From NCBI GenBank assembly GCA_028534125.1, contig CM052825.1, forward strand, positions 620,001 to 684,000: a stretch of 64,000 nucleotides of DNA, given 5' to 3'. Shown piece by piece: positions 1 to 64,000 of this stretch; positions within the stretch are counted from its first letter, which is position 1, and each line of letters begins with the position of its first letter. Below the pieces are notes generated by a model, which was not told the origin of the DNA, did no database searches, and saw nothing but the letters and a program-made list of their open reading frames with translations. The stretch is from Lama glama. Taxonomy: Eukaryota. The position numbers and the translations under genes are program-made.

Positions 1-1339
1 GAGTGCGGAAGAGAAGTGGGGTAGCAACCACTGGGAAACAAGATGGGGAGAGGCAGGGCTGGTCTCTGCAGCCTTGGGGCAGGCTTGGGGCTCAGGAGTG
101 TCTCTGGGGTCACAGGTGCAGGATGACAGGTAGGAGCATCCTGCAGGAGTCTCCCAGTCCCTGGACAGGGCAGGAGCCCCCGCCGCCGTCCCCAGAACAC
201 CAGCTGCCCTGCCACCTGGGCAGGTGGACACTTCCCGACGTGACCGCCTCTCCTGCCAGACCCAGTGCTGCTCTGCAGTTCTCGGGGTGCCAGTGGGTGC
301 AGCCTCTGCTCTGCTTTGTCTGCACTGTGCAAGAGAATGACCGAAAGTGGAGGAAAAGTGGGGCCTCTGAGCTCACGCCCAGCACTTGAAGCCCAGCACG
401 TGACTGGTAGTTGACACGTAAGAGCTACTAGTAGCTCATGAAGCAAAGTGTGTCAGTTCTGTGGCTGTGATCTGCCCGTGAACAAAAACTCAGGCAGGTT
501 TTTAACCTAAAGCCCAGCGCAGCCGACAGCTCAGACCCTCACAGCCCCCTTGGGCCTGGCGAGCCGCTGCACAAGCACGTGGGCCCATGAAGGAAAATTC
601 TGAGCAGATTTACTCCGTGTGACGCTTTCCCAAGAATCAAGCCATTCTTTGCCCAGGGCAGGCAACCCCTTGTGGCCGCTCTGCTCCCTCCTCCACCTCA
701 GCTGCGTGTGCGCCCCTCTCTACCGCGGAGGGCCAACAGTTCCTAGTTCCTGCAGACACCTGCGCAGTAGGAGTCCTCCAGGCTGAACCTGTGGTCCACC
801 AGGATGGGTCTGGACCCCAGGGAGGGGCAGGGGCAGCAGGGGACCTGCCTTCTTGCCACCAGTGGGTGGGGCCATCCACCCTGTGTGCCAGCCCTTTCAG
901 ACTCAACCGTTACTGCCCAAAACTGGCTGTGAGCAGAGAGGGAGGGGCTGGGCAGGGGGTGAGGGGGATGTCGTGAGGCTCCCACCCGCACGCGCGCACA
1001 CTGGCTGGCTGCAGACAGACGGGGAGGCCAGGGGTGGCTCAGCTGCCGGGCTCCTTGTTGGCACCAGTTGTGGGGCACAGAGTGAGGCAGGGGAAGCGGA
1101 GGCCCTGAAAGCCAGGCTAGGACGGGAGATGCTCGGGAGCGTAAGGTCATGTGGATGGGGCGGGACCCTCCTCAGGCTGCAGCTCCCACGCCCTCTGCCC
1201 ATGGAGGGGCTTTGAAATGAGAATGGGGGGGAACGTCCAGGGCAGACCCCAGGGCCCATGGACACCCTCAGAGCTGGGTGAGGCCACAGCGGTGGGCTGG
1301 AGGGAAGGCACTCACTCTGCGCTCTCCCCACAGCCCGCC

Positions 1340-2341
1340 ATGTGGAGCTGCGGCCCTCTCAACGGCACGGGCGGGGGTGAGGACCAGCTCCTGTGCCCGC
1401 ACGTCCAGCGGGCCCTGTCCGCCCTGTCCCTGCTCCACCTGGTGGTCGGTGTCCCGGTGGGCCTGGGCTACAACGCGCTGCTGCTCGCGGTCAACCTGCA
1501 GGACCAGGGCAGCATGACCATGCCTGATGTCTACTTCGCCAACATGGCCGTGGCGGGCCTGGTCCTCAGCGCTCTGGCGCCCGTGCACCTGCTGGGCCCT
1601 GGTGCCTCCGGGTGGGCCCTGTGGGACCTGGGCAGCGCGGTCCACATCACGCTGCTCGTGCTGTTCAATGTGTCCTCACTGGTGACCCTGTACTCCACTG
1701 CCCTGCTCAGCCTGGACTGCTACATTGAGCGGGCCCTGCCGCGCACCTATATGTCCAGTGTCTACAACAGCAGGCACGTGTGTGGCTTCGTCTGGGGCGG
1801 GGCGCTGCTCACCAGCTTCTCCTCCCTGCTCTTCTACATCTGCGGCCACGTGGCAGCCAGGCTCGCGGAATGCGCCAGGATGCAGGACACCGAGGCCGCC
1901 GACGCCATCCTGGTGCTCACCGGGTACCTGGTGCCCGGCCTGGCCGTGCTCTATGCACTCGTGCTCCTCTCACGAGTCCGGAAGGCGGACACGCCGCTTG
2001 ACCAGGACGCGGGGTGGCTGGACCCCTCGGTGCACAGGCTCCTGGTGGCCACTGTGTGTGTGCAGTTTGGGCTCTGGACGCCTCACTACCTGACCCTCCT
2101 GGGGCACACGATCCTGGCTGCGCGGGGCAAGCCCCTGGATGGGCACCACCTGCGGATGCTGCGCTTTGCCAAGGACCTGTCACGGTCCCTGGCCTTCGCC
2201 AGCAGCTCAGTGGTGCCGCTGCTTTACCGCTACATCAACAGAAACTTCCCCGGCAAGCTCCGGCGGCTGCTGAAGAAGGTGCACCGTGGGCAGCAGGGCT
2301 GCGCCCTAGACCAGGCGGGGCCGCAGCAGGCGATGGCGTAG
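1340..2341 (+). CDS. GPR146: G protein-coupled receptor 146 (333 aa, single coding exon)
   Basis: ATG at 1340 in cccgccATG, just after a splice acceptor (ctctccccacAG, exon starts 1334). The protein [10 protein letters not shown]...GLGYNALL...[16 protein letters not shown]...[47 protein letters not shown]...PLLYRY is recognisably GPR146, with 7 hydrophobic segments. Confidence 0.96.
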
Positions 2342-2740
2342 ACGGCCTGTCCAAGGCCTGCGCACAGCTGGAGACTCAGTGCGGGGAGCGCACCACCCGT
2401 CTCAGGAGACCCCCAGGAGACGCGCTGAGAGAGAACCAAGAACAGCAGGGGGCGTGTTCCTTGAAGTTTTCTGTTTTCCCACAGAAGGCCATGGCCCTTG
2501 GGTGGGGGTGAGCAGCGTCCAGGACGCCCCGCTGCTCCTGGGGTGTGTTTTCCTCCTGACACACACGGCTCGGGTCGGCGCCCTCGACAACCTGCTCGCC
2601 CTCAGCCTTACACAGGGCTTTCCAATGAAGTGATGAATATCTAAAGTCAGTATTTATACATTGCATTGTTCAAATATTTGATTCCTCCCTCTTATCTTCT
2701 TGTTTATGAAAATTGACGTCTGGTGGGAAAATCACAAGGT

Positions 2741-2746
2741 ATTAAA
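2741..2746 (+). terminator. candidate GPR146 polyadenylation signal (ATTAAA)
   Basis: ATTAAA at the end of an AT-rich 3' UTR block ~400 nt after the stop. An alternative AATAAA lies at 3989-3994. Confidence 0.45.
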
Positions 2747-5700
2747 ATGAAGGAAACAATACATGCACACCTGGGGGTGGGGGGGCTGGAGCTGGTGGGC
2801 CCTGCAGAGGTAGTGGTAAGGGGAGGGTCAGATAGGGAAGCGGGAGGCGGTGCCCGGCCCCTACTACCCCCAGGTGCGCCCTCAGAGCACCTCCCAGGGC
2901 TCTGAGTACAGGTCTGCGAGGGTTTTAACCTGACGCCAAAGCTGGAAGGGCCCGCCCTCAGGACAGAGGGTCTGTAGACGGGGCCCACAGGTGGTAAGAA
3001 CGGACGGAGACTGGTGTGCAGCCACCAGGTCTCGGTTGCTCTGCGCTCGGGGACATGAGGACACTCCTGGACTGGATGCAGCTGCTCTGGCACCAGCCAG
3101 GTGCGCACAGGTGCGGTGCGGGAACACGCAACCCTTCCTCCCACGGTCCCAGCCCAGCATAGGGGTCCCGCCCACCCCGCTCCCTCCTTTAAAAACACCA
3201 AAGAGACGCTTCCTCCACCCCAAGTGTTGATGAAATTACGGCCCACGACCTTCTAATCCTCAGTTCTGAAACCCTTAAAAGCTCTAAAAACAGTTTTCTC
3301 AAGTTCATAGCAGACTCCTTTGGCAGCAAGCCCTGCCCGGAGCCTGCAGGCGGCGCGTTTCCGAGGGAAGAGCCGAGCGGTGACCCTGCCCCCCGGCCCC
3401 GCGCCTCCCGCCCCCCGGCGCCCCTCCCCTCCCTCCGTGCCCCCCACCCGCTCCGTGCTCCGTGATCGCAGTTCCCGCAGCACCTGTACCTCCGACAACC
3501 TGAAAACTCGTGCATTCTGACCCATCGGCCGGGGATGAGTGCAGCCCCACTTCTGAGGCTTCTACTGGGGCCTGGCCTCCCGGGAGGGTCAGTTACTTTT
3601 CTGCAGAGGCTGCCAGCTCAGAATCCCAGAAACACACCAGGCGCCGGGCTGGCCCCTTGCAGTCCACGCGGGGCGCAGACCCTGAAGAGGTTTCTGCGTC
3701 GTGCCGGTCGGTGAAGGGCTCTTTATGCTCAAGAGCACAGCCACCTCTCTGCCGCTCCAGGTCCCCAGAGCGGCTGGGGGCACGACTCTTCAACCCTGAC
3801 AGTCTCAGGCCTGACCGCCCCCACTCAGACCTGCCCCGAGGGCCGTGTGTCTTGGAGGAGCCACACCAGGGCCGGTCCGCGCCTGTGACTCCCCTCGGAT
3901 GCCCTGGAGTTGGCTAAGGGGGTGACAGGGCCACCCTGCAGGGTCCCTGGCACAGCACTGTCACTAGGGGAGGGCGCCTCAGGTTTAAAATAAAAGACCC
4001 TCCCCTTCTTCATCCTTTCCAGTCTCCGCTCCAGTACAGAGAGTGCCTGGGGTGGGGTCCACCTGGGCCCTTGGTCCCTGGCCCCCGGCCCAGCCTATCT
4101 TGCCCGAAGAGCCAAAGGGGCCTCAAATCACTTTTTTTTTCCTTTTCCGTTTCAGTGGCCTTGGTTACAAGCTGGCTGGTCTCTGGGGCCTCCAGGGGTG
4201 GGGTGGGGTCCCGCCCAGGCAGCTACATGTTTCTGTTCCTCCCCCGTGGCAGTGTCCACCTCTGGGGGCAGCAGGCCCCATGGACAGCACTTCCTGCCGC
4301 TGGATCGGGGTCCCCGGTGCAGAACCCCGCACCGTGGGAGGTTCAAGCTCCCCTACACAGAACCTCCTCTCAGTCCGCGTCTGCCCATTCTGTTTTTATT
4401 TTTTTTCTTGAGTGTTTTTGTTGCCCAACGTTCTTGTGTGGCATTCGCCTCCATCCTTTCCCGGCCACTCTGTTATGCCCCACAGCCAGCACTTCAGCCG
4501 TGGACGGATCTTGGGCTGTTCAGAAGAGACTGAGGAGCTCTTTGGAAAGAGCTGAGGTGGACTGTGAACTCAGCCCTGTTTTTGTTTTCATTTGAACAAT
4601 CCTGTATTTCTTCAAATGTGTTTGCAAGATACCAGAATATAAGCTTTTCAGTACAGTCCCAAGGTCCTTAGTTTTGCTATTGACACTTCACTATAATTCT
4701 AATATCAATGCTCTTATTTTTGTTGATAAACAAAAGCTCACCTACTTCACTACACTTCGTTATTTAAGATCCCAAAAGGTGCCTTTAACCTTGAGTTTCC
4801 TTCACGAAGGCTACAAAGGTCACTGCAGGATCCTGGATCTGCTAACTGGCAGACACATCAAGAAGTCAAACATTTGTTCCTTTGTAAGAACCTCCGGACA
4901 AAGGACCAACAGGAGTAAGTCATCAAGAGGTTAAATTACAAGTCAAGTTCTTGAATTTAAAATCCGTCAGGATTTTTGGGGGCTTTCTTATTTCTAATCC
5001 GTTACATCGGCCCGGGTGGCCTGAAGTCCTACACATGCATCTGAGGGAGACACTGAAGAAAAACCCACACTGGAAGGCCAGGAAGTCGTCTGAGCCTCAC
5101 TGTCGGATCTCTGAACCATCACGTGTGATCTGCAGGGTGTGTGACGTGTACCAGAAACCGGCACAAAAAGTACCACAAGATGGCCCCTCCCCTCGTGACT
5201 TAAACCCCAGCATCTTGGCTACTTCTCTGGGGGACCCCTGCACTCGGTACAGCTGGCCCCAAATGTCAATGGGCTGGATGGCGGGGTCCCCGGACGGCGG
5301 GCACTTCCAGCAGCAGCCACGCAGGAGCCACGCCAGTGGGCGGATCCTGGGCTGGGCCGGCTCGTCACACGTGGAGTCCCCCCTGCCCCCCCCGAGCCCC
5401 AGGCCCCTTCGTCGCTGCAGCTCTGTCAGAGTCTGTCACGGGCACATGACCCTCCAAGAGGACGGACACTGCCTGGCCACACTCAGGGCTCCGGGGAGGA
5501 CAGGGCCGAGGGTGTCCGGTGGTCCCGGCCACTCAGCCCTGCATGGCAAGCACTCCGCCAGACTGCGCGAAGCGCGCGCATGGAAGGCGGGTCTGAGCAG
5601 CTTGCGTTCATGTTCCCCTCCTCAGCCTCCCTCCCTGAGCAGACCCCACTTCGGGGACAGAGCCCAAGACTTAGACCCAAACCCCAGCTGCCTGTCAACA

Positions 5701-8700
5701 TAGGTGAGGTTATTTTCCAAGGAACCACTTACTGCAAACAGAAGTGGAGACCAGTAAGAGGAGCCCCCGTGTCACCCAGTTACCGGCACACCTGCAACAG
5801 CACCACCCCGACCCCACTGGGAACTGGACCTGTGACGTAACTTCCCTGGGAGCCTGCTCCTCGCCAGGCCGGGGGCCCTCTGGAGGCCTGCCTGAGGCCA
5901 CTGTCTTCAGCCACAGGGTCCCAGCCCCCTGGTCTCCACCACCTGGAGCCAGACCCGCCCCCTGGTAACCCCACTGGTGGTGCTGCGTCTGCCTCTGAAT
6001 GACCCCCTTCCCTGTGCTGGCTGGCCCTTTACAGACCCAAAGACACGACCAACCACGTGAGCCCCCCGTTCATCCAGCACTTAAACCAGACACACTCAGC
6101 ACCAAGTGTGTTCAAACCCTTGGTCTCCCTGCCACGAGCAGATGTGGAATGGACAGCACCAGCACCCCCAGGTGACCTGGCTGATGCGTGGAGAGCCAGA
6201 GCCGAGGAGAAACCCAGGCCTGCCCGGCTGGAGAGCCCGCCCAAGCCCCCTCCTCCTCCCTGGGCTCCTCTGACCCTGCGTCCTCTTCAGGTGCTCGGCC
6301 CAGGACTGAACTGATTCCAGGCTGTTCTGGACGCCGGGAGGTGACCCCTCGACTCCCTCCCTCCCTCTGAGGACAGGCCAATGCCTTGGTGGGCGGACTT
6401 GCCCTCACAGACCCCCAGACCTTCTGCCTGCAGCAGCCCCGATGTGCATGTGGCTTTGTTCGAGCACGGGATTAAGTCCCAGGAGGAGAACGTGCCTGTG
6501 TTGGCCAGAGAGTAGGGGGCGCCCAGAAACTGCACCCTCATCCCCAGAGGACATGGAGCATCACGGCTCTGGGAACTGAGGGGCTGATTACGTGTCCCAG
6601 TTTCGAAGAGAAACCCCTTGCCTGGCTCGGGGTACAGCTGCCACCTGCTGTGTGACCGGGGGGGTTCTGAGCCTGTCTGTGCCCCTGCCCCCCTGGAGAC
6701 GGGGGAGCAGGAGGCCGAGCATCAGCCCCTGGAGGTGCTGACACGCCTGAGCAATAGTTGCGTTTCTCACCAGGCCTCCCTGCGTGGACCCCACGAGGGT
6801 CCCTGCTCCACACGAGGGCACCTGGGGGAGGGGCGCCCGAGCTGCCATGGGAAACAGACGCGGCCTGAGCGACCTCCAGGCGCAGAAGGACTCAGCCATT
6901 GGCGGAAGAGATGTGATCACAGAGCTGACCTGCGAAGGGCAGGCGGGTGAGCGGAGAGGACCCTCTAGGACAAGGGAATCAACACTGGCTTTTGGGTGAT
7001 GAGACACCCCGTGCGTCAGGAACTAGCCCCAGGCCGAGCCGTGCAGAGGCTGGAGCTCAAGGGAGGGAGGTGGGGAGGGTCATGTCCACGAGGTTCTAGC
7101 ACTGCACCCCAGACCCAGCACCCTGCCACCCTGAGACGTGAGGGGAGGGCGCCCCTTTTCACAGAACGGAGTTCAAAGTGTAGGGCCCAGCCCAGGACCC
7201 GGCTCGGCCTTGGCTGGCGTGTGGATGCGACTGAGTTCTGCAGGACTCGGGGATGCGGGTGAGCCGAAGCCCCGGGGGACGCCGGCCAAGGGTCCTGAGT
7301 GGTGAGGCCGCAGCCCCTCCCAGCACAGGTCACGGGGTGCGGGGTGGGGGCTGAGGACCAGGGGAGCAGGAGAGGGCTGGCGAGCGGCGACCGGAGGGGC
7401 AGGGCTCCTCATCCAGGTCACACCCGAGGAGGGGCGTCCACAGCCCTTCCCTGCCTTACTTAACCAGGGAGCCTTCAGCGCAGCACCTCAGGCTCCTTAC
7501 GGCACGAGTCTGAGCGACACTATAGCGCAGGATGGGAGGAGTCTGGGGCCCCAGCCCCGCTGGGGCAGAGCCGACACCCTGGTGCTCACTTGGGGCCGCA
7601 CGTTTCCAGGCCAAGGCTCAGGCACTGTGCAGAACGGAGGCGGCGTGGGGTGGAACAGGGAGCAGCCAGGGGGAGCTTCCCTCTCAGTCGGGGCCGCCTG
7701 CACAGCGGCCACCTGCAGTGGCCACTTAGAACCGGGCACTTCCTCCCGGTGTGTGGACAGCTTAGCTGTTTCCTAGGCAAGGGGGCAGGGCTGCTTCGAA
7801 ACCGCCTGCCACTGCTGTCACTGACCCTGTGAAATAAGACGCTGGCAGACAAGTGGCTGTGCGCGTCTAGGCTCTAAGCAGGATAACGGGCGACTCAGCG
7901 GGGCCGTCCAGCCTCGGGAGCAGGCGCACGCGGGGCTCCCTCCAGCGGCCACCGTGCGCCTGTGCGCTCAGGCCGGCGCCCAGGGCCTGGAGAGCCCCGG
8001 ACCCCCTGCCCGGAGAGGTGGGGAGCCCCAAACAGACAGGCCCCACAGCTGACATGGCCAAGGACACTCGCAGACCCATGCAAGGCCTTTGCCCTCCAAA
8101 CCTCGAGCCCCTCATCCCCAGCAGCCCCTGCACCGCAGCCCTCCTTCCCGGCACAACTGGGAGGCCCTGCCCCTGCGGCCCACACTTCTTCCGCCCTCCC
8201 AGCCTCAGGCAGGCCTCTGCCGCCGCCTCACGTTTGGCTAAATGTCCTCTGACTTTCCGAACTGGGTGATCATACAGTCGGGGCCCCCGAACAGGTACAG
8301 GCCTTGGAGGACTGTACAGGAACCGCTGTCACAAAACCAGCCCCTCAGGAACCCGCAGCCACCTGCCACTGCAGTCCCCAACGCCCCTCGGGTCTCACGA
8401 TCAGACGAGGAAACTTCTACAGGCGCGTCACGGTCCCAAGACTGAATAATGCTTGGGAAAACCGCCAGTCTCCACGGTGCTGCCCTGGGGTCCTGGCACC
8501 CGCCCCCTTCAGGATGTCCCTAAAGTGCCTTGTGGTGATGGCTGCCCAAGCCCGTGAGTTTCCTAAGCAACACTGAACTGTACTTTAAGACAGGTGAGTG
8601 ATGTGGTATAAAACACACTCTGAATAAAGCGGCTCCTCTACACGCAGAGGCGTCTTGGTGTCAAGGCAGGAAATGACAGCACCACCCCCGCCCTGGCGTC

Positions 8701-11700
8701 CGCTCCCCTGCCCTGTCTGTGGGTTTGAACAGGAAGTCTGACCGCTGGGCTCACCAGAAGGACAGTGCGTCCCGGAAAGGGGCAGTGGGGGGGAGCCACT
8801 CCCCTCGATCCAGCTGTCACCAGTCTCCTGGCCTCCTCAGCATGAGGCTGGGGACACACAGAGAAGCAAGGCAGTGGGCAGTGATCTGGGGCGCGACTGA
8901 CATGACGACCAACGCTGGTCGGACGGCCCACCCCCCAGGCGGACAGGTCGGGAGGTGGGGGGTCAGGTGTCCTGTGCTTCGTGGGTGGGAGGGGGGTGTG
9001 ACACTCCAGGCGTCAGGTGCACAGAGCACCCCCTGCTCCCGCCTCCCGGCTGGTGACTTCACCAGCTCCCACATGTGTGCCGAGGCGGTTGGGCCGCTGT
9101 GTGTTGGGGAGGGCGGACGCTGCAGGCCAGGAGGGAGGAGACGTGGCTTTCCGTCCAGGGAGCCCTGCTTCCTGCCCCCAACCCAGCCCAGAGCAGGCGG
9201 CCTCGGGGCACAGACGACCCAAGTGGGGAGGCAGGTCAGACCTGTGGACACAGAAGACGCCAGCGCCCGGTGGGATGGGTGGGTGGCCTGGTGCTCACAG
9301 AAGGAGCCCCAGCAGTAAACGGACGGTGCGCCGAGGGGCTCCAGGCAGGCCCCGGGAACGGACAAGGGCAGGCCTTCTATGGGCGGGAGGTCACCTTGTC
9401 CACCAAAAAGCCCCTGACCTTCTGTCCTCACACTCGGAGCCGTCAGCTCATTTACTGCTTAAACAGCTGCTCTGAACACGGGCGCCGTCACCGCCATCCT
9501 GCAGGGGGCGGCCGCTGCCCCCTGGAACCAGAGACTTGCCCTAGGGCCTCCCGACCCTGTGGGAGACTGGAGGTTCCGGGGAGATGGGCCTGTGGCTCTT
9601 CCAGGCGCTCAGAAACTTCCCCGCAAGGCTGGAAGGGTTCACAGGGAAGCCAGTTTTGCTAAGTCAGGCCTCTTGGATGGAAAAACCCCAGGGGCTGAGC
9701 TCGCAGGCGTGGAAGGCAGGCCAGCCCCCAAAGTGCAAGGCGGGGCTGCTCCTCCTGGGGGCCTGTCCTTCCTCCTGGGGAGCAGCAGCGGCCAGGGGAC
9801 CGGGCCCTCCCCCTGCAGCCCGCCTGCTCCGCCACTTCGAGGGGCCTTACAACAGTGAGCAGCTCCGTCACCTGCTCCCGACAGGAGGCACAGGGTGGAG
9901 GCCCACGGCCACCAGCTTCCAGCGCAGAGCAAGGCCCAGAGCTGCGGGACCTGGCTCAGACCCAGCGCGCCTTTTTTTTTTCTTTTTTTTTGCATTTCAT
10001 ATGTTACCCAGTTTCACATTCTCACGGGATCAGCGACTACAACAGCCACCTTGTCTCCCATGTCTGGAAACGGCAAGACAGCCACAGCTGCAGCCAAAGG
10101 CAAAGCGCTGACATGCTCATGGAACAAAAAAGATGCACAACTTTTCCTTCATTTTTCTTAAACTCACGGCCGCCGCTAAGGCTCACTGCTGGAGAACGGA
10201 AACCCTCTTCCTCTTCATGCCTCAAACTCAACGGTAAACTTACCTGACAGGGTGGGCAGGTCTCTTCAATAATCAACTGCACACGCACACACAAAAAAAA
10301 CCCTTTATGATGCGTAAGTACCTTGTCATATGAGGTACAAAACTACTTTCACTTTTTGGTTGGTTTGAAGTTTGGAAAGAACGCGGGGCCACGGCAGGGG
10401 TGGGGTGGGCCATGGAGGGAAGCAAAACGGGCGGAGGGAGGGCTTTCTGAACGGCTGTTGGCCCATCTGAGGAGGCGGCGGCGGAGCCCACTCTGAAATG
10501 ACCGGGGCAGGGGCCCGTGAGCCTCTCCCGCTCTGCGCTTGGCGGCTCAGGGTCCTGCACGGGGCTCCGGGTGACAAGCGACCTGCTCGCCAGCTCTCCT
10601 CCCGCGCAGCCCACACTCGCTGTCAGGACTGGGTCCTTCCCTGGGCTTGCAGGCTCGGGACGCCAGTGGCGGGTGGCTGGCCACGGGGTCTCACAGCATA
10701 GCACCTCGTCGCCCGAAAGCCCGAGGAGACCCAGGATGACGACACAGGCAGAGGCCCAGCTCCTCACCAAGCGCTGCGTGCCTCCCCCGCCTCCCCACAC
10801 CCAGTGGTCCTCAAACGTCTGCGAGGCTTACCCCTGCAAGCACGCTCCAAAGCCGTGCTTGGACCCGGGGCTCTGGGAACGGGGTCCCCAGTCTCATCAT
10901 CACACATCACAGGACAGCGTGGGCAGCACAGCTGTAAGAGACGTTCAAACACCAGGGCCCCCAGCAAAGCCCACCTGAGGCCCTGGGGGCGTCCTTCACC
11001 GCCCTGGGGCCTCCGTGGGCTTCCCACGGTGCTCCCATGGGACATGCATGCTGTCAGGGACCCCAGACAAACTGGGTACCGCACAGGAAGACCCTCAGAG
11101 TTGGGGGCCCACTCTTGGGGGTTGGGTTACCCTGTCCTTGGTTACTCCCTCCAAAACTCTTCCCTGCCAGCTGCCCAGCCCACTCGGGGAGGTGGGGCGA
11201 GGAGGACCCCACGCAGAAAGAAGGGTGCTTTGGAACAGCCCCCTCCCCCGTCCCCTGAAACGGCGCCCATCTGGGCCAGGCCAGGCCCGCAGGGCGGCAG
11301 GGAGGGGTCCCGGGCTCCACGTTCAGGACCCCCATTACCTGGCGTCCACTGGCTGTCACAGGGCAGAGGGAGACCCTGGGCACCCTGAGGGGAAGGGCAG
11401 ACAGGTGGCGAGCACAGTCCCCTGTGCTGGGTGTGGGGCTTTGGGTCCCGTTTTAAGCTGCAGACGTTGCCAGCTTTCTGGGAGGGGCTGTCCTGTGGAC
11501 GAGCCAGCGTGTGGAGCGTGCAGGAAACCACTGGCCCAGGCACACACACTACTTTTTCTGTCTGCAACTTGAAGCCAGCTCCCTTCTAGGTCAATTTGGG
11601 TTTTTCTGGGTCACGTGGCCAAACCAAGTTTGCTTAAAATGCAGCGTGTGGTTTGAATGACTTAAGAGTGAATTCCTGTTTTCCTTCCAGTAAGCACAGA

Positions 11701-13000
11701 GCCCGGAAGGCAGGGTGAGCCCAGGGGCGGGAAGACGGTGCTGGACGGTGCAGCCTCAGAGGAGCGGGAGCTGGGTACCCCCGCAGGTGAGCCACCACCC
11801 CCCCCCTCTGGTCGCCTGTCTGCTTTCCAAGCCCTGGCTCTCAGCGTTCAGAGTGAGCCGGTAGACTGGAGCCAGCTTCTCTGAAAACGAAAGTCTGTCT
11901 CTGCTCGAAGTGGGTCCCAGTGGCAAAGAAAACAATCTGAAGTGAGCAGACTTCTCATCCCTGTCCCTGAGGGCAGGCGAGCAGAGGCCGCAGCTCTGTG
12001 TCCTGTAGACGAGGGAGGAAGCTGTCAGAAAGCAGCCAGCGCTGACTGGGTGTTGGGTTTTCCTTCCACGCAGAGGACTGGGCATGAGCCCTGCACAGGG
12101 AGGCCCCTTCCCGGCGGCGGCGGGGCTGCTCCGTGTGCCGGGGACGGGCACTCAGTGTGAGGAGGGCGGGAGGGAGCTGACCCACGCCCCACGTGCCAGG
12201 CTCACCTTGTCATGAAGCTGCTGGGTGGTAAACAGCCCGTCCGGGCGCCTGCTGTCACAGACCGGGAAGTGAGGCCCTGGGCGTCCCCTCGCAGCCAGGC
12301 CTTCAGCAACTCGGGTCGGGCTGGGCCTGGGCGGCGGCTCACCCAGTCCGCATGGACCTTGATTTAAGGCCTGGGGCCTCCCGTCGGCTGCCCCGTCAGC
12401 TCGGGAGAGGCCCGAGTGGTGACCGCAGGGCGGAGGAGTTCCCAGCAGCAGAGCCAGACGGGACTCGAGGTGGTGCTGGGAGGGCCAGGGAACATGTGGC
12501 GGCCCTGCCGGGAGGCACTGACCACAGTGGCCAAGGCTGGGCCCCTCAGGCGAGACCACAACCTGAAGCACACACTCTAGGACGCCGCTGTCAGACACGG
12601 TCCCCTGGCTGGCACAGGAGGGCAGCATGGCCTGCCCGCACCCCCATCAAGACAGTGTACACGTGCTGTTAAACGTGCAGGGTGCGGGGCGGGCGGGGGG
12701 TGTCAGTGGCACTACGGTAATTATGGCAACGACGCATCCGTGTGGAAGCGGGGAAATGCGAAATGGAGCGAGTGGCCCCGCTGGACCTGGAGCTCGCTCA
12801 CAACAATACAGGTCTGACCAGAGAGCACCGAGTGCAGGGGAGGGCGGCCACGAGACGGCGGGACGCAGCCAGGTCTGGACGCCGGGGCTGGGAGGGGCTG
12901 CAAGGACCACCCACACCCACTGTGGACCCCTGGGGCCACGGGGACCGGCCCTTCTAACTCCGGTGAGGCAGAACCCGCTTCCTAGAGCCACTCTGAAAAC

Positions 13001-13187
13001 TATTTAAGGAGCTGCAGCAGAGAACACAATGTTCTCGAGGCTCTGGCCCTGGGAGTCCCCTGGGAGGCTGGACCTTGGCAGCCCTTTTGTGTAGTTGAGG
13101 AAGGGCCCCAGAAGCCCTGGTCCTTGGCCTGAAACTGGCACCAGAACAAGATGGAGGCCTGTCCTCCCAGGAAACCCTGAGCCTCAG
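13001..13187 (+). promoter_or_regulatory. candidate TATA-like box and non-coding first exon for the orphan 7TM gene
   Basis: TATTTAA at 13001 and a consensus donor CAG|GTAAGA at 13187/13188, 2.15 kb upstream of the acceptor at 15338. Motif evidence only. Confidence 0.3.
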
Positions 13188-15354
13188 GTAAGAACCGCCG
13201 TTTCTGCTGGAGCAGCGCAGGCATCAGAGCTCCCGGCTGGAAGGCAGGACAGACGGCCGTGCGGGAAAATGCAAGCAGTTTCATGTGAAGTTAAACACTT
13301 ACCCTGAGAACTGGCAGACCTGCTCTGCGTGCTCACCCAAGAAAAGAAAGTGCTCAAGTGAAAACTACATTCAAATTCTAAAAAGCAGCTTTATTCATAG
13401 AGTCAAAACCCCAACGTTACTCAAACGGAGTGGCCGTCCACACAGCAAGTCCTGCTCAGAGGTGAGGGGCCAGCCCTCTGCCAGGGCAGCATCACAGCAG
13501 GTGCCAAGAACAGGTGGCTCACACGCCCTGGACGTCCGCAGGGGTGGAAAGGGACCACCAGGACAGGCACCGGGGTTCTGGGGTGCCCTGCGTGCAGGGG
13601 GGCTTGTGGGGCTGGATGTCCAGGCCCACGGCCCCCATGGTCTAGGAGCAGGTCTGGACACTGGCCTGGACATCGCTCCATGACTCTCACCTCAGCTGGA
13701 AAGTGGTTTCACACGTGTACCTGCTTCGTGCGGAAAACCAAGGTCTGAGCAAACCTTCACACAGAAGGTGCTCCGACCTGTGCACGTGGGGACACCCCAC
13801 GCGTGGAGACAGTTTGTCCACCATGGCCCCAACTCCTGGGAGCCCGTCTGCTCTCTCCTCTGAGGACCCCCAAGTCCACGGTCTCCCACCGGACAGCTCA
13901 CACCGTGGGGGAGGATGACCCCGTGAAGCTGGAGCCCCTTTCGCCCCAAGGCAGGCCTGGGCTGGAGAGAAGCACTCAACTCGGCGAGGAGCAGGCAAGG
14001 GCTTCCGGTCGGCAGAGTCCGGGACGCACTCCGGGCCCAGCTTGGACTCGCGCCCTCCCTCCGCCTGGCTGGGCGACATGGGACGCGGGGCCCGCCAGCA
14101 CATTAGGTCACACCCACAACTGGGTGGCCCCTGATAAAGAATGCCCCAAATGCCACCAGCAAGGACAAGGGCGTTTGCTCCAGAAGGCCTGAAATGCTGG
14201 CCAGCCTGAGGCTGTTTCCTGCACCAGGGTCAGTGGTTCACAGCATCTTCTTTCCAATTTGCCTTCATCAAGGAAACACTCCAAGTCACTTCCTCTCGGT
14301 CTGGCCACCAGTCCTAGGTGTGACGTCACTCAGGGAGTCACTGACCCCTGAGCCCCGGCAGGTGGAAGACGTCATGACCCCCTGCGGCACACGGGCCCCG
14401 CCACCCCCACAGGCTGGCGGGACGAGAGCAGGGTGCGCACGGGCACGGCTCTCCAGGAAAGCAAGCAAGCAGCCATGTCGCGGCAGACACAGGTTAGTCA
14501 GTGTTCATGTGGCACACGAGCCTGCCACACACACGTGTGCTGAGACAGCCAGCCAGAGGAGCCACGGTGGACCCACGTCTGCACAGACCCCCGCCCACTG
14601 CCCGTGGTCACCATGCAATGGAGCCGGCCTGGCGCAGAGTGAGGACGAGCCTTGGCACACCCGCCGTAGGCTGGGGGCCCGTCCCCAGCAGGGGGAGCCA
14701 CGCCCGCCTTTCAGCGTTTCATTGGGTCCGTCCCCAGTTTTTCCTGCTCGCAATGGCTTTGAACAAACAGCAGTGTGGTCTGCCAGCCTCGCCTGCTGTT
14801 TGGCTGAAATCTAAGGAGGGGGCGACATGTACACAGAAACGAGGTTTTTCCCGTGGCAAGGCCAGGCCAGGAGGGCTGAGCCCTCGCTCCTGGACTCCAG
14901 CTCTGAGCAGAGTCCCCACAAGTGGGCCAGAGCTGGTGACACCTGCAGTGCGGGCACTAGCCGCTCCCCTGGAGGGCAGGGGCCTGGGTGTGGAAAGCAG
15001 GACAATGGGCTCAAAACGGAAGCCCTAGCCCTCCTGCCTGGACACCCCCCATGGAACCCTGTTTGGGAGACAGGGGCCCGGCACACATCTGCTCTAGGGG
15101 CGGGACGGGGAAAGCGGTTTGTCAGCAATGAGGGGAGGGGGTGCTAGAGGGGTGGGGTGAGGAGTCTCCCCAGGATCCACCCCGCAGGGAAGATGGCTGT
15201 TAATACCACGCCCCATGCCCTCACCCTCCGCGGGAAAGGGGGCAAGACCCAGAAATATCTTTAACGAGGTCCCAGACTGTCCCGAACCCAGGGGGCAGCC
15301 TGACGCTAGGCCCACGTCCCCCGCTGCTTCTGTTCCAGGTGGGACCCGGCCGAG

Positions 15355-16344
15355 ATGAGCACCCACAACATGTCCTGGATCCGGTATCCAAGCCGCGTCT
15401 CCACGGCTGTGGAAGAGGTCATAGCCGCGCAGAGCCTCGTGTCCAGGTGCGCGCTTGTCTACACGGCACTGTTCCTACCGCTGAGCCTGGCGGCCGGGCT
15501 CTTCAACTTGACCACCTTTGTCCGAGGCCGCGCCAGGCTGCAGGGCCTGGATGCCTGCCTGGTGGACCTCACTGCCACTGGTCTGCTGGTGACACTGCTC
15601 TCGCTCACAGCGATTGGCCGGCCAGACTACCTGGCCACGACCCACCTGGGCTGTGCCGTTCTGTCCCTCGTGTTCAACATCTGCTACTTCAACGCGCAGT
15701 ACGTGCAGGTGGCCATGCTCTCCGCGTTCCTGCTGCAGTGCCCGTCCTGCCTGCGCGCGGCCCCCCAAGGGGCCCAGAGGCCCGCAGCCAGCCTGGCTGC
15801 CGTTGGGGGCTGTGCCATCTGCAGCTCCCTGGGAGTGGTGGCCCTCCTGGGCACGTCCGGGGAGCTTTACGAACCCACTCTGTGCCAGGTGGACCCACTG
15901 ACCGCCTGGCCCGAGTACGAGATCGTGAAGGTCAGCCTGGGCCTCGGGCTGGCCCTCGTCCTGAAGCTTGTGCTCCTCACCCTGCTTGGCATCCAGCGGG
16001 CTGGCTGGGCGGCTCTGCCCCAGGGGGACGCGGGCTCAGCTCACTGCTGGGTGGTTCTGGCCATCACCCTGGCCTCATTCGCCTGCCGCCTCCTCTACAA
16101 CACCGCGCTTGTCCAGCGGGCCCGGCTGAAGCTGCGGAGGGACATCGGTGCCCCCCGGGACGAGCTGCTCATGAACCTGGCGGAGCTGGCCCTGTTTGGG
16201 GAGAGCTGTGCAATTGCCCTGGCCACCCTCCTCCTCCACCGGCCATGCAGGCAGGCCCTGCTGAGCCTCCCAGAGCGGCTCACCCAAAGGTGCCGGAGGA
16301 GAGAGGCCAGCAACAACTTCTCCCTGAATAGAGTGGGGAGTTAA
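15355..16344 (+). CDS. orphan rhodopsin-like 7TM receptor (329 aa), GPR146/GPER1-related; probable ortholog of mouse C130050O18Rik
   Basis: Uninterrupted 329-codon ORF with GC3-rich codons, preceded by an acceptor (ccgctgcttctgttccAG, exon starts 15339) and gagATG. Seven hydrophobic segments with class A spacing, N-terminal sequon NMS, C3.25 (LGCAVLSL), ECL2 Cys (TLCQVD), TM7 ELALFGESC resembling GPER1 NLAAFSNSC, and helix-8-like RPCRQAL. Confidence 0.88.
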   Translation: MSTHNMSWIRYPSRVSTAVEEVIAAQSLVSRCALVYTALFLPLSLAAGLFNLTTFVRGRARLQGLDACLVDLTATGLLVTLLSLTAIGRPDYLATTHLGCAVLSLVFNICYFNAQYVQVAMLSAFLLQCPSCLRAAPQGAQRPAASLAAVGGCAICSSLGVVALLGTSGELYEPTLCQVDPLTAWPEYEIVKVSLGLGLALVLKLVLLTLLGIQRAGWAALPQGDAGSAHCWVVLAITLASFACRLLYNTALVQRARLKLRRDIGAPRDELLMNLAELALFGESCAIALATLLLHRPCRQALLSLPERLTQRCRRREASNNFSLNRVGS

Positions 16345-17601
16345 GTCGGAGCCCCTACCTCCCAACACAAGCCACACAGGCCAGTGAGGGCCTCTTCCTG
16401 GCTCTGCCAAGACTCAGAGCGACTTGCTCAGAGTCAGCAGGGATGACGGTCTGTCTAGGAGGCACTTAGAAATCAGCTTGATGGGCAACTCAGTTTCTGC
16501 AAAAGCGAGACAGCTCAGCCCAAACCAACACTCACACCTGATGGAATGAGTCTGGAGGGGGCAGGTGCTGGCAACACACCTGACCCAGGCGGGAGGTTCT
16601 ACCTCGTCTGCAAGCCGGCACCTCTCCCCCGCGCCAGCGAAGGGCAAAGAGGGAACCCTGAAAATAGAGACGTTATTTAGGTAACTTGATGGCCACACTA
16701 TACTCTGGCCCTGAATGGCCAGGCTGGTTAACTTCCAGCACCGCCAGCAAGTGGGGGCAGTGCAGACGTCTCCAAAGGCTTGTTTTGTCCTCAAATGTAC
16801 CACCCCTGGAGGTCTGCGGTCTGGTCCCCATGACCTGGTGGACAGGAGGTGGCCGTCCCGGGGTGATCAGTGAAAGTGGTTTCCAAAGTCTCAGCTGTTC
16901 TGTTTGATGTTATCTGCAGAAAGTGAAACATCAGGATGCAGAGCATGGTGATCAGTCTCATTCCATTGTTGTCGCTGGCTTTATGTTAAGATTCTCTTGG
17001 TTGACTAGAGCACAGAGACATGCAAAGAATGGCATCTCTCTGGCTGCATAAGACCTACACCTTTAATAGTTAAAAAAAAAAAAAAAAGAAGCTAGGACCT
17101 TACTTTTTTAGAGCATTTTTCAGACGCAGCAAAATTAGGAAATTGCCTGTTTGCCTCCTGCCCCGAAACATGCACAGCCACCCTCTCAAGGGGGTGCGAC
17201 AGCCCATGAGTACGTGGACACGTCACCGTCGCCCAAGGCCTCGGGTAGATCAGGGTCCACCCTGGGTGCCGCCCATCCTGTGGTTTGGACAGAGGTACAA
17301 CGGCGTGCGTCCTTCACTGTCCAATCAAATGGGAGAGTTTCGCTGCCCTAAAACCCCCAGCCCTCCGCCTGCAGCTTGACCCTGACCCTCCCCGGCGCCC
17401 GCCGAGCCTCTCGCTGTCTCCACAGGTCTGCCGTCTCCAGGCCACGTACTAGAATCACAGAGCGGAGCCTGGTCAGGCGGGCTGAGGCCACACACTAAGG
17501 TGCAGCTTGGAAGCTCGCTTCTCTCTAACGCTGAGCGATACTCCGTTGTTGCGATAGCTTCTATTGTAGTGAATATTTTAATGTTAATCTGCAACCCAAA
17601 G

Positions 17602-17607
17602 AATAAA
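17602..17607 (+). terminator. candidate polyadenylation signal of the orphan 7TM gene
   Basis: AATAAA followed by a CA and a T/GT-rich element (ttttgagtgttctc), ~1.26 kb after the stop. Confidence 0.55.
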
Positions 17608-20600
17608 AACACAGCTTTTGAGTGTTCTCAGTACTGAGTACTTCTCAGTACTGATGTATTCGCATTCCTTATTTGGAAGGAAAGCGATTTGGACCTTAAC
17701 AGTCAGGCGGCTTCTGTAATACGCCATTAAAACACTCAATGCTTTTTACAGAGAACCCCCTTCTACGACTTCTTCGTTTACTCGCACGTTCATAAAACCT
17801 TCCTGTGGCCTCTGTGCAGCACGCCCAGAGGAGGGCCTGGCGTGTCCCCGCCCACCTGGGCCAAGCCCGGGGCCGCGTGGGAAGGCCGCTTCTTCACGGA
17901 CAGTCACTGACGGCTAGACGCAGGCCCTGAGTTTCTTGCTGAGAACTTTAAGGAGCACTGAAGTTGGCTCGGGTGCGTGGGTTTCGATGAGCAGGCCGGC
18001 GGCATTCTTTGCAGAGCTGTGTTTGAGCCTTGTCAGCCGGGGTCTGGGGTTGCTGTAACACTCAGGTCCTGTCCGGGGCCCACCTGTCACGGTGAGTTCC
18101 GTGAGGATGGGTGAGGGCAGTGCCCAGCCCACCGTGGGCTCCTCAGAGCCGCCCCCAGCTCAGCGGGGGGACACCTGTGCTCTGTAGGCACAGGACTGGC
18201 CTGAGGTTCCAGGGGCGGCCACCCAGACCGAGGTCTGGGAGCTCCTTGTCAGCATGGCTGCCTCCCTCCAGGACTGCCCGCAGCCTCCCAGAAAGCCCTC
18301 TCGTGCCCGCCCCCACCCCGCCCCCTTGCAAGGGGAATGCCCCAGGAAGGTAGGTGGGTGGGTCTCACACCTCCTTTCAGCAGCGGGAGCCTCACTTCAA
18401 GCAAGCCCAGAGGGAAACAGGGCTGCTCTTAAGGCAACAATACTTCAACAAAAAACAATAAACAAAGAAAATGGGCTGCTCTGGCTGGAGGGGAGGGTGA
18501 AGAGACAGACCACAGAGAGGTAGAGGGGGCACCCAGACCCCACCCCCCGGCCCACTGGCCTGGTCCACTCCTCCAGGCGTCCGTGACCACGGGACCTCAG
18601 GGAGCCATGGGAACATGCAGGCTTCCTGGCAGCAGGAGGGCGTGCACTCCAGGAGGAAGCCTGCATGACCCCCGGGCCTAAAGACAGATCAGAACTGACC
18701 CGGTCGGGTGAAGCCACTTCCCAGGGCCCCTCACCTTTCCCCAAGGACACCGTTGGGGGCCACCAAGGTGGGGCTGGGACAAAGACTGCTGGCATCCTGG
18801 AACATTCCACCCATAAACCCCCAGTGCTGGGCAGCCCCCCCAGGCAGCCCCGTGTTCTGGTGGCCGCCGGCACATCCTGCTCGGAGGGTTTGAGGAACCC
18901 GGCAACAGCCAAGAGGGCCCAGCTGCCGAACGTCAACACCAGCGAAGCTGCAGGCGGGAGACCTGGGGCACCGAACCCGCCCAGGACCCACAGGCTGTGC
19001 CCACGCCTGCACACGCACAGGACCGGGACGGAGCCCACAGCACAGGCCCAGGTGGCGTCCAGACAAGCTCAGTGAGGGACACTCCAGGAGCCGCCCTCCC
19101 CCTACAGGGCTGCCAGGCCCCGCACGCAGACACCCCCTGGCAAAAGGCCCCGATGGAGCACAGCCCTCGGCCAGGGCATGCGCAAGCGGCCAGAGCTCTG
19201 GCCCAGGACCGCCGGGGCACTTGGTCAGCCTCACACGGAAACAGCACCCTCCTCCAGGCACAGGAGGGTGCACCCTGCTCCCCCGACTCTGGACATCGGA
19301 GAGAAGGCACAGACACCGTGCGTGAGGGGTCACCACTGCAGAAGCAGCTTCTCTGAGGGCGCCGGCCCTGCCCCTGCCATGCAGCTGCGCAGGCTCCTGG
19401 CTCCCACAGCTGGAGCCTCACAAGTAAACCAAATCTCGCCAATGCTCCTCGCACACTGGACTGACACGAGTGCCCAGGGAAGACAGAGAAGCAGCTCCTG
19501 GGACCGACTCTGCTCACAGCTGATGGGCAGCACGGGACTGAGGAAGATCTGACAGCTGTGCTTCACTCTGCTCACATCACCCGCGTCATGATGAACACAG
19601 GGGCGCAGGAAGAGGGGATGAGGCCCAGGGCCACATGGCGTCAGTTCTGAGCGTCCCCACTGCACTGTGACCCACGGGGGGATTCCCACTCCTGGAGGGG
19701 AGGGCACAACACAGGCCCGGAGCCTCAGCCGTACTCGGGGAGGGGCTGGGCTGCGTTTGCAAATTTAAACACGTGGAGGCTGATCATCTAGGGTTCCCTG
19801 TGAGGAACCCAGGCACCGCGCTCCATGGAGGTGCCTACTCGGGATGGTTGGGCCGACGTGGCAAGTGCTGGTGTGGAGATGAGACCTCCGGCTCAGAGTC
19901 TGGGCAGGTGGGCCAAGTCCCAGCTCTGAGGTCCTGGTTAAGCCATTTCTCTGGGCTCCGTTTTCCTGGCTAAGTGGGAACAGCAGCAGCCTCTAGCTCT
20001 TGGGAGCTTCCCGAGGATCCCCGAGGTGGTGGACATCACACACCCACCACAGTGCCCAGCTCGGGGTGAGCACTTGCTAGGAGGTCTTCATGCTCTACCC
20101 AAACCTCCAAGAGTCCTCTCACCCCTCTCCCTGCAGCACCAACCAGGGTTCAGTGGACAAGCCCCCAAATCGGGGTCCCGGCCCTCACACCAAGCAGCCA
20201 CATGGGGTCGATCTCCTCAACCATCTGGTGCTCTGGGAAAAAGGGGGGCCCCATGAGCTCGCAGCCCCAGCTCAGCTCCAATTCTGAGCTTCAAGCACGA
20301 AAACCAGGGTTCCAGACACAGGACCACGGGCCCCAAGGCGAATCAGCAGGGAACACGGGAGTCGCCAGCGGACACGCAGGGCCAGTGGCACAGCCACAGG
20401 TTGGGCTCCTATCCGGGGTGGGCAGCTGTTCTTCAAGTGACGGGACTTGGATATTTCAGGTCTGAATTTTTGTTTTGCCTATTTATTTATTTAACTAGAG
20501 AGGAAGCTGTACTTTCTCATGACTCATGTCTCTCAAAATGGTGTCTCCAGCATTTTTAATGCTCAAATCATCTTGAATTTTGGAGCTGGCCAAAAATAGG

Positions 20601-20909
20601 TCTAAAATCAAATCAGCCTCATTTATGTCATTCAAATGTTTAAAAAGTGAACAGAGTAGAATCACAGCTGGAAAAAACCAAGAGAATTAATATTTTTCCA
20701 TAAAAAATTCAACACAGTATTCTCTGTTAAAACATGTGTACGTCTCCCAGAAAGCGCACCCAGCACTGTCAAATCACCAGCACTCAGAAGGCCTCCTAGC
20801 CCACTGGCACTCGCTCATGGCGGAGCTGAGGGGCCCAGGGACTGAACTGTGCCTGACGGCCTGTCCCAGCATCCAGCAGCTGTGGGGTCTCTTGCCACCC
20901 CCAGCCCCT

Positions 20910-21164
20910 CCCCCCAGGAGGGGCACAGGCCAGCCCTGCTCCCCCCAATTCCCCCGGAGGGGCACAGGCCAGCCCAGCTCCCCCCCACCCAGGAGGGGCA
21001 CTGGTGGCTCAGCTCCCCCTAACCCAGGAGGGGCACAGGCCAGCCCAGCTCCCCCCAATCCCCCAGGAGGGGCACAGGCCAGCCCAGCTCCCCCCAGCCC
21101 AGGAGGGGCACAGGTGGCCCAGCTCTGCGCCACCCCCCACCCCCCGGAAGGGCACCGGCTGGCC
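20910..21164. repeat. minisatellite, ~7 copies of a 35-44 bp unit (cccaggaggggcacaggccagcccagctcccccc)
   Basis: Core ggaggggcac recurs at about 20917, 20956, 20992, 21027, 21066, 21102 and 21146 (variant). Confidence 0.9.
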
Positions 21165-22076
21165 TTGTGGAGCTCACTCAGCAGCAACCTGCTTCATTCA
21201 CGTTCCGTCATCCAAAGACCACTCAGAGCTCAGTCTCACAGCTTCAAAAAACTCCGAAAGGTAGAAAGACACCAAGAGGAAAATACGAGGTGGATTAAAA
21301 TGCAACGTTTAGGAAAACCACACGTCTTGTGGCAGCTGCCGGGGCACCGCAGGCCCGCTGGCCTCACAGCCCCGCACTGCACGCGGCTGGGACACCTGGG
21401 CCCTTGGGGCGGGGCTGGCCCACCAGCCTCTCCAAGCCGATGGTAAACTTCCAACCACCAGCAGGGGGGGTGCTTGGTCAGTCAGCACTGGGGACCAAGG
21501 GACTGGCTTATCCTGACGGCACAGCACACAGGCAGGCAGAGAGCAGAAGGGCGGCGGCCGGGCAGGGACAGGGCCTCTTGGTCAGCACTCGCCAGCCCGG
21601 GCACTCAGGTGGTTTCAGGAGCAAAGGGCCAGGGAGCTGAGACAGGCAAGCCGGGGAGCAGGGTAACCACCGACTCCTAACTCACCTGCCCAAGTGCCTG
21701 CAATTCTGGGGTTCAACTTCCTTCTACAAAGTTCTTGTGAAATTTCTAGGTTAAGTTCTCTACATATAATTCACACAGCTCCTGTCTGAACTTCTGACTT
21801 TCCGTGTTTAGTCTCAAAGGTGGTCCACGGCTAAAACAAGCAAGAATATTTAAGTTTCAACAAAGGATGATAGGCTACTATCCAAAAGATAAAACAAGAT
21901 CTGTTTACCATCCCTTCAAACTTAAAAAAAGGTTCCTACCAGTGGATGAAGCACAGCAGTTAAACTGGAGCCTCCAGGAAAACACTCAGTGGGCTGAGCT
22001 CCCTGCCACGGCACGGGAGAAAAACAGCCGGCAAAAAAGCGGTTAACGCAGGCCTTCAGGGAGGCCGCCCAGTGCC

Positions 22077-22304
22077 TATAAAGGCTGCCGCCACCGGGGG
22101 CTGGCCTCTCCTCTCCTCTCCCGATGGCCCAGGGCTGAGGGCTGAGGGCTGAGGGCGCCGGCAGGGCCCTGCTCACCAGTCTCTGCCCTCTTCTCCGGCA
22201 TCCCTCGAAGGGCCCCACTCCACCCCAGGTCCAGAACTCAGGCCCCCGCCGGCCGGGAGCACACCCCTGAGGCTGGCCGAGAAGGTCTGCGCAGAGGGAC
22301 ACAG
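22077..22304 (+). promoter_or_regulatory. GPER1: candidate GPER1 TATA box and non-coding first exon
   Basis: cctATAAAgg (TATAAA 22077-22082), then a GC-rich segment ending in donor CAG|GTGAGC at 22304/22305, 1.9 kb upstream of the coding-exon acceptor. Confidence 0.55.
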
Positions 22305-23235
22305 GTGAGCACGTCCCAGGTTCGGGGTTCGCGTCTGGGTCGGTGCCGGGATGGAGGTGGGGGTGGGGACAGTCTGGCCGGGGCGCAGCACAAGGTGGCG
22401 GCAGGCGGAGCAGACGTGGACCAACACGGGCACCCTCAGCGTGACTTCAGGGAGGGCGGCTCGTGTGAAGGCCCCGTTTATAATGCAGGCCCAAAATAAC
22501 ACCATCCGGCTTTTCTGTCAGGGTTGCTCAAGCAGGGCCTGTCTCACTTCGGGTGCGTGAGGCCGCTGGGCCCTGCCCGACGGCCCGACTCCACTCACTG
22601 CCCCAGCCTAGACGCCCGCCCGGCCTGGAGGGTGGCAGGTAGTTACCACTCCGTCACAGAGACACGCACCTGGTGGCGCTGACAGCGGCGGCTCTCTGAA
22701 ACAAGATGACCGCCAGCGCTTCAGTGTTCACCTTCACAGTGAGTTCAGGGCCAGCTTCCATGAGGGAAGTGTCAGCAGTGAGGGTTATACCAGGTCCTTA
22801 TCTTTTCAGACCATCATGAAAACAGTGTTTGTCAAGGATCAACAGACGCATCCCCACGGGGAGGAGGAGCCCGTGTCTGCCCAGCACAGGGGAGGGAGCA
22901 GGTGCGCCGAGGGTCTGCCCACCTGTGAGCGTTCCGCCAGGAAGTCTGAAACTTTCCAGAGTGCCCCCGCTTAAAGAGTGAAACAGATCCTCTGCGTAGT
23001 TTCCCCGAAGAAATTAAAACACAGAGGCTTTAAACATTACAGGGAGAACCTGAGAACAGCAGCATTTGTGTGGTTCAAATCGGTATCACCTACGAAAGAT
23101 GAAGAACACAAAACCACCAATAAAATCCAACTTATCGACCCCAGCAAAGCAAAGGTTGCGGAATCTTTTTAAAGTAATAACTGATACCACGCTCGTGCTT
23201 TATCATTTTTCTTTTCCTTCCCTTTTCCCCCAAAG

Positions 23236-23254
23236 CGGCACTTTCAAGCAATAG
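23236..23254 (+). other. candidate 19-nt 5' UTR microexon of GPER1
   Basis: Long polypyrimidine tract (23206-23231), AG at 23234-35, then a perfect AG|GTGAGT donor at 23254/23255. Confidence 0.4.
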
Positions 23255-24225
23255 GTGAGTGTCTGGTCTGCGTCAGCAACACCTTGGCCACGACCCCTAA
23301 CGACCTCACAGGAGAGGTGATGCCTTCCCAGTGGGGTCGCCAGGGCTCCTCAGACCAGCAGAGCCCATGGGGGGCCGGCAGCAGCCCCTCCCCAGGTGCC
23401 GGTCGACTCCGTGGGTCACCGCTGGGGAGGGGATGCAGACGGCCAGCTCCCGGCCTCGCGGTCCGGCCAAGCCCGTGAAGGGCCAGGGCACCAGCCCATC
23501 AGAAGCAAAGGTCCAGGAGGATTTCTTCACCTGCCTCCAGGTCCCAGTTTCTAGACTGCAAACAGCAGCAAAAAAAAAAAAAAGAAAAAAGAAAAAGAAA
23601 AGGAAAAGGAAATGATTTTACAATAATTTGTCAAAACATGGAAAAAATTTTAATATTATTTTCTAAAGTAATTACTATTTTTATTCCTTACGTCCTCTTT
23701 TTCGTTTCATATTATGAAAAAAGTTTCACTTTCGGCACCCAAACTTAGGATTAGCAAAAAAGCTCCCTTTCTGATCCATTTGATTGTCAGGAAGAGGCTC
23801 TGCTCCCGTTCCCACAAAGCGTTCATTTTGCGCACTCGCGCACTCTCGCAGAAGCCAGCCTTCCCCCCGCCATCCGCCTTCTCTTTCCAACGGTGGCCGA
23901 GACCAGCTCACCTCCTCTCCTGACCAATCCCGACAGGTTTCCCAGGGCCTCCACGCCACGTCCACATCCTCCACCAGCCTGCACCCGCTGCGCATGAGGA
24001 GTCACATCGGCCTCCACTTAGACGAACGGCCCGGAGCCCTCAGGGGGGAGAAGGGGGTGTTTTCTGATCCTCCTGCTTTGGCTGGGCAACAGCCACCTGT
24101 CTGAGCAGAGCGGACGAGGTCCTGCCTTCCCCGCGCCCTGCACTGCCTCGTAGCCCTGCAGCTACCCCGCCTCGCTGGAAGCCTTAGTGACACGTAGCCT
24201 GTGCCCTCTGCTCTCGCTCCCCCAG

Positions 24226-24525
24226 GTGCCCAGCGTTAGGAGCCCCGAGGACATAGCAGCCACGCCCCAGAGGCCAGGCGGACACACGTGCCCCCCCACG
24301 CAGACACTGTCACCTCCTCCATTTGCTCAACTTTCTGCAAATCAAACTCAAATTGCACAAGTGCCACCTGTGAGCAGCTGCGACCTCACGTGTCTAGCTC
24401 ACGTCAAAGAGCCCCACCTTTCCTCCTCAGGATGGACTCACCACTGAACAAGGGCTTCTGGGAGCCCTGTGGCAAATCCTAGGGCCCCGCGCGAGGGGAC
24501 GAGGCGCGAGCCCCGCGCCCGCGGC
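24226..24525 (+). other. GPER1: GPER1 5' UTR part of the coding exon
   Basis: Acceptor ctctgctctcgctcccccAG at 24224-25. The exon start gtgcccag resembles the human exon start gtacccag as I recall it. Confidence 0.6.
24432..24482 (+). other. upstream ORF ([16 protein letters not shown]) in the GPER1 leader
   Basis: AGGATGG strong Kozak context, 16 codons, TAG ending 43 nt before the main ATG. Confidence 0.6.
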
Positions 24526-25590
24526 ATGGAGACGCAGCTGGGCGCCTACAACGGCAGCCCCGCGGGCCTCGACCTGCCCCGCGCGCTGGCCAACGGCTCG
24601 GGCGTGCTCTGGGAGCAGCAGCAGTATGCCATCGGGCTCTTCCTCTCCTGCCTCTACACGGTCTTCCTCTTCCCCATCGGCTTCGTGGGGAACATCCTGA
24701 TCCTGGTGGTCAACATCCGCTTCCGGGAGCGGATGACCGTCCCCGACCTGTACTTCATCAACCTGGCGGCGGCCGACCTCATCCTGGTGGCGGACTCGCT
24801 CATCGAAGTGTTCAACCTGGACGAGCAGTACTACGACCTCACCGTGCTCTGCACCTTCATGTCGCTCTTCCTGCAGATCAACATGTACAGCAGCGTCTTC
24901 TTCCTCACCTGGATGAGCTTCGACCGCTACCTGGCCCTGGCCAAGGCCATGCGCTGCAGCCTGTTCCGCACCAAGCCCCGCGCGCGGCTGAGCTGCGGCC
25001 TCATCTGGATGGCCTCCGTGTCTGCCACGCTGGTGCCCTTCACCGCCGTGCAGCTGCAGCACACAGAGGAGGCCTGCTTCTGCTTTGCGGACGTCAGGGA
25101 GGTCCAGTGGCTGGAGGTCACGCTGGGCTTTGTCGTCCCCTTCGCCGTCATCGGGCTGTGCTACTCACTCATCGCGCGGGTGCTGGTCTCGGCGCAGGGG
25201 CACCGGGACCTGCGTCCTCGCAGGCAGAAGGCCCTCCGCATGATCTTCGCCGTGGTCCTGGTCTTCTTCATCTGCTGGCTGCCTGAGAACGTCTTCATCA
25301 GCGTCCACCTGCTGCAGCGCCCGCAGCCAGGGGCCGCCCCCTGCCAGCAGTCCTTCCGCCACGCCTACCCGCTGACTGGCCACATCGTCAACCTGGCGGC
25401 CTTCTCCAACAGCTGCCTGAACCCCCTCATCTATGGCTTTCTCGGGGAGACCTTCAGGGACAAACTGAGGCTGTACGTCGAGCAGAAAACCAGCGTGTCG
25501 GCGCTGAGCCGCGTCTGTCACGCTGCCCTGAAGGCGGTTGTCCCGGACAGCACCGAGCAGTCAGAGGTCAAGTTCAGCAGCACCGTCTAG
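24526..25590 (+). CDS. GPER1: G protein-coupled estrogen receptor 1 (GPR30), 354 aa from the first in-frame ATG
   Basis: [100 protein letters not shown], and C-terminal class I PDZ-type SSTV. Confidence 0.98.
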
Positions 25591-26136
25591 AGCGGGCAGG
25601 GCTGCAGGATGGCCAGGCGGACACTGCCCCCAAGCGCGCTCCCAGGACCCCAGCCCAGCTGCCCCGACTTTGCTCGGCTCCCAGAAGAGCCCCGCCTGCC
25701 CCGGTCACACTGCGGGGTCACCAGCCTGCACGCCGCACACGCCCATCCCGTGGAAGAGATTTCTGCCGCCTGCCGGGCAACAAGAAGAGAGGAGGGGGCA
25801 CCAAGGTGAAATGTCATAGTTTCAAGGTAGATTTCCCATAAATCTGCCATTTCAGGGAAAAAGCAGCCTGGAGACGAGACACGCTCCACTGCTCTGAGCT
25901 GGATCCGGCCACACGCAGACCTGATCCGAGGAGGAGGACACCTTCGTTGACGATGTCTCTGCCCCACTTACAAGTGGGGGCCCCGCCGAACATGGACAAA
26001 GCACACGGGCGGGGGGCGGGGGGGCGAGGAGTCGCCTCTACAGACACAGCAGGACAACGGTGACCAATGGGAAATGCCCCGTCACAGCGTAAAAAGGAGG
26101 GAACAGTGAGGACTCTGGGAACATTCAGCCTCTATC

Positions 26137-26142
26137 AATAAA
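26137..26142 (+). terminator. GPER1 polyadenylation signal
   Basis: AATAAA ~550 nt after the stop, followed by GT-rich gtcgtgtgctgagtcttctg. Confidence 0.7.
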
Positions 26143-27866
26143 ATGGAGTCGTGTGCTGAGTCTTCTGCGTTCTCTGCACTGCTCCCCAGTGGGGCAAGGG
26201 CGGGGGGAGCTCACAGGGCCCTGCAGCAGCACTGCCCCCTCCTCACAAAGAGAAAACAAGGCCCCTCACCAGCCAACAGCTCCTGTCCGAGCCCCGGGTG
26301 CTCCGGGCACCAGGAGACACCAGGGTTTGTGCTGCACCATCTTCGGGCACCAGATAAGCTTCATCCCAGGCGCACTATACGCCCTCACTTCTCCCGGAGG
26401 CTCAGCGGCGCCAGCTTCATCCATGGCGCGTGCAGGAGCTCAGGGCGCTCCCTGCGCCGCAGGGGCGGGCTGGGGGCTCCCGATTCCAGCGCTGACACTC
26501 CTCCCGCCCACCGGCTCTGCTCAGGGAACCCACCTCCCCAGAACCACAAGCAAAACAGGGCCCAGCTGCCTGGGTCTCCACACGGCAGGGCCTCCCTGGG
26601 GACGACACCAGGCAACGCGTTAAGTGACAGGAAATGAGCCATTTTTAGTTTGAATAGTTTTTTACGGGCGCAAATCTCCAAGAAACAGTATCTGCCCCAA
26701 GTAAATATTTGCCTTTACCAAGTGCCGCCTCCAGTGGTTCAAGTCCCACTTCAGACGGAAACTCCCAACTCTCAGAGGAAAACTAACAGGCCTGCCGGCG
26801 GCCCCCGCAACACGCCCCTCCCTGCAGCAGGGCTGAGGGCCAGCGTGCCTCTGTCCCCCGGAGCCCCCGCGCGTCACCAAGCACACAGACAGACACCCCG
26901 TCTTCTGGGGGGTCAGAGACGCCCTCCCCTCCGCACCCGGCGCCCCGTGACACGGCCCCCCCTCCTGAGCGTTGCTCCTCGGGCGGCTCTGCCCCAGCAC
27001 AGGGCCCCGAGAGACCTGCTGGCCTGGCCCAAGCACTGTGGCCTGCAGGCCAGGACAGGAGCATCTCACTAGACAGGCGCTGTCCGTAAGACCCCCTTCC
27101 GACCTGGCAACTCCAAATCGCAGGAGCCCCCGCGCTGAGCACGCCCGACACCAGGGGTTCTCAAGCAGGTGCGCTCCTGCCCCAGCTGGGAAGGTGGTGG
27201 CGGGCGCGGAGGGGAGACGGGGGTGGGGAATGAGGCCTCGTCCTGGGCCCTCCGACAAGCCCAGCAGGTACATGTGTTGATGCCACGGGGGCTGTGACCT
27301 GACCGCCGAAGACCTCACCCGGCACCGAGCCCATCTCCTGCCCCGTGGCTCTGCCTTCCCCGGGCCACAGGGAGCAAGCCACGTGGAGGCCATGCAAGCC
27401 CATCGAGGTGGCAGGTCCCATCCTTTCAGAGGGGACGCCTGAGGGGCGAGGGCAGAATAGAGACCCCCCCCCCCCGCAAGGATCTCTGTGTGGGAACCGA
27501 CCAACTAAAAGCCGCAAAGTGCTGATCCAGGACAGGCAGCCTCCCCGACGTGGGCCTCCTGGGGCAGCAGCTTCCACCCAGGGGTCCCTGGTCCGCCCGA
27601 GGCCACAGAGCAGCCTGCCTCTCTGGCACCTGACAGTCACACTCCCAGACTACGAGTGCCCTGCCAGGAAGCCCCGCCTGGGCCCAGGGGGCACAGGGCT
27701 GGACACAGTGCCTGCTCGGAGCCCCAGGAGCCCGTCTCCTCATCTGTAGAAGTGGCTGCACAGCTGCTCCGAGGGCCCCTCCGTGGAGGGCAGGCAGCAG
27801 GGCTGCAGGGAGGCCAAGGACAAGGTGGAAGCTGGGCCAGGTGCCTCGGGAGTCCCGTTCCCCTCA

Positions 27867-28067
27867 GGCCCTGAGGCCCAGATCCACCCCTTGCCCGGCC
27901 CTGCGGCCCTGATCCACCCCCAGGCCGTGAGACCCAATCCTCCCCAGGCCCTGCGGCCAGATCCACCTCCCCCAGGCCCTGCGGCCCCATCCCCCCCAGG
28001 CACTGCGACCTGATCACAACAGGCCCTGCGGCCCAGATCCCCCAAGGCCCTGCGGCCCCATTCCCGA
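27867..28067. repeat. degenerate minisatellite, ~8 copies of 23-30 bp (ggccctgcggcccagatccacccc)
   Basis: ggccctgcggcc and variants recur in tandem. Confidence 0.85.
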
Positions 28068-31000
28068 GGCGCAGAGCCAAGGTCTGCACCCCTGCGGGCT
28101 CTAGGCACAGCCCGCCTGCCCCTTCAAGCACATGCCCTTCTCAGAAGCATTTGTCTGAGGGAGGCTGACTTAATTATCTGGCAGGGGCACCAGAAGATAA
28201 AATCAAGGCATTTGATTGCTTGGTTGTTTCCTGGAAACCCCGCTCCCCCACACAGCAAGTCTCTTTAAATCCCACCAAGAGCCCAGAAGTGCAGAGCTGT
28301 AAGCACATGACAGCCGCCCGCGACAGCTGCCGACGTGAGCACCGACTTTACTTCCCACTGTCGTCTGTGCTCAGTACCCCCAGCTGGGAGCCTCCCCTGT
28401 CCCATGGCTCGCGTGCCCTTGGTGGGAGTGGAGGCTGTCGGCTCCCTAAGACCTTGGCTGGGCTCCCCGTCATGAGAAGGCTGGGGGAGGCAGACGAACC
28501 TCCAACGGAAGGCTCGTTTTCCAGGGTGTGGCTGAAGCTACTCCGAAACTACCTGAAATCACTATGGACCGATTATAGCAGCCTGTGTTGACTCCTGGAC
28601 CAGGGCCGCCAGCGTGGAGGCAAGTGCGAGGGCGGAGGGCCGGCAGCAGGGCCCGGGCACCGGGGCGGGGACTGGGCTCCCGTCTGGGAGAGAGCATGCA
28701 CAGGCGCGTGGTGTGTATGTGTGCCCGGCGGGCACAGGCGTGGACGGGGCGTGCGCACAGACAGACGGACGCGCAGTTACGTGCTCCCTGCTCCGTCTGC
28801 TCACAGAGCACCTGCGGGCCCACCCTGCCCGACCGGGGTTCCCAGCACCCTCACCCTCACGGGAACAGGCTCCTCAGGCAGGGAAGCAGGGCCAAGGCAA
28901 GGCTGAACATGGTGTCCTGCCAGCAGGTATGAACACGGCAGGATCACACCAAAAGGACGCAGGGACCCACATCAGGGGCTCCCGCTGGACCAGTCTAGGC
29001 TATCTGACCACCAGGCTAATTACGAAAAGTAAACAAACTATTAAAAAACAACAATCCACGAGTCCATCCAGTAATAAACCGACTTTAACTTAAACAAACA
29101 ATGAAATAGATGCAGTAACCTGGGAGGGAAGGGAGGGAGGAGTGGACGGGGGGGACGCGGGCTGGTCTTGCTCAGAACAAAATGCCGACTACCTGGGATG
29201 GGGTGGGGGCTGGAGGGGGTCGTCACCTATGACTGTCGTGGTGGAGACCCCCGAATGCAGCTGAGCCAGGGACACCTGATGGACGAGGAGCAGGGCTGTC
29301 CCCTCCGGCCAACTTAGCACAGGGAGCAGTAACTAACAGCTCTTAATGCTCACAAGGGGCCCACCCATAGGCAGACCAGACATGTCCCCGAGGAGGGCAC
29401 TGTGTCTCCATGTCTGAATCTGGAATCAAAACCTGAATCTAGTTGGGGGGAAGCATCAGAAAATCCAAAGCGGTGACAGGAGGAGCCAGCACTCCTCCGC
29501 ATCGTGTCGCGAAGACAAGGCAGAGGAGGGCCCCACAGCAGGGATGTGACCCCGGGGAGAATGGTCTGCTGCAAGGAAGGATGCTCCAAGCAGGGGTGCT
29601 TGGGGGCCGTGGAGCCCGAGGATCAAAGTGTCACACCCACACGCACCTGCCTGGGCCGAGCTGCCTTGGGGCCGAGAGGTGATCCCCCCTCTAGGGAACA
29701 CGTCAGCCCCTGTGGCCGGGGGGACGCACGGAAAGAGGGGTGCGAGTGCTGTAAGCGTCAAAGTGCCGTGCGGAGGGTCAGCTCCACACTCAGCCTCAGA
29801 CTCGAAGGGACGGGAGCAGGCGCTCAGACAAGCCCTTGTGCACGGACGTCCGGGCACAACGGCCAGCGGGGGAAGCAACGGCCATCAGTCGGCAGCTGCT
29901 CGGCAAACAAGCTGTGGTCCGTCTGCACCACGGACAGCGGTTTGGCCGGGGAAGGAGGCACTGACGCCAGCGGTGACTCGGAGGAACTCTGATCGCACGA
30001 TGCTCGGGGGGAAGTCAGATACCACGACCATGATGCAGGAGCCAGTTGGCACGAACCACCCAGGTGGGCAAAGCCAGAGACAGAGACAGGACGTAGGTGC
30101 CGGGGCTGGGAGGGATGGGGAGGGGTGTGGAGGGGAGGGAAGGGAGGGATGCTAGTGGGGATGGGGTTTCTTTTGGGGGAGTTGGTGGAAAAAATGCTCT
30201 AAAATCAGCAGTGATGGTTACACAACTCTGTGAACCCATTAAAAACCACTGAAGTGCAGACCTCAAGGGTGAGCGTGCAGAGTGCACGCCATGTCTCAGG
30301 AAAGCTGGCGTGTGGAAGAGCAGGACTGGGCCCTGGGCCTCCTTCTCCCGAGGCCGCCTTCCCTGCCTGGATGCTGGTCCCTGCAGACAACGATGCCTTC
30401 GCAGCAGACGCCGCCAGCACCTCCGTTTCTGCCCACGAAGGGGAGACAGCCCAGCACCCTGCAAGCATTTCCTGAAAATGTTCCTGTTTAAGCCGCCTGG
30501 AATCCTAGACACTTCCTCTGACGTTTATTACAAGTCTTCTAATTGAGGTTTTCTCTTCTTACTTAACTGCCTAGCAATCCAAGCTTTATCTTCTTTCCCA
30601 GAGGGAAACGAATAAGCTGGGGTATCTTTCGATGTGCTTTTAAATTAAAAATGGAGGAAAAGATCTTCAGCAAAACTACAGCCGAACTTACTAAACTACC
30701 CTCGGCACCTCGTGAGGCCAGGAAGGCCAGTTACGCCCTGTGAAGGTTCCGGCTGGGCGCCGAGGTCAGCACCCCAGCCAGGCACCCGCTCCCCGTGGTC
30801 TGGGACGCCGTCACTGGGCGTCCGCTCGGAGCTCCAGGAACCCAGGGCTCTGCTGCTCCGCGTGCTTGCTCACGGGCCCACTGCGATGCTGTGCTTGTGA
30901 CACAGTCGTCTGGGACACTGCTGGGCAGGGCAGCAGCAGAAGCAGAGATGCCCACACGTCTTCTGGTCACAGTCCCCCACTGAGACCGGCGGAGGGGGGG

Positions 31001-32029
31001 GCCAGCCAACCAGGCTGGCCCCAGGACAGGGAGTGGGAAGAAGAGAGGCCACTGACCCTCTTGCCCGCCGGCCTACCAGCAAGCCCTCCACAGGTGCTGT
31101 AGGGCCACAAGATGGGGTCTCAGGGACGCGGGGGCACCAGCCGGCAGAGCAGCACCCACACAGGCCAGAGGCGGACATGGCGCCACGAGGCCGGGGAGCC
31201 CCAGGAAAGGCCCTTCCCCCACCACAGTCCACGGACCACACCGGCTCCGCCGCAGCCCTAGCCGCCACACGCCCAGTCCAGTGTTGCAGAAGGAGCCAGC
31301 TGCTCTGAGGCAATCTGATTTTTGCCATTGTCTAGTGGGTGGGGGATCTCGTCCGGGAAAAGGGTTTTAAAAGCCAAAGGAACACAGAACAAAAGAGCAC
31401 CAACACCAGACTGTAATTCTAAGCCTTCATGGTGGGAGGATCAATTAAAACTTATCACGAGAAATCAGCTGTGGGGGGTCCTGCAGAGAGTCCACAGTTG
31501 TTCCTAGAACAGGCACCGTCCCCGTCTCGCCCCTTCAGGGGCCAGTCCTGTGACAAGGGGAGAAGCAGAGTGATGAAGTCCACGCCCCTCGGCTCCCCCC
31601 CGGACTGGACAGCCCACCTCCCGCCACCTGAGCTCCGGGAAGGCAGGCGGTGCCAGGTCGTCAGTCCCCATGGTGCCCGGACAGGGCGCCGCGGGACACA
31701 AGCCCCCACCCTGACAACCGTGACAACATTTGTAGAAGTCAAGACCTTAAAATCATGGAAATTCTGAAAGTGGAGGGTTCCCCAGACCGATCTCTGGAAG
31801 AAAGCTTGAAATCAGGGTGGGAAGTAAGGGGCCGTGAAGCCACCAATGCCCTCACCAACGCCCTCGCTGGGCGCTGCCTGCTAACAGGGCCGGGGGCCGG
31901 ATGAGGCGTCAAAACGCGCAAACTCCCAGTTGTAAGACACACAGGGAGAAGGAACGCAATTATGTCACGTGTGTTGCACGTCAGCACTGCCGTGTGTTTC
32001 ACGTGAAAGTTGGAGTTAAACCCTGAAAT

Positions 32030-32200
32030 TTCTCATCACAAGAAAAGAATACTTCTTCCATTTTGCATCCACATGAGACGACAGCTGCTCGCTAAACTTA
32101 CTGTGGTCTTCATTTCATGACGTATGTAATCAAATCGTCACGCTCTACGCCTTAAACCTACACGGTGCTGTGTGTCAACTATTTCTCATCAGAACTGGAA
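32030..32200 (+). mobile_element. old LINE-1 (L1M-type) 3' end fragment
   Basis: ctaaacttactgtggt...catttcat...aatcaaatcgtcacgctctacgccttaaacctacacggtgctgtgtgtcaactatttctc resembles an L1M 3' terminus. Confidence 0.6.
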
Positions 32201-32439
32201 GAAGTAAATGAAGATGAAAACGCAGAACAAGTGCAGCGACGCCGTCTGTTGGCCAGGGGACCAGCGCAAGGAGGCGGCACGAAGGGCTCACAGGGACTTC
32301 GGGACAGCCCGTGAAGCGCAGCTCTGGAACAGCCAAGCCCTCACCCGTTTAAAGAAACAGACGTTGAACCCGAAAGCGTCTGCAGGGAACAGAGAACTAC
32401 TAAGAGAAACTTAGGAAGGAGATCCAGACCCCTGAAAAC

Positions 32440-32830
32440 TAACTCTCCAGGCCCAGAGGGTTGCACCGGCGGATCCCACCGAACACTAAAGGAATAATTA
32501 ACACTGAGTACGCTGACTTAAACCCGGCTAGGTCAGCTCAACGACAAGAAAAACCCAGACCAATGCCCCTCGTGAATCTCGATGCAAAAACCCTTCACCA
32601 AATGCTGGCGAGCAGACTTCTGCACCACGTGGAAGGGACTGCGTCCCAGCACCACGGAAGGCTGACCCCCGGAGACGCCAGGCTGGCTCAGTCCTCCGTC
32701 ACTGTAGTACGCCACATGTGACAGGGAAGGGGGGGAAGGCCACGTGGTCAGAACAGCTGACAGAGACAGCACTTGATGGAACGCAACACCCTTCATGACA
32801 CAGGCGAGCAGGATGCTGGGGACAGGCAGG
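32440..32830 (+). mobile_element. degenerate LINE-1 ORF2 (reverse transcriptase region) remnant
   Basis: Translates EKPRPMPLVNLDAKTLHQMLASRLLHHV, matching the L1 ORF2 motif [25 protein letters not shown]. Confidence 0.8.
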
Positions 32831-33039
32831 TCCCTCAGCTTGACAGAGAATGTGACTCGGGGTGGAAGACTGGGGACACACAAGACAGAAGATGTGAGGG
32901 AACGCCCACAGGTCTGACCCTGGATTCTCAGCATCAACACGAGATTGAGCTTGGGAGGTGCCAGAACACCCGGGGAGGGGGGTGACCCGATCAGGCGCCG
33001 ATGGCCAACTGGAGGGGCAGAGCAGAGCGGAGACGAGGC

Positions 33040-33355
33040 TTCTGCAGTGACTAGGTTGGGGCTGGGGCCGGGATGTCTCAGGTTAGAATGGACACGGGAT
33101 GTGAGAGACAGAGGACGAATGCTGTGGCTCCCACCTCCATGGGGCCCCTGGAAAGTCAGGTTCACAGAGTGGACGGCGGGGGCGGGGGAGGTCCGGCGAG
33201 GGGGAGGCAGTGCTTAATGGGGAAGGGGTCTCAGGTGGGAAGACAAAACATTTCTGGTGATAGTTGCACAACGATGTGAATGAACTTAACAGAAAATTTA
33301 CCATCTCAGCCCTTGTAAGTGTACAGCTCAGAAGTGCACTTTACTACAATAAAAC
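33040..33355 (+). mobile_element. old LINE-1 (L1MB/MC-like) 3' end fragment
   Basis: gtgcttaatggg...ggtgatagttgcacaacgatgtgaat...ttttactacaataaaa. Confidence 0.6.
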
Positions 33356-36300
33356 AAGAAGGAACAAACGAGGATCTGTGTCCAAGCACAGCTGCCGCCG
33401 TCACTCCCATGGGAGGGGAGGCAGCGGCTGCGAGGGGAAAAAAGGACGGGGACTCAGGAAGCTGAGTTCTGGGTTCGCAGACGTGCAGCGGGGCTGAGGA
33501 TGGGGCCTCGGGTGTGGAGAGCAGACGGAAGGCCAGGGGGCCCACGTCAGGGACGACGGCCCCCCGCAGAGGGGCGCCTGTCCCTCGCCTGTCGAAGCAC
33601 CTGGAGCCCGGACGCGGACGCCTCCTTCCTCTGCTCCATCGGGGTCACCTCCCAACCCAGGGCCAGCCAGCACTGAAAGCCCAGGTAAGACGCTACCCCA
33701 ACTCACAGGCTGAGACGAGGCCGCCAAGCAGCAGCCATGTCGGGAGCCGCAGCTCGTGTTGGTGGGCGGACTGTGTGCAGGCGGGACCAGAACCCGGAGG
33801 TGGCGGGGGCTGGGCAGTCCTCCCACAGCGAGGTCGCAGAGGCCAGGCCTGGCCCTTCCCCATGTGCATGGGGCAGGCGCCACAGCGAGGGCAGGGATCC
33901 GTGGCCTCACATGATGGCCAGCGCGGACCTTCGGGTGAGGCCGCGGCCCGGCCGGCCCGGCCCCTAAGCCACACGAGGCCGGCTCCCCGAAGCCCCCACA
34001 TTTGTAGTCATCTGTTGCCACACAGCAGCAGGTGACACGGCAGCTCGTCCAGCAGAGACGAAGATTTGCGAACCCCAAGCCCCAGCGACTCCCCCCCCAG
34101 AGAAACTGCCCACACGTGGGAGCGCTCACCGCACATCGCTTACAACCGCCAAGTCCACAGCCACTCGGGTGGCCGTCCCCCGGGACACCGGCTGGGGACG
34201 ACAGCAGCATGGATGATACTTAGTTCAGTCAAAAAAGCAAAATACAAAAAAAAAAAAGCAATTCCAACCACACAGAGCTCAAACACAGACAAACCAAACG
34301 ACCATTCAGGGTGCACACGTGCGGAGCTCAGGTCCAAAGATGAGCACGGAGGTGGCGGCAGAGCGCCCGCCCCCCGAGCCGGGTGTGGCTTCCTGTACGC
34401 TGTCCGTGCCTCCCTCCTGTCTACACATTTAACAACAAAGCGCGGGAGAGGCAGGAAGGAGAGACACCCAGCAGACTGTGCCCGTCTGTGGCCACAAGTG
34501 AAACTCCCCACTCAAGTCACAGCGGCTCAGTTTAACTCTAGGCTCCAACTTGAATTTAAACCGAAAGCCACCACCATTTCCCAGGGACAGAGCCCTTCTG
34601 CAAAACCAAAGGTGTATTCAAGCCTGCTCCCCCAACTCCATGCACCTGTTTTTAAAGTCAGCTCAAGTAAAGGCGAGACACCAGTAGTGACACCCTGGGC
34701 CTAACACCAGACCCAGACGCAGAAAGGTCAGGGGGGAAAGGTCAGCGATTCTTCCCGGCCTCAGAACGGAGTCTGAGGAGAGCCATTCGCCCCAGACGTG
34801 CAAGCCTGCAGAGGAAAAGGCACACAGCCACCGGGAAGACGGGGCGGAAGACGGCCTTGGTGGGGGGAGAAGCAGCCCCCACAGCGGACGCCCCCCACCC
34901 CCGAGTCCCCTGGTTCCTGCCTACGGTCCTCGGGCTCTGGGAGGATCCCAGAGCCCCATGGGGCCACTTCCACGAGTGGTCACTCAGGAACCGGCCTCTC
35001 CCCGCCAGCCTCCCCATCACGTTTAGGGGGGTTCACCCTCCACAAACACCTCGACATGGTTTGGCTGTTCGCCCCCACCACGCAGGAGTGTGCGTCTCTG
35101 CCTTAAAACTCTCAAGTCCAGTTTAATCCACCAGTAACGAACACAAGCAAACCAAGACAAAAATCAGGACTGAATTTTCCACAAGTAACTTACCCTCAGG
35201 AAGGAGCTGCCTGTGGAGACAACCCCTGCCTCCTGGAGGGGTCCAGCTCCCTGCTCCAAGCCGGCGGCGGGGCCTCCCCAGTCCGCACCCCCTCGGTGGT
35301 GCTTCTTAAGTTCTGCTTTCCTTTTAAAACCAGTTCCACGAGGCCGCGCAAGCCCCGGCAGTCCTGATCGTCAGGCCCCATATTCGGAGGGACTGGAGCG
35401 CGGGAGCCGTGTGGGAAAGAGCGTGGGCCGCCAGCAGGACAGAAGACAGCACACATGTGCACTTCTTCCTCACAGATTGCGGGCACTCGGCTCCATGCAT
35501 GAGGACACGGGAACCTTGCCCGTTCCAAGCTTACGCTTCAGGCCACGAGTGCGCCAGGAGGCTCACGTGTCCGGTCCCAGCAGCCCGCCCAGAACACAGG
35601 CTGCTCCGCGGGAACTGCGGGCCCCCTGGCCGAGGGACCGACTTCCACCCGGGACCCGGCGCATGGAGTGGGGCGCACTGGCCCCCGTGTGTCTGTACCT
35701 CCGCGCTCAGACCTGCACACACACTCACGCTCCCCGAGAGCCATCCACGTCTCAGCGGCCAGTGTGGAGCCCACCCTTGGGGACCCCATGCACGCCCTCA
35801 GGGGCACAATGCGAAGCCCCACACGCTGCTCTGTGACCCTCTTCCGAGCAGCTGGAGGGGCAGAGGGGCCGCACGGAGCCCACCCACCGCATGCCAGGCC
35901 CGGCCTGGCCCAATCCACGTCCGCCAGCCTCCGGGTGCCAGGTTTCTCTCAGGGCAAGGACAGAGGCCGGAACACCGACAGTGGAAAATCGCTGACTGCG
36001 CCTCTCGGAGAACCACAGACTCCACTGCGTTTATCCAGAGAGAAGGAAGCCCAGCTATCGGGTGTGGGTGGCAGTCACAGAAGACGTGGCCGCCTGCACG
36101 GGCTGTGCTGGTGGGGCTGGAGTCGCCCAGATCACCTCCCTGTGCCCTCAGGCGCTGGGTGAAACTGCCAGAGGACGGAGCCCAGCTTCCCAGCATGAAG
36201 CCCTCCTTTTCACTTGCCACTCCACTTAAAAACCAGGCCGCGGCCACGCTTACTGAGAGCATGAGCCCTCACGTGCCCCCTGCCCCCGTGGGGCTGGGAT

Positions 36301-39300
36301 CCCCTCCGCTGCACAGATGTGACGCTGGAGCTGGGGGTCACAGACCTAGGAGGGGGGAGCGGGCTCGGTGGGGTCCGGACCCCATAGGCAGAACTGTACT
36401 AAGAGCCTACTGGTTGCTGCAGCAGCAATGTCAACAGGAGACTGATTCATAAAACCGCTAACTCTCGGCAAACGTAGAAGTTCCCTCAGATCAGTTTCCG
36501 TGCCACCTATAAACATCGATCCCACACTCCCAAAAGGATGCATGTCGCCGTGTTCCTCGTCCTCAGCCCCAGATAACTCGGCCGTCGTGGACTGGGCACT
36601 GTCAGCTGTTCCAGCACGCGACTGCACGGTGCCCTTACAACAGCCCTACGTGATCAACCCCAATCGCCTCCTCTTGACCATTTCAGAGACAAGCGTGGTG
36701 CCCAAGGTCAAGACCCATCCAGCTGCCCTGCGTAAGCCCAGGCCCACCTGACCAGGCTGTGCTAAGCTCTACCCTACAGGTGGTCTCTGAGCTTGGATGT
36801 GGGGCGGTCAAGCCCCCGGCCCGCAACAAAGACAGGGCACATCCCCCAACACCTGTGCTCCCCTCCTGCTCCCAGTAACAAGGCTCCCATTCTGACTGGG
36901 CTCCTGGCTGTCCAGCTGGAGGTTATGGTCCCAGGGCCCCCACAGCCACATATGGGCGGACAACACAGGGAGGTGGGCAGGGGTGAGTGAGGGGGCATGT
37001 CCACAGGCAGCTTCCTGGTCAGCTCCTCAAGGTGAAGCCACTGACCCTCAACATCTGCTCCACCCAGACCCAACCACACGCCTGGGGTGGGCTCCCTCTG
37101 ACCGGATGCCAGGCAGCCCCACAGGGGTGGCAGGATGGTGGGGAGTGAGGAGTCAGGTCCCTACACAGCCCAGGAAAGACCCCACACTGTGTGACCAACT
37201 TCCACCCTACGTAAGGCACTGATCTGGGATCCCCGTGCTGCAGCGGTCGGCCCACACCAGGACACGTATGTCTGTGAGCTTCCGTCTGTGGCTGGGTTTC
37301 GGCCCCTCCTGCACGCCGAGCCCTGCACTTGGTCATGGCACACAACACTCAGTCCAGACCCACGGCCCGCAGTCACGCAGGGCCTGGGTGGGCCTGGTTC
37401 CAGCCAGCTCACACCTACAGGCCAGGCGGCTGCGTGCTGAGCCCGGAGCCATGGGCAGGGCTCGGTCTGGCCAACAGAGGCTCAGGATGCGCAGACGGCG
37501 TCCTCAGAGCGAAGCTGGGGTCAGTGGTGAGCCAGGACCCCCACCTCCACTTTCACTTCAGTCTTTCAAGAGATCTGAGCACGAACTCAGAGCCGACCCA
37601 GCCTGGAGGTCGGGCCTCCGACAAGCGGGTGTTCGGATACCTACACGTCCACAGCCGCCTTCAGGTGGGCACCCGGGCAGACGAGGGGTCGTCCCCCCAG
37701 CCTGGGAGAGGCAGTGCGGCCCTGGCCCCCAAGGACGGCACGTTCAGAGCAGACACTGTCCGAGCCCCTCACAGCAGGAGACGTGAGCGCCGCGCCTGGG
37801 AAAACCATCTTCAAAGCAGCGACTGTTTTCCCAGCTGTGAGCGCTCCATCCTGGGAAATCTTTTCATACCACTACAAAAATAATTTTGGAAGGACTGAAC
37901 AAATATTCAGCGCAGTCTGTCCACCCTGGCATTCTAGCCCCCAAACTGGGGCGCTTTCTCGTGTACGTCGTCTGATTGGCCAGTGACCAGCGGTCCTGAC
38001 AGCCGTGCGTGACCTCCTCAAACACACGGAGAGTCAACTCCCCTAACTCAGGACAGTGAGCTGGGCAGCTGCCTTTGAACCACGGGAAGCGGACACAGTC
38101 TGAGCAGGAGAAAAGGCAGAGACGGGGGCCTCCCGGGCTCGCCCCGCCGCATCACCACGCACAGCCTGACGGCGAAAGCGCGGGGCAGCCACAGCTGAGG
38201 GGAGCCCCGGCGCTGCGCACGCTCACGGCGGGCGGGGGGACAGGCGCCTGCCACCAACAGTCGTGGCCCCTCTGAGCACAGTTCCCTCAGCCTTTAAAAG
38301 AGCCAGTTTGCACCACAACCAGGGGAGTGCCGGTGACCCGCCGGAGGTTCAGGAGTGACGGCGCGACAAGCCCCTTCCAAAGCCAAGAAGGGGACGGGGG
38401 GCACAGGACGCGTCCAGGAGCACGGGCTCCGGGCCGGCAGCCACGCGGGCCTCCTGCTCGCACAGGCCGGGCCTGAGCAGGGGGCTCCGGGACAAGGGCT
38501 TCTCTCTAAGCGCTCCGCGTTTTCTGTGTTTTCCACGAGGGGTGTGTCCTCCACGTGAAGGGGCGAGGGCAGCTGTGTTTTCAAACGTCAGGTTAAGGAC
38601 AGTGTTAGCAACGCACCGTAACCTGAGCCTGCCTGCCGCGCCCCCTTCACAGAAGGGCTGGAGGGGAAGGCGGGGGTGCAGAGTTGCGATGGGGCCCTTC
38701 CTTTTTGAAACTTTCCTTGTTATTTTGACACCATCTACTCAGGAAACAAGCAAAACACTTACAGGGCGCATAGCACGCGAGCCTGGCTGGAATGAGGTGC
38801 CCCTCCCTTTCATGCTGGACAGCCTTAGATGCCGGGGGAGAGAGCGGGTCCCGCAGGGCGGCCCTGGGACCTCCCCAGACAGAGGCTCATGGGTCCTTCC
38901 AAGGACTCCACGGTGTGTGCAAGCATCAGAGCGAAGCCCCCAGGACGGAGCTAGCCAAGAAATCTGAGTGCCCATGGGTCCTGGCGCGGTGCTGGTGAAG
39001 GGGACAGCAGAGGCCGCTGCCCTGCCCTGCCCGTGGCTGGGGAGGAAAGTGGGGGAGGAGACAGACAGAGGAGTAGGTCCACGGAAAGGTGGCAGACACG
39101 TGGGCTGTGTGAAAGTGTCATGATGTCCTTTTCAGGGGAAGAAGCCAGGCTCACTGGGTGTGGAACTGTGCGAAGCAACCAGAGAAGATCTCCTGGGGGA
39201 GAGGAGACCCTGAGACTGGGCTGCCCCTCAGACAGGCCCACAGTGGGGAGTCCCCGGCAGCCCTCCCCTCGTCTACAGGCCGCTGGACCAGGTGGGTGGG

Positions 39301-42300
39301 CGAGGATGAGGGGGCCCAGGCACAGTGCACACCTGGCTGGCAGGGAGGCCAGAGGGACCCAGAAGATGCCGGTGGGAGCAGAAAGCGCCCCGCTCGCCGT
39401 CACGGCCGTCCCAGGAGGAGCTGAGAGAAGAGCAGGTGTGGACGGTCACCCCGACCCTGGCCAGGTCCACTCTCTGAGCGGACGGGCCAGACCCTGGAGC
39501 TGGCGCTCAGCTTCCGTGTTCTCCACCCAGAGCGCAGGCCCGACGTCCCTCCAAGGCCTGGCGCGCGTCTCCCCACCGCTGAAAGCTCCGGGGCACGGCC
39601 CTTGGGCTCCGGGAAGTCACTGCACGTAGCCTCTCGTCACGGAGACTGGTGCTTGGAGCCCCTAGAATGGAGCCAGCTCAGCCCCGACAGCTCCCACACC
39701 GTCATCTCACGCACACGGGAAAAGAACAAAGACTTCATTTTTCATCCTTCCCCAGCTCGGTTTTTCACTAGAACAAGAATGCTGAAAACACACTGTACTA
39801 GCTGAAAACATTTGTCCAGACGCCCCCCTGGACCAGGTGCTCCCTTTCCAATGAGTGCGTCCCTCCTCAGCCCTAAGTAACCGCAGCCTCCTCCCTCGTG
39901 TTTGCCGCCATCTGCCGACGGCCGCCCGGGGCTCCTATGCTCCCTCAGGGCTGGGCCCAGCCTGGGTCCCCACGGTCACACGGCCCCCGCTGACCCTGCT
40001 GACTGCCCCCCATCGGTGCGCCTCCCCCGCGGCTCCTCCTCCCCTCTCCGGACGTCCTGTCGCTGCGACCCTGAATCCAGCGTGGGTCTGTTTTCATTTA
40101 CTTTTTGGGACTCAAACTGCTCCTTTGGAGCACAAACATGGTCTTTCATCCACTTCACAGACCCCTGGGCACTTTTTCCCTCAAAGAGCCCCCCCATCGT
40201 CTGCTCTCAGCTTCCTCCTGCTGACCACGGGCTGGCTCTCCACCCCGCCCTCCGGCCACGTCCAGCCTGGCGCTCAGCCTGTCCACCCGGGCCCTGATTT
40301 CCAGGCTTTTACCTTCAGTTTTCCGTCTGGTTCCTTCTCCCGCTGGGGGTGAGGTCAAGGAAGGCGCGCCTGCTCCCCGCGCCCGCAGACTCTCACCCCG
40401 AACTCCCGCGAGCCCTGCCACGACCCTGGGACGGTTTCCCCTTGGGGGCGTGCTTCTCTGCCGTGGAAGCTGCTCTCCTGCGGGGGTGTGCACTGGTTTC
40501 GCCGCAGGTTCCAGGAATTTCACTGGTCCAAGCAGGCCTGTGTGTCCGTCTCCGGCTGGGGGCCCCACGCTGCAGGTGAGGGCAGATCTGGGTCTGGTAC
40601 TGACACCTGCCACAGCCCGGGACGACGTGCCCTGCCCACCCTGCCCACTGTGGGCGGTCTTCTAACTCACATTTGAGCTGGCTCTCGGCTGCGGGGCAGG
40701 GAGCCCAGTCCACTGCCTGCCGTGGGTGTGGGCCTGGCCCCGACGGTGAGCGCACGGCCTGCAGAGACGCCCAGTCTCAAGGTCCCGGCCCCACGTTCCC
40801 CGCTGCCGCGCACGCCCCCGCCCCTGAGCCAGCCCTGCTGCAGACGTCTGTGCTCTCCCAGCATCTTCCTGGGCCGACCGAGCCACCACGGTGACGGAAG
40901 TTCTGTGAGCGTGCTACTGGAACTCCTGCGATGAGCTCCCACTACTTCAACCTGGCTGAGACTCGGGAGCCTAGAGGTCACCTTGAGGGTGCGGCCAGAC
41001 ACGTGGCAGCAGGGCCTCACCCGCCTCGCCCCCGGCGCACACAGTGCCCACTGTCGCCTAAGGCCGAGGTTAACACACTGCGGGCGTCCAGGCCCAGACC
41101 CTCGAGCACAGTGAGTGTGGCTCCCAGGCTTCTGGATGGTCTGCTGGCTACACAGCAGAGCCCGCGTGGGGCTAAGGCTGCGGGCCCCCCACCCGCCAGG
41201 CCCACTTCCGGAGTCCACTCACCACCGCAGCTCAGGGCCCAGGGTTCACCTTCCCACGCAGATGCCAGCAGACACCTGTCCACAGCAGCCGCCTCCCCCT
41301 TCTCTGTGCCGGAGGGGACCCACCACAGCCATCGAAGCCCCACACGCTGCTGGGAAGGGCTCATCACTGAGCACCGTGCGGGTGCCAGGGCCACACCAAT
41401 GAGCGTGTGTCCGCGGGGCAGCGAGACCGGCAGCCAGCAAATGCGACGCTGCCCGGCCTCCCCGCACGGGCCCTCTGCCCCGGCCAGGAGGCTGAGCGAA
41501 CCGACAGCCATCCCAAGAGGCACACTGGGCGCCAGAGATGCCTGGAAATCGGACCAGGCCCAGATCAGCGGCCAGTGGCTGGCGACCCCCACGCCGCCGA
41601 TCTTAGCTTCCCGCTAAAATGCCTTTGGAGGCACAAGACATAAAAGGACACACGTCACAGTAACAGCTAAGCTCCAGCCCTGTCACCAGAGTTCCGGAGG
41701 GGATGCAACAGACCACGTTCCCACGAGCAGGAGCCCACCTGCGAGGCCCCTCCTCTCGTCTGCATGTCCTGCTGGGGGCGGCAGCGGCGGGGCGCAGGCC
41801 TCACAGAAAAGAGATGAGAGGTCCTCCCACCTTCCTACACAGACCGGAGAAACGCAAGGGCCCATCGGGGCGTTGTGGGGGCCGGGGGCCGGAGTGCGGG
41901 CAGAGCGCGGGCCTGAGCCAGCAAGGTGTGGCCAGCCCTCCAGCCCCAAGTGGCTGAGGGGCTGTCCGCTTAGGCCAAAGGCCATAAACCAAAATAACTT
42001 GGCTGGAAAAATATCTGAAACGTTAAGGAAAGACAAAGAGCTCTCAGCATAACAAGTGTTTTCCCAAATTCAACAGAGTGGAAGGCCTTTGCAACAGAAT
42101 TGGTAAAAACACAGAAAGACAAAGCAGTTAAAACCACCTGAACGACCTCTGTCAGAAAGATACGACGCGGGCGCCACGCGGGTGGAAAGCCAGCACTTCC
42201 GCCGGGGAGACACCGAGGACGGACCCCAGAACGCCAGCCGCGGCGCTCTCTCGGGTGGGAGGGGTGGGCTCTCCGGCTGTTTCTGCGTGTTTGCCTGCAT

Positions 42301-42909
42301 TTTTTTAAGTAGAGGCCATGTATGGCTCAGGAAAAATAACAAACACTGCTTTTAAAAATTACATTTTGCTGAGCTATTTTCTGCTGGCCACGAGGAAGCA
42401 GCACTCACAACGCCCAGGGCACGGGCGTGAGCACAGCTGGGCGGGGGAGCGGGCCCGCTTCCCGCGGCCCGGGCTGCACCCTGCCCGGTCTCCACGGCAG
42501 CGGCGCAGCTGACCGGCTTCCAGCTCTTCTGTTAACAGCCCAGAGCTGACAAATGAGATGAGAACACCCATCCTAGAGACGGCGCAGCACACCAGCTCGT
42601 GGCCGGCCTTTCAGCGGGCCCCAGCCCCCACACTGTAGGAGGACGAGGCCCCCCACCAGGCCGGGAGAAGCCCCCCAGGCAGTTTCTGGGATCGATAAAG
42701 CCGACAGCACGCGCACCAGCACAGCCTGGAAAAGCGGTCTGCACTCTGGTCTCCCACCCCCCAGGACGGCTCAGACTGCCCCTTCAACGTGCGCACCGGG
42801 GTCAGAAAGACCGAACCTCGTTAGAGATGGCGAAGCAGCGCCGGCCGGTGAAGCTGCAGAGACGCCGGACCTCTCCTGCGATGACAGGGGTGTGAAGCGA
42901 GGCCGCCAC

Positions 42910-43240
42910 GCTGGAGTCAGGTCGCGGTCACACCCCAGGCACTGGGTGTTCACAGCACTTCACTCCCAAAAGCGAAGATGGGAAACCACCGAAATGCCCT
43001 TTGTGGAGGCACAGGGAGCCGTGTGGGGACAACGTCTCTGCATCACGACCGTGGGGGCAGTCAGACACCTACGCCCGCGATCAAACTGCACGGAAGAGCA
43101 CGTGCAAAACTAGTGGCATCAGAACGCGCTCTGGGGGCTGCACCAGTGTCCCCTCCTGGCTGTGACACCACAGTCTCCCTGACGGGGACACTCGGCCCAG
43201 GGAGCTTACTGTGTAATCTGCAGTTCTTTCAGAAATAAAT
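42910..43240 (+). mobile_element. old LINE-1 3' fragment
   Basis: gtgttcacagcacttcac...aaaccaccgaaatgccc and ctgtgtaatctgcagttctttcagaaataaa are L1M-like. Confidence 0.45.
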
Positions 43241-43440
43241 ATGAAGAGAACATAGAAGCAAGCACCCCACTGGTCACATGTGACCAGGCCCTCAACCAAC
43301 ACTGAGCTCACCTCCCCACCCGGCCAGGGGACCTGCGCTCAGAGAGGGCTCCGCCCCAGCCACACCAGACGCTATCATGACCACCAAGCTCCAACGGGGA
43401 CGGAGGACGGAGAGGATCTGGAAGCTGGAAGGGCCTCAGA

Positions 43441-43479
43441 AGTCCCAGCAGGAGTCCCTCCAGCAGGAGTCCCTCCAGC
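43441..43479. repeat. short tandem repeat of a 15-bp unit (ggagtccctccagca)
   Basis: agtcccagcaggagtccctccagcaggagtccctccagc. Confidence 0.7.
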
Positions 43480-44238
43480 GCCTCCCCTGAAACGCACCAC
43501 GTCTCAGCCTGAGCTCTGCCAGGACCAGACAGACGCCCGCCTGGGCTCACCCGGCGGCTGGGCTCCGGCCCACAGCCCTCCCTCCCTGTGACGCCCACTC
43601 ACCACTCCTGGTCCAGAGCTCTCCTGCGATGACAAGGGTGTGAAGTGAAGCGAGGACGGCGAGGGGTGCAGAACCCCCGCGACCGAGGTGGCCCCATGAG
43701 GACTGGAAGGCAGGGCCTGTACCTCGATCACCCTGAGGCCAGCTTCACAGTCCGGGGAAGTCCAGCCCCCCAACCCCCGCCCGCCTGCCCCACAGCAAAA
43801 GCTCCTTTGGTGGTTCAACCTCCATCCCCGCAGACGCTAATTCCCCACTCAAACCAAAGGTGCTCTGGCAGCTCACGAGGCCCCGTTCCTCCTCTAACTA
43901 GGCCCCTGCTGGCGGTGCCTACGGCAGCTTTCCCATGGCAGCCATGGACCCAAGAGTCGCCAACCATCCTGGATAGGCCACGGGCCCTTCTGTCCTGCGG
44001 TGATTTGCGGGCGGCCTGGTGGGCAAGGGGATGGAGCGGAGCCTGGGGCCCTGGGGAGGGTCCACCAGCGGCTGACTTGGGGGGCCCCCCGCACCCCTGG
44101 TGCTACGCCCTCCCGCCGGGCTGGCCCCCGCCCACCGCCTGTGCGCACGGCCCAGACGCCCGTCTCCACTAGGCTGTGGGCTCACTGTGAGGTCCGCTTT
44201 CTTGAGACACGCTCACCTTTTGAGAGAAGTAAGATCCA

Positions 44239-44316
44239 GAGAGGGTACAGCTCAGCGGAGCACGTGCTTAGCCTGCATGAGGTCCTGGGCTCAATTCCCA
44301 GCACCTCCATTAAAAA
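44239..44316 (+). mobile_element. tRNA-derived camelid SINE (Vic-1 type), short copy
   Basis: gagggtacagctcag...gtgcttagcctgcatgaggtcctgggctcaattcccagcacctcc plus an A tail. Target-site duplication aagatcca at 44231-38 and 44317-24. Confidence 0.85.
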
Positions 44317-45429
44317 AAGATCCAAAGAGATGTGTCCAACATCGTAATAAAGCTTAACCGGTTTTTTAGGAGACAGGTTCTCATGGGGAGGGCTGGCTTG
44401 TTTTCAATCATATTTGGATTTTAAATTTTTCCAAGGGTTTTCCCGGCGTGTGTTGAGAGGCCAACCTCAGAGCAAAGCTCACCTTCAGGTGGCGACTGGC
44501 ACGCTGTCTGCCGCAAACAGCAGGTGAGAGAAGTCAGGGAAAACCACGAACTCCTCCCAAGGCAGAGGCCGCCCCACCACTGCGTTCTCTCGAGCCATGT
44601 GCGATTTCCCCACCCAACAAGGGACTGATGTGGTTGTAAACACAGACACTGAGCAACGTGGCAAGTTAACCATGGATCTAAAAACAAATAAAATTTCACA
44701 TGCCTCCTGTTTTCTTGCAGGAAAAGCCAGTGCAAATCACTATAAATAGACGGACACCTTGCAGCCCCGGAACCTCCTCTCGACCCCACCGTGCCTCACG
44801 CACCCACACGCCACGGAACTTGGCAGGTGACTAGAATCTGTTGGAAGCACGCGTGACGACAAACACCCCTGTAAGCCATGGCACACCGAAACAACAACGC
44901 AGCGCTGAGCGGAAGCCTCCATCCGCAGCAGCGCAGAGGCCCCATCTCTGATACGTACTTGCCGAGCAAGCTGAGCGTCCTCGTTTGACCTCAGGGAGCT
45001 GCTGCTACGTCTCATCAGTTACAGGACAGTTAGGCTATGGGTCAACGTGGAGCTTGTGAGGAAGCAGGAGTGGAAGTCAAGTCAGGCGGCCGGCTGGGCC
45101 AAGGAGACGGGATTCAGAAAGAAACTGGGGAAGCGTGGCAGGAGGGGCAGGCCCGGCACGTGGCTGAGTCAGGACAGAGGGGAGGCCGGGGAGCCGAGAG
45201 CCCGGGGAGCCGAGAGCCCGGGAGACCCCCACCGGGGCAGTGGCTGCGGCTCTGTGCGGGCCAGCCCATCTCCCAGGTGTCCGGCGGCACTGGGACGCAG
45301 GAGATGGACAACCCAGGCTCGCCTGTGTCTACACTGGGCCCAGCCCCGGCCACTCCCCCCCTCAGAAGCCTGCCCGCTCTCTTCGGAGAAGGTCACGTGA
45401 TTTTGGCGAGTGACACAAACCACCACCAA

Positions 45430-46040
45430 TAAACCACAAAAGATTTGTCATGAAATCTGAAAGTTGATTCCAAAACTCACACAAACAGAACATATACGAC
45501 AAAGGCCAAGAACCCCAACAGCACCTGCGACACGAGGGGTGTGGGGGCGGGGCGCCGTGCTCAGGCCCCGCCCACCACACATCCAAGGGACCGAAGCAGG
45601 CTTGTCAGCAAAAACGGCTCATGAACGTTCACAGAGCGCCATGCACACTGCCACAAGGTGGAAAGAGCCTGAAGATGACCGAGTGTGTCCATGTGAATGT
45701 GCCTGAACATGCGTGTGCTGCGTGCCCGTGTCCATGTGCGTGCACGTGTCCGTGTGCACGTGTGTGTTCATACAAAAGCACAGCCTCAGCCAGACGGAAG
45801 GGGTGAGCGCTGGCACACACAGCGTGGCCGAGTCTCGGAAGCAGGATGCTGAGCGAGGGAAACCAGACACACGCCGCTCGACTCCTACCGGAAGCGTCCG
45901 GAACAGGGAATCCAGAGGGAAAGTGATGGGGGGGCCGGGGCGGGGGTGCAGTCAGGAGTGACCAGTGGGAGTGACCAGGGTTCCCTCCAGGTGACGGGAG
46001 TGTTCTGGAACGAGGCAGGCTGAAGGTTGCACAGCATCAT
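45430..46040 (+). mobile_element. degenerate LINE-1 remnants
   Basis: aagttgattccaaaactc...aggccaagaa, atgaacgttcacagagcg...aaggtggaaagagcc and gtgttctggaac...ggttgcacagc are L1M-like. Boundaries approximate. Confidence 0.45.
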
Positions 46041-47329
46041 CCTTCACTTACTTGCTGCTTCAGGGTGGCCAGCTGTGTACCACGTGCCTTCACCCCGACG
46101 CTGGGCGAAGTCGCACACAGATGGGGTCTTGCTCTGCCAGACGCGGGCACCTCACATTCCTGCCCCAAGAAGAGGGACACCCGCGCAGTCAGCTCCCATC
46201 AGGACGCTGGACCTTTAACTCATGTCACCAGACCCTGCCCAGCTCAGTCTCTCAGCATTTCTCTGTCTCTGGACACCAACAATCCCTGTTTTTTAAAATA
46301 TGAACTACATCCCTGAGCAACCAACACTTTAAAAACCTGAACTACCTTAAAAAGGCCCCGTGACTGTCTGCTTTCAGTCTGGACAAATAGACGGAAGACA
46401 GACGCACTGCGTGGGGAAGAGCAGCGAGAGAGACACTGCCGCTCTGACAACTGGGCGAAGGCAGACGACCCCCGCGAGAGTGAGCAACGGGGCTGAGCAG
46501 GCCTCTCTCCAAAGACAGTTGCACTGAAAAGCTGCCTGCCGGCGTCAGCCACAGGGGACACCGAGTCACAGCCCTGGGCGACACCACCCGCACCTGCCCG
46601 GGCGGCCGAGGTCACAACCACGGAGTCACAGGGCTCGACGGCAGGGGGAGGACACACGACCCCAAATCTACCCCCGGAAACACAAAGATGCAACACGTGT
46701 CTCACAAAACCGTGTGTTCACAGCTGCACCAGCCCTAACACACCAAGCGAGCAGAAGTAAGGGGCAGACAGCCTGCTCCCACGTGTGTAAACGCGCGAGC
46801 ACACACCCAGACACACACCTGCACAGAAAGACGTCTAGAGAGAGACCCAGAAACTCCTGTGGGGGGAACACAGGAAACTGGTTAAAGGTCAAAGCACCGT
46901 ACAAAAAAAAAAAAAACAAAAATAGATTAGCAGAGCAGAATGCAGACTCTAGAAAACTTGGAGAAGGATTAACTTTTTTCTATAGGACAGGATATTCAAT
47001 AAATGATATGGGACAGCTCGTTCTTTTACAGAAAAATGATGTCAGATTCCTACCTCGCATAAATCACAAATTTTACTTAGTTTAAAAAACAAAACGTAAA
47101 AATCAAATCTAACAAATGCGGAGAAAATCTTTAAGAAAGCAGATGAATAACTGATTGTAGGAGAGAGGACGTCTCAAGGGGAAGACACCACAAAGCAAAG
47201 CAGACGGACAGACTCCCCCGCACGCAACGGCAGGCCCGTCGGAAGCAAAGTCAGAGGCAAGAAGCCCCCGGGAGACGGCACGTGGAACGCGCACAAAACA
47301 CCTCTCTGAAAAGGGCAATCAATTCAACA

Positions 47330-48380
47330 GAAAAACAGGCACGAGCCGAGCCGAGGAGATTCACAGCAGACAAGCAGTTAACAGCTACTGGAAGCGCCTG
47401 TCTCACCGCTGACTAGGAAGACATAAACTAAAACCAGATGCCACTCCTCACTCCCCAGATCAGCAAAAATAAAAGATGGGTAGGACTCAGTGTGGCCTGT
47501 CATGCCAGGAAGCTCGTGTCTCGCTGTAAACGGTGCGTCTCCCAGGGCAACAGCACACACGCACACAACTGACACCCTGGTCTCCGCCCCGCGTTTCCAC
47601 CGGGGAAGCGAGGTTAGCGACCATTAACGGGGGACACGAACTGTGCCGCAGCAGCAGTGGGACGTCGGGCGGAGTTCAGAGGGGCAAGGCAGGTCCATAC
47701 GCGCCGACCCAGAAACGTCTCGGGGACCGAGTTGGCCCACGTGGCACGTTAACAGACAGCACAGCCCCCGGGAGCAAAACCGGCAGACTGGGCTCCACCA
47801 AAATGCAAAACTTCTGCTCTTCAGAGGAAACGGGAGGGCCAGCTGCACTGTGAGAAAACAAATCTGCAGAACGAAAGTCTGATGAAGGACTTGTGCCCAG
47901 AATGCACACTTCACCCCACGACCTGTCATCCAGGAATGCGAATTCAAGCTACCAGAACCTGTCATTTAAACGCGTAGAGTCCACTCTACTTCAATTATAC
48001 CTCAATAAAGCTGCTTTTTAAGAAAAGCTACTCCCACAAGAGAGGCCAAAATGACAAACACACTAACAACGTCACGTGTGGACACACAGAGCCCCTGGAG
48101 CCCTCCCAAGGCCGGCGGGGTGCCCGGGGTACAGCCTCCCTGGAACATCGCTCAGCCGTTCCCCACAAGAGTAAACACGCACTTACCACTGGATCCAGCC
48201 CAGTCCTAGGAATCCACCCAAGAAAAATGAAAACAGAGTGCTTTGGACACAGACATTCGCGGCACAGTCGTAACAGTTGCAAACTGGAAACAAGCCAAAC
48301 GTCCAAACACCTGTGGAAGGAGATGACCCGACGCGTGACGCAAGTCCGAAGGGCCGTTACTCAGCCACGGAAAGGAGAGA
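47330..48380 (+). mobile_element. degenerate LINE-1 ORF2 end / 3' UTR remnants
   Basis: aaaaccagatgccac, aaaatgcaaaacttctgctcttcaga, caattatacctcaataaagctg, atccagcccagtcctaggaatccacccaagaaaaatgaaaac and aaactggaaacaagccaaacgtcca. Confidence 0.6.
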
Positions 48381-51300
48381 ACACGGGAGCCCTGGGCCGA
48401 GCTCCCTGGGCTGGGGGCCCCGGGTCCTGTCTCCCAGCTCTGACCCCTCTTGGCCCTGCGAGCCCCAGCTCACGGTCCCCGCGGGTGGTGCCCACAGAGC
48501 AGGGAAAACAGGGAAGAGGGGCCTCTAAGCCAAGTGAGCCGGGCTCCCAGGGGCCCTCGTGAGGGGCAGCGCCCGCGCCCCCACCAGCGTGACGACAGAA
48601 TACCACGGGCGTGGAGTAACCCCACTGAGCGCGCTCCCAAGGCCGTGAGCCCCTGACCCCGCGTGAGGGTTTCATGAAGACCTGGCTGGCTCCACGCCCA
48701 TGGAACTCCAGTCTGACTTTTCTAGGTGACAAAGGAGAAAGGACGCTCCACCGTGAGGAGCTTGGCCTCCTTCCCACACGAAGGACACGGCATGGCCCCG
48801 AGGTCACCCCGTGTGGGGCACCGGCCCCTCCCACCCGCCCCACTGTGCAGGGAACGTGGGGCCCCAGCCCGAGGACAGCACACACCACATTCTGCAGGAA
48901 TGACGTGGTTACTATCCTTACATGTCACCATGCACCCCAGACTGTCATCCCGCGCGGAGGATAGTCTGCTCAGCACCTCTGATGTCTCCCGCCCTCTGCG
49001 CCAGCGTTCACAGCTGAGAGCAGGTGCCAAGGGAGCTGGGCACACTCCTTATACGGTGCCAGGCCAGGGATCGGGGCGGGCGACACCTCAGGCCCTGGTT
49101 CCCCTCGTGTCACCAGGAACAGGAAGCCCAAGGGACAGCCATGTCTCTGTATCAGCTGCCCAGTGACCACACCAGTGACCCGGCCTCGCCCGTTGCCTCC
49201 TCTGTGGGGCCGGCTGCCCACCCAGACCACGTCCCCAGCATCTCAGGGCTGCTGAGAATCTGAGTCAGGGCGCTTTGCCAGCAGACGGGGTCCTTACCAA
49301 CAGGGCCAGGAGAGAAGAGTGAGCTAAGGCTGCCCCAGAGGGAGCCGCTGCCCCCCGCCCCCAACCCCGACTCTGGGCAACAGAGTCCTGTTCACAGAGT
49401 CAGACAGGCGGCCAGCTCATCCCAGGTGCCCCTGGCGGGCAGATGCTGGCCTGGCTCCGCGGCTGATGGCTGTGCTGGCAGTCCCCCTCCAACCCCGTGG
49501 CTCAGTGTCTGGGACGCCGTCTCCCCACTGAGGGCCCAGAGGGAGGCGGAGACACAGAGGCTTGCAGCCACCAGGCCACCACGAGAGCACGTGTTCACTA
49601 AAACAAAGGCTCACAACCTTTCAAACAGAACCTCGGCTGGAAGGGTCCTAGTGACCTCAAGACGGAACCGGACCCCACCTATCCAGCCCCTAAGTCCAGG
49701 CTCCCTGGGAGGGTTAAAAAGCCACGGCACGTGCAGAGATGGGTGAACTGGGAGCCCCCTGTGGTCCAGGCACTGACCTCACAAGAGGAAAGACCCACGA
49801 CCCCCCACTTCGGGAGTCTCCTTCCAGTGGGATGGGGGAGGGGTGGGGAACAGCACACCAGCAGCCAGTCAAACAGAACCAGCTGCCAAGACACTGAGGA
49901 CGGCACCGCGATGACTCGTCCCCGACTCAGGGACATCACCAGCCACTCTCTTCCCTGCTACTCCAGCCCCATGCAGCCCTGGGAGGCAGCAGCCTGTGAG
50001 CCCAGCCTACAAGGAGTGAGCAGTGGACAGGGGTCCGACTGCACAGCCAGCCCCACAGACAGTGCGGTGACCAGGCCGCCCCGGATGACGGAGCGTCCCA
50101 CTCGGGGATACTCCAGCCTTCCTGGCGCAGGCTCAGGGCCCCCGCGCTGTGGGAAGGGACTGCACAGGGCCCCACCATCCCCAGACGGGCATTTCCGGGA
50201 GGACGCAGCCGGGGCCCAAGCAGGGACAGAGGCCGCTCCGGGCTCCGGGCAGTACTTTTCCACGGGCCCCGTCCACCCACCCTCGGAAGACGGAGGTGTC
50301 CTCCCTCCATAAATGCCTGACACCGCCGCGTCAGAGCTTCCCACGAGAACCAGACAGTGAGTGAGGGAAGAAATATTTTGATTAGCAGAGACCAGGATGT
50401 GGGTCTTGAGGAGGAAAAGCCTCCGCTTCCCCGGGAGACTGGCCCCGGCAACGCAAGCAGGATATCAGGACACCAGCCCCCAACTCAGTCAGGAAGCCTT
50501 CCAAGCACCTGGACTCGGCCTGGAACTGGGGGCTCCAGGCCGCGGCAGAGGGGCCGCCACCCTGCAGGCCAGGCCCTGGGCACCCTGCGGCCCGAGAGCT
50601 AAGCTGGGGTGCATGCAACTCACCAGGAACCTGGGCCACCAGTTACAAACCCAACAAAAATCCAAGCATCAACGAGACAGGGAGGAAACAGACCCCAGTT
50701 CTTCATTCTTTCCTCTTTCGTCTTCTGAACTTCTTTTAATCAACATGCACTTTAATAACAAAATACAATCACGTACTTTTTAAAAAAATGATCAGAATGT
50801 AACAAAGAACATCATCGTGGATCTCAGGCGGAAATCACGAGCTGTGCCAACATTTATCATAAACCACGCTCTCAAGGGTCCTGCCAGTGGGCGACAGGCA
50901 GCGAGCAGCGAGCACTAAGGAAGCAAGCTGATGTTTCATCACAAAAGTACAAGCCACCAATGTGACAGTGAGACACACAGTTTAAAGAGGGTGGAGGAGT
51001 CCAGAGAAGGCAGGGAAGCGCCCTGAGAACGGCCAGAGAGTCACGTGTGGCTGAGGCTCCATGTGGTGCAGGCTGGGGCTGGGCCGCACACCGAGTGGGA
51101 GCTCAGAGAACTCTGAAAAACCATTTCTTCCTGGGTCTGTAAACCAAAGAGAACCGGTAAGACCAGGGTCCACGATGGAGAACGCGGGCAAGAATGGGCC
51201 TGGGGACACAGGACCAGCTGAGCGCCTGTGTGGGAGCAGGACGTGGGGCCATGGAGGCGGGCCTGCTGGCCTGGGTCCCGAGCATGCGGCCTTTGCGGGG

Positions 51301-52552
51301 GAACCAGCGCCCATGCCCAGACAGGCCGCCAGACCTGTGAGTTCTCGCCAGAGGATGCAAGGAAGGGGTAGAGGACACCCCAGGGCAGGTGGGGTCCCGG
51401 ACACCGCTGTCTGCCCACGTCCTGCACCTGCTCCCGCCACCACAGCACTGTCCCTGGAGAGGAGCTGCCATCTGGACGGCGTCCCGGGGGACCTGGCGTC
51501 CGCAACACAGGTGGTCCCGGAGAGGCACTCTGGGCTCGGGCGGGCCTGCAGCCCAGGAGCCACCGGCTGTCAGCCCCGTTCCCCGCACCATGGCCCGTCC
51601 CCTTCTGGGGACGGCGTGTGCTCCCCGGGCCTAAGCAGCACACGCGGCCCTGGGCTCGGGACAAAGGCAGGGTCTGAAACGCCGGCGCGCACAGTGAACA
51701 AGCCCCACAAGCCAACAACGAAGCACCGAGTCAGAAGTTTCCAACTTTCTTCCACAAAGACCTGAAGGAGGCCCCAACCAGGTCCCTGATTAACTGTAGA
51801 CCTTCAGAGAACTCTGATATCGGCCCTGGGACGCATGACCAACCTCGCAAGCTGGCTCCAATCACATGCCCCTCCCTCCTCGCCAGCGACTGACGAGAGC
51901 TCAGTCATCAGCGCCATGCTGGACGTGAGGCAGGGACGAGGGTCCCTCGAGGGGCTGTACACTCACCCACGACGCCCACCCCCGCCCCGTGAGGCCCGCC
52001 TACCAAATCTGACTGTGTGTTGAATCTGCCAGAATCTGTAATCTGTATCCACGAGAGCATACGTGGTTCTGACCCACTGCAGACTAGGAATTACATAGAC
52101 AGCCTGATGTGCAAGAGGAACTGGCACTCAGACCTCAGGGACAGAAACAAATGCACCTGCACACACACCCCTGGCAAATCTGTTTCGCTAGAAATGGGAG
52201 CTCGTCCAGACACGACTCCGTGAGCAGACTCCCAGACCGGGCCCCCCGTCACTGTGAGCCGGGCACCTCCACGCGCCGCTCCACCCGGCTCCTCGGTGCA
52301 GCCGGGCGACGCAGCCCCAGCCACCACCCGCGCCTCCACCCGCCCCATCAGCCCATCAGGACCCCCTCTGAACACGGCACCAACGGCAGCCTGCAGACTT
52401 GACGGCTGGAGAAGGTGCTCCGACCAAGGCTTTACTGGAAGTCCTCCTTGCCCTACCTTCACAAGGAGCGCCCACGGGTAACAGTGCAACCCCCGACACT
52501 CAGCGCGACCACCACCTCCCCCTCCCGGCGCGGAAACAAGGCGCGTCCCTAC

Positions 52553-52678
52553 CTGGGCGGGTGCTTCCCCTGCGCCCGGCGGAGCTGCCGGTGCCCCCGG
52601 CACGTCTTCTGCGGCCGCCTTCAGTTTTTTTTTCTTTCTCTCTGTCACTTCAGTAACTTTTCTCTTCTGTTTTGCCAT
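52553..52678 (-). CDS. C7orf50: C7orf50/cholesin (CHLSN) first coding exon, 42 codons; remaining exons are outside the window to the left
   Basis: Minus strand: acceptor cttactttctctgttgcAG|G ATG, peptide MAKQKRKVTEVTERKKKKLKAAAEDVPGAPAAPPGAGEAPAQ, phase-0 donor CAG|GTAGGG. The MAKQKRKV start and the synteny with GPR146/GPER1 identify the gene. Confidence 0.92.
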
Positions 52679-53779
52679 CCTGCAACAGAGAAAGTAAGCT
52701 GTAAGCACTCAGGGAATAAGAGGTCTCAGGCCACACAACAGTTTTAACTAAGGGGGGGCATTCCTGTTACAAAAGAAACACAAACGCGGGAACTACACAA
52801 CCATTTTAAAGAGTCAAATTCCCTAGTTTCATCACGCATGGACAATCAACTTGACGTTTCGGTTTATCTCCTGTCTTTTTTGAGTGTTTTATTCAAACGT
52901 AGCTGCAGTCACACGTGGATCATGCATATTATGTTTTTAACTAAACCTGAACACACACTTTAAAGACTCAGAAACACCATTTTCAGTGACAGCATTGAGA
53001 TTTTCCAAGAGTGAAAATTAGCTTGTCTTCTCCCTAATTACTAAGTATTGTGGGTTGTTTTTACTACCGCGGACTGACTCCTACCCCACCATTAAGTAGG
53101 GAAGCTGCAGCTCCGCTCGGCTGACGGGGACGGGACAGGTCTGGGGCGGCCTCCGTGGATGGTGGCGGCAGCACCGACAGGGCCCAGGGGGCCGAAGGCA
53201 CTCGGGCTGGAGAGGCACCAGGTCCTCCTCCCTCCTCTGCAGCATCTCCAACTCCGCAGGCGTCAATTCCAAACCCAGCCTCCTCTGTGGGAGTGGATGA
53301 TGGGGGAGCCAGGAGGAGGGGTGGAGGCACAGGGAGCTGGGGGCAGGATTGGGGCAGAGAGCCGTACACCTGAGGGGCACCCAAGGGGCACCCGAGGGGG
53401 AGACGTGGGAACCCACTGGGTTGCAGCCAGGCTCCTGCTGCCAGGCGGGCTGACGGAAGAGGCCTCCTCCCGCCCCCTCCACCTGCTTCCCGGTCCCTGC
53501 TGCCCCCTGCAGATGGAGCCCAGAAAGAGCATGGTGAAGTGCGGTGTTCGGGGGTGTGAACAAAATCTTTATATCTAGGTGTGGGACTCCAAGGGGCTTT
53601 CTGTTCTCCCTCAAGCTCAGTTTTATTTTGCTTTTATCAAAGTTTTATACTTGAAAAAATTCTTCATTTTTTACTACCAGTCCTTTAAAACTCTAACTAG
53701 TATCAGAATTTATTCCAACAAATTAGAATGTATTTTTATTTGTATCCTAAGCTCACCTCATTTATGTGAGCTTCATTTA

Positions 53780-53862
53780 TGTGTGTATGTGTGTGTACAC
53801 ACATTCACATCACACAGACAAGCATGTAACACGTACATCACACACACTCACACACACACACG
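53780..53862. repeat. imperfect (TG)/(CA) microsatellite
   Basis: gtgtgtatgtgtgtgtacacac...cacacactcacacacacacacg. Confidence 0.7.
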
Positions 53863-54149
53863 CGCGTGCGCAGAGCTACGCAACATGGGCATTTTAATTT
53901 TGGACACGCTGCTCAGGCTGCGCCCGCGGGGATGGAAACCAACCCGAAGGCTTCTCCCTCGACACCAGCATTCATCTGGCCTCTACCCACAGATGCTCAG
54001 AACCTAACTCACTCACTCAGCAAACACCTGTTAAGAGCCAGTTCTGTGCCAGGCCCGGCTGGTGCTGGTCACAGAGCAAACGGCAAGGCAGACAAGAGCC
54101 TTGATCTCAGAAGATCTGGAGAAACTAGACCCTCACATAAGAGACCCTC

Positions 54150-54485
54150 AGCCACAAAAGCAATGAAGTGCCGACTCCTGCTACAACCTGGATGGGCCCT
54201 GAAGCATGCTGGGAGGAAACAGCACAGACCGCACACCCCCTTTACACGAAGTGCCCAGAGCCAGCCAATTACAGAAACACTCGTGTTCACTCAGGGCCGG
54301 ACTGAGGGAAGGAGTCAGGGCTGACTGCTGACTGGCACCGGGTTTCCTTTGGGAGAAGGAAAGGGTTCTGGAATTAGGTTGTGGCGGCGGTCCAAACACC
54401 TTGTGAATAATACACTGAAAGGAAAAAAACCTCAAATCGAGTTATTTGCTGTGAATTAGAAGACACAGCGCCCCAAGCTGTCTTT
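54150..54485 (+). mobile_element. old LINE-1 (L1MB/MC-like) 3' end
   Basis: gctacaacctggatgggccctgaagcatgct...gggtttcctttggg...gttctggaattag...ttgtgaataatacactgaa. Confidence 0.65.
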
Positions 54486-54813
54486 AAAGGAAACAGGGAA
54501 CACGGCGCTTGCTGCCCGGGGGCTGCAGGCAGCGCGTCTGTGCTGGAGGCAATGCTCGGCGTGCGGACTCCCCGCATCTGGGCACCACCTGCGCCAGCTG
54601 GGCACCACCCGGCCTGGGGTCTCCTTCCTCACAGGCCTTTCTGCAAGGAAGCCAGTGACTCAGATGAACTTCCATGAGCAGCACCAGCCTGACGCTGGGG
54701 CACACCTGCTGGGAAGTCGACAGACTGCACCTAAAACTGGGGGACGAGTCACACAACCTGCACAGTGTTCAGAAACGTGGGGAACAAGTACAAACAGCGA
54801 GAAGATGTGCGCT

Positions 54814-54921
54814 GGGGAGGGGGCAGCGGCCCAAGCGGAGCGCGGGGAGGGGGCAGAGGCCCGAGAGGAGTGCAGGGAGGGGGCAGCGGCCCGAGCGGAG
54901 CGTGGGGATGGGGCAGCGGCC
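54814..54921. repeat. 30-bp G-rich minisatellite x3.6 (ggggagggggcagcggcccgagcggagcgc)
   Basis: Direct tandem copies visible. Confidence 0.9.
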
Positions 54922-56464
54922 TGCTGTTTCACACCGAGTTCCGGCAGCACTGTGTTTTCAGCTGTATGCACATGTTACTAAGCTAATCTGACAAATGAAG
55001 AAAAAAAGAACATTTTTCAACCTCAAAGATTGTTTAAAATTCTATTTTCCAGGTTAGCCAGAGAGTGATGAAAAGGCCATCATCGTGCCCTGCTGATGGG
55101 GGTACGTGGGTCCGGCCTTCCCGAAGGCCACTCGGTAACACTGATCAAGGGCTCTGGCCGCTCAGTCCACACCGAGGAATTCACCCTGATGAAATAATCT
55201 CAGACAGAAATTCACATAAGGACGATAACACCTCTATTGCTAAGAAGCCAAAAACAGCGCCGCTGTCCCAGCAGATGGGGAAAAGGGGCGCCTCCCTTCC
55301 GCAGAGGAGAACGCCTGCACCACCGCGCCCGGGACCAAAGAGACGTCCAGTCCAGCGCTGCTCCCGATACGACGTAAAGTGAAAAGGTGGGCTATGCCCC
55401 GTGTGACAACACAACCCTTGTTCTGTAATAAAAAGCCAATGCACAGACACACAAAGCAAAAACGAGAAGGTGACACAGGAAGGTAGGGACATTTTAAGGG
55501 GGTAGAATTAAGGATTTTTTATCCTTTATACTTTACAGTAATTTCTACAATAAAAGGAAAAACCTTCAAGATATCAGCTCAGAAGTGTTCAGTGACACCA
55601 ACAAACAGCCCCGGCAGCCGAGCAGGTGATGCCCCAGGGCGGACAGCAGAGGAAGCCAGCGGCCAGGCAGGCCACGGCCACTGAGGGCAAGTCAGCACCG
55701 ACAGGCTGGGAACAAGCTCCAGGGACCTGAGAGAAGTCAGGCAGCCTTTAGGGGAAAAAACTTCTTTAAAATCTGGAAACGCCACCCGCAGGCCCTGATG
55801 TCCCCTCTCATCGGCGGGCCCCCTGAAGGGTCTGCGCCCTCCCCAGCCACAGTCCTCCAGGAGCCGGCCTGGAAGTCAGGCCCGGAAGCCCAGCTCCTGC
55901 GCCCTGGACGGCGGCTGTGCTCCTGCCCACTCAACCCAGGACCAGCCCAAGTCCTCGCCTACCCAGTCAGTAGCCTGGCCTCTGGCACCCGCTACCTGAC
56001 CCTACTCCCTGCCTCCCGTGGGCAAACTCCAAGCCCTGGGACCCCAGGCATCCCACCCAACAAGCCCGCCTCCCACCTTTCCAGCTCAACCCCACTGGGT
56101 GCCCTCACCTTCACCAGGACCTGCAATCCACAGATCCACACAGCTCAGTGCCCTCACCCCTCCTCCCACCCACGTTCCCACTCCACAGCGTAATCCATCA
56201 GTGTAATCAGTACAACCTCACTTCTACACACTCTCAGCTTCCTTCCTGCACAATCCCAACTCCAGGACCTGCTCCTGCCTGACCAGAAAGCCCTCGAGAC
56301 CAGGCTGGCTGGTCTTACTTCAAAGCCCCCAGCTGCAAGGGGTCTCCAGCACTGCCCAGCGACGCCCCACTTCCCGGCTCCAGCCACCCACCCAGATGAC
56401 CAGTTCACTTCTCTCACTTCTTTGATATTTTTGTTAGTGAATCAACTATACTTCAATTAAAAAA

Positions 56465-56812
56465 ACAACGCTGTGTTAGTTTCTGGTGTACAACAGAGTG
56501 ATACAGTTACACACATTTTTTCATATGGTTTCTCACTAAGGTTTGTTACAAGACATTGAATACAGTTCCCTGTACTATACAGTAAGGCCTCATTTACTTT
56601 ATATACAGTAGTTTGCATCTGTTAATCCCAAACTCCTAAATTTTTTCCACCCTTCCCCTTTCCCCTTTGGTAACCGTAAGGTGGTTCTCTATGTCTGTGA
56701 GTCTGTCTCTGTTTTGTGGTTAAGTTCATTTGTATATTTTAGCCTCCACATAAGTGATATTTGTCCCTCTGTCTGACTTCACTTGGTGGGACCATCTCTA
56801 AGTCCACCCATT
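56465..56812 (-). mobile_element. LINE-1 3' UTR fragment (antisense)
   Basis: tgtgttagtttctggtgtacaac...cagttccctgtactatacagta...ccctttggtaacc...ctgacttcactt. Closely similar to the element at 62.1-62.9 kb. Confidence 0.8.
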
Positions 56813-58349
56813 CTCTCACCTCTCAATCTCTCAAACCCCCAACACACCCGCCCCCTCTGTTCTCGGCAAAGGACCATCATTCCTGAGCACTGAGCGTCCA
56901 CGAGCTCCCACGTGGACCCTCCCGTCCTTCCCTCCTGCTACGAAGGAAGACCCTTTCTTTCCCTTGCTCTGACTCCCAGGGCTTCACTCTAAGCACGCTC
57001 CCCGCCCCTCCCCCGGCATCAACTGTCCTTCCTGCCACAGAATCCACGAGCACCCACACGGAGAAGCCCTGACTCCACACGCTCTGCTCCCCATTTCTGG
57101 TGCCTTCTGAGGCAAAACTTGAGAGCTGCCCACGCGCACCGCCTCTAACTCCTTTCTGGCCGCTCTCCCATGCTCCCCTCCAGCAGGCTTCCACCTGACT
57201 CCACGAGAACTGCTGTCATCAGCCTTCCCAGCGACACCTCTGTGCTCATGAGAGATCCTCTCCCAGCTGAACTCCAGCCGGGCTCCTCCAAGCCTTCTCT
57301 CCACGAGGCCTCAACCTGGGCCCATCAAGACTGAAACAAAACCGTATCTAACAGCTCAAGGCCGCATCTTTATGATGAACTTAGCTCCCCTAGAAAGTGC
57401 CTGTCTGAGAACATTCAAGGCTGCGTGAAGACAGGGCCCTGCCCCGCAGCCTCTGTGACGGCTGGTAACTTTCCCAAGCACCCACCTTCACCAGCCTCTC
57501 TTCTTGCAGACTCCTCTAATCTCTTTCCTGACTCTGCTGAGGGCCTGGCCCTCCCTGTTCCCTCGCTCTCCCTTTAAAACTCCGTTGTCATCTCCTCCGC
57601 GCAAGCCCAAGGTGAGCTAATTCATGCTGACGTCTCCCTCCCTGTCGACTAAAATCCAGCCTTTCCATTTACACCAAGTATGGTCTGGCTTTGCTGATCT
57701 TTGACTAAACCTGGTGGCGGACTCAGTACTCACTCACTGTGCAGGAGAGCAGCCTCCGACAACTCGCCTCCCCTCTCCACAGCTCTGCCCTCAGCTGCCC
57801 AGACAGACCCACGCTCCTGCTTTTCTCCAACCGCTCCACCTCCCTGACCCCTTTACACCGAAGGGCCCCAGGCCTGGCGCCTGCTTCCTCTCTAGCGACT
57901 GTCACTCCCCTGTGATCTCATCTAGTCATGCGGCTTTAAATACCAGCCACACGCATGGCTTCCAGATTCCTCACTGAACATCGCCAACTCAGGTGTGGAT
58001 CACCTGCACACGCACCATCTCAAAGGTAACATATCCGACCCACCCACACTCCCCACCATCTCACCTTCCTGCACGGTTGTCCCCCCAAACTGGTCGTGTG
58101 GTGAAATCCAGGTTTCAGCTAGAGCTAAACACGTGGTGTCACCCACAACTCCTCTTTCTCACACGCCCGCCCGACCCACAGTGGCCGCTGTTGGCCTCAT
58201 CTCCCTCGTCGCACTCCGAGGGGGGCTACTTTCAGCGCCTCTACCACGAGGCACCCCGGTCCAGGCGCCTCTCACCTGGATTACCCAGAAGCCTCCAGCC
58301 GGCCCCTCGCCTGCGCCCTGGCCCCCTACCCCTCCAGTCCACTTCCGAC

Positions 58350-59400
58350 ACAGCATGTGCGGACCACCCGTCAGGTCAGGTCCCACCTCGGCTGGGCCGC
58401 GACCCGGGGCTCCCCTCGCCGAGGCCTGCGGGCCCCGCCCTCCTCTGTCCGGCGCCCGGTTCGGCTTCACGTCCCGCCGCGGGGGCTCACCGCCGTCTCG
58501 CCCACTCCCGCGGCTCCCGCTCCGAAGCCGAGCTCCCTGGCTCCGGGCTGTTTCTGCCGGGGCCGCGCGGACACGTGGGAGGAACCCAGGAGGCGGCGGA
58601 GCCCAGAGGCCCGCCGCGGCCCCCCGCTGCCCGCAGGCGGCGGGCCAGAGGACTGCGAGGCCCTCCGCGCGCCCCCGGCCGCCCCGCAGGCCGCGCACCC
58701 CCGCGGTCCCGCCGCCGGCCCGCCTCTCTCGCCCACCTGCGCGTGGCCGCCGACGCCGGCTTCCGGCAGACGCGGCGCCCAGGTAACGCGGCCCTGCCCT
58801 CCGGAGCGACACCGCCCATTGGCCGAGGCCCGCCTTCGTCTCCCCACCGACCAATGGCAAGCAGCGGCCCCGGGGGGCGGAGTCAGGCCGGGCGCGGGCC
58901 GGTGGCGTCATCCCTGGGCGCGGCTGGCCGCCGGGAGCCGCCGGTTGCCAGGCAACTTCCCGGGTGCGAGCGGACGGCCGGGATTCGCGCGCCAGGTTCG
59001 CCCGAGTCTGAGCGACCGAGCCGTCGGGGTCCACGCCGACTGGCCTCAAACACGGTAACTTCATGTAAATGACAAGTGCCGTCACTGAGCAAGTGGATGC
59101 GCTGTTGCAGGTCGCCGGCATCGCACACGAGCGCGCGGGTTGTCCCTGCAGCGGAGCTGTGTCTGCACGGAACCGTACGCCCGGGGGTCACCTCGGGGCA
59201 CGCGGGCTCCACGGACCGAGGGGGTCTGAAGTCGAGGCGACGCCACACCGGTGAAACCAGCCACCAGCTGTACCATCGTTCGGTTCTCAGGAACGTTTGC
59301 AGCCCAGAGCCGAGGACGCGAGGACGGGAGGGAGCCTGTGCGGGCACCTTCACGCTGGGGCGAGCGAGCTGGAGCAGCCAGACGGGGCTGTGCCATGGAA
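58350..59400. promoter_or_regulatory. CpG island, promoter of C7orf50
   Basis: Very high GC and CpG density. ETS motif CCGGAAG (minus, 58760-66), CCAAT boxes (58818-22, 58851-55), GC box (58875-80), CRE-like TGACGCCA (minus, 58903-10), X-box (58944-56). Confidence 0.9.
58737..58780 (-). other. C7orf50: C7orf50 non-coding exon 1 (5' end approximate)
   Basis: Minus-strand donor CAG|GTGGGC at 58737/58736, just downstream of the ETS/CCAAT core promoter. Confidence 0.65.
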
Positions 59401-59436
59401 GGGAGGGCCTCGGGACGGGGGAGAGCAGCCAGCCGC

Positions 59437-59496
59437 GATCCCCTCGTTCCACCCTCGATCCCCTCGTTCCACCCTCGATCCCCTCGTTCCACCCTC
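59437..59496. repeat. perfect 20-bp tandem repeat x3 (gatcccctcgttccaccctc)
   Basis: Three identical copies. Confidence 0.95.
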
Positions 59497-60469
59497 TACC
59501 GCAGCTTCCTCGTTTCGCAGCGTGTGCTGCTGCAGTTTGCACATGCCCGAGCGCCTCTGTGAGGCACATACGGTAGCTTCTGGGCCGCAGGTGGAAGCAC
59601 GTCCAGTCTCACTGACTCCAGGAAACACCATTACGACTTCAAACTGCTCCTACTGCCTTCGCGACCCGCCGGGAGAAAAAAAGAGGTTCTCATCCATACA
59701 TAAGGTCAAATCTATAAAATTTAATAATAAATATATTTACCATGTATTGTTTACTTTGGGCTTCATTTTTTAGCTCTAGTAGGGAGAGGTGATTCAAATC
59801 AGCCTCCCATTGAGAGCAGCTTTAAAAACGGTCAAAATATATGTAACAAATACCTATAGAGCAAAAAATGTACCAAGTTATGTTTTATGACATCAGAGTG
59901 CTAATTTGACGTGAAATGTAATGGGACCAAAAAATGGGTGGGGGTGGGAAGGAAACCCAGAGAAGTCCTGGTCTTATAGTTAGGGCGTTTTCACTCAGGG
60001 GCAGTCAATTCTGGAAGAAACAGCTGAAAATCTGAGAGCTAAACAAAGGTTTTGTTAGCTTTATGGGCTGCCAAGGAGACGCATTCTTGTGGGTGTCCCA
60101 TTTAGGGTTGAAACCATGAGAGGCTCCGTTGCAGGAGTGAAGATGAACAGGGCAGCCCTCACAAGGACCTCATAAAACCCATGCTGAATTCACCTCAGCT
60201 CTGCAACTGCACTGCAGGGACTCAGGATTTGTTGCTGGTGCCACCAGCACGCTGAAAGCAGGGAAGGTTCAGTCCTTCCAGAAGACCGGAATACCCTACG
60301 CTCCAGATTATATTTGCTCATATATTACGTCCAGTGCTCAAGAGAAAACAGCTCTGTCCACAAGGGACAACACAATGTGGTAGAAAGCCGAGAGAAACAA
60401 CGGACCACTGCCAGAGTAACTGCACGCGCACCCAGCGCAACTTCACGGGTCGGACAGCAGATGGTTCCA

Positions 60470-60660
60470 GGTGTTTCAGAACCAGGTTCACTTTGCCGGA
60501 AGCACAGCAAGCAGAAATGCTGAGACCCTGAGGTTTGCAGCAAACAGAGCGTTTATTCACAAAGCAGCCAAGCAGGGGGCCAAGAGAACGAGCCTCAGCT
60601 TCGCCTCCCAGAAAGCAAGGGGCTTCCAAGTTACCCCCAAAATGGGTGGTGGTTGTATTA
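60470..60660 (-). mobile_element. probable ERV LTR fragment
   Basis: gaggtttgcagcaaacagagcgtttattcacaaagcagccaag: minus-strand AATAAA in an LTR-like context. Family not determined. Confidence 0.4.
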
Positions 60661-60734
60661 AATAAGATCTATGCTGCCTCCCACCCCGAAGGAGCCAAGC
60701 AAGGAGAGCGGGGCTGTTTCTTCGTGGCAGATGG

Positions 60735-61070
60735 GTGTGTTTGTTCTCTATTCCTGCACAACAAATTAACACAAATATGGGGAGAGGGTCTAGTTCAGTG
60801 GTAGAGCACATGCTTAGCATGCACGAGGTCCTGGATTCAATCCCCAGCACCTCCACTGAAAAACCAAATAAACCTAATTACCTCCCTCCTGCAAATAAAT
60901 AAATAAATGGATAAAAAAATTAACACAAAGTTTAGCAGCTTAAAACAACAAGCAGGTATGATCTCACAGTCTCTGTGGGCCAGGCATTGGATGTGACTTA
61001 GCTCTGTGCCAGTAGGCACTACACAGCTTGTAACCCAGCAGCTGTGATTTGGGGCTGCCTGAAATCTACA
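60735..61070 (-). mobile_element. MLT1 (ERVL-MaLR) LTR remnant, interrupted by a SINE
   Basis: ctattcctgcacaacaaattaacacaaa / tttagcagcttaaaacaaca...atctcacagtctctgtgggccagg matches an MLT1 terminus. Confidence 0.65.
60779..60916 (+). mobile_element. tRNA-derived camelid SINE (Vic-1 type), long form
   Basis: ggggagagggtctagttcagtggtagagcacatgcttagcatgcacgaggtcctggattcaatccccagcacctcc (A and B boxes), then aaataaacctaattacctcc and an (AAAT)n tail. 13-bp TSD aaattaacacaaa at 60763-75 and 60917-29. Confidence 0.92.
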
Positions 61071-61571
61071 GAACCATATAGAATAGAGCATCTATAGAAT
61101 GGATACTAGAACTCCAATACTAGCCCCCTAGTATCTGAGGGAGGCCCTGCGCTCTCCATCCTACCCAGGATGAGGTACTGCTTCTCATGGGCACTCCTGG
61201 CCAGCAAGGGCATCTTGAGAGGCTTCCATTGGGCCTTTGTTACAATGATGGCTCTTACTCCACAGATCAGAGCTCCAATGGGAAGCTTCTGTCAATTAGT
61301 AAGTAAGGACATGCACCCCAACTTGCATAGAGGTGGGGGAATGACCAGAGCGAGTCTGCGTGTTCACCAGATCGACTGTGAGACAGACTTGGGCCAGGAC
61401 TCCACTCGTGACCTGGACTCTGTCCAGCTCACTCATCAGGGGAGCCAGGACCATTGGGGCTGGTGCCAACTCAAATCCTGTAGCCAGCGGCCTCAGGAGT
61501 TCTGGCTAGTGCCCTTCTCCAGGGCATGGCTCCTCGGGGCTGCTGGTGCCCATGAGGAGGGACTAGAGCAC

Positions 61572-62010
61572 ACGAATGTCCATCAGCGGATGAAGAGAGA
61601 AACACAATGCGGCTCACCCACCCAAGGGAACATGACTCAGCCATGAAAAGGGGTGAAGTTCTGATACCTGTTACACCCTGGATGAACCCTGAACATTATA
61701 CTGTCAAAGAAGCCAGTCACGAAGCACAAGATAGTGTATGATTCTATTCATAGGAAATGTCCAGAACAGGCAAGTCCACAGAGACAGGAAGCAGACGAGT
61801 GACGACCGGAGGCTGGAGGTGGGGGTTCGGGGCACGAGAACAGCCTGAGTGCTTAACGGGTTCAAAGTTTCCTTTTGGGCGATGAAGATGCTCTGGAACT
61901 AGATGGCGGTGATGGTTGCCCAACTCTGTGAACGTACTAAATGCTGCTAAATCAGTCACTTTTAGATGCTTAGAATGGTGAATTTTATGTCGTATGTTTC
62001 TCACCACCAT
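61572..62010 (+). mobile_element. LINE-1 L1MB-like 3' end
   Basis: aatgtccatcagcggatga...tggatgaaccctgaacattatact...gaagccagtcac...aatgtccagaacaggcaagtccacagagacag...ggtgatggttgcccaactctgtgaacgtactaaa. Confidence 0.85.
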
Positions 62011-62111
62011 GAAGTGTTTGTTCCTCATTTAATGTGGTTGTTATTCATGTAAAAGGTATTTGTGTTCAACTTGTTTGTCTTCAGTTCCAGGCTCCTCTGG
62101 CCCTCGGCCAT

Positions 62112-62905
62112 CTTTGTTTTTATTTTATTTTACTTATTTATTTTATTAAACTATAGTCAGTTTACAATCTTGTGTTAATGTCTGGTGCACAGCGGAGTGG
62201 TTCAGTTATACATGTATATATTCCTTCTCATACTCTACTTTATTGCAGGCCATTATAAGTTATTGAATACAGTTCCCTGTGCTGTACAGTAGGACCTTGT
62301 TTGTCTATTTTATGCACAGTAGTGTGTATCTGCAAATCTCAAACGCCCAGTTTATCCCTCCCCACTTTTCCCCTTTGGTAACTGTAAGTTTGTTTTTCAT
62401 GTCTGAGTCTCTTTCTGTTTTGTGAATGTTTGTGTCATTTTTTTAGATTCCACATATAAATTATACCATATGGTATTTCTCTCTTTTTGGCTCACTTCAC
62501 TTAGAATGACGATCCCAGGTCCATCCATGTTGCTGCAAATGGCATTATTTTATTCTTTATTATCGCTGAGTAGTATTCCATTGTATAAATAAACCACAGC
62601 TTCTCTATCCAGTCGTCTGTCGATGGACATTTAGGTTGTTTCCATGTCTTGACTGTTGTAAATAGTGCTGCTGTGAACATTGGGGTGCAGGTGTCTTTTT
62701 GAATTAGAGTTCNNNNNNNNNNNNNNNNNNNNNNNNNNNNNNNNNNNNNNNNNNNNNNNNNNNNNNNNNNNNNNNNNNNNNNNNNNNNNNNNNNNNNNNN
62801 NNNNNNNNNNNNNNNNNNNNNNNNNNNNNNNNNNNNNNNNNNGTTCCGTTTCCTCCACACCCTCTCCAGCGTTCTCCATTTGGGGACTTTTGAATGATGG
62901 CCATC
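62112..62905 (-). mobile_element. younger 5'-truncated LINE-1 (ORF2 C-terminus, 3' UTR, A-rich tail), spanning a gap
   Basis: Translates KDTCTPMFTAALFTTVKTWKQPKCPSTDDWIEKLWFIYTMEYYSAIIKNKIMPFAATWMDL. T-rich tail on the plus strand at ~62112-62147. Confidence 0.93.
62713..62842. other. assembly gap (130 N)
   Basis: Run of n. Confidence 1.
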
Positions 62906-64000
62906 TTTGTCGAATTTGGTTGAAAATATGTAAAACACTAACAAGAGTAACCTGCAAACACTGAATTAGGACAGGTGGGCTGGTCGCACCCCTTCTTCCC
63001 CGATCCAGGGCGCTTCCCACCCGGAACTAAGGTCACAGACCTCCCTCTCCCGCGTCACAGGAGGCCCTCAGCTGACACCTGGTGGGCGTGGCTGGTACTG
63101 CAGCCCTCGCGCCAGCCTGGCTAGCAGGACCGGTCCTGGGAACCCCGAACGCAGCCAGGCTCCGAAACTCCAGAGAAGCAGGAGGGCCCCCGTGGCAGAA
63201 CGGGTGTCTCCACCCGCGGGTGAGGACTTCAGGTCCCGACGACGCGGCTGTCCCAGCAGCAGAGAAAACATCCAGCATATCCACTGGCTCTCACTCCCCA
63301 CACCACGAGCCGGACCCAAAATTCTCTCTTGAAAGGTACGGCAGACTCCCTGAAAAGTCTGGCATCCCCCTCACTCGTCCAGCAGAGCAGGGGGACCCAA
63401 GGCTGGGCACCGATGCCCCAGGACAGAGCCTGGTTCCCTCAGCGAAGCTTCCATGTCTACCTGAAACTTTCAGCCTGTGCTCCCGGGGCTTCTCCGTCAG
63501 GGGACAGGGTGTCTGTGACACCCTCTGTGTCGCTAAGTAGGTGCCCACCGCTGTCACCCAACCCCACCCATGGCTGTTCTTCGTAGGACAGAAACCTCAG
63601 CCAACATTTACACAAAGTGCCAAGCTCACTCACCACATGGCCGGGACCACCTCACCCCGTCGCAGCTCCAGGGGGCCATCTGCCACCTCATGCTGTGGGA
63701 ACATTCCCACCGAACCCCCCAGCAGCCAGGGAAGTGAGCCCCTTCCCTCCCCGGACATATGGGAACAGAGCACAGGACTCTCTGCTAAGCCTCCTCCCAA
63801 AAAAGCACAATTTTCCAAACTCTCTCCTAACATGAGCATTTTCTATGAAAATTTACAATACACTGGCCTCCCAGTCCCTTGGCACACGGCCACCCTAGCT
63901 GATTCCCTTCGCTTAACCTCCTCAGACGGGCAGTTCTCAGGAGATGCTCAACTTCGCTCATTAAAGACGTACATTTAAAGCAAGGTAACACTGTGTTTTT

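Follow-up and report, generated by a model that had tools for sequence, protein, structure and literature searches.

An intact C130050O18Rik orthologue beside GPER1 in a camelid genome: a class A-derived seven-helix protein without the canonical activation motifs

What is encoded between a GPR146-like receptor gene and GPER1 in the llama, and what might a seven-transmembrane (7TM) protein be kept for once the residues that normally switch class A receptors are gone? The 64,000-nucleotide stretch of DNA analysed here (the window) carries the three genes in the order GPR146-like, C130050O18Rik orthologue, GPER1. Sequence comparison identifies the middle one as the camelid orthologue of mouse C130050O18Rik and rat LOC102546864, and we regard its identity and descent as near certain. 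The explanation that we prefer as a whole, a C130050O18Rik orthologue with a GPER1-related class A fold that acts as an atypical, non-canonical receptor, we hold to be somewhat better than an even call.

Gene structure, orthology and range

The 329-aa open reading frame (Table 1) is exactly as an earlier, sequence-only reading had described it. Two in-frame stops, 13 and 15 codons before the ATG, separate it from the candidate splice acceptor, and the nearest downstream AATAAA, a candidate poly(A) signal, follows the stop codon by 1.26 kb. An overlapping 330-aa frame (15339..16331) was set aside as a probable artefact of GC-rich sequence. Two genomic DNA runs cover the locus at even depth with heterozygous bubbles, and their reads contain, within the species, three synonymous variants of the coding sequence and one loop replacement, Q223L. 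No run recorded as RNA was found to contain the locus; of two further runs, one gave no coverage and the other covered only 12700-13308, and neither splice junctions nor transcript ends were seen.

Table 1. Features of the locus, in window coordinates
Feature	Position	Strand	Basis
GPR146-like receptor ORF, upstream neighbour	1151..2341	+	Pfam 7tm_1, 52 bits
Candidate splice acceptor (polypyrimidine tract, AG) for the single coding exon	15322..15338	+	sequence motif only
Coding sequence, 329 codons and stop, ATG start	15355..16344	+	ORF list, full-length homologues, AlphaFold model
N5-M6-S7, N-glycosylation sequon of the extracellular N-terminus (N-M-[ST]-W-x-x-Y-P)	15367..15375	+	mammal alignment
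G76 at 2.50, the class A sodium-site Asp position	15580..15582	+	alignments
A124-F125-L126 in place of D-R-Y (3.49-3.51)	15724..15732	+	alignments
ECL2 block C177-Q-V-D-P-L-T-A-W-P-E-Y-E-I-V-K192, the most strikingly conserved loop	15883..15930	+	alignments
C244-R245-L246 in place of C-W-x(-P), Arg at 6.48, P6.50 deleted	16084..16092	+	invariant in mammals
TM7 segment with E277 (7.39) and E283 (7.45)	16183..16203	+	alignment of family members
I287-A-L-A-T291 in place of N-P-x-x-Y (7.49-7.53)	16213..16227	+	alignments
AATAAA nearest downstream, candidate poly(A) signal	17602..17607	+	pattern search, sequence motif only
GPER1, downstream neighbour, closest detectable paralogue	24469..25590	+	Pfam 7tm_1, 169 bits; orthologues named GPER1

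Sixty-three protein clusters match the ORF over its full length with E values from 1e-19 to 1e-194, which places it far beyond chance. Two of the matching entries, P0023 and P0029, are both named 'RIKEN cDNA C130050O18 gene' and align at 62-63% identity and 100% coverage, bearing out the link to the mouse gene that the sequence-only reading had named. The mouse and rat proteins (60-63% identity over the full length) share with the camelid gene its position beside GPER1 and its motif states; camelids have G rather than S or N at position 2.50, I-A rather than N-S at 7.49-7.50 and a one-residue insertion (C231), and nothing substantive differs. The gene is already known: many genomes list it as 'uncharacterized LOC', and one paper describes a CSF1R-dependent GPCR-like protein of 334 aa that is expressed in most tissue macrophages as well as microglia and that has orthologues in most vertebrates, though not in primates (PMC7941205). 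A literature search on other names or on the motif losses returned nothing beyond three gene-list mentions and that paper.

Full-length homologues span platypus to placentals, and on sequence evidence the family extends down to shark and probably to lamprey as well. About 60 clusters from mammals have the full-length frame open, as do lizard, newt, sturgeon, gar, bichir, teleosts and shark. The family tree agrees with the species tree, and its camelid branches are of ordinary length. The family is single-copy, vertebrate-wide and stays linked to GPER1. Indirect signs of this linkage outside the window are contigs of matching size for both genes in Tupaia, Galeopterus, Dipodomys, Sciurus, Anolis, Lissotriton and Erpetoichthys, the sturgeon locus tags FKN15_047910 and FKN15_047912, and gene models that are fused and bear the name GPER1 or GPR146.

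No primate protein occurs among the relatives of the family, although a control search with GPER1 in the same database finds many primates (its human GPER1 entries were left out of the analysis). This accords with the sequence-only reading, which named no annotated human protein-coding gene at this position, and with the published exception of primates (PMC7941205). More broadly, the family was not found in the protein sets of primates, ruminants, whales, cats, xenarthrans, birds, turtles and crocodilians, in all of which GPER1 is present, so that its function appears to be dispensable in those lineages. A river-dolphin fragment has a degraded look. Metagenomes, scanned for orthologous DNA of host origin, yielded none.

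Descent and predicted fold

Searched as a single sequence, the window protein matches no Pfam family even at E 10 (the gathering threshold of 7tm_1, PF00001, is 30.5 bits) and retrieves nothing from the PDB. Its kinship to class A receptors and GPER1 is revealed only by the family profile, for which GPER1 is the best PDB match (E 3.7e-8), followed by CXCR2 (5.7e-6) and CXCR1 (8e-4), with CCR6 also weaker than GPER1. Aligned directly to the GPER1 of the window by hhalign, the family profile gives a probability of 86% and an E value of 5.5e-6. The 7tm_1 check that had been proposed came out divided: the window protein itself fails it, and two distant family members, P0067 (34.4 bits) and the lamprey protein P0102 (41.9 bits), exceed the threshold, which supports the class A descent of the family transitively. 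On these comparisons the closest detectable relative of the family is GPER1, and after it the chemokine-type receptors.

The predicted structure points the same way. The AlphaFold model (pLDDT 74.7, pTM 0.73) contains seven TM helices and helix 8; Foldseek matches it to chemokine and apelin receptors and to GPR30 at a probability of 1.0, and VIA-align superposes it on 250-280 residues of solved class A receptors with Z of 21-22 and rmsd of 3.4-4.4 A. The model thus predicts a class A 7TM bundle with helix 8, and the proposal of an intact 7TM protein of class A derivation held up in all three analyses.

GPER1 (GPR30), a class A oestrogen receptor of the gamma-branch, is both the best profile match and the Foldseek match with the best rmsd (4.5 A), and the two proteins have in common the C3.25-ECL2 disulfide, C6.47, S7.46-C7.47 and helix 8. 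Their identity is only 18%, and GPER1, unlike the family, keeps N1.50, D2.50, DRY, W4.50, P5.50, CWLP and NPLIY. By sequence, the gene is a GPER1 paralogue at least as old as the jawed-vertebrate ancestor, and the two are probably ancient tandem duplicates. We rejected the idea that it is itself a GPER1 orthologue, given that identity and the presence of GPER1 in its own right downstream. A three-way tandem origin that would include GPR146 found no support, since hhalign of the family against the GPR146-like neighbour yields a probability of only 1.7%.

Lost motifs and conserved surfaces

We read the motif states from three gap-free alignments to GPER1 (HMMER, hhalign and MAFFT), and these bear out the loss of canonical activation motifs that had been proposed from a hand alignment. 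D2.50 is replaced by G76, DRY by A124-F125-L126, W4.50 by G151, P5.50 by A200 and NPxxY by I287-A-L-A-T291, while CWLP has become C244-R245-L246 through a four-residue deletion that takes out P6.50. Of the features said to be retained, C3.25 (C100), the ECL2 cysteine (C177), the NMS sequon and helix 8 are borne out. N1.50 needs correcting: the asparagine taken for it, N51, aligns to 1.53, with G48 occupying position 1.50, which adds N1.50 to the losses. In mammals all seven X.50 residues are non-canonical.

Across the family these losses differ in depth. DRY, W4.50, W6.48/P6.50 and NPxxY are absent family-wide. Positions 3.49-3.51 vary freely, no member has DRY, and R3.50 occurs nowhere. P7.50 is kept only in the lamprey relative, and most mammals have N-S-L-A-T/I at 7.49-7.53. 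D2.50 and P5.50 are still present in fishes: position 2.50 is D or E in most fishes and amphibians, N in most amniotes, and G, S, H or C in some mammals.

What is conserved in place of the class A motifs is R6.48, E7.39, ECL1/ECL2 and the N-terminus. Sixty alignment columns are invariant in mammals. Around the sequon, N5, M6, W8, Y11 and P12 are invariant in 30 mammals, and in ECL2 the residues C177, Q178, D180, W185, E187, Y188, E189 and K192 are invariant in mammals, with C, Q, D, P, A, Y and K kept as far as shark. The disulfide cysteines C100 and C177 are invariant in every member, including lamprey, and in GPER1. TM3 and TM7 form a conserved core, and helix 8 carries C313.

Constraint was measured as pairwise protein identity over eight matched species, with GPER1 as the matched control. 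Mean identity is 0.66 for the target and 0.85 for GPER1, so the gene, whose frame has been kept open from shark to mammals, evolves faster than GPER1 by this measure. The distribution of identity also differs. In the target, the intracellular loops and helix 8 average 0.45 against 0.73 for the extracellular parts (ICL1/2/3 0.47/0.27/0.37; ECL1/2/3 0.70/0.69/0.73; N-terminus 0.78); in GPER1, whose intracellular side is tightly conserved, the values are 0.89 and 0.80. ICL2 is the extreme case, at 0.27 in the target versus 0.86 in GPER1. The difference between the extracellular and intracellular sides is +0.166 in the target, a value reached by 0 of 10,000 permutations, and -0.036 in GPER1. Conservation in the target favours the outer side over the inner, a bias that GPER1 lacks. 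Constraint is tightest on the N-terminus, ECL1, ECL2, TM3 and TM7 and loosest on the intracellular loops and helix 8.

Within the helical bundle, R6.48 occurs in every tabulated member but three percomorph fishes, and no jawed-vertebrate member departs from E7.39. E7.45, found in Anolis and every mammal, coincides precisely with the absence of D/E2.50. Apart from a shark protein with N2.50, G7.45 and R6.48, each member that has R6.48 also has an acid at 2.50 or 7.45, and the three percomorph fishes have neither acid nor arginine; this covariation amounts to some two or three independent evolutionary events with one exception. A buried acid (D/E2.50 in fishes and amphibians, E7.45 in amniotes) is the probable partner of Arg 6.48, which would then fill the Na+ site of ordinary class A receptors, tying TM6 to TM2/TM7. 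E7.39, the typical anchor residue of chemokine receptors, probably faces the binding pocket.

Possible modes of action

Taken together, these patterns suggest that the 7TM protein binds a ligand or partner and that selection acts on its polar core and extracellular face rather than on a G-protein-coupling surface. Such selection argues that it acts as an atypical receptor, one that would not activate G proteins through the canonical microswitch route. The low constraint on the intracellular loops and helix 8, unlike GPER1, lends inferential support to the proposal of the sequence-only reading that the protein probably does not signal conventionally through G proteins. By transfer from the rodent literature, its site of action is probably macrophages and microglia (PMC7941205). 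Motif loss is no proof of lost G-protein coupling, and some functional receptors also have variable intracellular loops; for the non-canonical signalling mechanism taken separately, we find the balance even. If it is correct, the protein would be a clean case in nature of a receptor fold retained for binding once the G-protein machinery has gone, and one to deorphanise in myeloid cells. Over the literature searched, the present analysis adds a GPER1 paralogue with no class A reference residues in mammals, an invariant arginine at the toggle position, and constraint that is stronger outside than inside. Moreover, macrophages and microglia of mouse and rat express a surface protein that, judging by protein lists and the published report, has no human counterpart (PMC7941205), which matters when rodent myeloid biology is transferred to humans.

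A more specific version of the atypical-receptor reading can be offered tentatively, as a minority possibility. Arg 6.48 would replace the sodium ion as a tethered cation, the acid having moved from 2.50 to 7.45 in amniotes, and the bundle would be locked, leaving a G-protein-silent binding or scavenging receptor of myeloid cells whose extracellular site (N-terminus, ECL1, ECL2 and E7.39) serves an ancient ligand and which was lost in primates and several other lineages.

Atypical chemokine receptors are one known system for comparison. US28, CCR1, CXCR3 and ACKR3 are among the top Foldseek matches to the target, which shares with ACKR1-4 and viral US28-type receptors E7.39, a hallmark residue of the chemokine-receptor pocket, a degenerate DRY region and, in rodents, expression in immune cells. 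In ACKRs it is mainly DRYLAIV that is altered, and CWxP and NPxxY are kept; the target, unlike them, has none of the microswitches, CWxP and NPxxY included. With those two motifs absent and the profile matches to CXCR2, CXCR1 and CCR6 weaker than that to GPER1, we rejected its assignment to the atypical chemokine receptors.

The alternative that survives best, though we think it improbable, is a conventional G-protein-coupled orphan receptor that works with its unusual residues and compensates elsewhere for the missing motifs. The class A fold, the ancestry shared with GPER1 and chemokine receptors, the conserved TM3/TM7 core and C313-bearing helix 8, and the D2.50 and P5.50 of fish members would all suit such a receptor. 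They are set against the seven non-canonical X.50 residues of mammals, the deleted proline kink of TM6, the absence of R3.50 from a freely variable 3.49-3.51 and an ICL2 far less conserved than that of GPER1.

It is unlikely that receptor ancestry was repurposed for a non-receptor task, such as lipid or ion handling or a structural or trafficking role. The charged Arg and Glu buried in the bundle, the lost transducer interface and the lack of a Pfam match for the window protein are what such a protein might show, but the extracellular loops and N-terminus are its most conserved parts and, with their sequon and disulfide pair, are typical of a ligand-binding surface, and no similarity to any transporter family was found.

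The sequence-only reading had suggested, as examples, a heterodimer partner or decoy that modulates GPER1 or GPR146, which now seems very unlikely. Linkage to GPER1 is ancient and conserved, and GPER1 is the closest paralogue, but tandem duplication alone yields such linkage, which is uninformative on binding, and GPER1 persists in many lineages where the gene was not found. GPER1 is also broadly expressed. Rodent expression of the C130050O18Rik gene, restricted to macrophages and microglia and CSF1R-dependent (PMC7941205), is unlike that pattern.

Finally, a decaying or non-functional ORF, a pseudogene or annotation artefact open by chance in this genome, might be read from the faster evolution relative to GPER1, the apparent loss in many lineages and the degraded river-dolphin fragment, but it is close to refuted already by the full-length frame open from mammals to shark, the invariant mammalian columns, a gene tree that follows the species tree with ordinary camelid branches, and regulated transcripts in rodents (PMC7941205).

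Identity and genomic setting of the gene

The open reading frame between the GPR146-like gene and GPER1 (the target gene) is a real, already annotated, uncharacterised orthologue. A protein search with its product returned 63 clusters (E 1e-19 to 1e-194), including a Camelus ferus homologue at 95% identity and homologues at 53-77% from horse, rhinoceros, seals, dog, moles, shrews, tree shrew, colugo, lagomorphs, many rodents, afrotherians, marsupials and platypus. Two rodent entries among these are named 'RIKEN cDNA C130050O18 gene', confirming the mouse counterpart, C130050O18Rik, that the sequence-only reading had named. The intact frame it described also stands, with two in-frame stops preceding the ATG by 13 and 15 codons. 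The mammalian gene tree is in step with the species tree and shows no unusual lengthening of the camelid branches.

The rat gene, LOC102546864, predicted to encode a 334-aa GPCR-like membrane protein, is the sole uninformatively annotated member among 105 CSF1R-dependent microglial transcripts; in mouse, microglia and most tissue macrophages express the orthologue C130050O18Rik, and 1:1 orthologues are present in most vertebrates, primates excepted (PMC7941205). In the literature beyond that paper, the gene appears solely as a table entry.

Features of the locus (window positions)
Feature	Position	Strand	Remarks
Target gene, 329 residues from ATG	15355-16344	+	
Candidate splice acceptor	ends 15338	+	sequence motif: pyrimidine tract and AG
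Candidate poly(A) signal	17602	+	sequence motif: first AATAAA downstream of target
GPR146-like ORF, rhodopsin family	1151-2341	+	Pfam 7tm_1 52 bits
GPER1, rhodopsin family	24469-25590	+	Pfam 7tm_1 169 bits; identity from named orthologues
Other-frame ORF, 330 aa from GTG	15339-16331	+	
16-A run	17072-17087		within presumed 3' UTR
Synonymous coding variants	15387, 15798, 16272		
Replacement variant Q223L, ICL3	16022		T for A in both other individuals
R-P-D-Y, ECL1	15619-15630		
P-E-Y-E, ECL2	15907-15921		

Judged by its 7tm_1 score against that of GPER1, the GPR146-like neighbour is a divergent member of class A too; its ORF as called begins with GTG, and translation probably starts at a more internal ATG. 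The other-frame ORF overlaps nearly all of the target gene, and its Pro/Gly/Arg-rich, low-complexity translation is typical of off-frame GC-rich coding DNA; we take it as a probable by-product of the 64% G+C. The 16-A run was skipped as a repeat by read mapping; in poly(A)-based libraries it could act as an internal priming site for oligo-dT and give a false transcript end.

None of the recorded RNA runs matches the target stretch. Read runs matching about 90% of it are genomic DNA, because their depth is even (12-15, coding and non-coding alike) and they contain heterozygous bubbles. Two other individuals of the species carry four coding variants, three synonymous and one a replacement. Fourteen small runs from a second organism (X1-X14) each contain exactly 0.24 of the words sampled from 14800-17000; when two were aligned, one gave no coverage and the other covered 12700-13308 only, at 95-99% identity.

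Fold, family assignment and motif states

Searched alone, the target protein had no match among PDB sequences and none in Pfam at E 10, so that the 7tm_1 check proposed by the sequence-only reading came out negative. The profile of a 30-species mammalian alignment (A1), by contrast with the single sequence, finds GPER1 as its best PDB match (E 3.7e-8), followed by CXCR2 (5.7e-6), CXCR1 (8e-4) and CCR6 (9e-4). With hhalign, the family profile pairs with the GPER1 of the window (86% probability, 245 columns) and shows no similarity to the GPR146-like neighbour. Two relatives, the unnamed UniRef entry P0067 (34.4 bits) and the lamprey protein P0102 (41.9 bits), pass Pfam 7tm_1 and thereby tie the family to class A.

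In the AlphaFold model derived from A1 (pLDDT 74.7, pTM 0.73), seven long helices are joined by a helix 8. Foldseek relates it at probability 1.0 to chemokine, apelin, ACKR3 and GPR30 structures, with the lowest rmsd to GPR30 (4.5 A), and VIA-align pairs it with many class A receptors (Z 21-22 across 250-280 residues), all in support of the predicted seven-helix receptor fold. The ESM Atlas places the target among unnamed chordate clusters, then 7tm_1 clusters.

Motif states come from an alignment of 82 rows, made up of 80 family proteins plus the target protein and GPER1 of the window; three alignments to GPER1 are concordant and gap-free around every motif site. They uphold the losses reported earlier at 2.50, DRY, 4.50, 5.50, CWxP and NPxxY, and correct one supposed retention, in which the Asn at 1.53 had been read as N1.50. 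On these alignments the losses are real, mostly ancient and partly stepwise.

Motif states in the window protein and its family
Position	Window	Family
1.50	G48	N retained in lamprey only
1.53	N51	N in therians only
2.50	G76	D/E in most fishes and amphibians; N in Anolis, shark and most mammals; S/G/H/C elsewhere
3.49-3.51 (DRY)	A-F-L	varies freely; DRY in no member
4.50	G151	variable
5.50	A200	P in all non-mammals; lost in all mammals including platypus
6.47-6.50 (CWxP)	C-R-L	four-residue deletion takes out P6.50
6.48		R in all members but three percomorph fishes (L or H)
7.49-7.53 (NPxxY)	I-A-L-A-T	N-S-L-A-T/I in most mammals; P7.50 in lamprey only

Conserved residues and constraint on the two faces

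Sixty columns are invariant among mammals (A1). Across 16 jawed-vertebrate members, conservation covers R89-P90-x-Y92 in ECL1, C100, N108, an ECL2 block (C177-Q-x-D-P...Y188...K192), C244-R245-L246, Y248, A276-E277, S284-C285, H295-x-P297-C298 and C313. E277 is at 7.39, where chemokine receptors typically have an acidic anchor residue. Two invariant extracellular tyrosines adjoin acidic residues in R-P-D-Y and P-E-Y-E; as pure speculation, these contexts resemble chemokine-receptor tyrosine-sulfation sites.

R6.48 goes together with an acidic residue of the sodium-pocket region. In fishes, amphibians and lamprey this is D/E2.50; in all mammals and Anolis, which have a neutral residue at 2.50, it is E7.45. 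Neither acid is present in the three percomorph proteins without R6.48, and the shark is the sole exception to the co-occurrence. The pattern, amounting to about two or three independent events, suggests that a buried Arg-acid pair would take the place of the Na+ site.

Mean pairwise protein identity, target and GPER1, in the same eight species (window species, Tupaia, Galeopterus, Dipodomys, Sciurus, Ictidomys, Thomomys, Sorex)
Region	Target	GPER1
Overall	0.66	0.85
ICL1 / ICL2 / ICL3	0.47 / 0.27 / 0.37	0.86 / 0.86 / 0.92
ECL1 / ECL2 / ECL3	0.70 / 0.69 / 0.73	0.93 / 0.84 / 0.90
N-terminus	0.78	0.70
Helices, extracellular halves	0.76	0.94
Helices, intracellular halves	0.64	0.95
Extracellular minus intracellular	+0.166	-0.036

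The extracellular excess in the target was reached by 0 of 10,000 residue permutations. About 60 mammalian clusters, and distant vertebrates as well, have an open reading frame; from standard mutation spectra we infer that this is incompatible with neutral decay. The best-supported reading is that the target would lack conventional G-protein signalling. Of note, this vertebrate-wide paralogue of GPER1 has lost the class A activation apparatus in full, with its outward face still under selection.

Age, linkage and patchy distribution

Searching 1.8 billion representatives with the profile gave 42 proteins, with members from Anolis, Phrynosoma (a fragment), the newt Lissotriton, the unnamed entry P0067, sturgeons, bowfin, bichirs, gar, arapaima, a mormyrid, percomorph teleosts and the shark Mustelus. 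The lamprey relative is full-length but weak (E 2.4e-4), and shares R6.48 and a C-tail motif with the fish members. In alignment A2 this motif, N-x-x-I/V-M-x-P-x-I/V-E-I/V after helix 8, is present in lamprey, shark and ray-finned fishes; mammalian members lack it and have the C-terminus N-S-x-S-L-x-R-V-G-S instead.

Contigs of equal size carry the target orthologue and GPER1 in Tupaia, Galeopterus, Dipodomys, Sciurus, Ictidomys, Thomomys, Sorex fumeus, Anolis, Lissotriton and Erpetoichthys; in Acipenser, locus tags FKN15_047910 and FKN15_047912 are on a single 226-kb contig, and several gene models fuse the orthologue to GPER1 or GPR146. By this indirect evidence linkage to GPER1 looks conserved across species, and ancient tandem duplication with GPER1 would be the simplest reading.

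As a control for distribution, a protein search with GPER1 was compared with the relatives of the target. GPER1 matches came from cattle, sperm whale, hippopotamus, lion, meerkat, several primates, sloth, anteater, armadillo, tenrec, aardvark, gharial, tortoise, quail, python and many more, and none of the target relatives (63 clusters and the profile search) is from those groups. A model mis-named 'OTX2' in the river dolphin Pontoporia blainvillei (P0094) contains a 104-residue piece of the target gene at 48% identity; TM4 is missing from this piece and several invariant residues have been substituted, and it resembles a decaying pseudogene remnant, which hints at gene loss in cetaceans. A Myotis brandtii model mis-named 'GPR146' (P0063) contains an 85-residue piece fused to GPR146. 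The overall pattern fits repeated loss, though the absences may reflect missing annotation. If repeated loss is correct, camelids would be the sole artiodactyls in the data whose copy is intact.
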